Assembly: GCA_964016885.1 (NCBI GenBank)
Contig: OZ024746.1
Coordinates: 43,028,001-43,092,000, forward strand
Length of the DNA: 64,000 nucleotides
Source of the DNA: Eledone cirrhosa
Lineage: Eukaryota
Direction of reading: 5' to 3'
The notes beneath the pieces were generated by a model. It searched no databases. It was not told the origin of the DNA and saw only the letters and a program-made list of their open reading frames with translations. Below, in pieces: positions 1 to 64,000 of this stretch. Position numbers and translations under genes: made by a program. The first letter of the stretch is position 1, and each line of letters starts with the position of its first letter.

Positions 1-597
1 ATCTCTTTCAACACCTCTTTTCAAATCACCCCCTATTCAAATCATTATAAATTTTAATTGAAAGGAGATGAAAACTAATTTTTGGAAGAAACTCCAGTAT
101 ACTGAAGCAATATTTAGAAACTCTCTTAATCTTATTATAAAACTAGATAGTTAAGGTTATATAACAGCGTAAAATATGAAATCCCAGGAAACAGATTGTC
201 TGCATTGGCAATAATTAGTCTATATTGAAGTTCAAAGAATAGTTAAGTAAGGTCAAGTCTCCAATCTGATAAAACAATCTTCTCTCCCACCCACAAATAT
301 TAGAGGACCTGAAAGGTGTCATAAGTACTCTCAAACTAAAGCAGTAAAAGAAGTAAAGAGTGAATCAAATGTTTTGGGTCATTTTCATTTGCCTGAGAGC
401 AAAAAAGATTATGTTTTTGCTTTGATTATGTGCAAAAAATTAAAATAGACAATAGCTCATTTTCTTTTCATCACTCTCAGATGGGGCAATGGCATGAAAC
501 ATAATTAAATTTGTCTCACCATACAGCCATTGACTTCCTCTCCAAACAATCCCAAAGGTATATACTACTATATATATTAAGTGTGACACTAAATGGT

Positions 598-860
598 TGC
601 TTCTTCTTTGCTCACTTATTCCTGAGAGGGTTGTGGAGGCAGGGTCCTCAAACACTCCTTCCAGTGGGTCCTGTTAGAAGTTACCATCTCCAACTGATCT
701 GACTGGATCCCCAAACATGACCAGCCAAGCTCATGGATGTTATCCAACCACCTTGATCAGGTTTGCTATAAATATGATTCTAATCGATTACAATAGAACT
801 AATGAACTAGCAGCTTAATCAGCACTTACCTATGTTCAGATAATAAAAATGACCAGTATT
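598..860 (-). mobile_element. RTE-c 3' end with an inverted internal piece
   Basis: 600-755 matches the reverse complement of 19840-19950. 817-857 matches 7458-7500 in the opposite orientation. Confidence 0.7.
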
Positions 861-945
861 AGTATGAAGAAGTTAAGTATAAATCCCTTAAAATGTTATG
901 GCTGATCAATGTTGAGTGTAGTATACCTAGTTTTCTGTGATAAGT

Positions 946-949
<4 letters not shown>

Positions 950-1032
<83 letters not shown>
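950..1032. repeat. (GA)n microsatellite
   Basis: Direct reading. Confidence 0.98.
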
Positions 1033-2210
1033 CTAGTATGACGATTAATATTTCAGGTGACAATGAAAATATAAATCAGGATGCATTAAATTAACAATGT
1101 GTGCCAGAAATATCACATTAATATCTATCAGGCTTGACATTTAATTAATAATTTTTAATGTCTTAGATTTTGTCACACACATATAAATTGTGTTTTACAA
1201 CAATACTAATCTATTGTTATAAAATCATTTAAAGTTAAAAATAACACTCAAATTAATACTTTGTTTTATATAATTAATTATTTCTATTTAATGCAATAAA
1301 TAGAGTCAACTGTCTGACCTTTATTAATCAGATATATCAATCACTAGGAGAACAGACATATTAATAAAAGAAAAATCACTGATTTCTTATATATGCATAA
1401 GGTCATAAATTTATTAAAATGGGACAGTCAATTGAATCTACCTTAGTATGTAATTGGTATTAATTTTATCAGCTACTGAATCAAAGAGAAAGTTAAATAT
1501 GGTGGGGGCTTTAAAATAGCTCTAAATGCTGCAAGATATTTAAACTAATTGATTTCTTATATTAGCACAAGACAGGGAGGATATATACGAAACCAATACC
1601 AGTATATATATGTCTATCTTTATCAGTCCTGGAGAGTAGGAAGGAAAAAGATCACTTTTGGTAGTAACTAAAACCGGAATGCATTTGGTACAGTACGTTA
1701 ATCTTTGTACTATTTTGCCTTTTGATGGTCTTTATAGATATAGAAAGGGTAACGAATGTAAACCCATTGTGAGCAAAATTAAAATACTTCCCTATTAATG
1801 AATTAACATGTAAAATATTATGTCTTTCAATAAGGTATTTTAGATGATTAAAAGAGTAGAAAAAATGAAATCTCTAGAATAGATTTAAGGCTCTAGACAG
1901 AATATTTTACTGCAATGTGATTAATTCTGATTAAGGATGTGGAAATAATTCTTTAAAAACTCATTTTCTTATTGCAAGAACTAGTAAAGTAAGTAGTGTT
2001 TAACTTAATTTTTAAATGGTTTAATCCAAAATAGCCTCAATTTTATTAATCCTATAATTCATAGGATGTAATGATATAATGCTAGAAAAAACAGCTGACT
2101 ATTGGAATGTTGTCTATACTATGTGACAACAAGCTGGTCCCAGAGAAACAAAATATAGCAACGTTTATTACTTTGCTAATACATTCATTGAAATAATAGC
2201 ACAATATAAA

Positions 2211-2399
2211 TAATTGTTTCTACTTTAGGCACAAGGCCAGCAATTACCCAGTGTATTACTGGTACTTTATTTTATCGACCCTGTAAGGATGAAAGGCAAA
2301 GTCAACCTCGGCGGGATTTGAACTCAGATCGTAAAGGGACGTAACTATGCTGGAAAGCATGGCGTCCGACCCTCTACCGATACTGCCAATCCACCGCCC
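2211..2399 (-). mobile_element. tRNA-derived SINE-A (Deu/Nin-like core), full length with TSD
   Basis: A box tggcagtatcgg, B box gagttcaaatccc, core gcctttcatccttac..ggtcgataaaataaagtaccag. Direct repeat tagcacaatataaataat at 2197-2214 and 2400-2417. Confidence 0.92.
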
Positions 2400-5300
2400 T
2401 AGCACAATATAAATAATAGAGTGTTATCTTTAATTTGTTAACATAAAGGATGATTGTTAATTGTAGTGAGAAAAGTTATAAACATTATGAAGATATAATA
2501 AAGAATAATCCAGTAATAAATCTGAATTGCATATTTTCCCTTTCAGTTTAGCACACATTGTATATGCACAATGATTGTTACATTGTTAGACATAATGTGT
2601 ACTATCTTTTTCTATTATATCACGAAAATACATTAACATATTTCCTTGGTGTATCATTGAAATAAGAAAAAATGAGCAACATAAATCAATTATAATCAAA
2701 ATTATACCTTATGCTTCAGTCAGTTTGATGCCATTTATATAAATTAACCTTTGACCTTGCTGACATTTCTTGAAAAAAACATACATAATTTGTTTTTAGA
2801 AGCCATGTTTCAAATGGGGAGAGGTGGTTTTGTCCACAATATTCGAAAACTTTGATGATAATGTAGAACATATATTGTTCAAGATTAAATAGATAACTGA
2901 TTTTTCAATGATATAAGGTAATAGAACTTAAACTTTATCATTTGATTTTTGTCTTTCTCTGTTCAGATTTGTATTTCAATTGATATAATGGAGTGACAAA
3001 TTCTCACTGAACTGAGTTTTCTATTTGAATTTGGTTCTTAGATAAAACTATTCCACATAAATGTTTTGGCAAAGCCAAAACATCATAATTTCCCATACAT
3101 GTTTCCTATAAATCCTAACATTTATGCCAATGTAAGAAAATATGTATTGAATTCAATATAACCAATTATTCAGTTTCAAAATAAACTTTCTTTTTTTAGT
3201 TTTATAGCTTATACCCATAGAATGTTTTGTGAATTTAGACATTTACATATAATCAAAGCAAGCATTTCTTTTACAATACATATACTTCCTTATACTGAGC
3301 ATTCATTAGTTAACTAAGAGTACAATCATTTGTCTGTTAAGCAAACTGACATAAATATATTGATGTGCATGCTTTTAACAGTACAATAACTGGAAGCTTA
3401 GTCACATGATCAGTGGTTAATTGTGTTAAGAAACTCTCAGAAGAGCTTGATAACAGAAAGCCTTGCGAGAAGAACCCCACCCCTTTATGCAAGTATTTTA
3501 GTTCTCTCATGATTCTAAATTGAACTTTCCGGTTGCATTTACATAGTTAAAAAGATAATTATTTCATGCAGTAGCCCATTTATCCTGTTTTTAAGTTATT
3601 TAAAATGATTCTAAAATTATGTGTCAGAAGAGCTAAACCCATATTTTGGCTAGGAATGTGTAGTTCATATGAAAAAATAGAGATTTGCTATGAAGAATAT
3701 TAGTTAAGGTGGAACTATTCATTTTATTAATTTAATAAGTTTAGCTACACATTATTGATGATTTGATTTGATAGTAAAAACGAAATAAAAAAGAAACAAA
3801 CAAAAGTGTCCTTATATTTCCAGTAATATGCTGTTGGGATAAACAGTTGCTTTCATCTAATTTGTAACTAGTATGCTTCTGTCTTAAGCAGGCATTAATT
3901 CTTTTTTAAAATTTTGACTGCTTTCTTATAAAACATCTGTAAAACATCTTTTGTCTCTATTCAAAATACCAAATAACCTTGACAACACATTTTCTTGATT
4001 AAAAACCAATACCTCTGTCTCTTAATTTACAATTAAATCAACTCAAGATGAATTCGACAGACCTCCTCAGGGCTTTTCTAAACCTAAAGTTGTCATTCCT
4101 ATCGTTACATTTTCCACTTGCATAATTTCTAAGATTATGTTTTCAATGAACATTAAGAAAGTCAATATTCTGGAATAATTCTCAGTTCTTCTGCTTCTGA
4201 ATTAATACTGTTATGTCTAAGTTTTTCAGTCTTTTATGATACTTGGATATTTATTCAAATAACAGCTTCCCCTAAATTCAGATATCTCTATGACAACAAT
4301 TCCATTATGTTAACAATAACTATAAATGTAATTGAAAAGTGACTTATTTCAATGAATCAACTAGAGTACATTTGCTTCTACTCTTTTACCATGCAATTTA
4401 TTTTTACTTAGTGATATAATTTTGGAACACTAGTCAATTAAGTTAAAAGTATTAAATATATTTCCAATTGAGATGCAGCACAAATGCAGAAGAGACTGTA
4501 GAATTCATATATGGTTTCTATGTTATTAAAATATTATTAATGATATTTAGTTAAAGATATATAAATTAAATAAGGAATAAACGTGGAACAAAATAAATTA
4601 CTTAATGTAATTTTAATGGACCAGCATGTTTATCAGTTTAGCATAAGTAAAAGAAATATTTTTGAATGTATTAAGAGAAAATATTTTTAAGGATTAAGAA
4701 TGTAAATTATGCATTTAGTTGAATTAAAAAGATATAATATATTTGAATAATCTATATTTCTCTTTTTCAAATTAGAGAACGTTTTTAACAATCTCTTAGT
4801 AAGAAATGCTAAAAGGCAAACTCTTATTTGAGAGAGACAAATGTTTCACACCTAAAAACATGATAGGTTTAGTTCCAACATCTCTGAAGTAATTAAACAT
4901 TTATTAACAATCATTACCTAAAGCAGTTTCCTTTTATTAATTACTAATATTGATTCTGATGCTCTGGTAACAATCTCTCATATACAAATCGTCTTAAGCT
5001 TATAAAGGTTAGTCATCAAGGTACTTTCTTATAGAATTCATTAGATTCAAAGAAATTAGCGGTGGTCTCTGTGTCAGCAAACATCCATTAACAAAATTGG
5101 AAGCTCTTTATCCAAAACATCAGAATTAATCTCTCATCACATTACATGGACATCTGTTGTTAATGTTATAATCTGTTTATCAATTTCAATGAAAAATAAC
5201 CAACAGTTTTATCACAAATTATCATATGCTGATTCAAGCCAAACTTTTAATTATTCCAGCTTATTAACGTATACTCATCTCATCTATTTTTTAAAACTAT

Positions 5301-6383
5301 GTTAGACATCCCCAGTCCTTTCATCTGGGCTGTTCAAAGACTATGATTAATGCTCTTTATTTTATATAGGTATTGTTAAGAATATATTTTCAGAATAGCA
5401 CCTGGTAAAATTCCCAAATGGTAAATAATATGAAAAACATAAAATTCTCTTAAATCCTTAAAAAAAAAGTTTTTGAAGTAATAGTAATATTTATTCACAG
5501 ATTAATTTGTTTAACCAGGAAAAAAAAAAGACGTATTAAAATGGAATGATATCTACACCAAAAGCAGTAAAATAATGAAATAAATGTTGATTGAACATTG
5601 GAGTTTATTACATAAAACAATTCTATTATCTGAGAAAGTATATGCTAAATTTGGTCTTCAGATATTTAAAGAAGCATATACTTGAATGACACTTTGATGG
5701 AAGTTTTTTGATAATGTGGTATGTATTGCTATTACAAATAGAAGAAATATTTTTGTCAAAAACATCTCATAAATACAAAGCCAAAATACATAAAAGTAGC
5801 AGTTTGCCATTTATTTTTTTCCTATAATAAAAAAAATTCATTTTGCATGCAAATATAATTCTAAAATAGTTGTAAATGATTTGTATCTAAGAAATTATGT
5901 TTCAATACCAAGTTACTAAAAGAGAATTTGAGAAATTAAAATTTGTATTAAAAACTACTTTTCAGATGCAATGCGTTTCATTTTGACTCCTATAAACTGG
6001 AATACATTGCAGAGAATAACAACAAAGGTTTTTCTATCCTTGCATGAGGTTTACATGTAAACTAAAATCAAATTCTCTATAATAATTTAAAACAATAAAT
6101 AAACAATTGCTTTTTTTAGATGTGAATATTTAGATTTTTTATGGAGCAATGATTGTAAAGATGATATAAAATTATAACAAATTACAATAAATAACAAACA
6201 TCAACGATGTCAATTTTTTAATAAAAATTATAGTCTTATATGCATACAAGTATAGATGTATCATAATGTATGTCAGTCAAATTTTTACCCATTCTCAATC
6301 ACATTATGGATAAATGTTTATCTGAAATGTTTACAAATATTTATAATAAATATATATATATTAAAAATATTTTATTATATATA

Positions 6384-6928
6384 CTAGCAGAAAAACCACC
6401 CTTCGGGTGGTTTTCTGCTAGCATGTGTAGTGTGTATATTGATATTAAACGCAAGTATATATGCATGTAGATATGATACATCAAATAAAATCGTAATTGA
6501 CAATATACACAGAAATTAAACGAAAACTGTGTTACACTCTCTTATGTAATCAGTAAAGTAATCCATGATACATTAAAAAAGACGATATTATATATCTGCT
6601 CGTATGTATATTGATATTATACGCATGTATATATCCATGTAGATATGATCAAATAAAATCGTAATTGACAATATATAATACATAGAAAGTGAATGTTACA
6701 CTATCTTAAGTAATCAGTAACATATTCCATGATACATTAAAAAAAGACGATATGATATATAAACTGCATTAGGAGAAAATTAGTGACAGAATATTTGAAT
6801 GTTTATTTAAACGATCACTAACCGGAAGTGTTGACATTTGAAAATTTTAAAGAATTGAATCTTTAAATAAGTAATAAAATATATTTAATGAACAGCCACG
6901 AAATTTAGTGGATAAATTATATAATATT
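6384..6928 (-). mobile_element. Non-autonomous Helitron-like element with internal tandem repeat
   Basis: Minus-strand end ccacccgaagggtgg-tttttctg-CTAG|T (GC hairpin then CTRR then T). Two units of about 165 bp at 6432-6596 and 6603-6760. The 5' TC terminus is not clearly preserved. Confidence 0.65.
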
Positions 6929-6949
6929 CATTCATTATTTATTCAAAAT

Positions 6950-7142
6950 GGTGGTGGATTGGCAGTATCGGTAGAGGGTCGAACGCCATGCTTTGACGCA
7001 TAGAGTTACGGCCCTTGCCATTCTGAGTTCAAATCCCGCCGAGGTTAACTTTGCCTTTCATCCTTACGGGGTCGATAAAATAAAGTACCAGTAATGCACT
7101 GGAATAATTGCTGGCCTTGTGCCAAAAGTAGAAACAATTATT
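6950..7142 (+). mobile_element. SINE-A, full length (subtype 2)
   Basis: Same A/B boxes and core as 2211-2399. Confidence 0.92.
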
Positions 7143-7189
7143 TGACAAGTACCAAGCAGGGTTCCAATTGGTGAAGAAAATAAAACTTT

Positions 7190-7525
7190 ATTTGCCAAGC
7201 TCATGGATGTTAGCCATCTTTCTCTGGGTCTCCTGCTGGTTGGTTTTTCCCCCAAAATCTGTCCAGTGATTCTTTCCTGGGACATTCTAATCACATGACC
7301 ATAGTATCAAAGCTGTGATCTCACAATTCAGAAAAGTAGCAGCGCCACCTGGAGTGACTCTCTGACCTCCGAGCTATGCACTTTATTGAGTAACATTACT
7401 CCAAAGACTCTTCAGAGGAATCCCATTTTGGCTGCTAGTATCTATTATCATATTCTTCTGGTCATTACCCAAGATTTATGAACATAGGTAAGGGTTGGTA
7501 CAAAAACCGAATTGAAAACACTGGC
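7190..7525 (-). mobile_element. RTE/Expander-like LINE fragment (family RTE-c)
   Basis: Minus strand reads SVFVPTLTYVHKSWVMT...AAKMGFL.RV...SQL.YYGHVIRMSQER...RRPRERWL, with stops. Confidence 0.8.
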
Positions 7526-7961
7526 TTTTACACCTTCCTTGCTTCCTTCTGATTACTGAATGCTGAAGCATTCACATATTTATAAAAATATTCCACAATT
7601 ACATAAATACTGAGAACGTATTAAAATGCTTATTATGACATAACACTGCTTGCTCCAATTTGCCTTATTAAAACAAAATGTACATTCAAATTATACTTTC
7701 CTACTCAAAATAAATTAACACACCTATGCAATCCAAAAAAAGAGGTTGTAAAGCACAGCATATATATAATTAGTTCTGAGGAAGATGATGATGGAATTCA
7801 AATATCAAGACTAGAAATATGTGGTCACATAACCTCTATTAATTTATCAATATATCAGTTTATTATGATCGATCAACTCTCAGAAATCATTGTAAACATT
7901 TGAACTAATTAAGAAACTGTCTTTGCCTTTTGTTTTTATTTCATTCTTCAAAACATATATA

Positions 7962-7993
<32 letters not shown>

Positions 7994-8027
7994 GAGAGAG
8001 AAACCAGTTGGCATTGTGGTTGAGTTC

Positions 8028-8125
<98 letters not shown>

Positions 8126-8127
8126 AT

Positions 8128-8510
8128 ATCATCATCATTTTTATGTCTGATTCTCCATGCTTGCATGGTTTGGGCAGGTCCTTCTCATCACAGCATCTCT
8201 TCACTCATCACGTTCCTTTATCTCCTCTGCCAATCTTAGAGATTTGAGGTCAGCTTCGCAATATCTGCCTTGTCCTTTCTTAGACTTTCACTACTGTGGC
8301 ATCCTTCCACTGGGATTTCCTGGCATTTCTTCACCCAGCAGTTATTTTCTATAAGACTACTGTGTCTATCCTGACAGTCTTCACTCCTTTGCATCACCCA
8401 GCTTTTCCCTCAGTCCATCCAAACTCTGCTTTTCTCTCACACTTACATTGCACATCCAACGCAGCATGGCTGATTCATTTCTCTCCAGTCTACAGAGGGC
8501 TAAGAACTGC
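8128..8510 (-). mobile_element. Degenerate RTE LINE 3' fragment
   Basis: Reverse complement resembles the 3' end of the 9809 ORF (LERNE..M, KTR) and ends in ccatgcaagcatggagaatcagacataaaaatgatgatg. Confidence 0.75.
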
Positions 8511-8563
8511 ATGATTTACTATTGCTATAATTATTTATGTTAGGACAACATTTCATATAGAAA

Positions 8564-9211
<648 letters not shown>

Positions 9212-11545
9212 GGAAAGAGATGGAATGAGACATATAGGAAGGTGTGGAGAAGAAAGGTCTGGAAGCTAAAAGACCTTTCACTAAAATTCAAATTTAGGAA
9301 AGCCCTTCAAGATGTTTATGACGAAAAAGAAGACGATTTAGAGACGTATGACATAGATAATAACTGGAAGTGCTTACGTGACAACTTGCTGAAGGCTACT
9401 GATGAAACCTGTGGCTGGAGCAGAGCTCCAACCAGACAGAGAGTGACCTGGTGGTGGAACAGCAGTGTAGATAAGGCTATTAGAGACAAAAGACTAGCAT
9501 GGAAGGCTTGGAAAAAAGGGTGGGAGTAGGGAAGAATATACAGCCACTAAGAGAGAAGCTAGACGTCGGGTGTACTTAGCACGCAGGGAGGCAGAGAGTA
9601 GGAGGTTTGCCAATGTTCTGCGACGGGAAGATCAGAGGCGTGCGGTGTTCCACATTGCAAGGCAGTGTGTCAATGCAAATCAGGATGTTGTTGGTGATAA
9701 ATGTGTCCGGGATGATGCCGGTGTACTTAGTGTCACGAATGACCAGAAAAAGGAGGCCTGGAAATGTCATTATGAGAGACTGATGAATGGGAGAGAGAGA
9801 AATTACCCTTGGTAGATCCGACAGAGGGACCAGCTATTGAGATTGACGAATATAGGGTCCAAGAGGCGATTAGGGAAATGAAAAATGGTAAGGCGGCCGG
9901 ACCATCGGGAATAGTTGCTAAGATGCTGAAGGCATCAGGGGACGTAGGCACTAAACTGGTTGCACGCATAATCAATCAGGCTATATATGGTGGTGTCATA
10001 CCCAAAGACTGGTGCAGCAGTATTCTCATAAATTGCTACAAAGGTAAAGGGGATGCTTTGGAGAGGAGCAATTATAGGGGTATAAAACTGATAGATCAGG
10101 TTATGAAAGTGGCAGAAAGGATTTTAGCACAACTAATTAGAGAAAGGGTCAAACTAGATGAGATGCAGTTTGGTTTTGTGCCTGGGAAGAGTACAACAGA
10201 TGCCCTCTTCTTGGTGAGACAAATGCAAGAGAGGTTCTTAGAGAAGAATAAGCCACTATACTTAGCCTTTGTTGACCTAGAGAAGGCCTTTGATAGGGTA
10301 CCCCGATCTGTCATCTGGTGGTCCCTAAGGAAGCTGGGTGTTGAGGAATGGCTTGTAAGGACAGTGCAAACTTTGTACAGAGGTACTCTCAGTAAAGTCA
10401 GGGTAGGAATGGAGTTTAGTGAGGAATTCCAGATACAAGTAGGAGTACATCAGGGTTCGGTCCTCAGCCCGCTCTTGTTCATTATAGTCCTCCAAGCCAT
10501 AACAGAGGAGTTTAAGACTGGCTGTCCATGGGAACTTTTCTATGCTGACGATCTGGCTCTTATGGCAGAATCAGTAGAGGAGCTAGAGAATAAATTCCGG
10601 CTATGGAAACAGCAGTTGGAAGCAAGAGGACTGAGAGTAAATCTAGCTAAGACAAAAGTGTTGATGAGTAGAAAAGAGGACAAAACCCTGATTCCATCAG
10701 GGAAATGGCCATGTTCGATATGCAGAAAAGGAACTGGCATAAATTCTATAAAATGCACACAATGTAGGTCCTGGGTACACAAGAGATGTAGCAGGATAGC
10801 AGGCAAACTAACAGGTAGGGAGAAATATGTATGCAGTAGATGTACAGGGAAATTAGACAGTAGAAGTCGCACTGATAGACACATTTTTCAAATGCGAGAG
10901 GGCGCTATAGAAGTGGTGGATAGCTTCCGGTACCTAGGAGATCAGATTAGCATGGGAGGAGGGTGTTCCGAGGCCATAGTATCTAGAATAAGGACGGGTT
11001 GGAAGAAGTTTAGGGAGCTGCTTCCTCTGTTGACGAAGAAGGGTTTCTCCCTGCGTACGAAAGGCCGGTTGTATGATGCCTGTGTGAGGAGCGCGATGCT
11101 GCATGGTAGTGAGACATGGGCAGCAACCGCAGAAGATATGCGACGGCTGGAGAGAAATGAGGCAAGCATGCTCCGTTGGATGTGCAGTGTAAATGTGCGT
11201 GAACGACCCAGCATGAATGTGTTGAGAGAGAAACTGTGTCTGAGAGGGATAGAATGTAGTGTACGGGAGAGGAGACTGAGGTGGTATGGACATGTGATGC
11301 GCATGGAGGATGACCGATGGGTGAAGAAGTGCCAGGAAATGCCAGTTGAAGGAAGACGTGGTAGAGGTAGACCACGAAAAACATGGGCGGAGGTGGTGAG
11401 AACAGACCTCAGATCATTGAAGCTCACGGTGGAGATGACGAGGGACCGTGACGAGTGGAGAGATGCTGTGCTGAATAAGACCCGTCCCACCCTTGCAAGC
11501 AGGGAAAAGCGGACGTAAAATGATGATGATGATGATGATGATGAT
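9212..11545 (+). mobile_element. RTE-clade LINE (family RTE-a), 5'-truncated, lacks endonuclease, (TGA)n tail
   Basis: Linker peptides (TWWWNSSV, AWKCHYERLMN) lie in ORFs 9242-9529 and 9570-9815, joined to the RT ORF by two compensating frameshifts (about 9520 and 9790). Ends in cccgtcc...ggacgtaaaa(tga)n and is embedded in (TA)n on both sides. Confidence 0.95.
9809..11518 (+). CDS. Non-LTR reverse transcriptase (RTE clade) with internal PHD-like finger; remnant of a longer ORF
   Basis: Motifs KAAGPSG, NYRGIKL, QFGF, FVDLEKAFDRVPR, GVHQGSVLSPLLF, YADD (10541-10552), FRYLG, RRLRWYGHVMRM, GRPRKTW. The start is not a true initiation codon. Confidence 0.93.
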   Translation: MVDPTEGPAIEIDEYRVQEAIREMKNGKAAGPSGIVAKMLKASGDVGTKLVARIINQAIYGGVIPKDWCSSILINCYKGKGDALERSNYRGIKLIDQVMKVAERILAQLIRERVKLDEMQFGFVPGKSTTDALFLVRQMQERFLEKNKPLYLAFVDLEKAFDRVPRSVIWWSLRKLGVEEWLVRTVQTLYRGTLSKVRVGMEFSEEFQIQVGVHQGSVLSPLLFIIVLQAITEEFKTGCPWELFYADDLALMAESVEELENKFRLWKQQLEARGLRVNLAKTKVLMSRKEDKTLIPSGKWPCSICRKGTGINSIKCTQCRSWVHKRCSRIAGKLTGREKYVCSRCTGKLDSRSRTDRHIFQMREGAIEVVDSFRYLGDQISMGGGCSEAIVSRIRTGWKKFRELLPLLTKKGFSLRTKGRLYDACVRSAMLHGSETWAATAEDMRRLERNEASMLRWMCSVNVRERPSMNVLREKLCLRGIECSVRERRLRWYGHVMRMEDDRWVKKCQEMPVEGRRGRGRPRKTWAEVVRTDLRSLKLTVEMTRDRDEWRDAVLNKTRPTLASREKRT

Positions 11546-11780
11546 ATACATATATATATATATATATATACATATTGTTATACTTGGGGAGGGTCATATT
11601 ATTGTAATAATATTGCCAGAAATAATAACGGAACACACAGTTTGGTTGGTTTTCGCTTCTGTATCTTTTATATCTCCATAGTTAGTTTATTCGGTCATCA
11701 ATGGCCGTTTTCTACAGCTGAGAAAACTGGAGCAATGTATATATATATATATATGAATATATATATATACATATATATGT

Positions 11781-12125
11781 GGAAGCACATGGCTTAGTGG
11801 TTAGAGCATTGGCCTTGCAATCGAAAGGTTGTGAGTTCAATTCTCAGACCGGGTGATGTGTTGTTTCCTTGAGCAAGACACTTTATTTCACATTGCTCCA
11901 GTTTACTCAGCTGTAGAAATGAGATGATAGGGACTGGGGTCCCTATCAGTCCACTGCAAAGTGGTCGTGGAGGTGCCACGGCAAAAAAGCACCCAGCACT
12001 CACTGTAAATGAGGTTGGTGTTAGGAAGGGCATCCAACTGTAGAAATCAAGCCAGAATCAGTTCCCGTCCCACCCTTGCAAGCAGGGAAAAGTGGACATA
12101 AAATGAAATCATGATGAATGATGAT
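11781..12125 (+). mobile_element. SINE-B: tRNA head + CORE-like domain + RTE-derived body + RTE-a tail
   Basis: A box tggcttagtgg, B box gagttcaattc, CORE-like ccttgagcaagacact...cagtttactcagctgtagaaatg. The last about 40 nt nearly match LINE 11481-11523. Confidence 0.92.
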
Positions 12126-12699
12126 ATATATATACACTCGTTCTCTCTGTTTCTCTTACTTTCTTTCGTCCCCTCTGCCATGTCAGTTAACACTCTCACT
12201 CACTCAGTCCCTGTTTCTCCTCTTCTTTCTTCCTCCCGTTCGCTGTGAAAACGGTTCTCCTTCTTTCTAACACCAAATTCACTAGCGAAAGGTCTGTTTC
12301 TGACTCGCTCATATTTTCACACAGCTTATGCTGAAAGAATAACTATGTTGCTTGTGTTTATTTCCATCTTCGGTTAGCTTCCCCCTGTGTTGTTTACTTG
12401 TCTCACTCGCTTTACGCGTTTCTATTGTCCTAATAACTTATTTTAGTTATTATCGCTCCAACGTGAGGTATATGATTTTTAATGCAATGAAATCCCCATG
12501 ATCGTTTGGTAAATCACTGATGAGGGACTCATTTTATAACATGTTATCCATGTGCAACCAGCAGTATTCTTCTCACCCATATTTTCATATATATATATAT
12601 ATATATCCATTTATATACATATATATTTGACGTTATAGTCACTTATATATTATGAAATACTGTTAGGCTTTTTGCTCATATTAATTTCTATATTTTTAT

Positions 12700-12799
12700 T
12701 TATATATATATATACATATATACGTACATATATACATATATATATATATACACATATATTCATACATATATACATATATAAATACATATATATATACAC

Positions 12800-12838
<39 letters not shown>

Positions 12839-12963
12839 CATATATACATACATATATACATATATACATAAACACATATATATATACATATACATACATA
12901 TATACACATATATATATACATCTATATATACATATACATACATATATACACATATATATATAC

Positions 12964-13012
<49 letters not shown>

Positions 13013-13059
13013 TACATACATATATACATACATATATATACATATATATACATACATAT
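12700..13059. repeat. Compound (TA/CATA)n microsatellite
   Basis: Direct reading. Confidence 0.98.
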
Positions 13060-13618
13060 GGTGGCTGCCAACTCGTTTTCGAGTACGGCCACTACTTTAT
13101 ATCCATGTAGGAGAACCCCTACCGATGCGCTGAACAAGTGTGACTTTTTAGTCCAGCCAGCGACTTGAAAACTCTGGTACAAACACTACACTTGTGACAA
13201 TTATTGACACATAGTGCTGGGCCCATGGTACCATGTGACGACAAGTGCAGAGAGATCTCCAGATACAAAGCAATGCCTGTGCCGTGAAGCTTTTATAGTG
13301 AGCAAAGGCACTGCACAAAGCCAGTCCCACTCTCTTAACCAAGATGATATTTACCAAAAAGAAGAACAAGTCAACATCATTGGATACCATCAGGGTTGCA
13401 GGTGTTATATCAGAGTTTTCCTTCTCCTAGAATTCTGCCTTGACAAATGCTAAGGGGTCATCTCTCCCGGTGATTTTGGATGGCCATTGACTCTTTAGAT
13501 CTCCTTTGCCCTTTGATAGGTTTTGTTTTTAGTCCTGCAGGATGTCCAAAGTCACCCTCCTCACCAAGAAACCTTGGTGGGGTTGCCAGTTTAGTCGCCA
13601 ACGACCCAACCATGAGAC
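13060..13618 (-). mobile_element. Bipartite non-autonomous RTE derivative (5' UTR fused to C-terminal C2H2 finger and tail)
   Basis: RTE 5' UTR-like ctaggagaaggaaaactctg (13430-13411) and ggcgactaaac. 13211-13119 translates [30 protein letters not shown]. Tail hairpin ctcg-aaaa-cgag; flanked by (TA/CA)n. Confidence 0.7.
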
Positions 13619-13789
13619 ATACATATATACATATATATACATACATATTGCCTTCTATTTCTTCATGTACATGGCAGACGCCCCCCACACACACCCCCAC
13701 CCCCACCACCACCACAGGGTGATGGTGGCAGGAGGGATGAAGAAACACACACACAGATACTTCTAAATTGTCAGCAGCAGCAAAACATA

Positions 13790-14222
13790 AGCTGACCACA
13801 ACACTACCAAAATAAGGGTAGAGGTCAGATGTACTTAACAATAGCAAACACAAACACTACAGGGAGCCTCACCCCAGAAAGAATTTCTATAGACTTTGGA
13901 CTGAGGAATGCTCTCAAAGCTGACCAATGGGAACAGTGACCTTACAAATCTTTATAACATTGAGATGAGTATAAGACACACACACATTTTATTCGATTAT
14001 TTTATTTTATTTTGTTCCTTTACCATCTTATTCCTTCTACCACTTTATCATTTTTTTTAGCTGACTCCAACAACAACACCACTACCAACATAAGAATAGA
14101 GGTCAGATGTACCTAACAATAACAAAAAACAACAACTACAGATTGGCTTGGTTCAGAACGAATTTCTATAGACTTTTGACTGAGGAATGTTCTAACAACT
14201 GACCAATGAGAGAAGAGGCCTT
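13790..14222. repeat. Diverged direct repeat pair of about 150 bp (13790-13943 and 14059-14222)
   Basis: Shared tagaggtcagatgtac.taacaat and gaatttctatagacttt.gactgaggaatg...ctgaccaatg. Confidence 0.85.
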
Positions 14223-17200
14223 TGATGCTGAAATTCGTTTGTTTAAATTCATATGATTCCAGTTCCTCAGTGAAATAACAACCCAACCAGGAACTGGGCA
14301 TATCAGAGTATTGACAAAGTTATACACCTCATGAAAATACAATAGTAAATACAGAGTAATGTGAATATTAAAGGGTTATAGTATTGTTTATAATGAAACC
14401 AACAACTCTGGTCAGATTACCAAAATAATGCAGTAAATAATATGAATTAAAGTAAATATTGGCATAATCAATGTAATGATATCTCTTTAATTTTTATAGA
14501 ATTACAAAACTTCATTCCTTTCTCTGTTGAACTCTTCTATTGAACCTTATTGAACACCTTGGTATTAATGGTTCCCCAATATGATCACAACCTGGTGAAG
14601 CCCGATATAATCATTAGTTTATATAGGATATACATATATGTTTGTTTCTTAATGCAACCTGTCAGTATGGAATTTTTGAAATGTATTTTTACTTCTTATT
14701 AAACTGTGGTTATCCTGTAAAGTTTTTACGTTTTTATCTCACTACATTGATCTGTTTTAAAGTTTATTTTAAAGTCGAAATAAATATGACAATATGGCAA
14801 AGTCTTTTCTGCAAAATATTATGAGATGGAAAACCAATTTCAAATAGCTGAAAAAGGTTCTAATGTACTAGCAGATCGTTATCTCCTCCTGCCTATCTAT
14901 ATCTTTCTTGTTCTTTATTCAACTGCATTCTTTTCTCTAGTGAATTACTTTAATTAATAAAACCCAACCTTGTTGAGTATCATGATAGATATGATAGCTA
15001 ACCATGGACCATAGCCCACTGGCTGGAACACATCAAAGAGTAAAATAGCATAATCTTTTCATTTTGTAACTGTATAATTATTTAAGCTATCTTCTAGTCT
15101 TCTAGTTTAGACATTTTATCTGCTGCCCCAAGCTAAACTAGCCACTGATAGGCTCTATCCATCTTTTGCCACGTGGAGTGGAAATTCCTGTCAGTTTACA
15201 CATTGCACATGGTGAAAATCTGTGGTCCCCTTTCTATTAATTCTGGTATAACCAAAATTCCAGTTATGTCTTCACACATTTTCCCCTGTACATTGACAAT
15301 CTACTTCACACCACCTTCAATTACAACCACTCTTATGCAGTTAACACCACACTTCCTTTTCTCTAACCCTCAGTGCACAAGTGTTATCTCCAGCTAATCA
15401 AGAAACATCACATCTAACCTGCATGAACTCCATGAATAAGACCTTTAAAATATTATGCAAAGGATCCCTGTCAATCTTGTTTCCTAGAAACAGCACAATG
15501 ACACTATCACTGTACAATATCAATGAAACAATATTGCATCTCTTCTCCAAGACATCAAAATTATGCAACAAAATCCCTTAAGCTCATTGCAAACCTTAGG
15601 CCTCATAATCATTAATATATCCTGCTAACCCTAACCATAACCTACAACTGGACTGGTACAACTGCTACACATACAAATATTCAAAACCACATACCCTACT
15701 TAATATACAATACAGAAATGCTATCTCCTAACTTTGTCTCTTCCACCACAAGGGCTGGCTAGTCGACATATGTGTACTTAATACACTGGCTCCTGCATCC
15801 CTTATCACCCTTATTACATCTATTCCTACCAGGCCGGGATTGTATTCAATCCTTCCTCCTATCCAGAATGTCAGTACCCTGGAATTCTTTTTTTTTCAGT
15901 TGCTTCTGCAGTCATTAAAAAAGAACAATGCTCACATTGATTTCATCATAGACAAAAATTGATATATTCTTCATAGACACATAAAGAAGTAGCTTATAAC
16001 AAGCTGAAATCTGAATTGAAAGATGCTAGTAATAAAACTAGAGTAACCTGTCTACTTTCTCATTTCATATAAAATATCAAATTCTTCAGAATAATTCATT
16101 GTGTTAGCATGATAAAACTTATACATTTATAATCTTGTGCAGAACGCAACTTACAATTTGGGTACAAGTCTTTTGATTTTAAGGTTAAAATTTTGATAGG
16201 TTTGTGTTTGTTCCTGTAACAGTGGAGAATTCCAGTATTCTTGGTCCCCTGTCCACAACCATGCTCACAGCTTTCGAAGTGGAGTTGGTTGAGATGGAGT
16301 GGTTGTTCCAAAGTGTCTCCTCTGTTGTCCTCTGAGGCAATGTCTTCTCCATCCTATCAGACAGAACCATGAGGTGAACAACCTATTAGGGCATGAGAAG
16401 TGTGGCAGTCTTCAGACTAAAGGGTTACTAATTCACAAAATTACCACCAAACTTGCTGGTTCTTCGATATACAATAGGTAGACAAATTATGGCAAAGAGA
16501 AACCTGAGTAGAATTGGTTGAGGTTTGGTAAGTGGAGTAATTGAATCTACTTTCAAAGGGAATTTATACATTAGGTCAGCTTATATATCACACTTTATTA
16601 TATTTAAATTTCCACTGCTACTCCCTCCAATATTTGTTATCTTTGTTTATATGATTTCCTACCCCATTTAATATATGTATTCATTTCTCACACACAAGGA
16701 CACAACTTTATAAAAGAAAGGGAATGTTTGAGAGATACTCATGCCATTATCTCTGTTATAAATGGTAATTCATAAATGGTTGGACTGGAAATTAAAAGTT
16801 ATTTAAATAACTTACTTTTCAGAAGCGTAACTCTAGTTCTATGGTGCTGGCCATTTGACCTATGTATTCAAACAATGCCTTATTACTTCTCTATCATATA
16901 GCATATATTTTTGAGCATTCCAATTCCATAATTTTAAAGTACATTAGACACATCTTTCATTTTACCTAAATATTACAGCAAATTATTGTTTCTGTGAGAT
17001 ACATTTATAATACATGATCATAAAACTGCTAACATGAAATACATACAAGCTTTCACTTGGGTATTTGTAGATTTCAATAGATGATGCATTAACTATTAGA
17101 AAAGGTGACGTTTCCAGCTATGTTTACAAGATGTATCTCTCATTTTAATATAACCTACATTAAATATGCAAAATAATTTGTTAAAAAACTAGCTTTAAAA

Positions 17201-19804
17201 ATAATTTTTTCTTTAGTTTTAGTTCATGTTGTTTGCTTTTCTTTAACAACTGTAGTAATAAGTGGCCTTATAAATATTTACCTTAATTTAACCTTCTGTT
17301 GTTAAACAACTGGCTCAATTGAATTGACTACATATCTAAGGAATTTACAGTTTTAAATTTTATCCTAATATTTTATTTAATTTTACCTTTGCAATTCTTT
17401 ATTAGAAAATCCTAACAAGTTTAACTCTCTGCCTTTAACTCTCTGAAAATTCATATGTATTCCTATTTATCTTTAAAATCTAATAACGTTTCTGGATAAT
17501 TATAATATACTATTCATTAATTCCATCATTCAAATAAGTCTTCTCCCCACTCAGTCTATTGTATTGTATTATATATTTAAAGACTGACTGTCCACCTGCA
17601 ATTTGTTTTTCTCTCATGGCAGACCTTATCATAAGTGGTGGTCTTTCCTTTCAATAACAGAATCTCCAATACAATTTACTTGATATCATTTCTACTAAAT
17701 ATGTGCTCATCAGCTGGAGCAATGCACTGGGAGAGTTAAACAGGTGTTTCTAACTTTCTCATTTATGCTTAACATTTCCACATAATCCTTCCTATTGACA
17801 CCCACAGCAAAGTCATGTGATTGATTAGCAAAAACCACTCATTAATACTCTACATTTTCCCCACCCCTGTTTACCTAAGACTTCCATTTTACCTTTCATT
17901 CTATTAACAAACTTTGACTCAAAGTCCAACACCACAGGGACTTTTATCCCAAGTCTTCTGTTTAATACTTTCTCCCCAAAACCTAATCCCAAAGAAGTGT
18001 AAACTGAAAACTAACTGTATAAACATCACTAAACTGAGAATGACTGCAGAAAATATGGATGCAACCTCTTCTTGGAATAGATAAACATAAAATGCACTCT
18101 TCTGTTTGGGAGATGATAGTTTAAGATGTTTACTTATGTTATACATAGTTGAATATAAATCTTCTCAAATGTAAACTATTTCGGTAATTATGCTTCTCTA
18201 TTTGTATAATTTAAATCTCAAATCATTCTTTTTCCCTGCAAGCATGAACAAAATGGACATAAAATGACGATGATGATGATAATGTTTTGTGCTAGATCAT
18301 ATAGTCTTATGGTTAAAGACATTCTAGTCATGCCTAACTCATCCTTTGTCAGGCATATGATGGTTATCTTATCCTCATCATGTGTTGCTAAAAGTATTTT
18401 CAAATGATAGCTTCTATTAGCATCTATTTTCTAATAACTATTCCATTTATATTTATTTGAAAGATAATTATAAATAAATAAATAAATATACATATATATG
18501 TGTGTATATATATATATGTGTGTGTGTATATATATATATATACATATAATTAATAAATAATTTGAGTTTTCACCATTAGAATGTTTTCAAATTTAACTTC
18601 ATTATAGCTTTCCTTTTCTATCTCCTGCTGTTTCTATGCTTAAGTAAACTTTTTTTTATTTAGCATTAGTATATATGTCATTGTGTCTGTCATTTTCAAC
18701 TATCATATATTTTCAAGTGAGGTATAAAAGACATAATTTAGTAAGTGTTCTTGTACCAATTTTTTAATCAATTAAAGTTAGAACCATTATGAAAAAACAA
18801 AAAGAAAGTAGTAACATTAATGACAATTCTTGTCAAGAAAGATGACGGAAACAACTTTAGAATATAAATTAATCAAAACTGAAATGAGGAAACACAGTCT
18901 GATATTTATAAGTACAGTGTCAACTCCAGCCCCAACTACTTGAATTAAAAAATATATTTTAACTAATTCTGCAAGAATTTTACAAATAGTCATTTTGGTT
19001 AAATTTTATAACAATCTTATCTTTCTCTTTTCTTTGCTACTTTACGATCAAAGGTACAATAGCCATCACAGTTCTACTTATTGGAAATTGCAACAGTTAT
19101 AGTGCATCATCTTTTATCAATTCTAATTGCATTTCTCAAGCTGAATCAGAATAGTAAGTATTTGTCAATACTGGTCTTATCATTCACTATTATATACATA
19201 AAGACTATATGTTTGCTTTCCTCTTTTATCCCAATGTTGATACATTTAACATTTCAAGTTATCCCTGGTAAAACAGAATCTCCAATTAGTGAATTCTTTT
19301 TAAAGTTCGTTATATGATCTTCTGAGTGTAGATTTACCTTGAAATAGAGAACCCAAACAATTGTAATCTTAAAACATCCTGATCGTTGACTCGAATGGGG
19401 GAAGTAATATTTTATGTACAGTAACAAGAATGAGAGAAGTATAGAGAAATTCTTGCTAGAAGAATTTTGTCATCATTTGTAAGTGTATTCATATTCTAGT
19501 TGCACTGAAGTGGCATAAATCAACTGAAAATGCTTATTATAATATGAAAATGGATACTGATTCCATTATTTGTTAATTGAGACACACATTTACAATTCTC
19601 TAGGAATGATTATTTTCCTGCCTTTCTTATCAATAGATATGATTATACATAATTAGAAGTTCCTTCCACATTTGATAATCAGAAGAAGGGAGGTAGGTGT
19701 AAAAACCAAACTCACTATCTTCAATTCGGTATTTGTGCCAACCCTTTCTTATTATCATGAATACAAGTGTCCACATAGCTAGAATGTTTCAGGAAAATAA
19801 AACA

Positions 19805-19973
19805 AACTACCATGAGACTCAGGGGTAGACCCTGAGCAAGATGGTTGGATAACATCCATGAGCATTGGCTGGTCATGCTTGGGGATCCAGCCGGATCAGT
19901 TGGAAATGGTTGCTTCTGACAGGACCCGCTGGAAGGAGTGTTTGTGACCTCCTCAAGAAAAAGAAGAAGAAGA
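19805..19973 (+). mobile_element. RTE-c 3' end, (GAA)n tail
   Basis: agactcaggggtagaccctgagcaagatggttggataacatccatgagc; homologous to 600-755, 7190-7240 and 58985-59185. Confidence 0.75.
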
Positions 19974-21859
19974 CTTTATCTTCTCCCAAAAGCAAAATAA
20001 TTATAGAACCATTTTTTTGTCAATATTATGTATGCTATTTTGACCTGATATTATTGATAATACCACTTTCATGATGTTGGATTAATTAAATGATTAATAG
20101 CTTGCTAGCACTGGTCACAATGGATGATATCATGATGTTATGGTTTGCGAACAAAAAGAGGTTTTACAAAATTTCAACTCCAATAATACAATCAGTGCAT
20201 ATTGAAATAAGACTATAGAAAAAAATTACAAAACGGGTAACTTGGTGAATTGTTTCTGAATCTTTAAAGATTTATATAATGATAAACTGATAGATTTTTC
20301 TTGCAAGAAAAGCTGGAATACACACAGAAATAAATAACAGAAAATGAAGAATAGTTCCTCAAAGCTTCATCTTGAAACAAAAAGACAAAAATAAATACTT
20401 ATTTGAAATAATAAGATATATGTATATATTTGATATTAGATCTGATTTCAGTATGGTAACTGAAAAAGTAAGAAAAAAGAAAGGTATTATTATCCCGGAT
20501 TGAGATATTTCAATTTAGATGTGATTTATATCAAATATACCCCAAACCCAGAAAAAAAGAGAAATTTTCAACCACTTTATTATCAAAGTGATAATTAAAG
20601 AAAGTATTATCAATAATACTTATAAAAGTATTAATACTTTGCTTTTCTACTTCAGATATTATCACCAATGAAATATATTATTACTAAATGATGAATACAA
20701 ACATTATCAATAACTTCATCCTTTAAAACTATGTATAATCTTTATATTGGTAATTGTGTTTGACTTCTCATTTCTGCATTTCATTACTAACATGAGTTGA
20801 CTTTACATTTCATTTCTCCAAGATTGAGAAAATTAGTACCAGTGTTATATTGGAGATAATCCAATCAATTATGGTTACACTCAATGCATGGTGTGAAGAA
20901 ATCAATAGATTCAACCAAGATCAGCTTTAGCTGGCATCTTCTGGAGTCAATAAAATAAAGTACCAGTGAAGCACTGGAGCTGATATAATGGACTATATCA
21001 TCTCCCAAGTTAGAAATCAACTTTAAAGTGACCAAGAAAAATTGTCACTTTCAGGATTAAACTCTTTCATTTCCCTAGCATTATTAATACATTTGGTTAA
21101 GATATGAACCAGAGAATATATATGCTCCTCATTCTGTATGAAAAGTGTATTACATTGATCTAATCTAATGTGAATAGCCGTAAGTGAAATTAGAACATTT
21201 TCCTATTTATTTAATACACAGTTAAAGTCATATCACTATAATTATTTCATTACTAAAACATTTGGCCACTTTAAGCTCGCTACAATAAATAGTTGATTGC
21301 ATTGTAACATATAATTATCTTTTTTCCTTTTTAATTATTGGAAAACCTCCATGTAATAAACGATTTTATAAAAATATTTTTTCTAATAAAGTTGCTCATC
21401 TCCTAAATGCTATGATAAAATAACTATATAGACTTTCATTGTTATAATGTCAAAACTCTCAAATAAGAATATATTGGACAAAGTCTCAAGGATAGAACAT
21501 AGAAAAGAGAATTAGTATCAGAATGAAATATGGTAGGTACTTTTTACAACATCTACACATAGGCTACTGAAAGTAACAACCAAAATATTGCAATTCCTTA
21601 TTTGAGATTGTTTTACCTCACTTTTATAGATTGCATAAAAAGTGGATATTTTCAGTAGATTAAAAATCCCACATAAAATAATTTTCTTCTATTACTAAAA
21701 CATTTATGTTTTGTTAAATTCCCCAAATCTAGTTTCGAATATTGCTTAAATAAATATTTTAAAATTATAAAAATGTGTAACATTTTTATAATTTTATATT
21801 TATTTATTTTATATTTTGTAAGTGATATTGAACTCACTGTCTCAGAGTAACTACAGTCA

Positions 21860-22760
21860 ATTTGAATAGGACTGCATGGGGTAGACACAGGTTCTGTAAA
21901 GTTTATTGAAGGCAACCCATCGAAGAGAGCAATCCCTTTAAATTAAAACCGACACAGGGTAGAGAAGTTTCTTCAATCTTGTCGAGAAACCTTTCTACTG
22001 GTGGTGGTATGAGGACATACATCCTATCTACACTGTAAAGTGGTTGGTCATAAAAAAGGCATCAAGGCAATAAAACCTCACCCAAAATAAGATTCCACAG
22101 CATATAAGATTCACACTAAATACAAGATTAACACTAGAGGTGTGGCTAATTAAATTGTGAATGAGAACCCCTCAATCACCATTAAGCAATTGCACAGCCA
22201 CCTTCCTTTTCATGCATAGCCAAATTAATATTTTCAGCTAACACATTTCAGGTCTGCCCTTCTAAATGTGGACAAACAGAAATGTAGATCCAGGGAAATT
22301 GTTGGAATGCTCAAAAGGAGACATGTGGATGTGTGCTGTGTAGAAAGGGTGTGCTGTAGTGGTGCCCTAGCAAGACTACTGACAGTTGAACAGTATAAAT
22401 GTAAGCTTTTCTGGATAGGAAAGGGCGACGAGGTAGGGGAAGTAGGCATTCTACTGGCTGAGGATAGATAGATAAGGATAGATAAGGTAATTGAGATAGT
22501 TAGAGCCAGTGACAGATTTATCAAGTTCAGGCAATAGAATGACAAGTATCACTTGTTATGCACCACAAGAAGGACTAAGTAAAAACCAAAAGGACTATTT
22601 CTCTGAGGAACACCTACCAAAAACCTCAGTAACAAATGACAGATACTTCATCTTCCTAGCTGGTAATTTTAATGCACATGTTGGACATCACCAGAAAGGC
22701 AACACTGGAGAAGATTGGTTATGGCTCAAGAAATGACAAGGAAGCAAGATTCCTAGGTAA
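21860..22760 (+). mobile_element. RTE LINE 5' fragment: 5' UTR plus degenerate APE endonuclease
   Basis: LLNV..SREIVGMLKRRHVDVCCVE, GVGIL-like, CYAPQEGL and AGNFNAHVG are RTE endonuclease motifs. Upstream ggcaacccatc...ttaaaacc resembles RTE 5' UTR. Confidence 0.8.
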
Positions 22761-23502
22761 TATCATATTATTACCTCCCTTATATCTGACAAGATCTTGT
22801 ATATAAAACAACATTTTGCCATCTTGGTTTAGTCTGAAGGTAACTGAACTAGCAGATATAAAATATTCATGTTCTATGCTGGTTGAAGTTTAAAACCTTA
22901 GGTAGAGATCTTATTCAAATTATTCAAATAATATTCAATTTCCACCTACCAGATTACACTTACAAGACATTGGTAAACCCAAAGTTATGGCAGTGGACAC
23001 TTACATAAGAGGTATAGAACCTGAAACATTTGACTGCAAACTTCTTAAATCAACAACCATGCTTGTGCCAATTTAACCATTAGCTATTACTATAAAGAAT
23101 GAAAAATTAATTTCTGTATGTAAATATTAAATTCTTCTGCTACAATAATAGTTACTGATGTAATTATTTTTGAACAATATACAAAATTGTTATTTGCTTC
23201 CAATTAAAGTCTTTTGTATAGAAATTTTAGTTACAATTCATATCATGTCCCTTTTCCAAATAATGAGTTTTCTTAAAATTCCCGACATGAATAAAAAAAC
23301 ATTGTGTTATCTGCACAATAATGAATAAAATTAAACTGAAAGGAAGCTTTTGTGATAGTGTTAATGATGAAGAATGTAGATGACCCAATTTCCTTTTTAA
23401 AAAATTGAATGGAATTGAGAAGACAACATTTTGCAATCTGCAATAAACATTGAAATATATATTGATATGAATATGAACATGTATGCACGCACACACACAC
23501 AT

Positions 23503-23869
23503 ATCATCATTTCATTTTACGTCCACTTTTCCCTGCTTGCAAGGGTGGGACGGGAATTGATTCTGGCTTGATTTCTACAGCTGGATGCCCTTCCTAACAC
23601 CAACCTCATTTACAGTGAGTGCTGGGTGCTTTTTTTTTTTCCATGGTACCTACACGTCCACTTTACAGTGTGTGCTGGGTGCTTTTTTGCCGTGGCACCT
23701 CCATGACCACTTTGCAGTGGAATGATAGGGACCCCAGTCCCTATCATCTCATTTCTACAGTTGAGTAAACTGGAGCAATGTGAAATAAAGTGTCTTGCTC
23801 AAGGAAACAACACATCACCCAGTCTGAGAATTGAACTCACAACCTTTCGATTGCAAGGCCAATGCTCTA
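23503..23869 (-). mobile_element. SINE-B with RTE-a tail and an extra internal unit of about 50 bp
   Basis: Colinear with 11781-12125. Confidence 0.92.
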
Positions 23870-23915
23870 TAAATATATACATATACAAATACATATATGT
23901 ATAAAAATACACACA

Positions 23916-24346
23916 CTGGCGCTAAGCAATAATACAGATGACCCACCTTGCCTATGTTCAAAGCAAAACCTACAGTCAGTAGGCACCTCTTAACCAAATA
24001 TATACTCCATCCCACTATCCCTACTCCACCCACCCCCACCAACACCACCCTTTCTCTTTAAAGTTATGTTGGTACCACAACATCCAGTCCAAAATAAATG
24101 AGGTTGTGTAGGTGTCACGTCAAAAAAACACAGTCCACGCTGTAATGAGCGCATGTAGGTAACACGGTAAAAACCGCCCAGTCCACACTGTAAACGTGGT
24201 TGGTGTTAGGAAGTGCATCCAGCTGTAGAAAACCTGCCAGACAGTCCTATACGAGTGAGACATGGTCACTCAACCAATCTTGCCTCAAGTGGGACAATTC
24301 CCATCTAAACCCATGCTAGCGTGGAAGATAAACGTTAAACAATGAT
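23916..24346 (+). mobile_element. RTE-b LINE 3' end (last codons plus 3' UTR)
   Basis: Colinear with the reverse complement of 31220-31740 (cagtcagtaggcacctct, aaagttatgttgg, aggaagtgcatccagctgtagaaaac, cccatgctagcgtggaa). Confidence 0.85.
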
Positions 24347-24528
24347 ATATATATATATATATACATACACATATACATGTAAATATATATAGAGAGAGAT
24401 AGCTAACAATATCTGTTTCAAAACGTTTTCAGATTAGCAATCTTGCAAAACAAATACGAAAATGAAGTATACATATATATACACACACATGCTAGCATGG
24501 AAGAACGGATGTAAAATGGTGATGATGA

Positions 24529-24586
<58 letters not shown>

Positions 24587-25423
24587 ATAGTTTATTTAGG
24601 CTTATTAAGTAGCCTGTTACTCTGGAGATTTTCAATTGAAAATCCCCTCGTCCTCTTTCATCTGGAGGCTCTAAGATAAATGCAAAATATTCACCAATAC
24701 AACATGAGTCATCTTTACTCACTCGTAGATTTGAATTGCCAGCTTTGCCTCCACGAGAGGCTCAAAATATTATACCTAAGTTACCAAAGTATCAGGTGAT
24801 GCCCACGAGTGTGCTTGTTTGTTCCACTGCTTTAACCTTGCTATCACCCATGGTAATGCTGCCAGTATGTTGGCTTACCTAAAAAAAATATTAGAGGGAG
24901 GCCCCAGCTCTCCATGTGGTGTGTGACCAATTGAAACACTTAATGTCGACTAATTATTTTCTATCATTTCAATTCTATATTTTCATGTGAAATATTCATT
25001 TAAGTAATACAGACATATCTGTGTATGTATTGCATTTTGAGAGCTATCTATATTGTCAGCATATTTGTTTGGGAAAAAATGTGAACTTTGCTATTATGTA
25101 ATTTCATGTACATCGTTTATTTCAATATAATAAATTTTAAAGTATTTTGAAAAAAAAGTGTAATATTATTTTAGTAAATTAGCTGTCATGTTTTTCACAT
25201 AGAAAAAGAAAATGGAGTGTAGCCAATCTTGAGATATTTGAAGATGTGTTGTTGTTGCCATGAACAAAACTCTCTTTTTTAATTAAATATGTTAACAAAA
25301 TTTCTGCACATAAAGCTTCACTCCATTTACAAGTACCACTAACAATTAATATTATTAGTAAAATCCCCAACTTACTGCTCAAAATATCTATTGAATATAT
25401 ATATATATATACACACATACATA

Positions 25424-25523
25424 CAGGGTGTTCCAAAAAATGTATACACACTTTGATTACGTGTACAGGCAATATTTATTAGAATGCTGTTGAAGTGTGT
25501 CTACATTTTTTGGGGACACCCTA
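25424..25523. mobile_element. Tc1/mariner-type MITE (100 bp)
   Basis: Imperfect TIRs of about 30 bp (cagggtgttccaaaaaatgtatacacactt / aagtgtgtctacattttttggggacacccta), with TA on both sides. Confidence 0.8.
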
Positions 25524-28169
25524 TATATATATATATATATTCTTTATTTGCAGTTTTATATTTTATACTTAACGTAATTATTTCTCAAAGAAGAATTCTG
25601 TATGTTAGTAATAGATTTATATACTTCAACAACTATTTTTTTTATATTAGAAAATTTATTTATATTTGATTTTGCTCCTCCTTTTCTTCTTTTACATTTT
25701 CTTTCCATTTCCTTTCATCTCTATTTCCATACTTTCATTTTATCCAATGAAATATTTTGCTTTACGTTTGCTATATTAGACCAATTTCTCTTTCCTCATG
25801 AATTATTTCTTATTTTTATGTATTATAAGTGTGCGGTTGATTCTTTTTTCTACCAGGGTATTATTTTATATAGTTTTCAATCTTTTATTTTCAATATCTT
25901 TCCATCTGTAATCCAATTTTCCACACTTTATCTCAAAGCAGCTTATAGTTAACAGAGGAAGGTCTGTTTTTTTCTTTCCTACAGCAAGAAGTAATTCAAG
26001 CATACATTTTTAGTTATTACTTAACAATAAATATTCCCAGCCCTTTTTACACCCAGCAATGATAAGTTTATTTCTTATGGTTTACAGAATTTAATTGAAC
26101 AATATAAATGTATGACTGTCCAAGAAACCATAGTACTTTTTTCTAACATTCAAAATTACTATTATTTCTTTTAACAATTATTGGTTTGATCAGTGTAAAT
26201 GTACAATGTATAAACATATTTCTTTTATTTTCATCCGCTACAATCATTAGAATAAACAACCCTCCTTGAGAAAAAATTCTAACTATCTACTGACTCAAAC
26301 TTTATTTTTGCTCCACATAAATACATTAAATTTTAACATCCTGTACTTTGTAAGATTATATTAGTAAGATATTCTTCAAAAATACAAAATAAAACCAAGT
26401 TTACATTGGTCTTCAGATACATAACTCAAGGGACATAACTCAGGGACATAACTCAAATTGCTTCTTCTGTTTATGGTTCTTTATTTCCACTACCATGGAA
26501 CCACTTGATGTTGGTAGCAGATTTATTGTTATATTAAGAATTAGTACTACCTTAATGATAGTAAAATTCCTACACATAACATGATACTTAAAGAGATACA
26601 AACACTACACCTATAGAAATTCGAATGAGAACATCATATAAATGCTTAAATATTCCAACAACCTAAAGGCCATAGTTAGCAGCATTGGGACTGGAATACT
26701 TAAGACAGTTTCAGATTTATCATCAGACAAAAATTGCATAAATAGAGTATCTACACTCTATATATGTTGTGTTAGCTAGTTGTAACTTCAATTAAGTTAC
26801 CTTAATCTATCAGGTTGCTTAGTTATTCCTTGCTGTCACCCCTGTCAATACTGTGAGTGTGTTGGCTTGTCTAAAAGATTATTCTAAGGAAAAGCCAGCA
26901 CTCCTTGTTGTGGTATGTGATTTAGTATGTGTGTAGGGAGGGAGGGGGAGGGTTCTTCCCTTTATACTATTATTATTTTCCTTCATTTCTATTATAAACT
27001 TTTGATATAAATTATGTTCATATATGTAAGTAAGATATCAGTCACCAGACAGCAGAATAGGAAATGTAGTTTAGTCTATATGACAAACCAGAATCACCAG
27101 AAACATATCCAGGAATATCTAAACTTAATAAACATATTATTTCTAACCCGTTCACTGATCAAACAAAAGTCTCATGGATACTCGCTGTCTAAAGAAAAGG
27201 TATATCAAGCAAGCATAATAACTGTGATGGCATTGATAGAAATTATGTGTTAGCTATTGCAATAGTCATTATTTTAACATCTCCTCTCATACATATCAAG
27301 GAACTCTGTCATAATTGATCTAGATTAGGGATTCTCAAAGTGGGAAGCTACTCCAAGATATGCCACCCAGCAATGTGGAACATCGTTGATAAAGTAACTT
27401 ATACTTCAATAGGTTAGATAATGTCAAGCCTTTTCCTAACTGAAAAGTTTCAGATCTTAAAACAGTATGTGACAACTTTCAGTTGGAGAGGCGTTATTCT
27501 TGGAAAATTTGCAGCCCCACAAAGGTCACAATGAATAAAAAAAAAATCTCCCTCAGTTAATTCCTGCCAATTTTGTGGAGTAATTCCTCTTGAAAGCTAG
27601 TTGTTTCCTTGTATATCATAATACACAAGAAAAGAGACCCATCAATATGTGAAAAATACACTCTCATGACCAAACAAAAATAATGATGACTGACCAGAGA
27701 CACAACACTATCCCCTATCGTTTACATTTATACAAAATGTCTTCTGAAAAGTCACATGCCTTACGTACATGTAGGAAACATATAATGTTGGGAATCGCAG
27801 ACTGTTTTTCAATGAATATAAATTCTATCTTGTGAATATTTTTGGTTTAATTTAAGGGTATAACTTTTTATAATCATATAACAAATATAAAAGATTAACT
27901 AAAAGTACATACATATAATCAAATAATTATTTATAGGAACCTTATAATACATAAAAACATTCAATCAAATTGAGAAAAATAAAACAAAGGAAACATTAAT
28001 TCAACACTAACTGTATCAATTGGTCACACACCATAAAGTACCATGAGTGATAGCAAGGTTAATGTACTGAAAAAAACAAGGTGAGCCTCTAATGACGAGA
28101 ATAATTTTGTTGTCAGGGCCCAACTTGAATTCTTTTTTCTTTTGTTTGCATACTTACATACATATACAT

Positions 28170-28318
28170 ACATGGCAATGTGATTAATGTATTTGTTATG
28201 CAACCACATGTTTTGGGGTTCATTCCCACTGCAAAACAATTTAAGCAAGTGTCTTCTACTGTAGACTAAGGTTGACCAATTCTTTATGAGCCAAACTTGG
28301 TTGATGGAAACTGTGAAT
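28170..28318 (+). mobile_element. Old CORE-type tRNA SINE (second relic on minus strand at about 22940-23070)
   Basis: caaccacatg...ggttcattcccactgc...agcaagtgtcttctactgtag...gatggaaactg. Confidence 0.55.
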
Positions 28319-29148
28319 TAGGTTTCTGTTGGCTTACACTTATTAAAATTATGAAGATTAAGTTAAATTTCTATGTATTTATTTAGTATTTTGTTTACTG
28401 AGCAAAAATAAAATGTATTGCATACATGATTATATATTTAAAACACATCTAAATTCAATTAAAATGAATTTTGTCAATTTGAAATTGATAAAAATGTATG
28501 ATATTATAGATATTTATGAAATTGAATTGACTATGTACAGATGATAAACATTTTGAGCTAATATAAAAGAGTCTATGTGGTTGCTTGAACAGCTAGAAAT
28601 AGCAGCTATGTCACCTTGAAGCCATGTCCTACTGTCTTATAAAAGACATTGCATTCAATAATGCCATATTAGATGGACTACAACTGAAAATGACTGAGAA
28701 TAGCCATGGTTGGAATTTCATTGATCCTATTTGTACAGTTAGGGCTAACATGGGGTTTAATCAATGATAATATATTGATAAAACTAATCTATCTAAACAC
28801 ATGTTTATTTTACTTCAGTGCAATTATTACCATCTTAAAAAGCTCAATGATACCTCTGATAATATACCTAGATATACTATAACTCAGATAATTGTTTGGA
28901 ATGCATTTGATTATATCTGCTATATAGATCTCTGCATATATATTTATTTATGTTTAATAGCTTAGTATTTAATGTACAGAAAAGTTAATATAGCTGTCAA
29001 TTAGAATAGGCTTTGAGTGACTAGCACCCAGAGTAATCTAAATTTCAGTGCCTGTACAAACATTTTCACAAAGAGAAAAATATCTATGAATAAATTGCTT
29101 AGTACAACACACAAACTAAAGAAAATAGTCAAAACACATCATTATTAA

Positions 29149-29350
29149 CCCTTTAGCATTTATTGTACTTTCATTGTAAAGGCTTTACCTCACATAATTA
29201 TCTCACATAGTATCAAATCTATGAGAATTTGATATTATTTATTTTGAGAACAATATCTTAACATTACTATGCGCAGCCAGTTACAGCTGGTTTGAACAGA
29301 AAGAGGTGAGAGAATTCTGGTTGGATATGGCCGGTTCAAATGCTAAAGAT
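29149..29350. mobile_element. piggyBac-like MITE
   Basis: TTAA-ccctttagcattt ... aaatgctaaagat-TTAA (13-bp TIR, 2 mismatches; TTAA at 29145-29148 and 29351-29354). Confidence 0.65.
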
Positions 29351-30726
29351 TTAATATAACTCAGAGAGAGAAGGTATGAGAAAAAAATTGTATCCAAAAT
29401 GCTGACAATGATTTTATACATTTTCATGTTTTCTTTGCTTCTAAAGACATAATTTAAGTACCTTAAGAACCATTTTTTAAATTTCACTACAGTTAACCTA
29501 TTGTCCCACACAGTGTTAATCATTTAATAAAAAAATTTCATGATGGAAAATGTGTTTAATGAATATATTTTCCTCAGATTTTCCAAGTAATATTGGATGG
29601 TTTCTTAATTACATTGCCCCATCTGTTATTACAATTATTCAAAGATTTGAGCAGAAATTTGAAGTAAATAAATAAAAAGAAACAAAATATATAAAGAAAC
29701 TGAAGTTCAAATCATTTATATTATTAACAATCTCTTTCTTAAGATACTGATACAATTTTTATGTTAACTGTTTTCCAGATTTCTATTAAGAATAATTAAA
29801 AAGGTAATCTACAATTTGCAAAAAGTAGTCTTACTGGATATAATTGGATGATGCAATAATATTTATAGTAACCATATAAGTTAGATTGTTATAATTTTCT
29901 TATTTACAGATTATTTGCATAAATCTAGTGCTATTTGAATCAAGAAAAGAAATAGTGGAAATGCTTGTTTAATAATGGTTGTGAGTAAATTAATTTCTTT
30001 GAAAAATAGTAGAGGCTTTCATTCAAGCTTTCTCTGGATTTATTGCATGATAAAAGCAAACATCTATTTTACACAATAGCACAACAAAAGAAACTTTGGA
30101 ACTAAATAATTAAATAAGACAACTAATATTGTGGTAAGAATATAATAATGTTCCACAAAATGTACTTAACTGTAAAGAGATGATTTTAGAAATATTTCGA
30201 TTTGATTAAATTGAAATTCATACAAGAATAATCAATTATGGGTTTTACTTTTAGCTTTATAAGTGTTATTTTATTTGATTAATGAATTTATTTACTTCTG
30301 ATTCAATAAAATTACTGTGTATATCAATGTGTAGAACTTGAGATTTTATACAATGTGAGTTTTATTCATTTCAAGTATACTGAGGGGAAATGCAATTTTG
30401 TTGTGAAATATATTTATAAACACTTCTGCTTTATTAAATCTCAGTTTAACAATCATATTTTCGAAAATGATTTTAAGCAAGAAAATTACAAGATATGAAA
30501 TATATTGTTTGCCTTATATGTTATGCTAAATTAAATTTTGTTTGAAAATTTCATTCATGAAATACTAATACAATATATTTTTACTAAGCAACTGTACGAT
30601 AGTAATTGGTCATTATGTATAGGCTCACTTTGTTGACTGCTTATCAACACCAAATGCGTTTCTGTTGTAATAAGTGAATAATCATATTTTTGGTCTCTCT
30701 GTTTATCTGATTTTACTTTCTCTCTC

Positions 30727-30783
<57 letters not shown>

Positions 30784-30784
<1 letters not shown>

Positions 30785-31118
30785 GAGGCACATGCACATG
30801 GGTTAATGGTTAGAGCCTTGCAATCGAAATGTTGTTAGTTCAATTCTCAGACTGAGTGATGTGTTGTTTACTTGAGCAAGACACTTTATTTCACATTGCT
30901 CCAGTTTACTCAGCTGTAGAAATGAGATGATAGGACTGGCGTCCATATCATTCCACTGCAAAGTGGTCATGGAGGTGCCACGGCAAAAAAGCACCCAGCA
31001 CCCACTGTAAATGAGGTTGGTGTTAGGAAGGGCATCCAGCTGTAGAAATCAAGCCAGAATCAGTTCCCGTCCCACCCTTGCAAGTAGGGAAAAGCGGACG
31101 TAAAATGAGGGTGATGAT
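30784..31118 (+). mobile_element. SINE-B with RTE-a tail
   Basis: Colinear with 11781-12125. Confidence 0.92.
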
Positions 31119-31199
31119 ATATATATATATTATATATTTCTGTTGTAATAAGGGAATAATCATATTTTTGGTCTCTGTTTATCTGACTTTACTATATAT

Positions 31200-32442
31200 C
31201 ATCATCATCATCATTATCATCAGGTTTAGCGTCCGTGTTCCACGCTTACATGGGTTTGGACGGGGCTTTTCCCACTTGAGGCAAGAGTGGTTGTCTTGCT
31301 CGCATAGGACTGTCTGGCGGGTTTTCTACAGTTGGATGCCCTTCCTAACACCAACCACATTTACAGTGTGGGGCTGGGAGGTTTTTACCGTGTTGCCTAC
31401 ACGGCCACATTACAGCGTGGACTGTCTGGCGGGTTTTCTACAGCTGGATGCCCTTCCTAACACCAACCACATTTACAGTGTGGGGCTGGGAGGTTTTTAC
31501 CGTGTTGCCTACACGGCCACATTTACAGCGTGGACTGTGTGTTTTTTGTCGTGACACCTACACGATCTCATTTGTTTCGGCCTGGATGTTGTGGGACCAA
31601 CATAACTTTACATTGAAAGGGGCGGTGTGGAGGTGGTGGGACGGGGGTGTGTTTTGATAGAGGTGCCTACTGACTGTAGTAGGTTTTTACTTTGTATTTA
31701 GGTAAGGCGGGTCTTCTCTATTACTGAGTACCGCCAAAGGTCTCGGTCCAGTGACATTGTCTTGGAGAGGTGTAAGCGTGTGAGGTCGGAATTTATCAGC
31801 TCGTCCCATGTTTTTCTGGGTCTGCCTACTCCGTGGCTACCGTCTATCTTTATTGCCCTGCACTTTGTTATACAGCTGTCGTCTTTCATGCGCATCACGT
31901 GACCGTACCAACGTAGCCTTCTCTCGAGTAAACAACATCTGATCCCTCTTATTTCTAATTTTTTCCTTAGTTCGTTTATGCTTTGCCGTTCACGTATATT
32001 ACTATTGCACATCCAGCGGAGCATGCAAGCTTCGTTCCTCTCTAGTCTGCGTATATCCTCTGCACACAATGCCCAGGTCTCACTGCCATGCAGCATTGCT
32101 GTTCGTATGCAGGCATCGTATAACCTGCCTTTCATTTTTAGGGAGAACCCTCTAGCGGCTAATAGTGGTATAAGCTCTCTGAACTTTTTCCATCCAGTTC
32201 TGACTCTAGCTACTGTACTTTCAGAGCACCCTCCCCCACTGCTGATTTTGTCACCCAGATAACGGAAGCTGTCCACTATTTCTATAGAACCCTCTGCGCA
32301 GTTGAAGGAGCTAGTATTTTGTGGGCACTTGCTGCTACTTATTGCACCAGAGCACCGGCCACATGTAAAATCTATGTTCTTAGTTAGCTTACCTGTGATC
32401 CCACTACATCTTTTATGCACCCATACTTTGCATTTGGGACAT
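31200..32442 (-). mobile_element. RTE-clade LINE (family RTE-b), 3' part, with about 480-bp 3' UTR and (TGA)n tail
   Basis: Uninterrupted frame 32442-31698 (CPKCKVWVHKRC...FRYLGD...RRLRWYGHVMRM...GRPRKTW...KTRLT*), homologous to the 9809 ORF. The N-terminal IYIY of the ORF track is (TA)n. Confidence 0.93.
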
Positions 32443-32502
<60 letters not shown>

Positions 32503-32511
32503 ATATATAAC

Positions 32512-33183
32512 ATCACCATGGGTTGGCTTCACGAACAAAGATAATAATGAAGGGGTAGTTCACATTAACTGTAGAAATGCTTGTGGCTGCAGAGTTTAAT
32601 GACTTGGTATTGTGGTTCTTCCTCCTGTACCTTTTGTCATTGAGGATGGCTCTGTGAGTGTTTTCGATGCTGAGATGCCAGGTGTCACGGTTCTCAGTTA
32701 GAGTGGACCACCAGTGATGGTCAATGTGACAGACACCAAGGGATTTTTTTCAAACAGTCCTTGTATCACTCCCTTAGTGTCCACTGTCACAATGGCCAGT
32801 GGAAAGTTCACCATACAGAGTGATCCTGAGCAGGCAATGATCCTTCATCCTGGAGACGTGCCCTGCCCAGTGTAGTTGGGACTTCAACAGCATGGCCTCG
32901 ACGCAGGTGACCTCTGCCCATTCAAGGACTTCAGCATTGGTGACAAAGTGGATGCTGATTGATGATGGTGTGGAAGCAGCAATGATGAAAGCGCTCAAGG
33001 AGTCGAAGATGGTGGCAATAAGTGACCCATGACTGAGCCATATAAGATGGTGGTAAGGACTATGGCTCTGTACACTCTGATCTTGGTACCCTTCCTCAGG
33101 TGTTTATTGTTCCACATGCATTTGTACAGTCTGTCAAATACACTCCTTGCCTTTGCCAGTCTGTTGCTGATTTCCCTCTTGAT
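32512..33183 (-). mobile_element. RTE-BovB-type LINE 3' fragment, frameshifted
   Basis: REISNRLAKARSVFDRL, TKIRVYRAIVLTTILYGS, MLLKSQLHWAGHVSRM...LYGELSTG; tail atctttgttcgtgaagccaacccatggtgatg. Confidence 0.88.
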
Positions 33184-35104
33184 AGGCATATGTGTATGTG
33201 TGTGTCATTTAAGGATGAGAATTTTTTTCATTTATATAAATATGAATGTAACCAGCAGAAAATGAGAAATACATTTTCAATTACATAGATGTATGTTCAT
33301 TAAATAATAATTATTAAAAATGGTCTTGTGGAAGATATAATATTATGTGAGATGTTTAAAATTTCCAACATACCATTAATGTAAAGAACAATCAAATTTG
33401 ATAGAGGTGGATTTGAAAAATGCCCTGTTAATGACTTGCTCTAGAGTGGGTTGACAGGAAACAGAAAATATGAATGGAACCTACAGATAGGTGATTTAGT
33501 TAAGAAATATTCTCGCTATATATAGTTGCACAAGAGCCACATCGTTGCTTTTATGAGATTTTGAATTGTGAGAGATCACATGTGTGTGAGGTAGCAGAGA
33601 AAATCTTCAACATATCTGGTTCTATGGAAACCATGCTGATGTCATTGAAGACAATATGGGATTTAAAATGATGAAAGAAATTGTTTAACTGTTTCCTCAC
33701 ATTTGAAATGCTGAAAGTGTGTGTGACAGAATAGTAATTAACAGATTAGAAAGATTGTTCTCATCAGAAACGAATTATATTAAGGAAACACAAATATTTA
33801 ACTAGTTTGAATCCAAAATAGAAGATATATCAAATATATAAATTATATAAATAGTTTCAGCTCTCTATAATTTGCTTATTTTGCTTTAAAATTTCATTAA
33901 TAATCATAAGAGAGAGAAAGAGATAGAGAGAGATAGAGAGAGCCCATAGTTCTAAATATGTCTTATACAGAAACATTTTATATAATCTTTACCCAGGTTA
34001 CTTTTAAATGTGTTCTAGTTGGAAGCACCATGATTCTTTTTTTTTTTTTTTTGGCATGTGTATGTCTGAATGAAAATATTTGCTCTTTTAGTTGTTGACT
34101 TTGGATACAGATTTACGTGTGTATTTGAAGGAATTTAATACAAAATTTGTTATCTAAAAATGCTTCAACAGCTGTCAGTATCTTTTGAAATTGCCTATGA
34201 AATTATTTATGAGAAGTTCTAAAAATTATTAATCGAGAAAATGTCCTAGATATGTTTCAATTTATATTTTCCAACTATTTTCCTATATCTCGAATATACA
34301 GCAGCAATTGTGTCTATTTGGAAACAAAATAAGTTGTTTCCCAAAAGAAATATATTTTGTTCAAATGATTCATATTCTGAAACAATATCATAATGCTATA
34401 GTCAATTTCTTTTGTAAAACTTGATATTTTCAATAATGGTATTTGAAAAATTGAATAGATTCTTAATATTTAGTATGATCATTTGAAACTAAAATGACTA
34501 TATGTATTGGAGAACATAAATGAACTTAGTAACAATAGTTTCAAAGAATAATATCTAGGTATTTTATACATCAATTGTGATTTTACAACTTCCAAGTGAA
34601 ACCTTTAACAAAGGACAATGACATAATGTAAATAGTTCTTACTATTGAGACTGTATAAAAGACATTTATAAAGCATCAGCGGTCATTTCTGTATAACAAT
34701 GAGGAAACGAATTTCATACAGAAATGTCTGCTTTGTTTTATAAAAGATTTTTCTCTGCAAAGAAAAGAATTTTCTCTTTCATAAAATTTGATTTATATCT
34801 ATGATCTGCTGTTGGGGAACAGTAAACAGAAACAAGAATAATGATCCATTAACATCATACCCAACAGTTTTCAACATTCATTTTATTTCATAAAATATAG
34901 ATTAATATATTCATTAATGCCTTTCACAGATTAACTTGTATTGTTGGTATATTTCATATAATACATTTAAGGTTCAAGCATTATTTATAATAATGAAATA
35001 AATTAAACATTTTGAGCCAAGAACTTCATGTTATAAGTGTCTGGCTATAGCTTTGGTTTATTTTATAAAAGAAAGGTGACAGGAGTGAAATGGCAAGAGT
35101 GATT

Positions 35105-35336
<232 letters not shown>

Positions 35337-36955
35337 TTGCTGAAAACATCTCAATCAATGCCATTTATAAAAACCAACAGTGATAGTTGTTGATGTCTAC
35401 CATAACCAATACAATCTGTTGTAGAGTAGTTTGATGAATGCCAGTGCTATATATATACCACATTTAAAATAATATATAGCCTAGTAGAAAACCTACAACC
35501 ATAGACAAATTGATATAAAAATGGTGGTTGGTAATAGGAAAGGCATTCACCTATAGAAACCTTGCCAAACAAAAGGTCAGAAGGACCTTTCAGCTCTGTC
35601 AAAGTCATGACAACCCCACCTAATGATGCTGCCATGGTAAATGCACTTATTATAGTGCAGGATCATATTCATTCTGGTTATATATCAACCTTTTGTGTAT
35701 CAATAAAACTATATATGCATTTATCATATATTTATTACATTATCATGTCTATCTCAGCTTTTAGAATAAGTACCCCATATACCTGAATGTTGTATGAAGT
35801 GACTAAAAGGCTTGTCATCTGCAAGGTTATTCAGCTGTAAAACATTGCCTCAAATAGTCCAGGCCATCACAGGAATGGTAAATTGGATATGATCATGATG
35901 ATGATGATGTCACCATTGTTGCTACTACTGCTGCTGAAATATACAGTCTTGCCATTCTGATAACAAATTACAGTATGATTCCTTGAGTTTTATTTCACAG
36001 CAAAACTATATATCTTTTAACCATGTAATCTATATATTGATGAGCTATTTCTTCTCCTCACCACTAAAGGTCTGTAAAGATTGTTGGTTATATCTCCCAA
36101 GTTCCATTCCACAACAAAACTATATATATTTTAAACATATATGCTTTGATATTCTGATTTTAAAAACATTCAGGTTATGTTAATGTATTAGTAATTTATT
36201 TTTTTATTGTGCTGACACAATAAGAATCTCTATCCCCAGTGATCTGAAAATTTTAGTATAAACACATCTACATCAAGGAGATCTAGCTTTACTTTTTATG
36301 AGTGATAAAAATATATCGAATGTAAATGAGGACATTGCAGAACTAGAATATAGAAAGAAAAGAGAGTATACACCACTAGCTGAAACTGATACAGACACCT
36401 TCTCATAAATCTCAGCTAATACAGTTTTATATTTTCTTTTTTTTTAATATATATCCCATGTACCTGAAGCCACACAGCATATAATGTTCACTCATGAATC
36501 CATTCTTTTCAAATCTATCAGATGCTGCTCAAAAGGAAAGTGATTAAAACTGAATAAAAAATGGCTATCTTACCAGCATTTTCTAAGTTGAAATTTATTG
36601 CTAAATAGTCTAATCAGTGACTATTATCTGTAAAGTCATTTTATCCTTAAATCATTATTGTATTCAATTTACTAAAGGTTAATCAAGAACATTTACATAT
36701 TTTATCATATTTTCTTTAATTGGTATTTATTTTTAGTCAAAGTCAAATTCATCCTTATCTCATTTTTTTAGTTACTTTAGAGGATTTTATTGCAAAATAA
36801 ATCAATTATATGATAAGAATATTAACCATTAAACATTAATTTATGATATATGATAGTAATTTTTTTGTATAGACACGCACGGAATATATGTACAAGTTCA
36901 TATATATCTTCCTTATTTTACATCCACATATGTATCCACACACACACACACAGAG

Positions 36956-36998
<43 letters not shown>

Positions 36999-38094
36999 CA
37001 TGTATATGTGTGTGTGTGTGAGTGTGTGCGTATTTCATCAGATAGAATATGCCTGCATGTCAATTGTGTGCACATGCAAACTTACTCACTGTGTTTAACT
37101 ATGCATTTTTACATTGGATGACCAGAGATGTCTTTACATTTGTATGTTTATATAGTTAATAAACAGTGAATTCTTCAATAGTTCATTGCTGATTATTTAG
37201 AATTCTTATGCACAATGTGACATGACAGGAATGCAAATTTTTCTGTCCATATAAAATATACAATAAAGTTGAGGTCTCCATTTATTTAGAAATCTATTTT
37301 AATGTTATTTTTCAACCTATAGATTTCGTGAATTCTTTCAAATTTTTGCAAACCAAAGTTACAATAAACCCATATCAAGTAATAATCAATATTGCATAAT
37401 AATACCATATAAAAATAAAGTAACGACATACTATTTAGTATAATACGATTACATTGAAGCCATACCAGATGTCTATACATTTTGCAGATTTCCATCTATA
37501 GTAGAAAAGTGTGTTCATTTTGATAGCGTTCCTGGAGAAGTAGTATTCCTAACCCTGACCATATAAGCCTGAATATATCTGCTTCCTGTGGACACAGATA
37601 ATGCTGTTATGGATACTGCTAATTATAATTAGATAATGCTGAAAAAATGTTGGGGGTGTGGGGTGTCTGTCAATAAACAACATTGATAAATTACATCTAT
37701 GAATAGGAGTTAGGTACTAATGATAATTTGAACAGTTTTCACTATTTGTCATCTGTCTTTTTACTGTACTATATTGCAATTCAATAAATTATCATCTTCT
37801 CAAATATGTACTGTAAGCTGTTTATGAGTATGTGAGAGGAAAGAAGTAAGCTGGCAATGGTTTGTTAGCAGTATGATGTTGCACTTCATGTACCAATGGC
37901 AGAGCATATAGTTTAATCCAAAGGCAAAGGAAGTACAATGTACCCAAACAATTTATTGGTTATTTCTGTCATATGTCTGCTTAATTGTGGGGAATAGGTT
38001 GAACTTAATTCTGAGTCTGTTATCTATATAGCCAGAATAGCATCAGGAGAATATGGACACTCCTTCAAAACCAAAATAATAGCATTACTTTTAG

Positions 38095-38159
38095 GTTTAT
38101 CTCAAACAGATCAAGTGGAATTATCTGCAAAAATATCAGCCCCTCTTACAAATGACTTT
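38095..38159 (+). other. Candidate orphan exon (65 nt)
   Basis: ttacttttAG|GT...TTT|GTAAGT; one frame reads (G)LSQTDQVELSAKISAPLTNDF. No confirmed partner exon. Confidence 0.25.
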
Positions 38160-39599
38160 GTAAGTTAGGGTTGTGTTTCACTTCCAACCAATAGATACTA
38201 TTCAATAAAAGACTAGCAGCATGGTTGGTTGGCAGTTGTTCTGTCCTTGCACTCTCATTCAGACGCAAGCTTGTATATATCAGGTGTATATATATCAGTA
38301 TTCCTCTGACATGAGCTCTATTAAGTTATAATATAAAAGATAGATATATTTAGCTGTTGTTAATGGGCAAAGCAAATTTAGTTCAATAATATTTGTCCTT
38401 TATGTAGCAATTCAAACAAGATTACTTTTTTCAAAGATTTTCTTGAGCATACATTATAAACATAATGTGAGTGTTTATAGTTTCTAGTTTATTTTTGTTT
38501 ATTGAATTTTATTGTGTCAGGTTTTCATATCAGTAGAAAATATAGTTTCATGGTGAAGTTATGATGCTCCTATTTCGATTAGATAATATAAATAATGAAA
38601 ATATTTTACTTTATTTATTTAGTTATTAATAATTATAATAAGGTTTCATTTTAGATATCTATTTATATTCACTACCCATGTGTTTTAAATAGAACATGCT
38701 ATTGTATGAAAATCCCTATCTTGCAATGATTTTATGAATATTTCAAAGTCTGAAGTCTCCTTAAAAAAAAAAAAAAAAATCGATACACTTTTCCATGTGA
38801 ATGATGTGCCATTTTCCTTCCAATAGATTTCTTAGCAACATGAAATTCCCAGGAGCCATGAGCTCTAAAATATCATTGGTTACTGAATATTTCTTTCCTT
38901 ACAATATTGATAGTCACGCAATTTCTTTTTTCAGAAATAAATATTTCTTTCGAATTTTCTTATTTCAGAAACACAGATGGTCATGCAGAAAATTGGCATC
39001 CTGTAGGAGATACTTTAAACAAAGTCTTTGATTTATATTTACAATCAATAATTTTATAGTTTCTTACTGTGGTATGTATTAACTGTTGCATTATTTCCTT
39101 GATTGATTCAAGTGTTATTCTATATTTTTGGTATGCTTTCTTCTCAGATAAATGTGCAGTAATATTGTGATGTTTATAGACCGATTAAAAGAAATAGCTT
39201 ACTGAAGCCTACATACGAATATCATTCCTTATTGTTTTTACTATATGATTTAAGATTGGGAATGATTAAAAACAAATTCCAAGTGATTATTCAACTGGAC
39301 TCATGTAATACAATTATAACTTTCAATAACTCTATGATACAGTTACCTCTAAGATGTAGAAAATTTCTGCAGTATATATTAATATCATGGTGACAAGTCG
39401 ACAAAATCATTAGAGTTGGATAAAATATCTTATGATATAGATTCCAATACTCTGTACTCTGTTCAAATCACAGAGGTCAACTTTACCATTCATTATTGTG
39501 GGGTTGATAAAATAAAGCATCATTCCATAGTGGTGGATGAGTGGAATTGTTAAAGTGTCAGATGAGATGTCTTGCAATGTTTATATGAGCTCATTGTGT

Positions 39600-40013
39600 T
39601 CATCATCATCATCCTCATCATCATCATCACCATTTTACATCCATTCTTCCATGCTAGCATGGGTTAAACGGGTTGTCCTGTTGTGGGCAATGCCAGGTCA
39701 GGTGACCATGTCTTGCTCATATGGAACTGATTTTGGCTTGATTTCTACAGCTGGATGCCCTTCCTAACACCAACCTCATTTTGCAGTGAGTACTGGGTGC
39801 TTTTTTACTGTGGTGCCTACATGACCACTTTACAGTGGGAGGGGGTGGGGGCATGCTGTTTATATGCTTCAGCTTTGGCTTGTACCCGTGGGAAGTCAGG
39901 TCTTCTGTATTACTGCATAACACCAGAGGTCTCAGTCCAGTGTCATCGCCTTTGAGAGGCGCAATTGGGCAAGGTCAGCTTTTATTACCTCATCCCAGGT
40001 CTACTTGGGTCTC
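39600..40013 (-). mobile_element. RTE-b-related LINE 3' end (ORF end plus 3' UTR shared with SINE-B)
   Basis: Minus strand reads RPK*TWDEVIKADLAQLRLSKAMTLD*DLWCYAVIQKT, then the aggaagggcatccagctgtagaaatcaagcc module and the ccatgctagcatggaagaatggatgtaaaatg(gtga/tga)n tail. Confidence 0.85.
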
Positions 40014-40275
40014 AAATTCTACTACTGTCTTAATCTATTGCCTGACACTAGCTGACCCTCGAAGCAGGTCTCTGATTTTAGGATACATTTTACCATCCTC
40101 CTTAACATTGTAGGTAGCCATAAAAGAGTCATGGACACTACCCTATCCCTCCCCAATAAAACAACAGCAACAGAATGTGACAAGTTCATAAACATACTTG
40201 AGAATTTCATTCCTCATGCTTGTTTTCACAAAACATTTATATATTTATATGTGTCATCATTGTTTTCTCTCTCTC

Positions 40276-40360
<85 letters not shown>

Positions 40361-40523
40361 TTTGATAATTTGCCTGGTATAAGCAGTATTTAAAATCGAA
40401 TTTCACAATAACATTGTAGATAACGGTTCTAAGACGCAATTGAATACATACTCGACAATGAAATATATGTTAATGCTTTGAATAAACCCTATTGTATAGC
40501 TTATCTGTGTTAATCTTCATTCC

Positions 40524-40601
<78 letters not shown>

Positions 40602-41609
40602 AGATAGAGAGAGAGAGATAGCTAGATAGATACACACTCATGTTAAATTCAAATTATTTAGACTATATTTTATAATTTTGGGTTAAATATTGTGTCAATG
40701 ATTACAGAGAAAGGATATTCACAGTGTTGAAGCATACACTACAAACCAGGATACCAAATCAATAAGCAGAAGCCCAAATAGACAAAAAATAAAAGATAGA
40801 TTTGAGGTGGAGTGGCTGTTTCAGTGTTGGCGAGGACCCAGAGGCATAACAGAAGTTAGTTGGTGGTGGAGGATACTCGTTTGGACATCACTTCCACACA
40901 TGTATTGTCAAAGAAACCTAAACCACAGCCAACTGAGACAACAAATATCATGTGACAGTCTTTCTATACTTCCAAAATACCAATATTTCTAGGCATGAAA
41001 ACACACTTCATATTACCAAAAAATAAGGTCATGTATGTTTTATAAATATTTCCACTTGCATGCATAAGAACATGACAATGTAGAAATATTAATTTCCTCA
41101 TCGAAGTATTTATGTTTAAGATACACAAAAGCTGGTCTGTTGCCCAGGAAGAATCTAGATAGTCTTTTACATTAGATATATGGAAACATTCAGGTTTTGT
41201 GGAAAATAATAGTGAGTAACTGATGCATGGGATCATCTTTTATATGAGCATATGGATTATATATATATATATATAGACACACACATATATATATATATGC
41301 ACATCTGAACTGCTTAGGCCCATATTTAAACCATATGGACTAGTAACCAGTCAAATAAACACTATACTACTCTCCTGGCCTGCTTCTAAAAAATGTTTTC
41401 AATCACACCAATATCTCTATGACTGTCTTATTTCAGCATTTATTGACAGGTTTGGATGTTCCATTTGTATTTTTCTTTTTACTTTTTATTCTTGCTTTCC
41501 TCTTATAAATAATGTTGTAACTCTGGTTAATGGCAGAAATTAATATATACCATTTGATTTTTCATTTTCCCATTTCTCTATTGAAACAGTTTAAGTCTGA
41601 CTGTAGGGT

Positions 41610-41852
41610 ATCATCATCATATTATTATTACTCGTGATGCTTTTGCTCTGGCAGATGTTTCACTGACACTATACCAAGTGAGCAAGCCATAGCCAATGGC
41701 CATAGGTCATTTGAGTAATTCCTTCTCCATCAACTTCCCAACACCCTCCTTAGAATCCTCACTGTTCCTAGCAAGGCTGATTTCTACAACAACCCCCTCC
41801 TAATGTTAATTCCTAGCTTCTCAAGCCATGCATCCAACCTTTTACTAACTGA
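41610..41852 (-). mobile_element. R4/Dong-clade (RLE) non-LTR element 3' end
   Basis: Minus strand reads VSKRLDAWLEKLGINIRRGLL*KSALLGTVRILRRVLGS*, matching the LQKSALLGTARILRKVL C-terminus; flanked by (TAA)-like repeats. Confidence 0.75.
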
Positions 41853-41950
41853 TTATTATGATTAAATTCTATTTTATACAAACCCCCCTGTACCAGCTTT
41901 AATGTCACCTTAATGTGAGCCCTGTATGGCTAATAAAGAAATTATTATTA

Positions 41951-42140
41951 TTGGCAGTATCGGTAGAGGGTTGGACGCCATGCTTTCTAGCATAGTTACG
42001 TCCCTTTACAGTCTGAATTCAAATCCCGCTGAGGTTAACTTTGCCTTTCATCCTTACGGCTTCGATAAAATAAAGTACCAGTAATGTGCTGGGTAATTGC
42101 TGGCCTTGTGCCTAAAAGTAGAAACAATTATTATTATTAC
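41951..42140 (+). mobile_element. SINE-A with (ATT)n tail
   Basis: Colinear with the other copies. Confidence 0.9.
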
Positions 42141-42146
42141 TACTAC

Positions 42147-42340
42147 TTCTGTGTCCTACACAAGGCAACTTTGAGGAAGGTAAAATCAATTATCTCAACT
42201 GCAGAACTTAACTATTCATATATTTTATCCTCTCCAGAAGGATGAAGGCAACTTTGTCTCAACAGGATTCGAACTTAGATCATAAAGGTGCCTGAATAAA
42301 TATAGCTAAGCCTTTTTCCAATGTTCTAGGGATTCTGTTA
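42147..42340 (-). mobile_element. Old diverged SINE-A-related relic (similar relics near 1380-1690, 20920-21020, 39390-39540, 56965-57055, 62255-62390)
   Basis: Degenerate ttttatc...ggatgaaggcaacttt...caggattcgaact motif. Confidence 0.5.
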
Positions 42341-45203
42341 ATCCAATGTCCTTCATTATGCAAATATATCTATCTAGCTATCTATATATATATACACACA
42401 CATACATATATATATGTTTGTGCCATTGTTATTGTATTTGTTGTAGGTTACACTGTGATCAACGGTATCAGAAGAGTCTGATATGTTTTGGTGTCTCTGA
42501 AAGTTTGAGTATTTTAGATTGAAGCCACAAACTGTTAATACAAATATTTAACCTCCGTGACACATTAAGTGATTTTGTTTTTCATTTGTACACCTTTATA
42601 TTTATCTGTTTTTGCAATCCTATTTATCTATCTATAAGTATATTATCTATATATTTACCCATGCACATGCACACACACACATATATATATATAAGGAATC
42701 ACTATATATGCTCCAAACATTGACATTTTATATATATATATATATTTATATATGAGAGAGAGAGTTGCATATATACTGATTCCTTTTGTCAATCATAGAA
42801 CAAGTTTCTTACAACATTTATAATCAATTGAATGAAAGATTTTACATTACTAATACTTGTTTTATCTGTTTTGATGTCACTAAAAGCCAAGTTGATCTCT
42901 AAGGAATTCTAACACAAGCCCATGAAGCAATAAACTATACTGTAGAGAATCATATCTAACTGTCAATTGTCTAAGACATTGTCATCTTCCATTGAAAGAA
43001 ATGTTTAATTGAAAGAAATGTTTATGGAATTTGGAATTTCTATTGGTTTGAGATTGTTGTGGGGACATAACTTAATTAAAGAGGGATCTTTTTAACAAAA
43101 CAAAATATTAAGCAAATATGATTGAAATGTTATTATTATGAAAAACAGCTACGATTCATATAATGGCTATAAAATAGTGAAATAAATCAGGTAAATAAAC
43201 TTTGGAGACAGAAAAAAGGACAGTGATGAGGAATATAACTACAATGCATCCTCTGTATGTTGAACAGCTGCAGTAACTGTTACAAATAATTATTACAACT
43301 GTCTGACATATGGAAATTAAATGGTTCAATTCTTACAGTCATATCTGATCACCTTCTTCTCATCTCCAAAAATAATTTACCTGAATTATTCAACTATTTG
43401 TGGTTCCTTTTTATAAAAAAGTCAAATAAATTTCTAATGTTAAATTTGACACATTTCTTTATAAACTCATCAGTTTACAAACATGATTAAGGAGAATGAA
43501 AAAAATGGTTTTTACTATTCAAATCTCAGTGCTTTTTTTGGTTTTCATTGAAATATTGTTGAACAAAATTTACTGGTTAGAATATGCAAAGAAGGAATGG
43601 TTTACTTGGTTTAATTCATCTAATCTACTTACTCACTACAAATAATAAGCCTTGGGCTTCAAAAAGAAAAGTAGTTTTTCCTTAAACTAGTTCTGGTTAC
43701 ATGATACTGACCATATTGTAATATATTGGCATTATATAATAATATTCCACAATAGATGAACATAATTCAAAGCAGACAATGTTTTATTTCCTAACTAGAT
43801 AACATTTGAAATCATTCTTGATAATTATTCAGATTCTGATACAATAATATTTCATTGTTTGGAAGACAAATTCTAATTTTTAGTAGTTTTTTCACTGCAT
43901 CAAAACAATTTTACTAAAATGGAATTTAGTCAATGAACAAGAACAAAATCATTAAAGAAATAAATGGAGTAAAGATCTTTATGGCAGCTCCTCTAAGAGC
44001 AAATGGATCAGTTAACTGAAGGTTTGTTTAAAGTATTGACAACATGTAACTATGATAACTTTCTACTAACAGAGTAGTACAAACTGGCTGATATTACAAT
44101 GGAAAACTAGAATACAAGCATTTTACTCTTCTACACATTAACAAAAATAGTGCGAAATGAACACTAAAATGTTAATATTTTATCTTTTATGGCATTCAGT
44201 TTTTTCTGATTATTATTCCCTAATGTTTATATGGTTTAATCATGCAAACTAGCAAAGGACTGTTCCTGTAGTCACTTGGTTTGTTTATTATAAAACATCC
44301 ATTAAACATTGTAAATCTGCAACACAGCTGACCAAGACAACATCTACTCATAAGTAACAATGAAGTTGACACATAAACTAGTAAGGGCGCTACAATAGAG
44401 CTACTTCACCTAGTGATGGGACACCTGCATTTCTTTCAACAAATTTATTACTGTTGTGAAACTAAAAATATACGGCTAAATTCTTAGGAAAAACATTATA
44501 AAGATAAGATAGACATAATAGAAATGCTGGCCAAATGATAAAATCTTCTGCTGATTAATTATTGAAGAACAATGCAGTGAGGTCAAAGGCAGGACTAGCT
44601 TATAACTTAAATAGCAATATAGATCAATGAGGCTCTTTTTTGCATAAATATTGTTTAATACATCTATACATTAAATGCACTTAAGCAGAGCTCATTGGGG
44701 CTACTCAATATCAATATCAAAGCAACTAAATATGAAGACTGCCACTGCACATTCTCTTTAGTAGACAGGATGTATCACTAAGACAGTTTGTAGTTTGAAA
44801 GGCTTTGACATGATATTATATTAGATTTAACTGAGAAGCATGGATCATAGCTAGCTAACTTATGAGTACACATAGACATGGATATCTCTTTATCACTCTT
44901 TATTGATCTTATATCATTGAACTTATTACTAATCCCATACAGCTGTTTGTTGATAATCTACTGGCACTTATCTCAAAAGAGAAAGATGAAAAGTTGGAAT
45001 ATAAGGATGAAATGTTAACAGATGGTAAACAGATAAATAGAATGCAAGGCAGTGATTACATGGTAGAGAACTTTGATACAATTAAATACTATGATACATA
45101 GTGAATATAAAAGTGCACGTTTTATAAGACTAAAAATATAATCATGTTTTAAAAGAATAAAATCTAAACTAAATTTCCTGTCAAACAACATCACACAGCC
45201 CAA

Positions 45204-45234
<31 letters not shown>

Positions 45235-45754
45235 TATATATATATACTGTTATTGCCAATGTAAGCAATAAAAGATGCATGCATGTATATGTATGTATAT
45301 GTGTGTGCATCTGTACATGTGTTTGTGTGTGATTCATTTGTGTGATATGACTTAGACCCTGCTTGAATAGAAATGGATATTTAAGCTTTCTTAATCATAC
45401 AAATGTCTTATTGTAGTTTATCTATATATAGTTGTCTGGTATAGAAAGAAGTTAATAATACAAATAAGTCACAATTCTGTGCATAATTATTTAATAAGAT
45501 GTTCAAAAACATTTCTCTAGATGAAGGTAATGAAAATGAAATGTAACGCAGATGCAAAATAAAGTAACAATGATGACTGTTATGAATAGAAACCGATATT
45601 AGATGTGATTCACTCACACACACACATATATATATATATACAGTATATTACATACACATATTTATATATATACATATATATATCGGGGATATCCACAGTT
45701 AGTAAGGTACTCAATATATTAGTAGAGTGTAAACATTGTTTAATATAGAAATGG

Positions 45755-45801
45755 CTTCTACAGAACAAAAACTGTTTCATTTAAAAGAAATCATCAGGAA
45801 A
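45755..45801 (-). ncRNA. Putative minimal type I hammerhead ribozyme in a Penelope-like pLTR remnant (about 45684-45907)
   Basis: UUUC-CUGAUGA-UUUCUUUUAAAU-GAAACAG-UUUUUGUU-CUGUA-GAAG: full catalytic core, 4-bp stem III, stem I of 3 bp plus a wobble, weak stem II. Confidence 0.6.
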
Positions 45802-45907
45802 GACGACTGTCTTTGTAAAACTTGTATTTATGTTTTCCGGAGGTTGGGGAAGCTGGGGATTTTGAATGAAACAGTTCTAGTCCCGTCAAAGACATTTCTA
45901 CATTAAA

Positions 45908-45927
45908 TATGATATATACATATATTT

Positions 45928-45981
<54 letters not shown>

Positions 45982-46084
45982 CTATCTCTTTATATATATA
46001 TATATATATACATATCTATATATATATATATCTATCTATCTATACATATCTATATATATATATATAAATATATACATATCTATC

Positions 46085-46155
<71 letters not shown>
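45908..46155. repeat. Compound (TA/TCTA/CA)n microsatellite (others at 7955-8128, 36930-37030, 40265-40360, 40527-40630, 60345-60462)
   Basis: Direct reading. Confidence 0.95.
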
Positions 46156-46157
<2 letters not shown>

Positions 46158-47855
46158 CCTCATTGTCATATATTGATTTTATTTCTTTATCATACTTGAG
46201 CATTTATATAATTCATAATTTTAATTCTTATATCATATACTTAACAGTTAATTTAGAATTTTAAAATACTTAAAAGTATAACTTCTCTATTCTAAAATTG
46301 AAACATTTCAGATAAACATCTTGTGATTTATATTACCCGGAAATGTTTTCAAATGTTTTTTTTTTAAAGAAAGGAATAATATATCATATGCTTGGGAGGA
46401 ATGTTTTCAATTGAAAGTTTATAAATATTAATGAGTGAAAGGTATGAACTTTTATCAGATAAACATGTTTTGAAACTGTTAAAAACTTTCTGGGAATTAT
46501 TATTTGTGTTAAAAATTGTTGTAAGATATTTAGCAAAGAAAATCGTGAAAAATAGGTTTATGGGAAGTTATAAGATATTCTTACCCAAAAGACTGTATCA
46601 ATGTATAATTAAGAATATATTTTTTGAAATTATATTTTCTACATGAAAATTATGATGAAAATATTTTGAAATTATTTTCAGACTATCTCCAATTGGGTTT
46701 CATTTTAATCATTTCCCTAGTCATCAGTCTATAACATTTTCAATTAAAATATATAATCTGCTCATAATTATAACCATTGCATATCACTTTAATGAGCCAT
46801 TTCAGAGAGGAACATTTTGATGGACAATGTGAGAAAGAGGAGTTAGTTGCTGTAGATTAATTGAACTACTGACCAAATTTTTGATGTCTTTTATTCATGT
46901 TCATTAATCACTAGGTGCTTTGATTTAATTATATCATATTTCCTTAGAGGACAATTTAATATATTCTTCGTTGTGATTTATAGGTTTCAATGAAATTATC
47001 TTAGCAGAACTGAATATATCAATTTTAATTGCATTTGCAGTAAAAGTAGTTAGATCGAGCTGAAAAATGCTAGTTGGTTTTTCAGGTGTTGCTTTACATC
47101 ATTTTTATATAGTGTTATACAAAGTATATAAAGTTTTAAATGTAACATCATAATTTTTAATGTTTGATAGCAAAGTTTCCACTTATAGTTTTGCTATCTT
47201 ATTATGTTCATAATAAATTCCTGTCATGAAAATTTAAGTTGGAGGAAAAATAAGAGAACCATAATAACTATATTATAAATAGTACTTCATATAATTTTAG
47301 CTAAAGTTTAGCTAAGAAGGATTTTGTAGAGTATGGTGTGAACACATTTTTGATGTACAGCTTTTCATTTTTAAGAAAGTTAATGAATTAAAAGTATTTT
47401 AAAAGTTTCACAAATGATAAGGAATCAAAAGAGAAACAAACACCTGACAAGACAGATAGACAAAAACAACAAATATAATTGAGCATATATGATTTACAAT
47501 TTTGTTAATAATATTTACATTATCAAGAAAGAGAGTGTATGTAATGAAATCACATGTCCAAATATAAATATGTAACATTGTTTTAATTGTGCATGCTTTC
47601 TATGTAATAAATACCCCTAACTGCTTTAAAACCATAAAAGAGTTTAAATAGCAATGCTCCTGTTACATTCTGGATGGCGCCAGTGAGACATAGTTATGCT
47701 AGGGCATCAGTATAAAATATATATAGAAATGAAATGATTCTCCTAGCCAAGGCAGAGTGTTGCCTTGCAGGCCACAAGACAGTCATAGTTATACTTACAG
47801 AGTTTTATTTGAAGCAATGCTTTACACACAGAGGCTTTTTCTAGTACCAATCTAT

Positions 47856-47929
47856 TTTGTCCAGTTTGGAAAAGGTACACCATCTTGCAACATGCAGGAA
47901 GATGGTGTCCCTTTTCCAAACTGGACAAA
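47856..47929. other. 74-nt hairpin (31-bp arms, 1 mismatch, 12-nt loop)
   Basis: tttgtccagtttggaaaaggtacaccatctt / aagatggtgtcccttttccaaactggacaaa. Confidence 0.9.
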
Positions 47930-47962
47930 CACAATATAGTATAAAACATATACACTCACTTA

Positions 47963-47995
<33 letters not shown>

Positions 47996-48388
47996 GGAGG
48001 CACATGGCTTAGTGGTTAGAGCATTAGGCTTGCAATCGAAAGGTTGTGAGTTCAATTCTCAGACTGGGTGATGTGTTATTTCCTTGAGCAAGAGACTTTA
48101 TTTTCACATTGCTCCAGTTTACTCAGCTGTAGAAATGAGATGATAGGACTGGGGTCCCTATCATTACACTGCAAAGTGGTCGTGGAGGTGCCACGGCAAA
48201 AAAAGCAACCAGCGGTCACTGTAAGTGAGGTTGGTGTTAGGAAGGGCATCTAGCTGTAGAAATCAAGCCAGAATCAGTTCCCGTATGAGCAAGACAAGGT
48301 CAGCCGACCGGACTCTGCCCACAACAGGACAACCCATCTAACCTATGCTAGCGTGGAAGAACGGACGTAAAATGGTGATGATGATGAT
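47996..48388 (+). mobile_element. SINE-B with the longer RTE-b-type tail
   Basis: Same head and body up to gaatcagttcccgt, then atgagcaagacaaggtca...cccacaacaggacaaccc...gctagcgtggaagaacggacgtaaaatg, as in LINE 39600-40013. Confidence 0.92.
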
Positions 48389-48402
48389 ATATATATATAT
48401 AC

Positions 48403-48600
48403 ACCGCAGTAAAGTGGTTGTGTAGGCGACACACCAAAAAGCACCCAGCAAAAACTGTAAATGTGGTTGGCGTTAGGAAGGACATACAGCTGTAGAAACC
48501 AACCCCAAATCAGCCCCGTGTAAGTGTGATTCTCTCCCTAAGAGTCAGCCTGTCCTACCCATGTTAGCGTGGAAGATGGGCATTAAACAATGTTGGTGAT
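48403..48600 (+). mobile_element. Headless copy of the RTE-derived body+tail module (other relics near 35520-35580, 35810-35910, 53950-54060, 55440-55700; tail only at 24490-24530)
   Basis: gtaaagtggttgtgtaggcgacac...ggttggcgttaggaaggacatacagctgtagaaa...cccatgttagcgtggaa. Confidence 0.75.
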
Positions 48601-49664
48601 ATATATATATATACAAAAAAGTGAGGGGGGGTGCATAATTCCAATGAAGGGCCCTCTCCATTTTGGCTGTCTACTAAGCTCACTGACTTGAAAGAGGGTA
48701 TGATTTGAACCATAATAAATATAATGTATCTTCCAAACATTTTATTATTTTATAGCATAACACTTCAACAAAATAGTATATGCTTATTAAAAACACTGAG
48801 TAACTTTTAAATATAATATATTATGTAATAATGATACAGTGCTGCTATTGTTTCATGTAGGAGTAACACATTCCAATTTTGCATAAAATAGTAGCATTTC
48901 CTTGAATTATAACAGTTATGAATTGAATTGTAAAGCTGATCATTGCTTCACAAACAGGTAGCTCTGAATAATTAAGGAAAAAGTCAAATACTTTAAACAT
49001 AGATGTAGCACTTCTGCTAATAATGATATCAGTAGAGAATTTTATTGGATCATATAGTGAAAAGAAAAGTATTTTAAAAAAGATAATCAAAAGTCCATGT
49101 TTATTGAAAAAAAGAAAATAAGCTATAGGCACCTGATTATAAATCAGTAATCAATGTTAAGATTCTTGTGCAATACACCATAAACAATCTCTTCCATTTG
49201 AATAAACCATTGATGCTATTATCCCCACAGTAAGAGAAAGAGCAAAGCAAATATGAAATGATTTTCTTTCTGCATGAAATATTCTGTCTATTTAGGCAGT
49301 GAAATATAGATGCTCTGGCATTTTCGAATATCTGACGTACATAACTAATATGCACATATTAATCCACTCACACATACTAGAATATAATAATACCTCCACT
49401 CTATTACGAATTCACTACAATAAAGTATTCACTATATACATGTTTAGAAATAGATAAAAATGGACAAACATAAGAAATAACATAAGGCACTAATGTTTCA
49501 GAGAAGCATATATATATAAAATGTATTTTTAGAATGCATTTTTGATTTCATATTAAGAAGATTTTTTTGCTCACTCCTCCACTTTCTCTCTTAATGAATG
49601 TGTGTGTGTGTGTGTGTGTGTGAGTGTGTGTATGTGTGGAGTGTGAATGTATGTAATGTATGTA

Positions 49665-49790
49665 TAGGGAAGAATGAGGCAAAGTTGTAAAGAAGGACTT
49701 CAAGAAACTAGGCTTCACAAAGGAGATGACACAAGATGAAGTGAACTTGTGACATGCCATGATACAAAAGACCCACCCATCAGTACAATC
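49665..49790 (+). mobile_element. Short degenerate RTE 3' fragment
   Basis: VVKKDFKKLGFTKEMTQD...QKTHP resembles VVRTDLRSLKLTVEMTRD...NKTRP. Confidence 0.55.
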
Positions 49791-50066
49791 ATTGTAACAC
49801 TAAAATGCAAATTAATATATTTGGGATAAATTATTATGCATTATTTGTGAGAAAATTATAATCCATATATTTTACATCTCAAATTCACATTTACCATCTC
49901 TTATATAAGGCATGTTATGATGAGAAAATATATGATGATGAAGAACATATAATGATAAAGTGTGTATACTAACTACAGCTCAATTTCACTCAGAATATAT
50001 ATAATAATGTTAGAATGCTTTTACTATTAAGAGATTAACAAATATAATATAATTAAATTTCATGTA

Positions 50067-50211
50067 GCATAGAGTTACGGCCCTTTATTATCTGAGTTCA
50101 AATCCCGCCGAGGTTAACTTTGCCTTTCATCCTTATGGGGTCGATAAAATAAAGTACCAGTAATGCACTTGTTAATTGCTGGCCATTGTGCCAAAAGTAG
50201 AAACAATTATT
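50067..50211 (+). mobile_element. SINE-A, 5'-truncated (subtype 2)
   Basis: Starts at gcatagagttacggccc, ends gtagaaacaattat. Confidence 0.88.
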
Positions 50212-50989
50212 TATGAAATAAAAGAGCAATTAATCCAGCAGTTACAATATCATATGAAGAGTGCCCATAATTTCTGAGCAGTTATTTTTGTGGGATAAGT
50301 GTAATTTACCAATTGTGTAAGTATACATGCATTTTGGTGTATGTTTGTTTAGAAAGTAAAGAGAATGAGAGGCGTGCACACATACACATGCTGAATTACA
50401 TAAGAGGGCCCATAAGTAAATACCTCAGCTTCATTTCTTTTAATGCAAACTGATTGATTACTATAATAAAAAGAGGCAATCAATTTTTCAGAATTGATTA
50501 GCATGTCTTTTTAACTACAAAAATTGTAATAATGAAATAGAGCTGTAAATCTAAATGTAAATACTTTGACACAAATTTAAGTTTATATTATATTTAAGAT
50601 GAACCTATAGCATCTTAAAAGCTTTTAGATAGGTGCCACAATCAAGATATTGACCTATGTCACTCAGACAGCTAACAGCTTAAAAGGCTTCGATTTCACT
50701 CCACCTGGACTGATATAAATTTCAACTGTCAACATAAGGCTGAAAGACTTTTCTCTGTTGTCAAATTCAGCTAACCAATTACTTCTAAATGAAGCTATAT
50801 ATCAATATCAAATATTGGTTGTGGATACATATATTAAAGTTAAATATCTCCACTAAGTAAATTATAATTTTAGAGCAATTATTATAACTAAGCATGTTGA
50901 TTTAGTGAGGCTCTTTATCTGTTGGAAATTATAGTAAAGCACATATGTCTTCAAGACATTTTGTCAAATCAGTTTCCCATCGGTGAGCC

Positions 50990-52720
50990 CCTTATACTTC
51001 TTTGCAAACCATGAAGAACTGTTTAATAATAATTCCTTGTCAGCAACATTAAGAATATCTATCTCTTTTCACACATCTCTAAAGTCCTCAATGATTTCAA
51101 TATTCACAACTGTCTTTGGCACTCAAACTCACAATGTCTTTTAACTATTGACCTCCACTTGCTGGTACTGAAGCTAAAGTTTAGATACAATGAACTCCTG
51201 AAAACAATTAGTATAATACCTTATAGATATTCCTGACCTATGCACAAATACTTCATATGACCTTGATCTCTTTCTCAAATTCAAACACAGCCTCTGTTAA
51301 ACCATCAACATCTTTTCACTTATTAGATGGTTTAACCAGTGATTAATCATAGCTTTCCACCTCACATTTGCATAATATGCAATGCCCTTTATCTTTCAGA
51401 TCCGATGACAGCTCGAGTTAACTAATTGTAATTCTGACAATTTTATGTTAACTACTTTTGATGGCAAATTTACTTTAGTCCCGACCAATATGAGATAGCT
51501 AAAGTAGGTGATTGAAACTATCCTCTTGCACAGATATATCCAACTTTTTCGTACAATCAAAGTTTATAATCCTGAAGCTTCAGCATGGCTTCACACATAG
51601 CTGCACACCAACAGATAAAAAATACTACCTACAATGTTCAGGAAAAAATACTCAGGCTTTTACCCACCAGAGCAATGTCAGGAGGATTTTCATCCTTAAA
51701 GCAGAAAACACTTTTATGCATTACATAGCATGGAAGCTCTCCTGCTGGTGTATCCCAAAGCTAGCCAAACTCTTTAATCTTTCTCTCTACAGGAATCTCT
51801 TCTGATCTTTGAAAACCATCTACAGTTTGTCTTATCTAAAAAAGGGCAACATTTCTAGAATATCTAAATACTATATTGCTCTCACTTCCAGCACTTCAAA
51901 AAGGATGGAAGCAGTTGCTAGCATTCCCTATAACTTTGAATGCCTCTCCTTCCCCAAGGGCCACCAGTATGCCTTCCATAGAACTGATTCTACTGGAGAT
52001 CTATTGAGTCTAACTCACCAGTGTTCACATGTCCCTGAGAGCATCATTCCACTTGATATCAATAAAGCATTTCATCAAGAATATCATGAAAGTCTCCTGG
52101 TTAAAATGCATGTCTGTACTTGTTTTATGAAACTATCTTCTAAATCAATCTTTCAATGCTTTAACATCATACAATTAAAATCTTCAAAGTTGCTACGATT
52201 GCTTGACTTTGCAATAACTGATGATCTTCATAGCAACAATTGTGTCTCTAAGATCGATCTTCTGTAGATCCAGATTTGAAGAACTACTCACTCTTTACAA
52301 AGTTCAAGTGAGACCCATAATGGGATACTATTCTAACATCTAGAAGTGCAACTAAGCTTATTACTAAGTAATTATTCACCATCATACTACAAATGCACTG
52401 CTTATTCTACTAATACTACAGTGGCTTCTGCTATTTAGATGTAGGTAGTTTCATATGATGTTTGCCAAAGCCCACCAGACAACACATCTTTCATCCTCTC
52501 ATCTACCATTATTTTTCTCTCTTTCCACATTTCACACTAATTATTATACCTAATTAATCCTTACATTTTCAACCATCTGGAGTTTTCCTTATCAACTACA
52601 TTTTCTTTACAAATTTTGACTTGCAGTTGTTTGAACAGAACAAACTACATCAAACTCACCAGCCTCAGAAGGCACGATGCTTTCTCATGACTTAAACCAT
52701 AAAAAAGTGAAGAGTCTGTA
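50990..52720 (+). mobile_element. Degenerate CR1/Zenon-like LINE (endonuclease and RT remnants)
   Basis: PKLAKLFNLSL, KKGNIS..SKYYIALTSSTSKRME, HQYAFHRTDSTGDLL, LDINKAFH..HESLLVKM; many stops and indels. Confidence 0.75.
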
Positions 52721-53049
52721 AAAAAATTACGTCTTTGTCTTTTGAAAATAAAAAGGAAACAAAAAATAAAAATAAAAATAAATCGCTTTTCTTAACATTC
52801 TCTAAATAAATGATTTATTTGATATTTTGATTTCTTGTAAATTTGATACTTTCCTGACATCAACACTGTTTAATATTAGATGTTATTAGGTAGACTAGTT
52901 TAATCCATGCTAATTCCTGTAGATATTTGGCAACAGAGACGTTGAACTGTTGGTGATAATGAAATAAATATTAGGATATTTTTGGCAACAATTTTTCCTC
53001 GTAGTTTCTAGTATTTTCTATCTCTTTAACTAGTTCCAATAAGATTGCC

Positions 53050-53500
53050 ATTAATCCTTCTCACCAACACTGTGATGGTAACCATCAATCTTATCTTCCT
53101 GACATTGATCTAAAGGTTATATGGAAGTGATATTGCAATAATGTCTGCACTATCCAACCATTGCTTCTTTTCTTAGCTCTTTCCTCCATTACTACAGTTG
53201 CTTCTGTTTCTCTCTCCTACTTTTCTGAACTAGCATACTACACATCACATATGCCCACATAATGGGCTTGCCTCTCCTCCTTTCATCACACTGATGGTGT
53301 CTAAATTAACAAATCCTGTGTTAAGCCTTTTTCCCAATCTCAGTCCTTTTGAGGAATTCTGTCCTTTGGAATTCTCACTCTCTACATAGATTTCTCCTCC
53401 AACTAGCAACATACAAACGTTCAACCTAAACATCAACCTCACCGATTGCACCAGTCTAGGAGAGCTTACAAGTATCACAAAAACTGCTCTGCCTTCTCAA
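53050..53500 (+). mobile_element. Degenerate Zenon-like LINE 3' end
   Basis: ctttggaattctcac (LWNS) followed by a .FK..IN-like segment; weak. Confidence 0.4.
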
Positions 53501-55721
53501 ACTAGATAATTAAAAAATTGTTGTAACTAAATTTATTTATTTATTTCAAGCTTCAATGGAAACTATAATTTACTGTGGGGCAATAGTTATGAGGAAAAGT
53601 AGAAGTGGTACAAAGAAAGTGAGCTTAGTTAATCACTTGAGAGGAAATATCTAAAAATAGTTTAACATAGAGAAAAAATTTAAACATAATATGATGAAAT
53701 TAGTATTTTTTTGTGTTTTTTTTTTCGGTCTCCAACATATGACATCCATGATTCCATTCTGTAGATGGACAATTTTTTTTATTTTTTGTTGTGTAGTCAG
53801 GAGTGGAGGGGGAGGAGCAGAGCCCAGAGAACCAAGTCAGCCACAGTCCTATTAGAATTTAGAATGCAAAGAGCCAGAGCAAAACCATAAGTAATTGTGT
53901 CAAATGCTCTCACAATTCCAATAATCCATTACATTATATAAAGTTTGAGTTGACATCAGGAAGGGCATCCAACCACAAGGAAATTGCCTTAAAATGTATC
54001 ATCTAACTCAGTATGATACATGTTAAAAGCAGATGTAAAAGCAATGGTGAAGATAATGATATGTTGGGTCAGTTAAACCAATAACTAAGAGAAATTACTT
54101 TGTAAATTTTCTTCAAGAAAAAGTAGTTAAGTGGATGCTAACATGCTTAATGAAATGAACCAAACAGTTTTAATTAATTAAGATTACATATTTAGTAAGC
54201 AGAAAAAGATATTAGGTTAATGATTAACACGGGTCAAGAAGACCAAGGGAAACAACTCTGAAATTTAAATTAATTTAAATTTGAATAAAAGGCATGGAGT
54301 GTGTAACTAATCTTTTTCAAGTACAGTGGTAATTCTAAACATGTTTCGATGTTATTACACATTATTAGCAATTGCCACACCCCTGAATAACTAAGAGACT
54401 TAAGGTTTCTCACTGAATAAACACTGGTGAATGTGACCTATTAAAATAATGGTTAGGGGAATTACACAGGTACACCTTCTGTATGAAAAACAAATAGTTA
54501 AGAAAATAATATATTCAATCTAGTGCAGTTGTTGGGATTGTTGCTGTGAATGACGATCATCTCTTAATATCAATCTTATTCTTGTACCAGAAGCAATATG
54601 ATGCCACACCAAATTTGTGTATGCTGAAAATGAACGACTGAAATAATTTGGAGATTTTAAGACTAGTCCCTTGTGTGAGGAACAAGTGGTTTGATAGTAG
54701 TTTACATCTGGAAGATATCTAAAGGAATAGCATGAGGTTTTGGCATTCAAATAGAGATATGTACATAGAGACATGCCTAGAATAATTTAAGAATTATTTG
54801 AAAATAAATTTCTTCTTCATTATTAACTCAATATTCATTAATTTCAAGGCTTTTGACACATTCTGAAACATACATATGCATGCATGGTACTGTTATATTT
54901 TTTGTTGTTTGAAAGATTGCATAGAGCAAGAAATCTGGAGAGAGAGTAACGCATACAAGCATTCCAAATATATGTTAAACAAGGATGATGATGATCACAT
55001 ACATACACACAGACGCATACAAATACACGTATGCACACATACATACAAACACACAATAACAATACGTTCCTTACCTAACCCATTTAGTCTCCCTCTACTT
55101 AATTTGTTTAACCCATTCCTCTCTACCCCAGGCCAGCCCAGACATTGTGCTTCTCCTTTCCACTTCCCCACATCCCTGATTCACTTTTCTTGTCCAACAT
55201 ATGCCAACATGGAAAGCCATGCAGGCACCACAATATATAGGCAGACACATCACATTCTTCATAGTCACCATCATGATATGGTGCTTCCAGCATGTAGCCA
55301 CTCCACCATGTCTCATTTCCTAGCCTGGCCAAGGACACAATGAGTATCTTAGTTTTTGTAATGAGATAGCGCTGTTGCCACAAGAAAATGCACCTAGCCT
55401 ACTCTTTAGGCAAAGCTGCTATCTTAATAAAAAGTAGGTTGGTAGTGGCAGTGCCATGACAAAAAGCACCCAATCTACCTTGTAAGGATATAGACCTGGA
55501 GTCATGATAAAATCTTCTAAATATATGCTTTAAAGTGGTTTGTATTAGGAAGGGCCAACATGGAAAGCCATGCCGCCATAGTACCAAGCCAAAAATTGAG
55601 TGTACAAGCAAAATGTGGATATTTAATCAGCCGAGGTTCATTTCTTGATAACCCATCTAATCCTTGCATCTATGGAACATAGATACTAAACAATGATCAT
55701 GAAAAGCATGTATGTGTATAT

Positions 55722-55861
55722 ATCACCTTGATCACCTTGTTGAGCGTCCATTCGGCACCGCTGATCACAGCACGCCGTCCACTCCGCTCTGGATTGTGCT
55801 TTCCTCATCCATGTAGTCCCAATCATATTCCTAAGATCGTAACTCCACCTTCGTGGACACA
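55722..55861 (-). mobile_element. Short 3' end of another RTE family
   Basis: PRRWSYDLRNMIGTTWMRKAQSRAEW resembles the RTE C-terminus (RW.DD...G..W.R.AQ.R..W). Tail (caaggtgat)2, CpG-rich, in (TA)n. Confidence 0.65.
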
Positions 55862-56161
55862 CGTGTGTATATATATATATAATTGTTTCTATATATATAA
55901 TGTTAATCAACTGTAAATGGTGATGATTTTTGCTGGCATGAAATGGTACCATTCGGACCTTATAAAAACTTAGTGGCTATGTAAGTAGAATACTTATTCT
56001 ATCTCTCTGTTTTTTAGCCTGATTATATTATTCTTGGTAAAATATTTTATATGTGGTTTCCTATGAAATTGGAAGTGTCCAAGAGCTCTGAGGTCTTGGA
56101 TTTTTCACAACATGCAGAGATATTGTGTAGCTATTCCCCCCAAAACACAATAATAATATAT

Positions 56162-56433
56162 ATCATAGGCCTCCTTCGGTCATTAATGACCATCGTTTTG
56201 CAATGAGGAAGTTCCCCTCTGAGGCACATGCTAGTCTCCTCTCTCGATACCACTGATGTTGTCGAAGGGAAACACAGCTTGGCACCAGTGACATCGAAAC
56301 TCATTTCTCTAGCTGAGTGATCTGGAGCAACATGAAATAAACTGTTTGGCTCAAGAACACAATGCACCACCCTGGCCATGATTCAAACTCACAACCTTAC
56401 AATTGTGAGCTCAACACTTTAACCACTAAGCTA
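56162..56433 (-). mobile_element. CORE-type tRNA SINE, related head but different body and tail (fragment also at 11690-11738)
   Basis: Minus strand gcttagtggttaaagtgttgagctcacaattgtaaggttgtgagtttgaatc...ttcttgagccaaacagtttatttcatgttgctccag; tail atggtcattaatgaccgaaggaggcctatga. Confidence 0.75.
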
Positions 56434-57660
56434 AGTTTTGGGTATAAATTGTATATTGTTTGTATTTTCTGCATAAGTTATTGTACTTAAAATTTATTTT
56501 GTTGCTACCAAAACACAAGCTACTTGATAGTGTCAGAACAGGTGATCTATAATAATACAGAAATGTTTTTCCCTATCCTAATGGTTTAAACAAAAATAGC
56601 AGTGGAGATACATAAGAATCTCATGTTATTTAGATCAGATTGAAAAAGTGCTGTTGATAGAGCTTAATGGAAACATTTCATTTATGATGAAATCTCAATA
56701 GAAATACTGCTGCAATCCTATATTCAGAAAAGTGCATAGAAATGCAGCTTATAAATGTACTAAAGAGTATAGGCATAAGTTGACAGTTGACAAATACTAA
56801 TGTTTTCTATAAATATTGTTATCCATTTTAGAACATAGGTTCATAAACTAAAATTATAGTTAATTTTAGATCTACTTAAGTATATAACCAAATCAAAAGT
56901 GACAGAAATATTATTTGAGAAAACAAGCATGGTGTTATGAAAGCTTCTGTATGAATATATATTTTTAGTTTTGGCACATAGCCACACATTCTATAGGGAG
57001 GGAACATTTGATTATATGTACCCCAGTGTCTGACTAGTATTTATTTTATTGATCCAGAGCATATTATGTAGTTGCGATGTATTATATTATACATATGTAG
57101 GTTGAAGATTCTTCCTGTAATTACTTAGCTGAAAATATAAATCTGTGACAGAGTGGCCACCACATAAAAGGATTATGTGGATAATTGATAAGCTGACAAT
57201 TAGAAACCTGTTTAACTATTATTCATTTACCTGTTTGAGACCATGTATGGAGGCCATGTTGAGGCACCACCATTAAGAAGAATGAGTTAGAAATATTAGT
57301 CAGTTATAAAAAACTACAAGAGTAAAAGAAATTTAGATAAAGCATTATATTCATTCTTAATAAGTCTGAAATACCACAGAGTTAAAATAGAACCAACATA
57401 TGGAATATGCCATAATAATTTCTTTTTCTTATGAAAGACCCAAACATGGCATGAAACCTCTTAGAGCAAGAAACTATGAAGAAGGAGAAATTAGGACGAA
57501 AGAAATTAATTTAAATTAACATAAAAGCGTTCAAGAAAACAGGAAAACACTGAAAGGGTAGAGAGTTTGAAAATGTTGTAGCTTGAAGAAAAAAGCTACG
57601 GGCAACAGTATATATTTATTGCTTGGTGAGCTGAGCCAATATGATGTTGGTTATATTGTA

Positions 57661-58088
57661 ATAATTGTTTCTACTTTTAGCACAAGGCTAGCAAATTACC
57701 CAGTACATTACTGGTACTTATGTTTTATCGACCCCCATAAGGATGAAAGGCAAAGTTAACATGGGCAGGATTTGAACTCAGACCATAAAGGGACGTAACT
57801 CTGCTTTATCTAAATATGGTTATATTGTAATAATTGTTCCGTAACTCTAGGCGTCAAAGCATGGCGTCCGACCCTCTACTACCGATACTGCCAATCCACC
57901 TAATAATTGTTTCTACTTTAGGCACAAGGCCAGTAATTACCCAGTGTATTACTGGTACTTTATTTTATCGACCCCGTAAGGATGAAATGCAAAGTTAACC
58001 TCGGCGGGATTTGAACTCAGATCGTAAAGGGACGTAACTATGCTAGAAAGCATGGCGTCCGACACTCTACCGATACTGCCAATCCACC
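57661..58088 (-). mobile_element. Cluster of SINE-A copies (truncated 57661-57803, head fragment 57840-57900, full 57901-58088)
   Basis: Direct sequence comparison with 2211-2399. Confidence 0.9.
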
Positions 58089-58984
58089 TAATAATGGTGA
58101 TGAGATAAATGAGTTATCACCTGGTATCAACCTTCCAACATATTGGCGAAATGTGAATTTTAAAAATGATATTACAATATTTATGATGAAGTGGTGGGTA
58201 GAGGGTAGATAAGTAAATATGTAGTTTTAGATAAAATAACTTATTAAAATAGTCTAATCTACATCATGGCAGAATCTAAATGGAAATGAGATAAGAAAGG
58301 TATGCAATTTATTGATGGAAAAAACATGTACACACACACACTCTTTCTCATACACATACACACACTCTCTTCCTCACACATATACACACTCTCTCTTTCT
58401 CACACATATACACACAAGCAATTGATTACTTAGATTTAACATATTTATACAAGTAAATATCATGAAAATTGTTGCAGACATAATACTAGACATTTCACCA
58501 TCTCTAGGTCAGTGCTTTACATTTCTGAGTCCAAAATGCTGTTGATTTTCATCCATCAAACATTACACTGATGAAATAGGAAGATAATAACTAAAATTCA
58601 GTTTTAGTTTCATATGAAATTTATTAGAAATTGTTTACAATATAGATTTAATATTTCTTGTAGTTTTTTTTCTTAGATAGAGAGTCAATTTCTGGAGAGT
58701 TTATTTTTGTTTTAGTTCTGTTTTTAAACACTGTTGCTTCATTCTTAATCTTTGGTAATTGAATTATTATTTTATTCAGTACTGAAAGATTAAACTTACA
58801 TACACAGATAATATATCATCATCAACACCATTATCATCATCAATATTTTTTACACCTATCCTCCATACTGGCATAGGTTATACAAACCAAGTCAGTACTT
58901 AATCAGAGCTACTGACATACCAAATGGGTGAGGAGACTATGTATTACTTACATAGGTTCCAGTTTTGGTATGGTAAGAATGTAT

Positions 58985-59195
58985 CAACTGGACAGATTTT
59001 ATGGGTAAAACCAACTGGCAGGAGACCTAGGGGTAGACTCCTTGCAAGATGGCTGGCTAACATCCATGCCCTGGGTTGGTTTCACTTGATTATCGAGTTG
59101 GATCATTTGGAGATGTTGCTTCTGAAAGGACCTGTAGGAAGGCAAGCTTCATGATTTCACCCCCACGGCCCACAGAAGAAGAAGATGATGATGAT
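58985..59195 (+). mobile_element. RTE-c 3' end, (GAA)n tail
   Basis: TGQILWVKPTGRRPRGRLLARWLANIH followed by agaagaagaagatgatg. Confidence 0.75.
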
Positions 59196-59214
59196 ACAAA
59201 ATAATATTGGAGAA

Positions 59215-60125
59215 AAGTGTGTATGGAATGATAGCAGTGCCATTGGTTCCATTGTTACTGAGAATTTTCACAAGATGCTGAATGAGAAGAATACATGAGT
59301 GATTTTAACCCAACTAGACGCAACAAAGGGGTAAAATATTGACGGTAACAGTTACAGGGTCAAAAGAGCAATTAAAGATTGCTATGAAAGGAAAGCAACT
59401 GTGTCATCAGGGATACTTGCTAAGATGCTGAAAAAATCTGGGAAAATAGAACATGCACTCATCACTCATAGGTATGGCAGCAAAGTGTCATACTTAATGA
59501 TAAAGTATTTCTTCCCTGTCAGTCAGCCAGTTTCTGAGCCTACTGTATCTCTTGTTCTTTTATTCCAGTGCTTTGAAAGCACCAAATGATAATTTCTGTT
59601 ACCAAGTTGACATAATTAGAATTCTGGAAGTCTAGTAGCCAGAGTAAGAGCATGGTTGAAAAAGTTTAGGCAATAATGGGATTCACTCTTTGGGTGAAAA
59701 GCAGAGTGTTTGATGCTTGTATATGACATGTTTGCATGCAATACATGGGCATGGAATGCAAAAGCTATTTGAAAGTTTAAAAGAAATAAAGTAAGTATAA
59801 TAATATAATATGCTGGATATATAATATTAGTGTGTGTGAATGACAGAACACAAATGAACTGAGAATAAAAAACAAGAAAAGAGCTATGGACATCCAGTGT
59901 GAAGCGAGGATGCCAGCTTGAGTAAACAGACTCAAGCAAGACAAATAGAAGGAATTTCTGGAAGATGAAGCCTGGGGAAGACATTGCAAGAAAGTGATGA
60001 AAGCTTATTTGAAGTGGGTAATATAACAAAGAACTGCGAAAAATAGTGAGACACTTTGCTACAGAAAATGTCCAACATATGCAAGCATGGAAAAGTGATT
60101 ATAAAAATGATGGTGATGATGATCA
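59215..60125 (+). mobile_element. Highly degenerate, internally deleted RTE LINE
   Basis: SSGILAKMLKKSG matches PSGIVAKMLKASG of the 9809 ORF. The 3' part ends tccaacatatgcaagcatggaaaagtg...aaaatgatggtgatg. Confidence 0.75.
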
Positions 60126-60381
60126 TTATGTGTGTGTGTATTAATAGTTTGAGTTACCTCTGCATTACCATTGGTTTCACATATGTAAACAATAAACAAA
60201 CATTTCAAAATCCTCTTCTACTGCATCTGAGGATCTAGATATATTTGTTTATATCTATAAAAGCAATAGTAATGCACATATAAGTCAATCTTGTAAAATG
60301 TATGTTTAACCTCTACATTCTCTGCTGTTTTAATTCATTTGTATGCACACACAGCACACACACACACACACACACGCACAC

Positions 60382-60423
<42 letters not shown>

Positions 60424-60425
60424 TC

Positions 60426-60461
<36 letters not shown>

Positions 60462-61554
60462 CTCACAGGCATCAACATAAGCCCAATATTTAAGTATCTT
60501 ACATATAACATTTGCTACAAGAAACCAAACATTAGATTTAAACAATTTAAACAATGTAAAGACACAAAAGCTAATGAGATATTTAAGAATCTAGATGGAA
60601 ATTTAACAAAAGAATTTTACTTATAACTTTTTTTATATAATGTAGGCTTGATTTCTTTGCCTAGGTAACAATGAAAAATCTAATGTAGCTGGATATTATT
60701 TCTTTCAGAGAAATTTAAATGGCAGAATCAAATTTAGCATTTTAGTAGTGCATAAGATTTTAAAATACTAGAAATTGAAAATGCTAAAATAATTTTTTTA
60801 AAACAATAACAATAGAAATTGAAAATTGGAATATCCAGTCTTTGCTATTTGAATATTCTTTTGAACATTTTTACAATTCCATTATGATGAGATAACTTAT
60901 ATTGATATGCATTTAAAAAGGAATAATATAAAAAAAAGCTGAATGAATTCTATTATTTTTTGGAAATATTTTTATAATCTGTAATGTAAGGGAAAAGTTT
61001 AACAAGAAATATGATGTACAATTTCTGTAAGGTTAAGTTACTGGCTTAATGAACACATATACACGAGTTCATACTTAGAACACACTTTGGAGAAATACAT
61101 AACTCTGCTGGCATCAGGTAGTGTTAAAGGCATATCTTTTTTTACTTCTAATTTTAGATTAAGTTATGTATGTATAAGAACGATTATTTCAACAACTGTT
61201 CTGCTCTGCAAACCTATTCCACATACACTAACTAGGAAAAATCATATTATATATGAGGGTAGTGTATACATTTCCACTAAAGTGATTTATATTTTAAGGA
61301 ATATTATTTTAGAAATGTGTTCATGAATAGGTAAATGAATATTACAGTATTTTCAAGATAATGACTGACAATAAACTATAAGGAAAAGAAAATTGTAGGA
61401 TTTTCATGTTCAGAATTCACTTTAACAAAAAGTGAAATCAGAATTGAAAATTAATAAGCACTGATTCAATGAAAGAAATATTAAATCCTTATATACAGAT
61501 ACACGTCCTTAGTTTCAAACATGTCCTGGTTCATCCATTTTGCCAGATTAGATA

Positions 61555-61722
61555 ATAATTGTTTCTACAATTATCCCAGTGCATTACTGGTACTTTATTT
61601 TATTGACCCCATAAAGATGAAAGGCAAAGTTAACCTCGGCGGGATTTGAACTCAGAATGGCAAAGGCTGTAACTCTATATGTCAAGCATGGCGTCCGACC
61701 CTCTATTGATACTGCCAATCCA
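61555..61722 (-). mobile_element. SINE-A (subtype 2) with a small deletion near the tail
   Basis: Colinear, but lacks the ttaggcacaaggccag segment. Confidence 0.88.
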
Positions 61723-62419
61723 AGCATAGATATTAATACACTACAGACATATGAAGCTGAAAATGCTCTCAATCCATATCCTTCAATTATAATAATATGA
61801 AGGCAAAATGTTGAGAAACAAATCTAATGCCACACACTAAACTTCTAATGTAAATTAGCTTGTCTGGTGAGGCAGAGGAAATTCAAGTGTCCCCACATAA
61901 TTATGTTTAGATTAAACTATCAGCTACAGCCAGTGGTATACCTCAATTAAGTAATATATAAACACATATACATACAACATAGTGTATGTACAATAATATA
62001 ATAATCATTGCAGTATTTTAAAAAACTTTAGCGGCATAAATCTAAATATCACTTATTTAATACTATTTACCAGAATATTTTATGACACTGTAATAAAAAT
62101 GTTGAAAGGATGTTATTTATATAAAACAAATAAAAAGGAAAAATGTGCACTTGAAAATATATGAAACTTGTCAATAATTCATTTTATTGAAAGTGGTGGA
62201 GAGACAGAAACATTAGTAACATGTTATGCAATAATTAGTTATTTTATTTTCAAGTCCTGTTGGGTTAAATCATTGGTTTTCTTCACTCCAGGTTCAATGA
62301 AATAAAGTTCAACTATATCCTAAGGTTGACCAATCAAATATATTCCTTAATTACAATATGTTGTCTTGTGACAATGTGAAAAGTACATATTTTTAATTTA
62401 TAATAATAATGGAAAAAAA

Positions 62420-62812
62420 TAATAATGAAATTATTGTGTACAGTGCTCAGGTGCACTACAACTCATCAAAGGTGCATGTATAGTACATAGAATAATGTTC
62501 AAATGTCAGGAAAATGAACAGCATATGAGTCATGAAATACATGTGTGCGTGTGTATGGAGGGGGAGAGGACATCAGGTGCAGTGTTGGTGAATCTCAGGA
62601 AGCATGGAGGTTTTAAAGGATGCAATGTTCCAACAGCTAACAACTGATGCAGATAGTTTGTTCCATGCTTCAGCAACTGTGAGCATGAAAAAAATGTTTC
62701 CGAAAGTCATGGAGCTTTGCTGTTTTCTGACTTTGTAGGCATGCCCACGTGTGTTAGACACATGGAAATCTAAAAGGTGCTCATGGTTGTTGTTGGCAAG
62801 ATGGTTAATATT
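62420..62812 (-). mobile_element. CR1-group LINE 3' end
   Basis: SNTRGHAYKVRKQ...FF...VAEAWNKLSASVVSC...SFK is the CR1 C-terminal signature. The 3' UTR ends cacctgagcactgtacacaataattt(cat/att). Confidence 0.82.
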
Positions 62813-62924
62813 TTTCATTTACAAGGAATCTTATTATGAAAGTAATATTAAAACATAAACTTAAGATACCATCTGCATGCAAAACGATAATTTTGAATAA
62901 AACTTTAGCATGCATTAATAACCT

Positions 62925-63109
62925 GGTGGATTGGCAGTATCGGTAGAGGGTCGGATGCCATGCTTTCCAGCATAGTTACCTCCCTTTACGATCTGAGTTC
63001 AAATCCCGCCGAGGTTGACTTTGCCTTTCATCCTTACGTGGTCGATAAAATAAAGTACCAGTAACGCACTGGGTAATTGCTGGCCTTGTGCCTAAAGTAG
63101 AAACAATTA
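62925..63109 (+). mobile_element. SINE-A, full length with TSD
   Basis: Direct repeat attaataacctg at 62914-62925 and 63106-63117. Confidence 0.92.
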
Positions 63110-64000
63110 ATAACCTGATTAGAAATAATTTTATATTGTGGAAAAGTCATTAGATTAATATTATTTTAATCACTTTGGCTATAACAGAAAACAACTCTAG
63201 ATATTTTGAAATAATTTTTAGATGTCAATGAAGCAATAACTTCATCATTTTTGCTTGCCAAAGTACTGAAGAGGGGGATCACTAAATAGACGTACAATAT
63301 TGAGAAATTAAATGGCAAATGTTATCTGGTAAAACAAACATCATTTGGTGCCATATAGTCTATTTTTATTTGAAAATATTTTACTATAAAAAATGAAGAT
63401 TTTACTCACAGAAATTTGAACTACAATTAAAGACATAGAAACCCACTTAACCAAGAATGTAAGCAGATGGATGTGTAAATAACAAAAGTGAGTTTTAAGT
63501 TAGAATTACAAGGAAGCAAAAGAGAATATACAATAGTTTAAGTCTTGGAATAAAAGAAAAAATATATATTTAAGGCTGAAATTAGGAGAAGGTAAAGAAA
63601 AAGAAGTGACCCATGCAAGAAATACTTTCAAGAAAGAGAAATAAAGATAATGTTATTTTTTTATCTGAATATGTTCTGAATAAAATGTTTATAAATATAC
63701 CAAGATAGTTCTGTTTTAGAATACAGTCTATGATTTCAGCAATTAAACGAGATATGCTATTCCAATTATGGTAACAATGCTACAAACCTGTCAACATGGG
63801 TGTAATCCAGCACTCAATAGTTTTTGCCATTCTGTTTAGGTTTACTTGACTTAATATTAGATAAATAAATACAACTAAAATAATAGCCTTGAGTATTACT
63901 AATGCATATCATACAGTTCTGTATGTCCCATTCGGGCAATCAAATATAAACACATTATATAAGTAGAGCACATGAGAAGATTTTAAGGATTAGCATGGTT

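Follow-up and report, generated by a model that had tools for sequence, protein, structure and literature searches.

A 5′-UTR segment of RTE retrotransposons lies behind the open reading frame in an autonomous RTE lineage and in the 3′ half of a local SINE

We found that an autonomous lineage of RTE retrotransposons carries a conserved module, recognizable as a segment of RTE 5′ UTRs, in its 3′ UTR, and that in every region seen an element bears the module at one end or the other and never at both. We consider it probable that this layout goes back to one ancient relocation of the segment and that the module is a position-independent signal, predicted to act in the RNA. The window, that is, the whole stretch of 64,000 nucleotides analyzed, is C6:43028001-43092000 of a 3.0-Gb animal genome, which its repeats suggest to be octopus-like. 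The initial annotation of this window had placed the module after the RT stop codon in three LINE copies, at 31200 (minus strand), 23916 (plus strand) and 39600 (minus strand). We confirmed this for all three, and the first has two full copies of the module. The LINE features on which the analysis rests are as follows.

31200..32445, minus strand: RTE-b copy, 5′-truncated, from a very young family, with a (TA)n run at the 5′ junction
31698..32445, minus strand: C-terminal part of the single ORF of this copy, with the end of the PHD finger and the RT C-terminus; stop codon at 31698-31700
31566..31697, minus strand: C-rich start of the RTE-b 3′ UTR, with no detectable relic of a first tail
31517..31565, minus strand: extra upstream subunit of the module, ~48 bp (HMM match to model positions 6-54, E=9e-9)
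31427..31520, minus strand: module copy 1, a ~48-bp subunit (predicted H-type pseudoknot) and a 44-nt conserved core
31315..31408, minus strand: module copy 2, a 112-bp tandem duplication fixed in RTE-b and missing from RTE-b-old and RTE-c
31200..31264, minus strand: RTE 3′ tail and (TGA)n microsatellite of the RTE-b copy
23917..24330, plus strand: truncated copy of the older subfamily RTE-b-old, 95.8% identical to its consensus, with a single module at 24153-24239
39601..40012, minus strand: truncated copy of subfamily RTE-c, 93.8% identical to its consensus, with a single module at 39734-39828 and a final ~220 nt collinear with the SINE's 3′ half
9212..11545, plus strand: 5′-truncated copy of the young sister family RTE-a, with a short 3′ end and an ORF that extends into the tail
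48405-48590, 35519-35640 and 55440-55569: older module-plus-tail fragments, truncated and similar to families d and e

The organization of RTE-b was constant across the genome. The RT end was 100% identical over 711 nt in 40 of 40 scored genome matches (scored out of 987 candidates), and two modules were present in all 30 fetched loci, whose 3′ UTR was 98–99% identical to that of the window copy. This 3′ UTR, ~500 nt long, consists of the C-rich stretch, the 48-bp subunit, two modules with a period of 112 bp, a middle segment, one tail and (TGA)n. The microsatellite forms the 3′ end of the copies, which are 5′-truncated to a variable extent, and each of 14 RTE-b copies chosen by their 5′ end ran from the ORF to the same 3′ UTR and tail. 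Contigs from two other public runs also covered the double module, one of them spanning the stop codon. For RTE-c, the core lay ~160 nt past the stop codon in 26 of 29 loci. Since each subfamily has a fixed junction between ORF and module, the copies cannot be explained as independent nested insertions, the alternative that had been named as fatal to the initial proposal. The three copies in the window had also been called independent; they are indeed separate insertions, but they belong to three subfamilies that share the codon position of the stop and form one old lineage, and they are not separate captures.

The full RTE-b ORF (locus L120) comprises 1111 codons and encodes an endonuclease (PF03372/PF14529), an RT (PF00078) and a PHD finger (PF00628); intact ORFs were found upstream of the RTE-b 3′ cassette. 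We provisionally assign RTE-b to the RTE clade on its architecture and on a motif common to hagfish RTEs, the homologues used beside its RT carrying no clade names. The usual RTE layout, with a conserved segment in the 5′ UTR and a short 3′ UTR, is found in RTE-a but not in RTE-b, in which the segment lies inside the 3′ UTR and none was seen at the 5′ end. The initial annotation described a second tail following the module. A relic of a first tail after the ORF was not detectable (p=0.37-0.89), nor did any 3′-module copy outscore shuffled sequences, and thus one tail is established. Some copies of families d and e appear tail-like after the ORF, judged by eye only.

Among the PHD-bearing RTEs studied here, one lineage, made up of RTE-a and its older relatives, combines a 5′ module with a short tail. 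In families e, d, c, b-old and b, the ORF is succeeded by a C-rich spacer, at least one module and, last, the tail. We collected 169 distinct RT ends from the fetched DNA, a sample biased by the queries used, of which 111 were followed by a 3′ module, 46 by a short tail and the other 12 by neither. These RT ends sorted by 3′ type, and the short-tail copies clustered. In a tree rooted with PHD-bearing homologues, the short-tail lineage, which includes a fragment at 22 kb of the window, had a support of 100/100; for the 3′-module families, the support was 85/76 for b, b-old, c and d, and 58/64 when e was added (66 in another tree). A single early capture of the 3′ module is the simplest reading of these trees. 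The monophyly of the 3′-module families is weak, so that two captures, or a loss in the RTE-a lineage, may have occurred instead. No family lacking both the 5′ and the 3′ module was found.

The similarity that had been noted near 22 kb, upstream of an endonuclease, held up. An HMM built from 3′-UTR modules only matched positions 21999-22069, and the top score among 20 shuffled windows used as a control was 5.5 bits. The features of this region are the following.

21860..22760, plus strand: decayed 5′ fragment of the lineage with a 5′ module and a short tail, comprising 5′ UTR and endonuclease
21999..22069, plus strand: diverged module in the ancestral place, upstream of the endonuclease (E=3.8e-7, 26.2 bits)
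21877..21950, plus strand: separate upstream 5′-UTR segment, Ceph-like by eye (E=7e-10 to the old 5′-UTR consensus)

On the placing of this fragment the initial annotation was not confirmed, as the fragment falls in the other lineage. Clearer modules precede the endonuclease in its relatives. In the longer copies of RTE-a, the module lies ~70 nt before the ATG; it sits ~1.4 kb into the shared 5′ region of ~1.6 kb, away from the 5′ end, and is preceded by a short tandem duplication and by CAA- and T-rich stretches (L163 and L176). The short tail was present in 30 of 30 RTE-a loci. Comparison of the old 5′-UTR consensus with the 3′ units gave 121 of 146 identical columns for family e and 84 of 96 for family d. 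Furthermore, the module core occurs seven times in the part of the PMC7245038 supplement covered here, namely in two hagfish RTEs, within the 5′ UTR, and in five hagfish SINEs. Judged from these sequence matches, the module is a true RTE 5′-UTR segment. A metagenome scan also recovered the exact core in short repeats of 8 contigs (L241-L248), within two differing upstream contexts. No same-strand RTE ORF was found beside the core in these 8 contigs, and they therefore did not polarise the position of the module.

The Ceph domain of cephalopod SINEs is a CORE domain joined to an RTE 5′ part (PMC5786205), and it had been brought up in connection with the module. The module string is missing from the supplement of that study (Kojima 2018, PMC5786205). 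The Ceph-like segment, matched by eye to the RTE-derived half printed for SepiaSINE, is likewise absent from the 3′ cassettes and from the local SINE. We rejected the Ceph domain as the source of the module: the Ceph-like segment is separate, lies upstream and is carried in no 3′ cassette. The likeness to the Ceph domain is that the local SINE joins a body presumed to be CORE-like to an RTE 5′-UTR piece, and that a Ceph-like segment (recognized by eye) adjoins the module in old 5′ UTRs. The difference is that the module is another segment, located downstream, and that the Ceph-like segment is not in the local SINE. RTE-a does not have the Ceph-like segment that is present in its older relatives.

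The initial annotation further proposed that the module lies at both ends of the LINE, which would give it LTR-like terminal redundancy. This was not borne out: no 3′-module element showed the module in its 5′ region, and 5′-module elements end in a short tail, as did the 4 older 5′-module copies (among 6) whose 3′ end was reached. The 5′ region of RTE-b is built of tandem 202-bp monomers with occasional ~290-bp spacers. We found no module within it in 29 correctly oriented loci, a count that leaves out the mis-oriented locus L081, and same-strand matches to the module near the 5′ end sit in flanking insertions. The longest arrays reach 108 monomers (24.7 kb) at C21:31532011-31556700 (L112, L177 and L179), and another, at C5:3510020-3520200 (L113 and L178), has 46 monomers (10.2 kb); both start at (TA)n and probably expanded after insertion. 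We traced the six longest arrays out to the 5′ junction, and all began at (TA)n, with no module. The 5′ region was likewise without a module in the 14 of 19 RTE-b-old loci reaching the ORF start, in the 4 of 5 RTE-c loci for which several hundred bases on the 5′ side were available and in the 3 of 16 copies of families d and e reaching the endonuclease. All copies of c, b-old, d and e are 5′-truncated and their far 5′ ends were unseen, so a module may yet lie farther upstream in these families.

The tandem 5′ unit of RTE-b-old (L441, L442 and L444) is ~315 bp long and unlike the 202-bp monomer of RTE-b, which indicates that the lineage has replaced its 5′ repeat. Thirteen near-identical matches to the RTE-b-old 5′ region were clustered at C18:93164-901900, in the first megabase, and this cluster is likely a segmental amplification.

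The window also holds copies of a SINE that shares the module.

47995..48390, plus strand: SINE, older form, with a 3′ half that matches the 3′ UTR of RTE-c
30785..31119, plus strand: SINE, younger form, with the module retained and the tail replaced by an RTE-a tail
11780-12120, plus strand, and 23501-23859, minus strand: further copies of the younger form

The SINE at 47995..48390 has what we take to be a tRNA-like head and a CORE-like body; ARAGORN identified no tRNA gene in the local SINE. In the younger form, which is the commoner one, the retained module is joined to the RTE-a tail at a 5-nt microhomology. Identity to the consensus was 91% for two-subunit RTE-c copies (n=23), a figure that may include subfamily differences, 96% for SINEs with the RTE-c tail (n=4) and 98% for SINEs with the RTE-a tail (n=37). 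These data support the view that the local SINE acquired its 3′ half from an RTE-c LINE and later swapped to the tail of RTE-a. Exchange between SINE and LINE had been suggested to run in both directions. Transfer from LINE to SINE is supported twice; transfer from SINE to LINE is unsupported, because the cassette predates the sampled SINE and neither a tRNA head nor a piece of CORE turned up in the LINE 3′ cassette.

The core of the module is strongly constrained. Between RTE-b and RTE-c, 42 of 44 core positions were identical (95%), compared with 44 of 63 in the middle segment (70%) and 67 of 148 fourfold-degenerate sites (45%); between RTE-b and family e, 40 of 43 core positions were identical. 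The subunit adjoining the core was identical at 23/39 to 32/41 positions, far below the 93–95% of the core itself. The middle of the 3′ UTR also exceeds silent sites, and so some of the conservation may stem from the exchange of 3′ ends among coexisting families. One RTE-c copy (L259) has no core, yet it was inserted.

In 7 of 8 family consensuses, an H-type pseudoknot could be fitted at the same position in the subunit that precedes the core; the RTE-c consensus was the one that failed. Stem 1 of the predicted pseudoknot is closed by three different base pairs across the consensuses, which amounts to compensatory changes. In a shuffle test, the score was reached by 0 of 150 shuffles for the SINE, 1 of 150 for RTE-b-old and 4 of 150 for RTE-b. 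The test was weak for four old or 5′ forms (11–16 of 150), and RTE-b retains just 3 bp of the predicted stem 2. Folding z-scores of the whole module were mostly close to zero, and the hairpin of the core itself was weak. A comparison of four loci having 5′ and 3′ modules with Rfam returned 44 matches to E=5, with no ribozyme family, such as twister, HDV-like or hammerhead, among them; all were sub-threshold and mostly to microsatellites. The 48-bp subunit was also seen to expand into minisatellites of up to ~7 kb, for example at C28:35352786-35359702 and C13:9610857-9612554.

Taking relocation as the preferred reading, we propose the following sequence of events. Hagfish RTEs suggest that the 5′ position of the module is ancestral. 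An early element would have gained a cassette composed of a 5′-UTR piece and a tail, perhaps when a bipartite element situated in its microsatellite tail was reached by template switching or by read-through. No donor of the cassette was found, and the first one may have been an extinct bipartite element or SINE. The 3′ copy would then have taken over the job of the module, which is likely to be the loading of the RNA, close to the tail, with the element's own protein or with the ribosome; with this, the 5′ copy could be lost and the 5′ end would be free to turn over. The SINE would later have copied the ready-made bipartite 3′ half from RTE-c before switching to the RTE-a tail. A wider formulation, which we offer tentatively and hold to be somewhat doubtful, is that the RTE segment repeatedly picked up by SINEs, in animals from hagfish to cephalopods, acts as an RNA loading signal irrespective of its position and is composed of a pseudoknot and a purine-loop hairpin. 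Its move from 5′ to 3′ would have uncoupled it from the promoter, freed the 5′ end for a satellite-sized array and turned a LINE 3′ UTR into a SINE body.

The main rival to this account is that the cassette is a passenger, captured with a working tail, without a job in the 3′ UTR and conserved through the swapping of 3′ ends among LINEs and SINEs. The SINE shows a tail swap, identity in the middle segment likewise exceeds that of silent sites (44/63 against 67/148), the subunits readily expand into minisatellites and one RTE-c copy does without the core, all of which agree with a passenger. Swapping of whole 3′ ends accounts less well for a core (93–95%) that stands well above both the neighbouring subunit (23/39 to 32/41) and the middle segment (70%), for the compensatory changes in the stems and for the failure to find a family without both the 5′ and the 3′ module. 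We therefore regard the passenger explanation as unlikely, while giving it more weight than any other rival. A DNA-level role, in which the core would be an enhancer-like sequence or a transcription-factor site, effective at whichever end of the element it lies, appears improbable to us. The primary sequence of the core is conserved out to hagfish RTEs and recurs in the repeats of the 8 metagenome contigs, its hairpin is weak, and the discussion in Kojima 2018 (PMC5786205) speculates likewise on conserved RTE 5′-UTR segments. Such a role is harder to reconcile with a module that is always in sense orientation and near the tail, with compensatory changes in the adjacent subunit that suggest RNA folding, and with its retention in a SINE of Pol III type.

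The proposal that the module occurs at both ends, with LTR-like redundancy and a 3′ copy firing a promoter downstream, is largely refuted for RTE-b, and we consider it very improbable in general. It gains something from the 5′-UTR origin of the module and from the extreme 5′ ends of the older subfamilies, which were unseen. Every 3′-module element examined was nevertheless without a 5′ module, the six longest 5′ arrays begin at (TA)n and not at the 3′ UTR of an upstream element, the module at 22 kb belongs to the other lineage, and the RTE-a module is close to the ATG, ~1.4 kb into the shared 5′ region. Among non-LTR elements, Drosophila HeT-A offers a precedent for a 3′-UTR promoter, with transcription that starts in the 3′ UTR and continues into the next copy downstream. 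This promoter relies on a head-to-tail arrangement; the RTE-b copies examined are scattered and begin at (TA)n. Least credible of all is that the module is, or derives from, a self-cleaving 5′ ribozyme. Twister variants have been described at the 5′ end of the RTE Perere-3 (PMC8501958, in the part considered here), and the subunit can form the predicted pseudoknot. However, no ribozyme family appeared among the 44 Rfam matches to E=5 at four loci, and cleavage in the 3′ UTR would remove the tail of a family that is in fact highly active.

The cassette of RTE-b resembles the bipartite non-autonomous RTEs and SINEs, in which a 5′-UTR piece is joined to a 3′ tail (Kojima 2018, PMC5786205; Kojima 2020, PMC7245038, in the part covered here). 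Unlike the bipartite non-autonomous RTEs, RTE-b is autonomous and very young, its ORF is intact and it is without a 5′ copy. The local SINE differs from the bipartite RTE-derived SINEs in that its 5′-UTR piece came from a LINE 3′ UTR and not from an internally deleted element. This adds a route to bipartite SINEs, in which a LINE 3′ UTR is copied and internal deletion is unnecessary. Kojima 2018 (PMC5786205) explained the retention of an internal RTE 5′-UTR piece by SINEs only through speculated transcription-factor binding. Here an autonomous lineage keeps the piece behind its ORF under strong constraint, which argues for a job independent of the transcription start. RTE-a and RTE-b share 64% protein identity, and both are very young (99–100% identical copies) and mostly flanked by (TA)n. 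These two co-active, near-intact families carry the piece at opposite ends and thus constitute a natural swap experiment.

The tandem ~200-bp 5′ units of RTE-b are reminiscent of the 5′ monomer arrays of mouse L1, as described in the portion of PMC5381506 considered; compared with those, the RTE-b monomer has 28% GC and no CpG island, and its arrays contain up to 108 monomers. Turnover of the 5′ end between subfamilies, as between RTE-b and RTE-b-old, parallels the 5′-UTR switching of Nicotiana RTEs (10.1101/2022.11.04.512097, in the part considered). RTE-2_OV of Octopus vulgaris, by the partial account we used (PMC9115989), has one ORF of ~1110 codons with an endonuclease, an RT and a zinc finger, as here. 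According to the same partial account, its microsatellite starts where the ORF ends (PMC9115989), which, compared by description, is like RTE-a and unlike RTE-b. The literature searched contained no description of an autonomous RTE that bears the segment in the 3′ UTR; the search did not extend to Repbase, Dfam or subscription papers, and a precedent may exist. The layout is unmentioned in the sections considered of the octopus and mollusc repeat papers PMC9115989, PMC13282606, PMC4758252 and PMC4824008.

Two further observations concern the window itself. A near-duplication of ~57 bp (30659-30720 and 31140-31195) brackets the younger-form SINE at 30785-31119 together with its microsatellites. 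A second abundant repeat of ~190 bp, without the module, is present in the window with 85–97% identity between copies, at the following positions.

2203-2395: copy of the ~190-bp repeat
6950-7143: copy of the ~190-bp repeat
41950-42138: copy of the ~190-bp repeat
50037-50214: copy of the ~190-bp repeat
57659-58098: copy of the ~190-bp repeat
61568-61722: copy of the ~190-bp repeat
62925-63112: copy of the ~190-bp repeat
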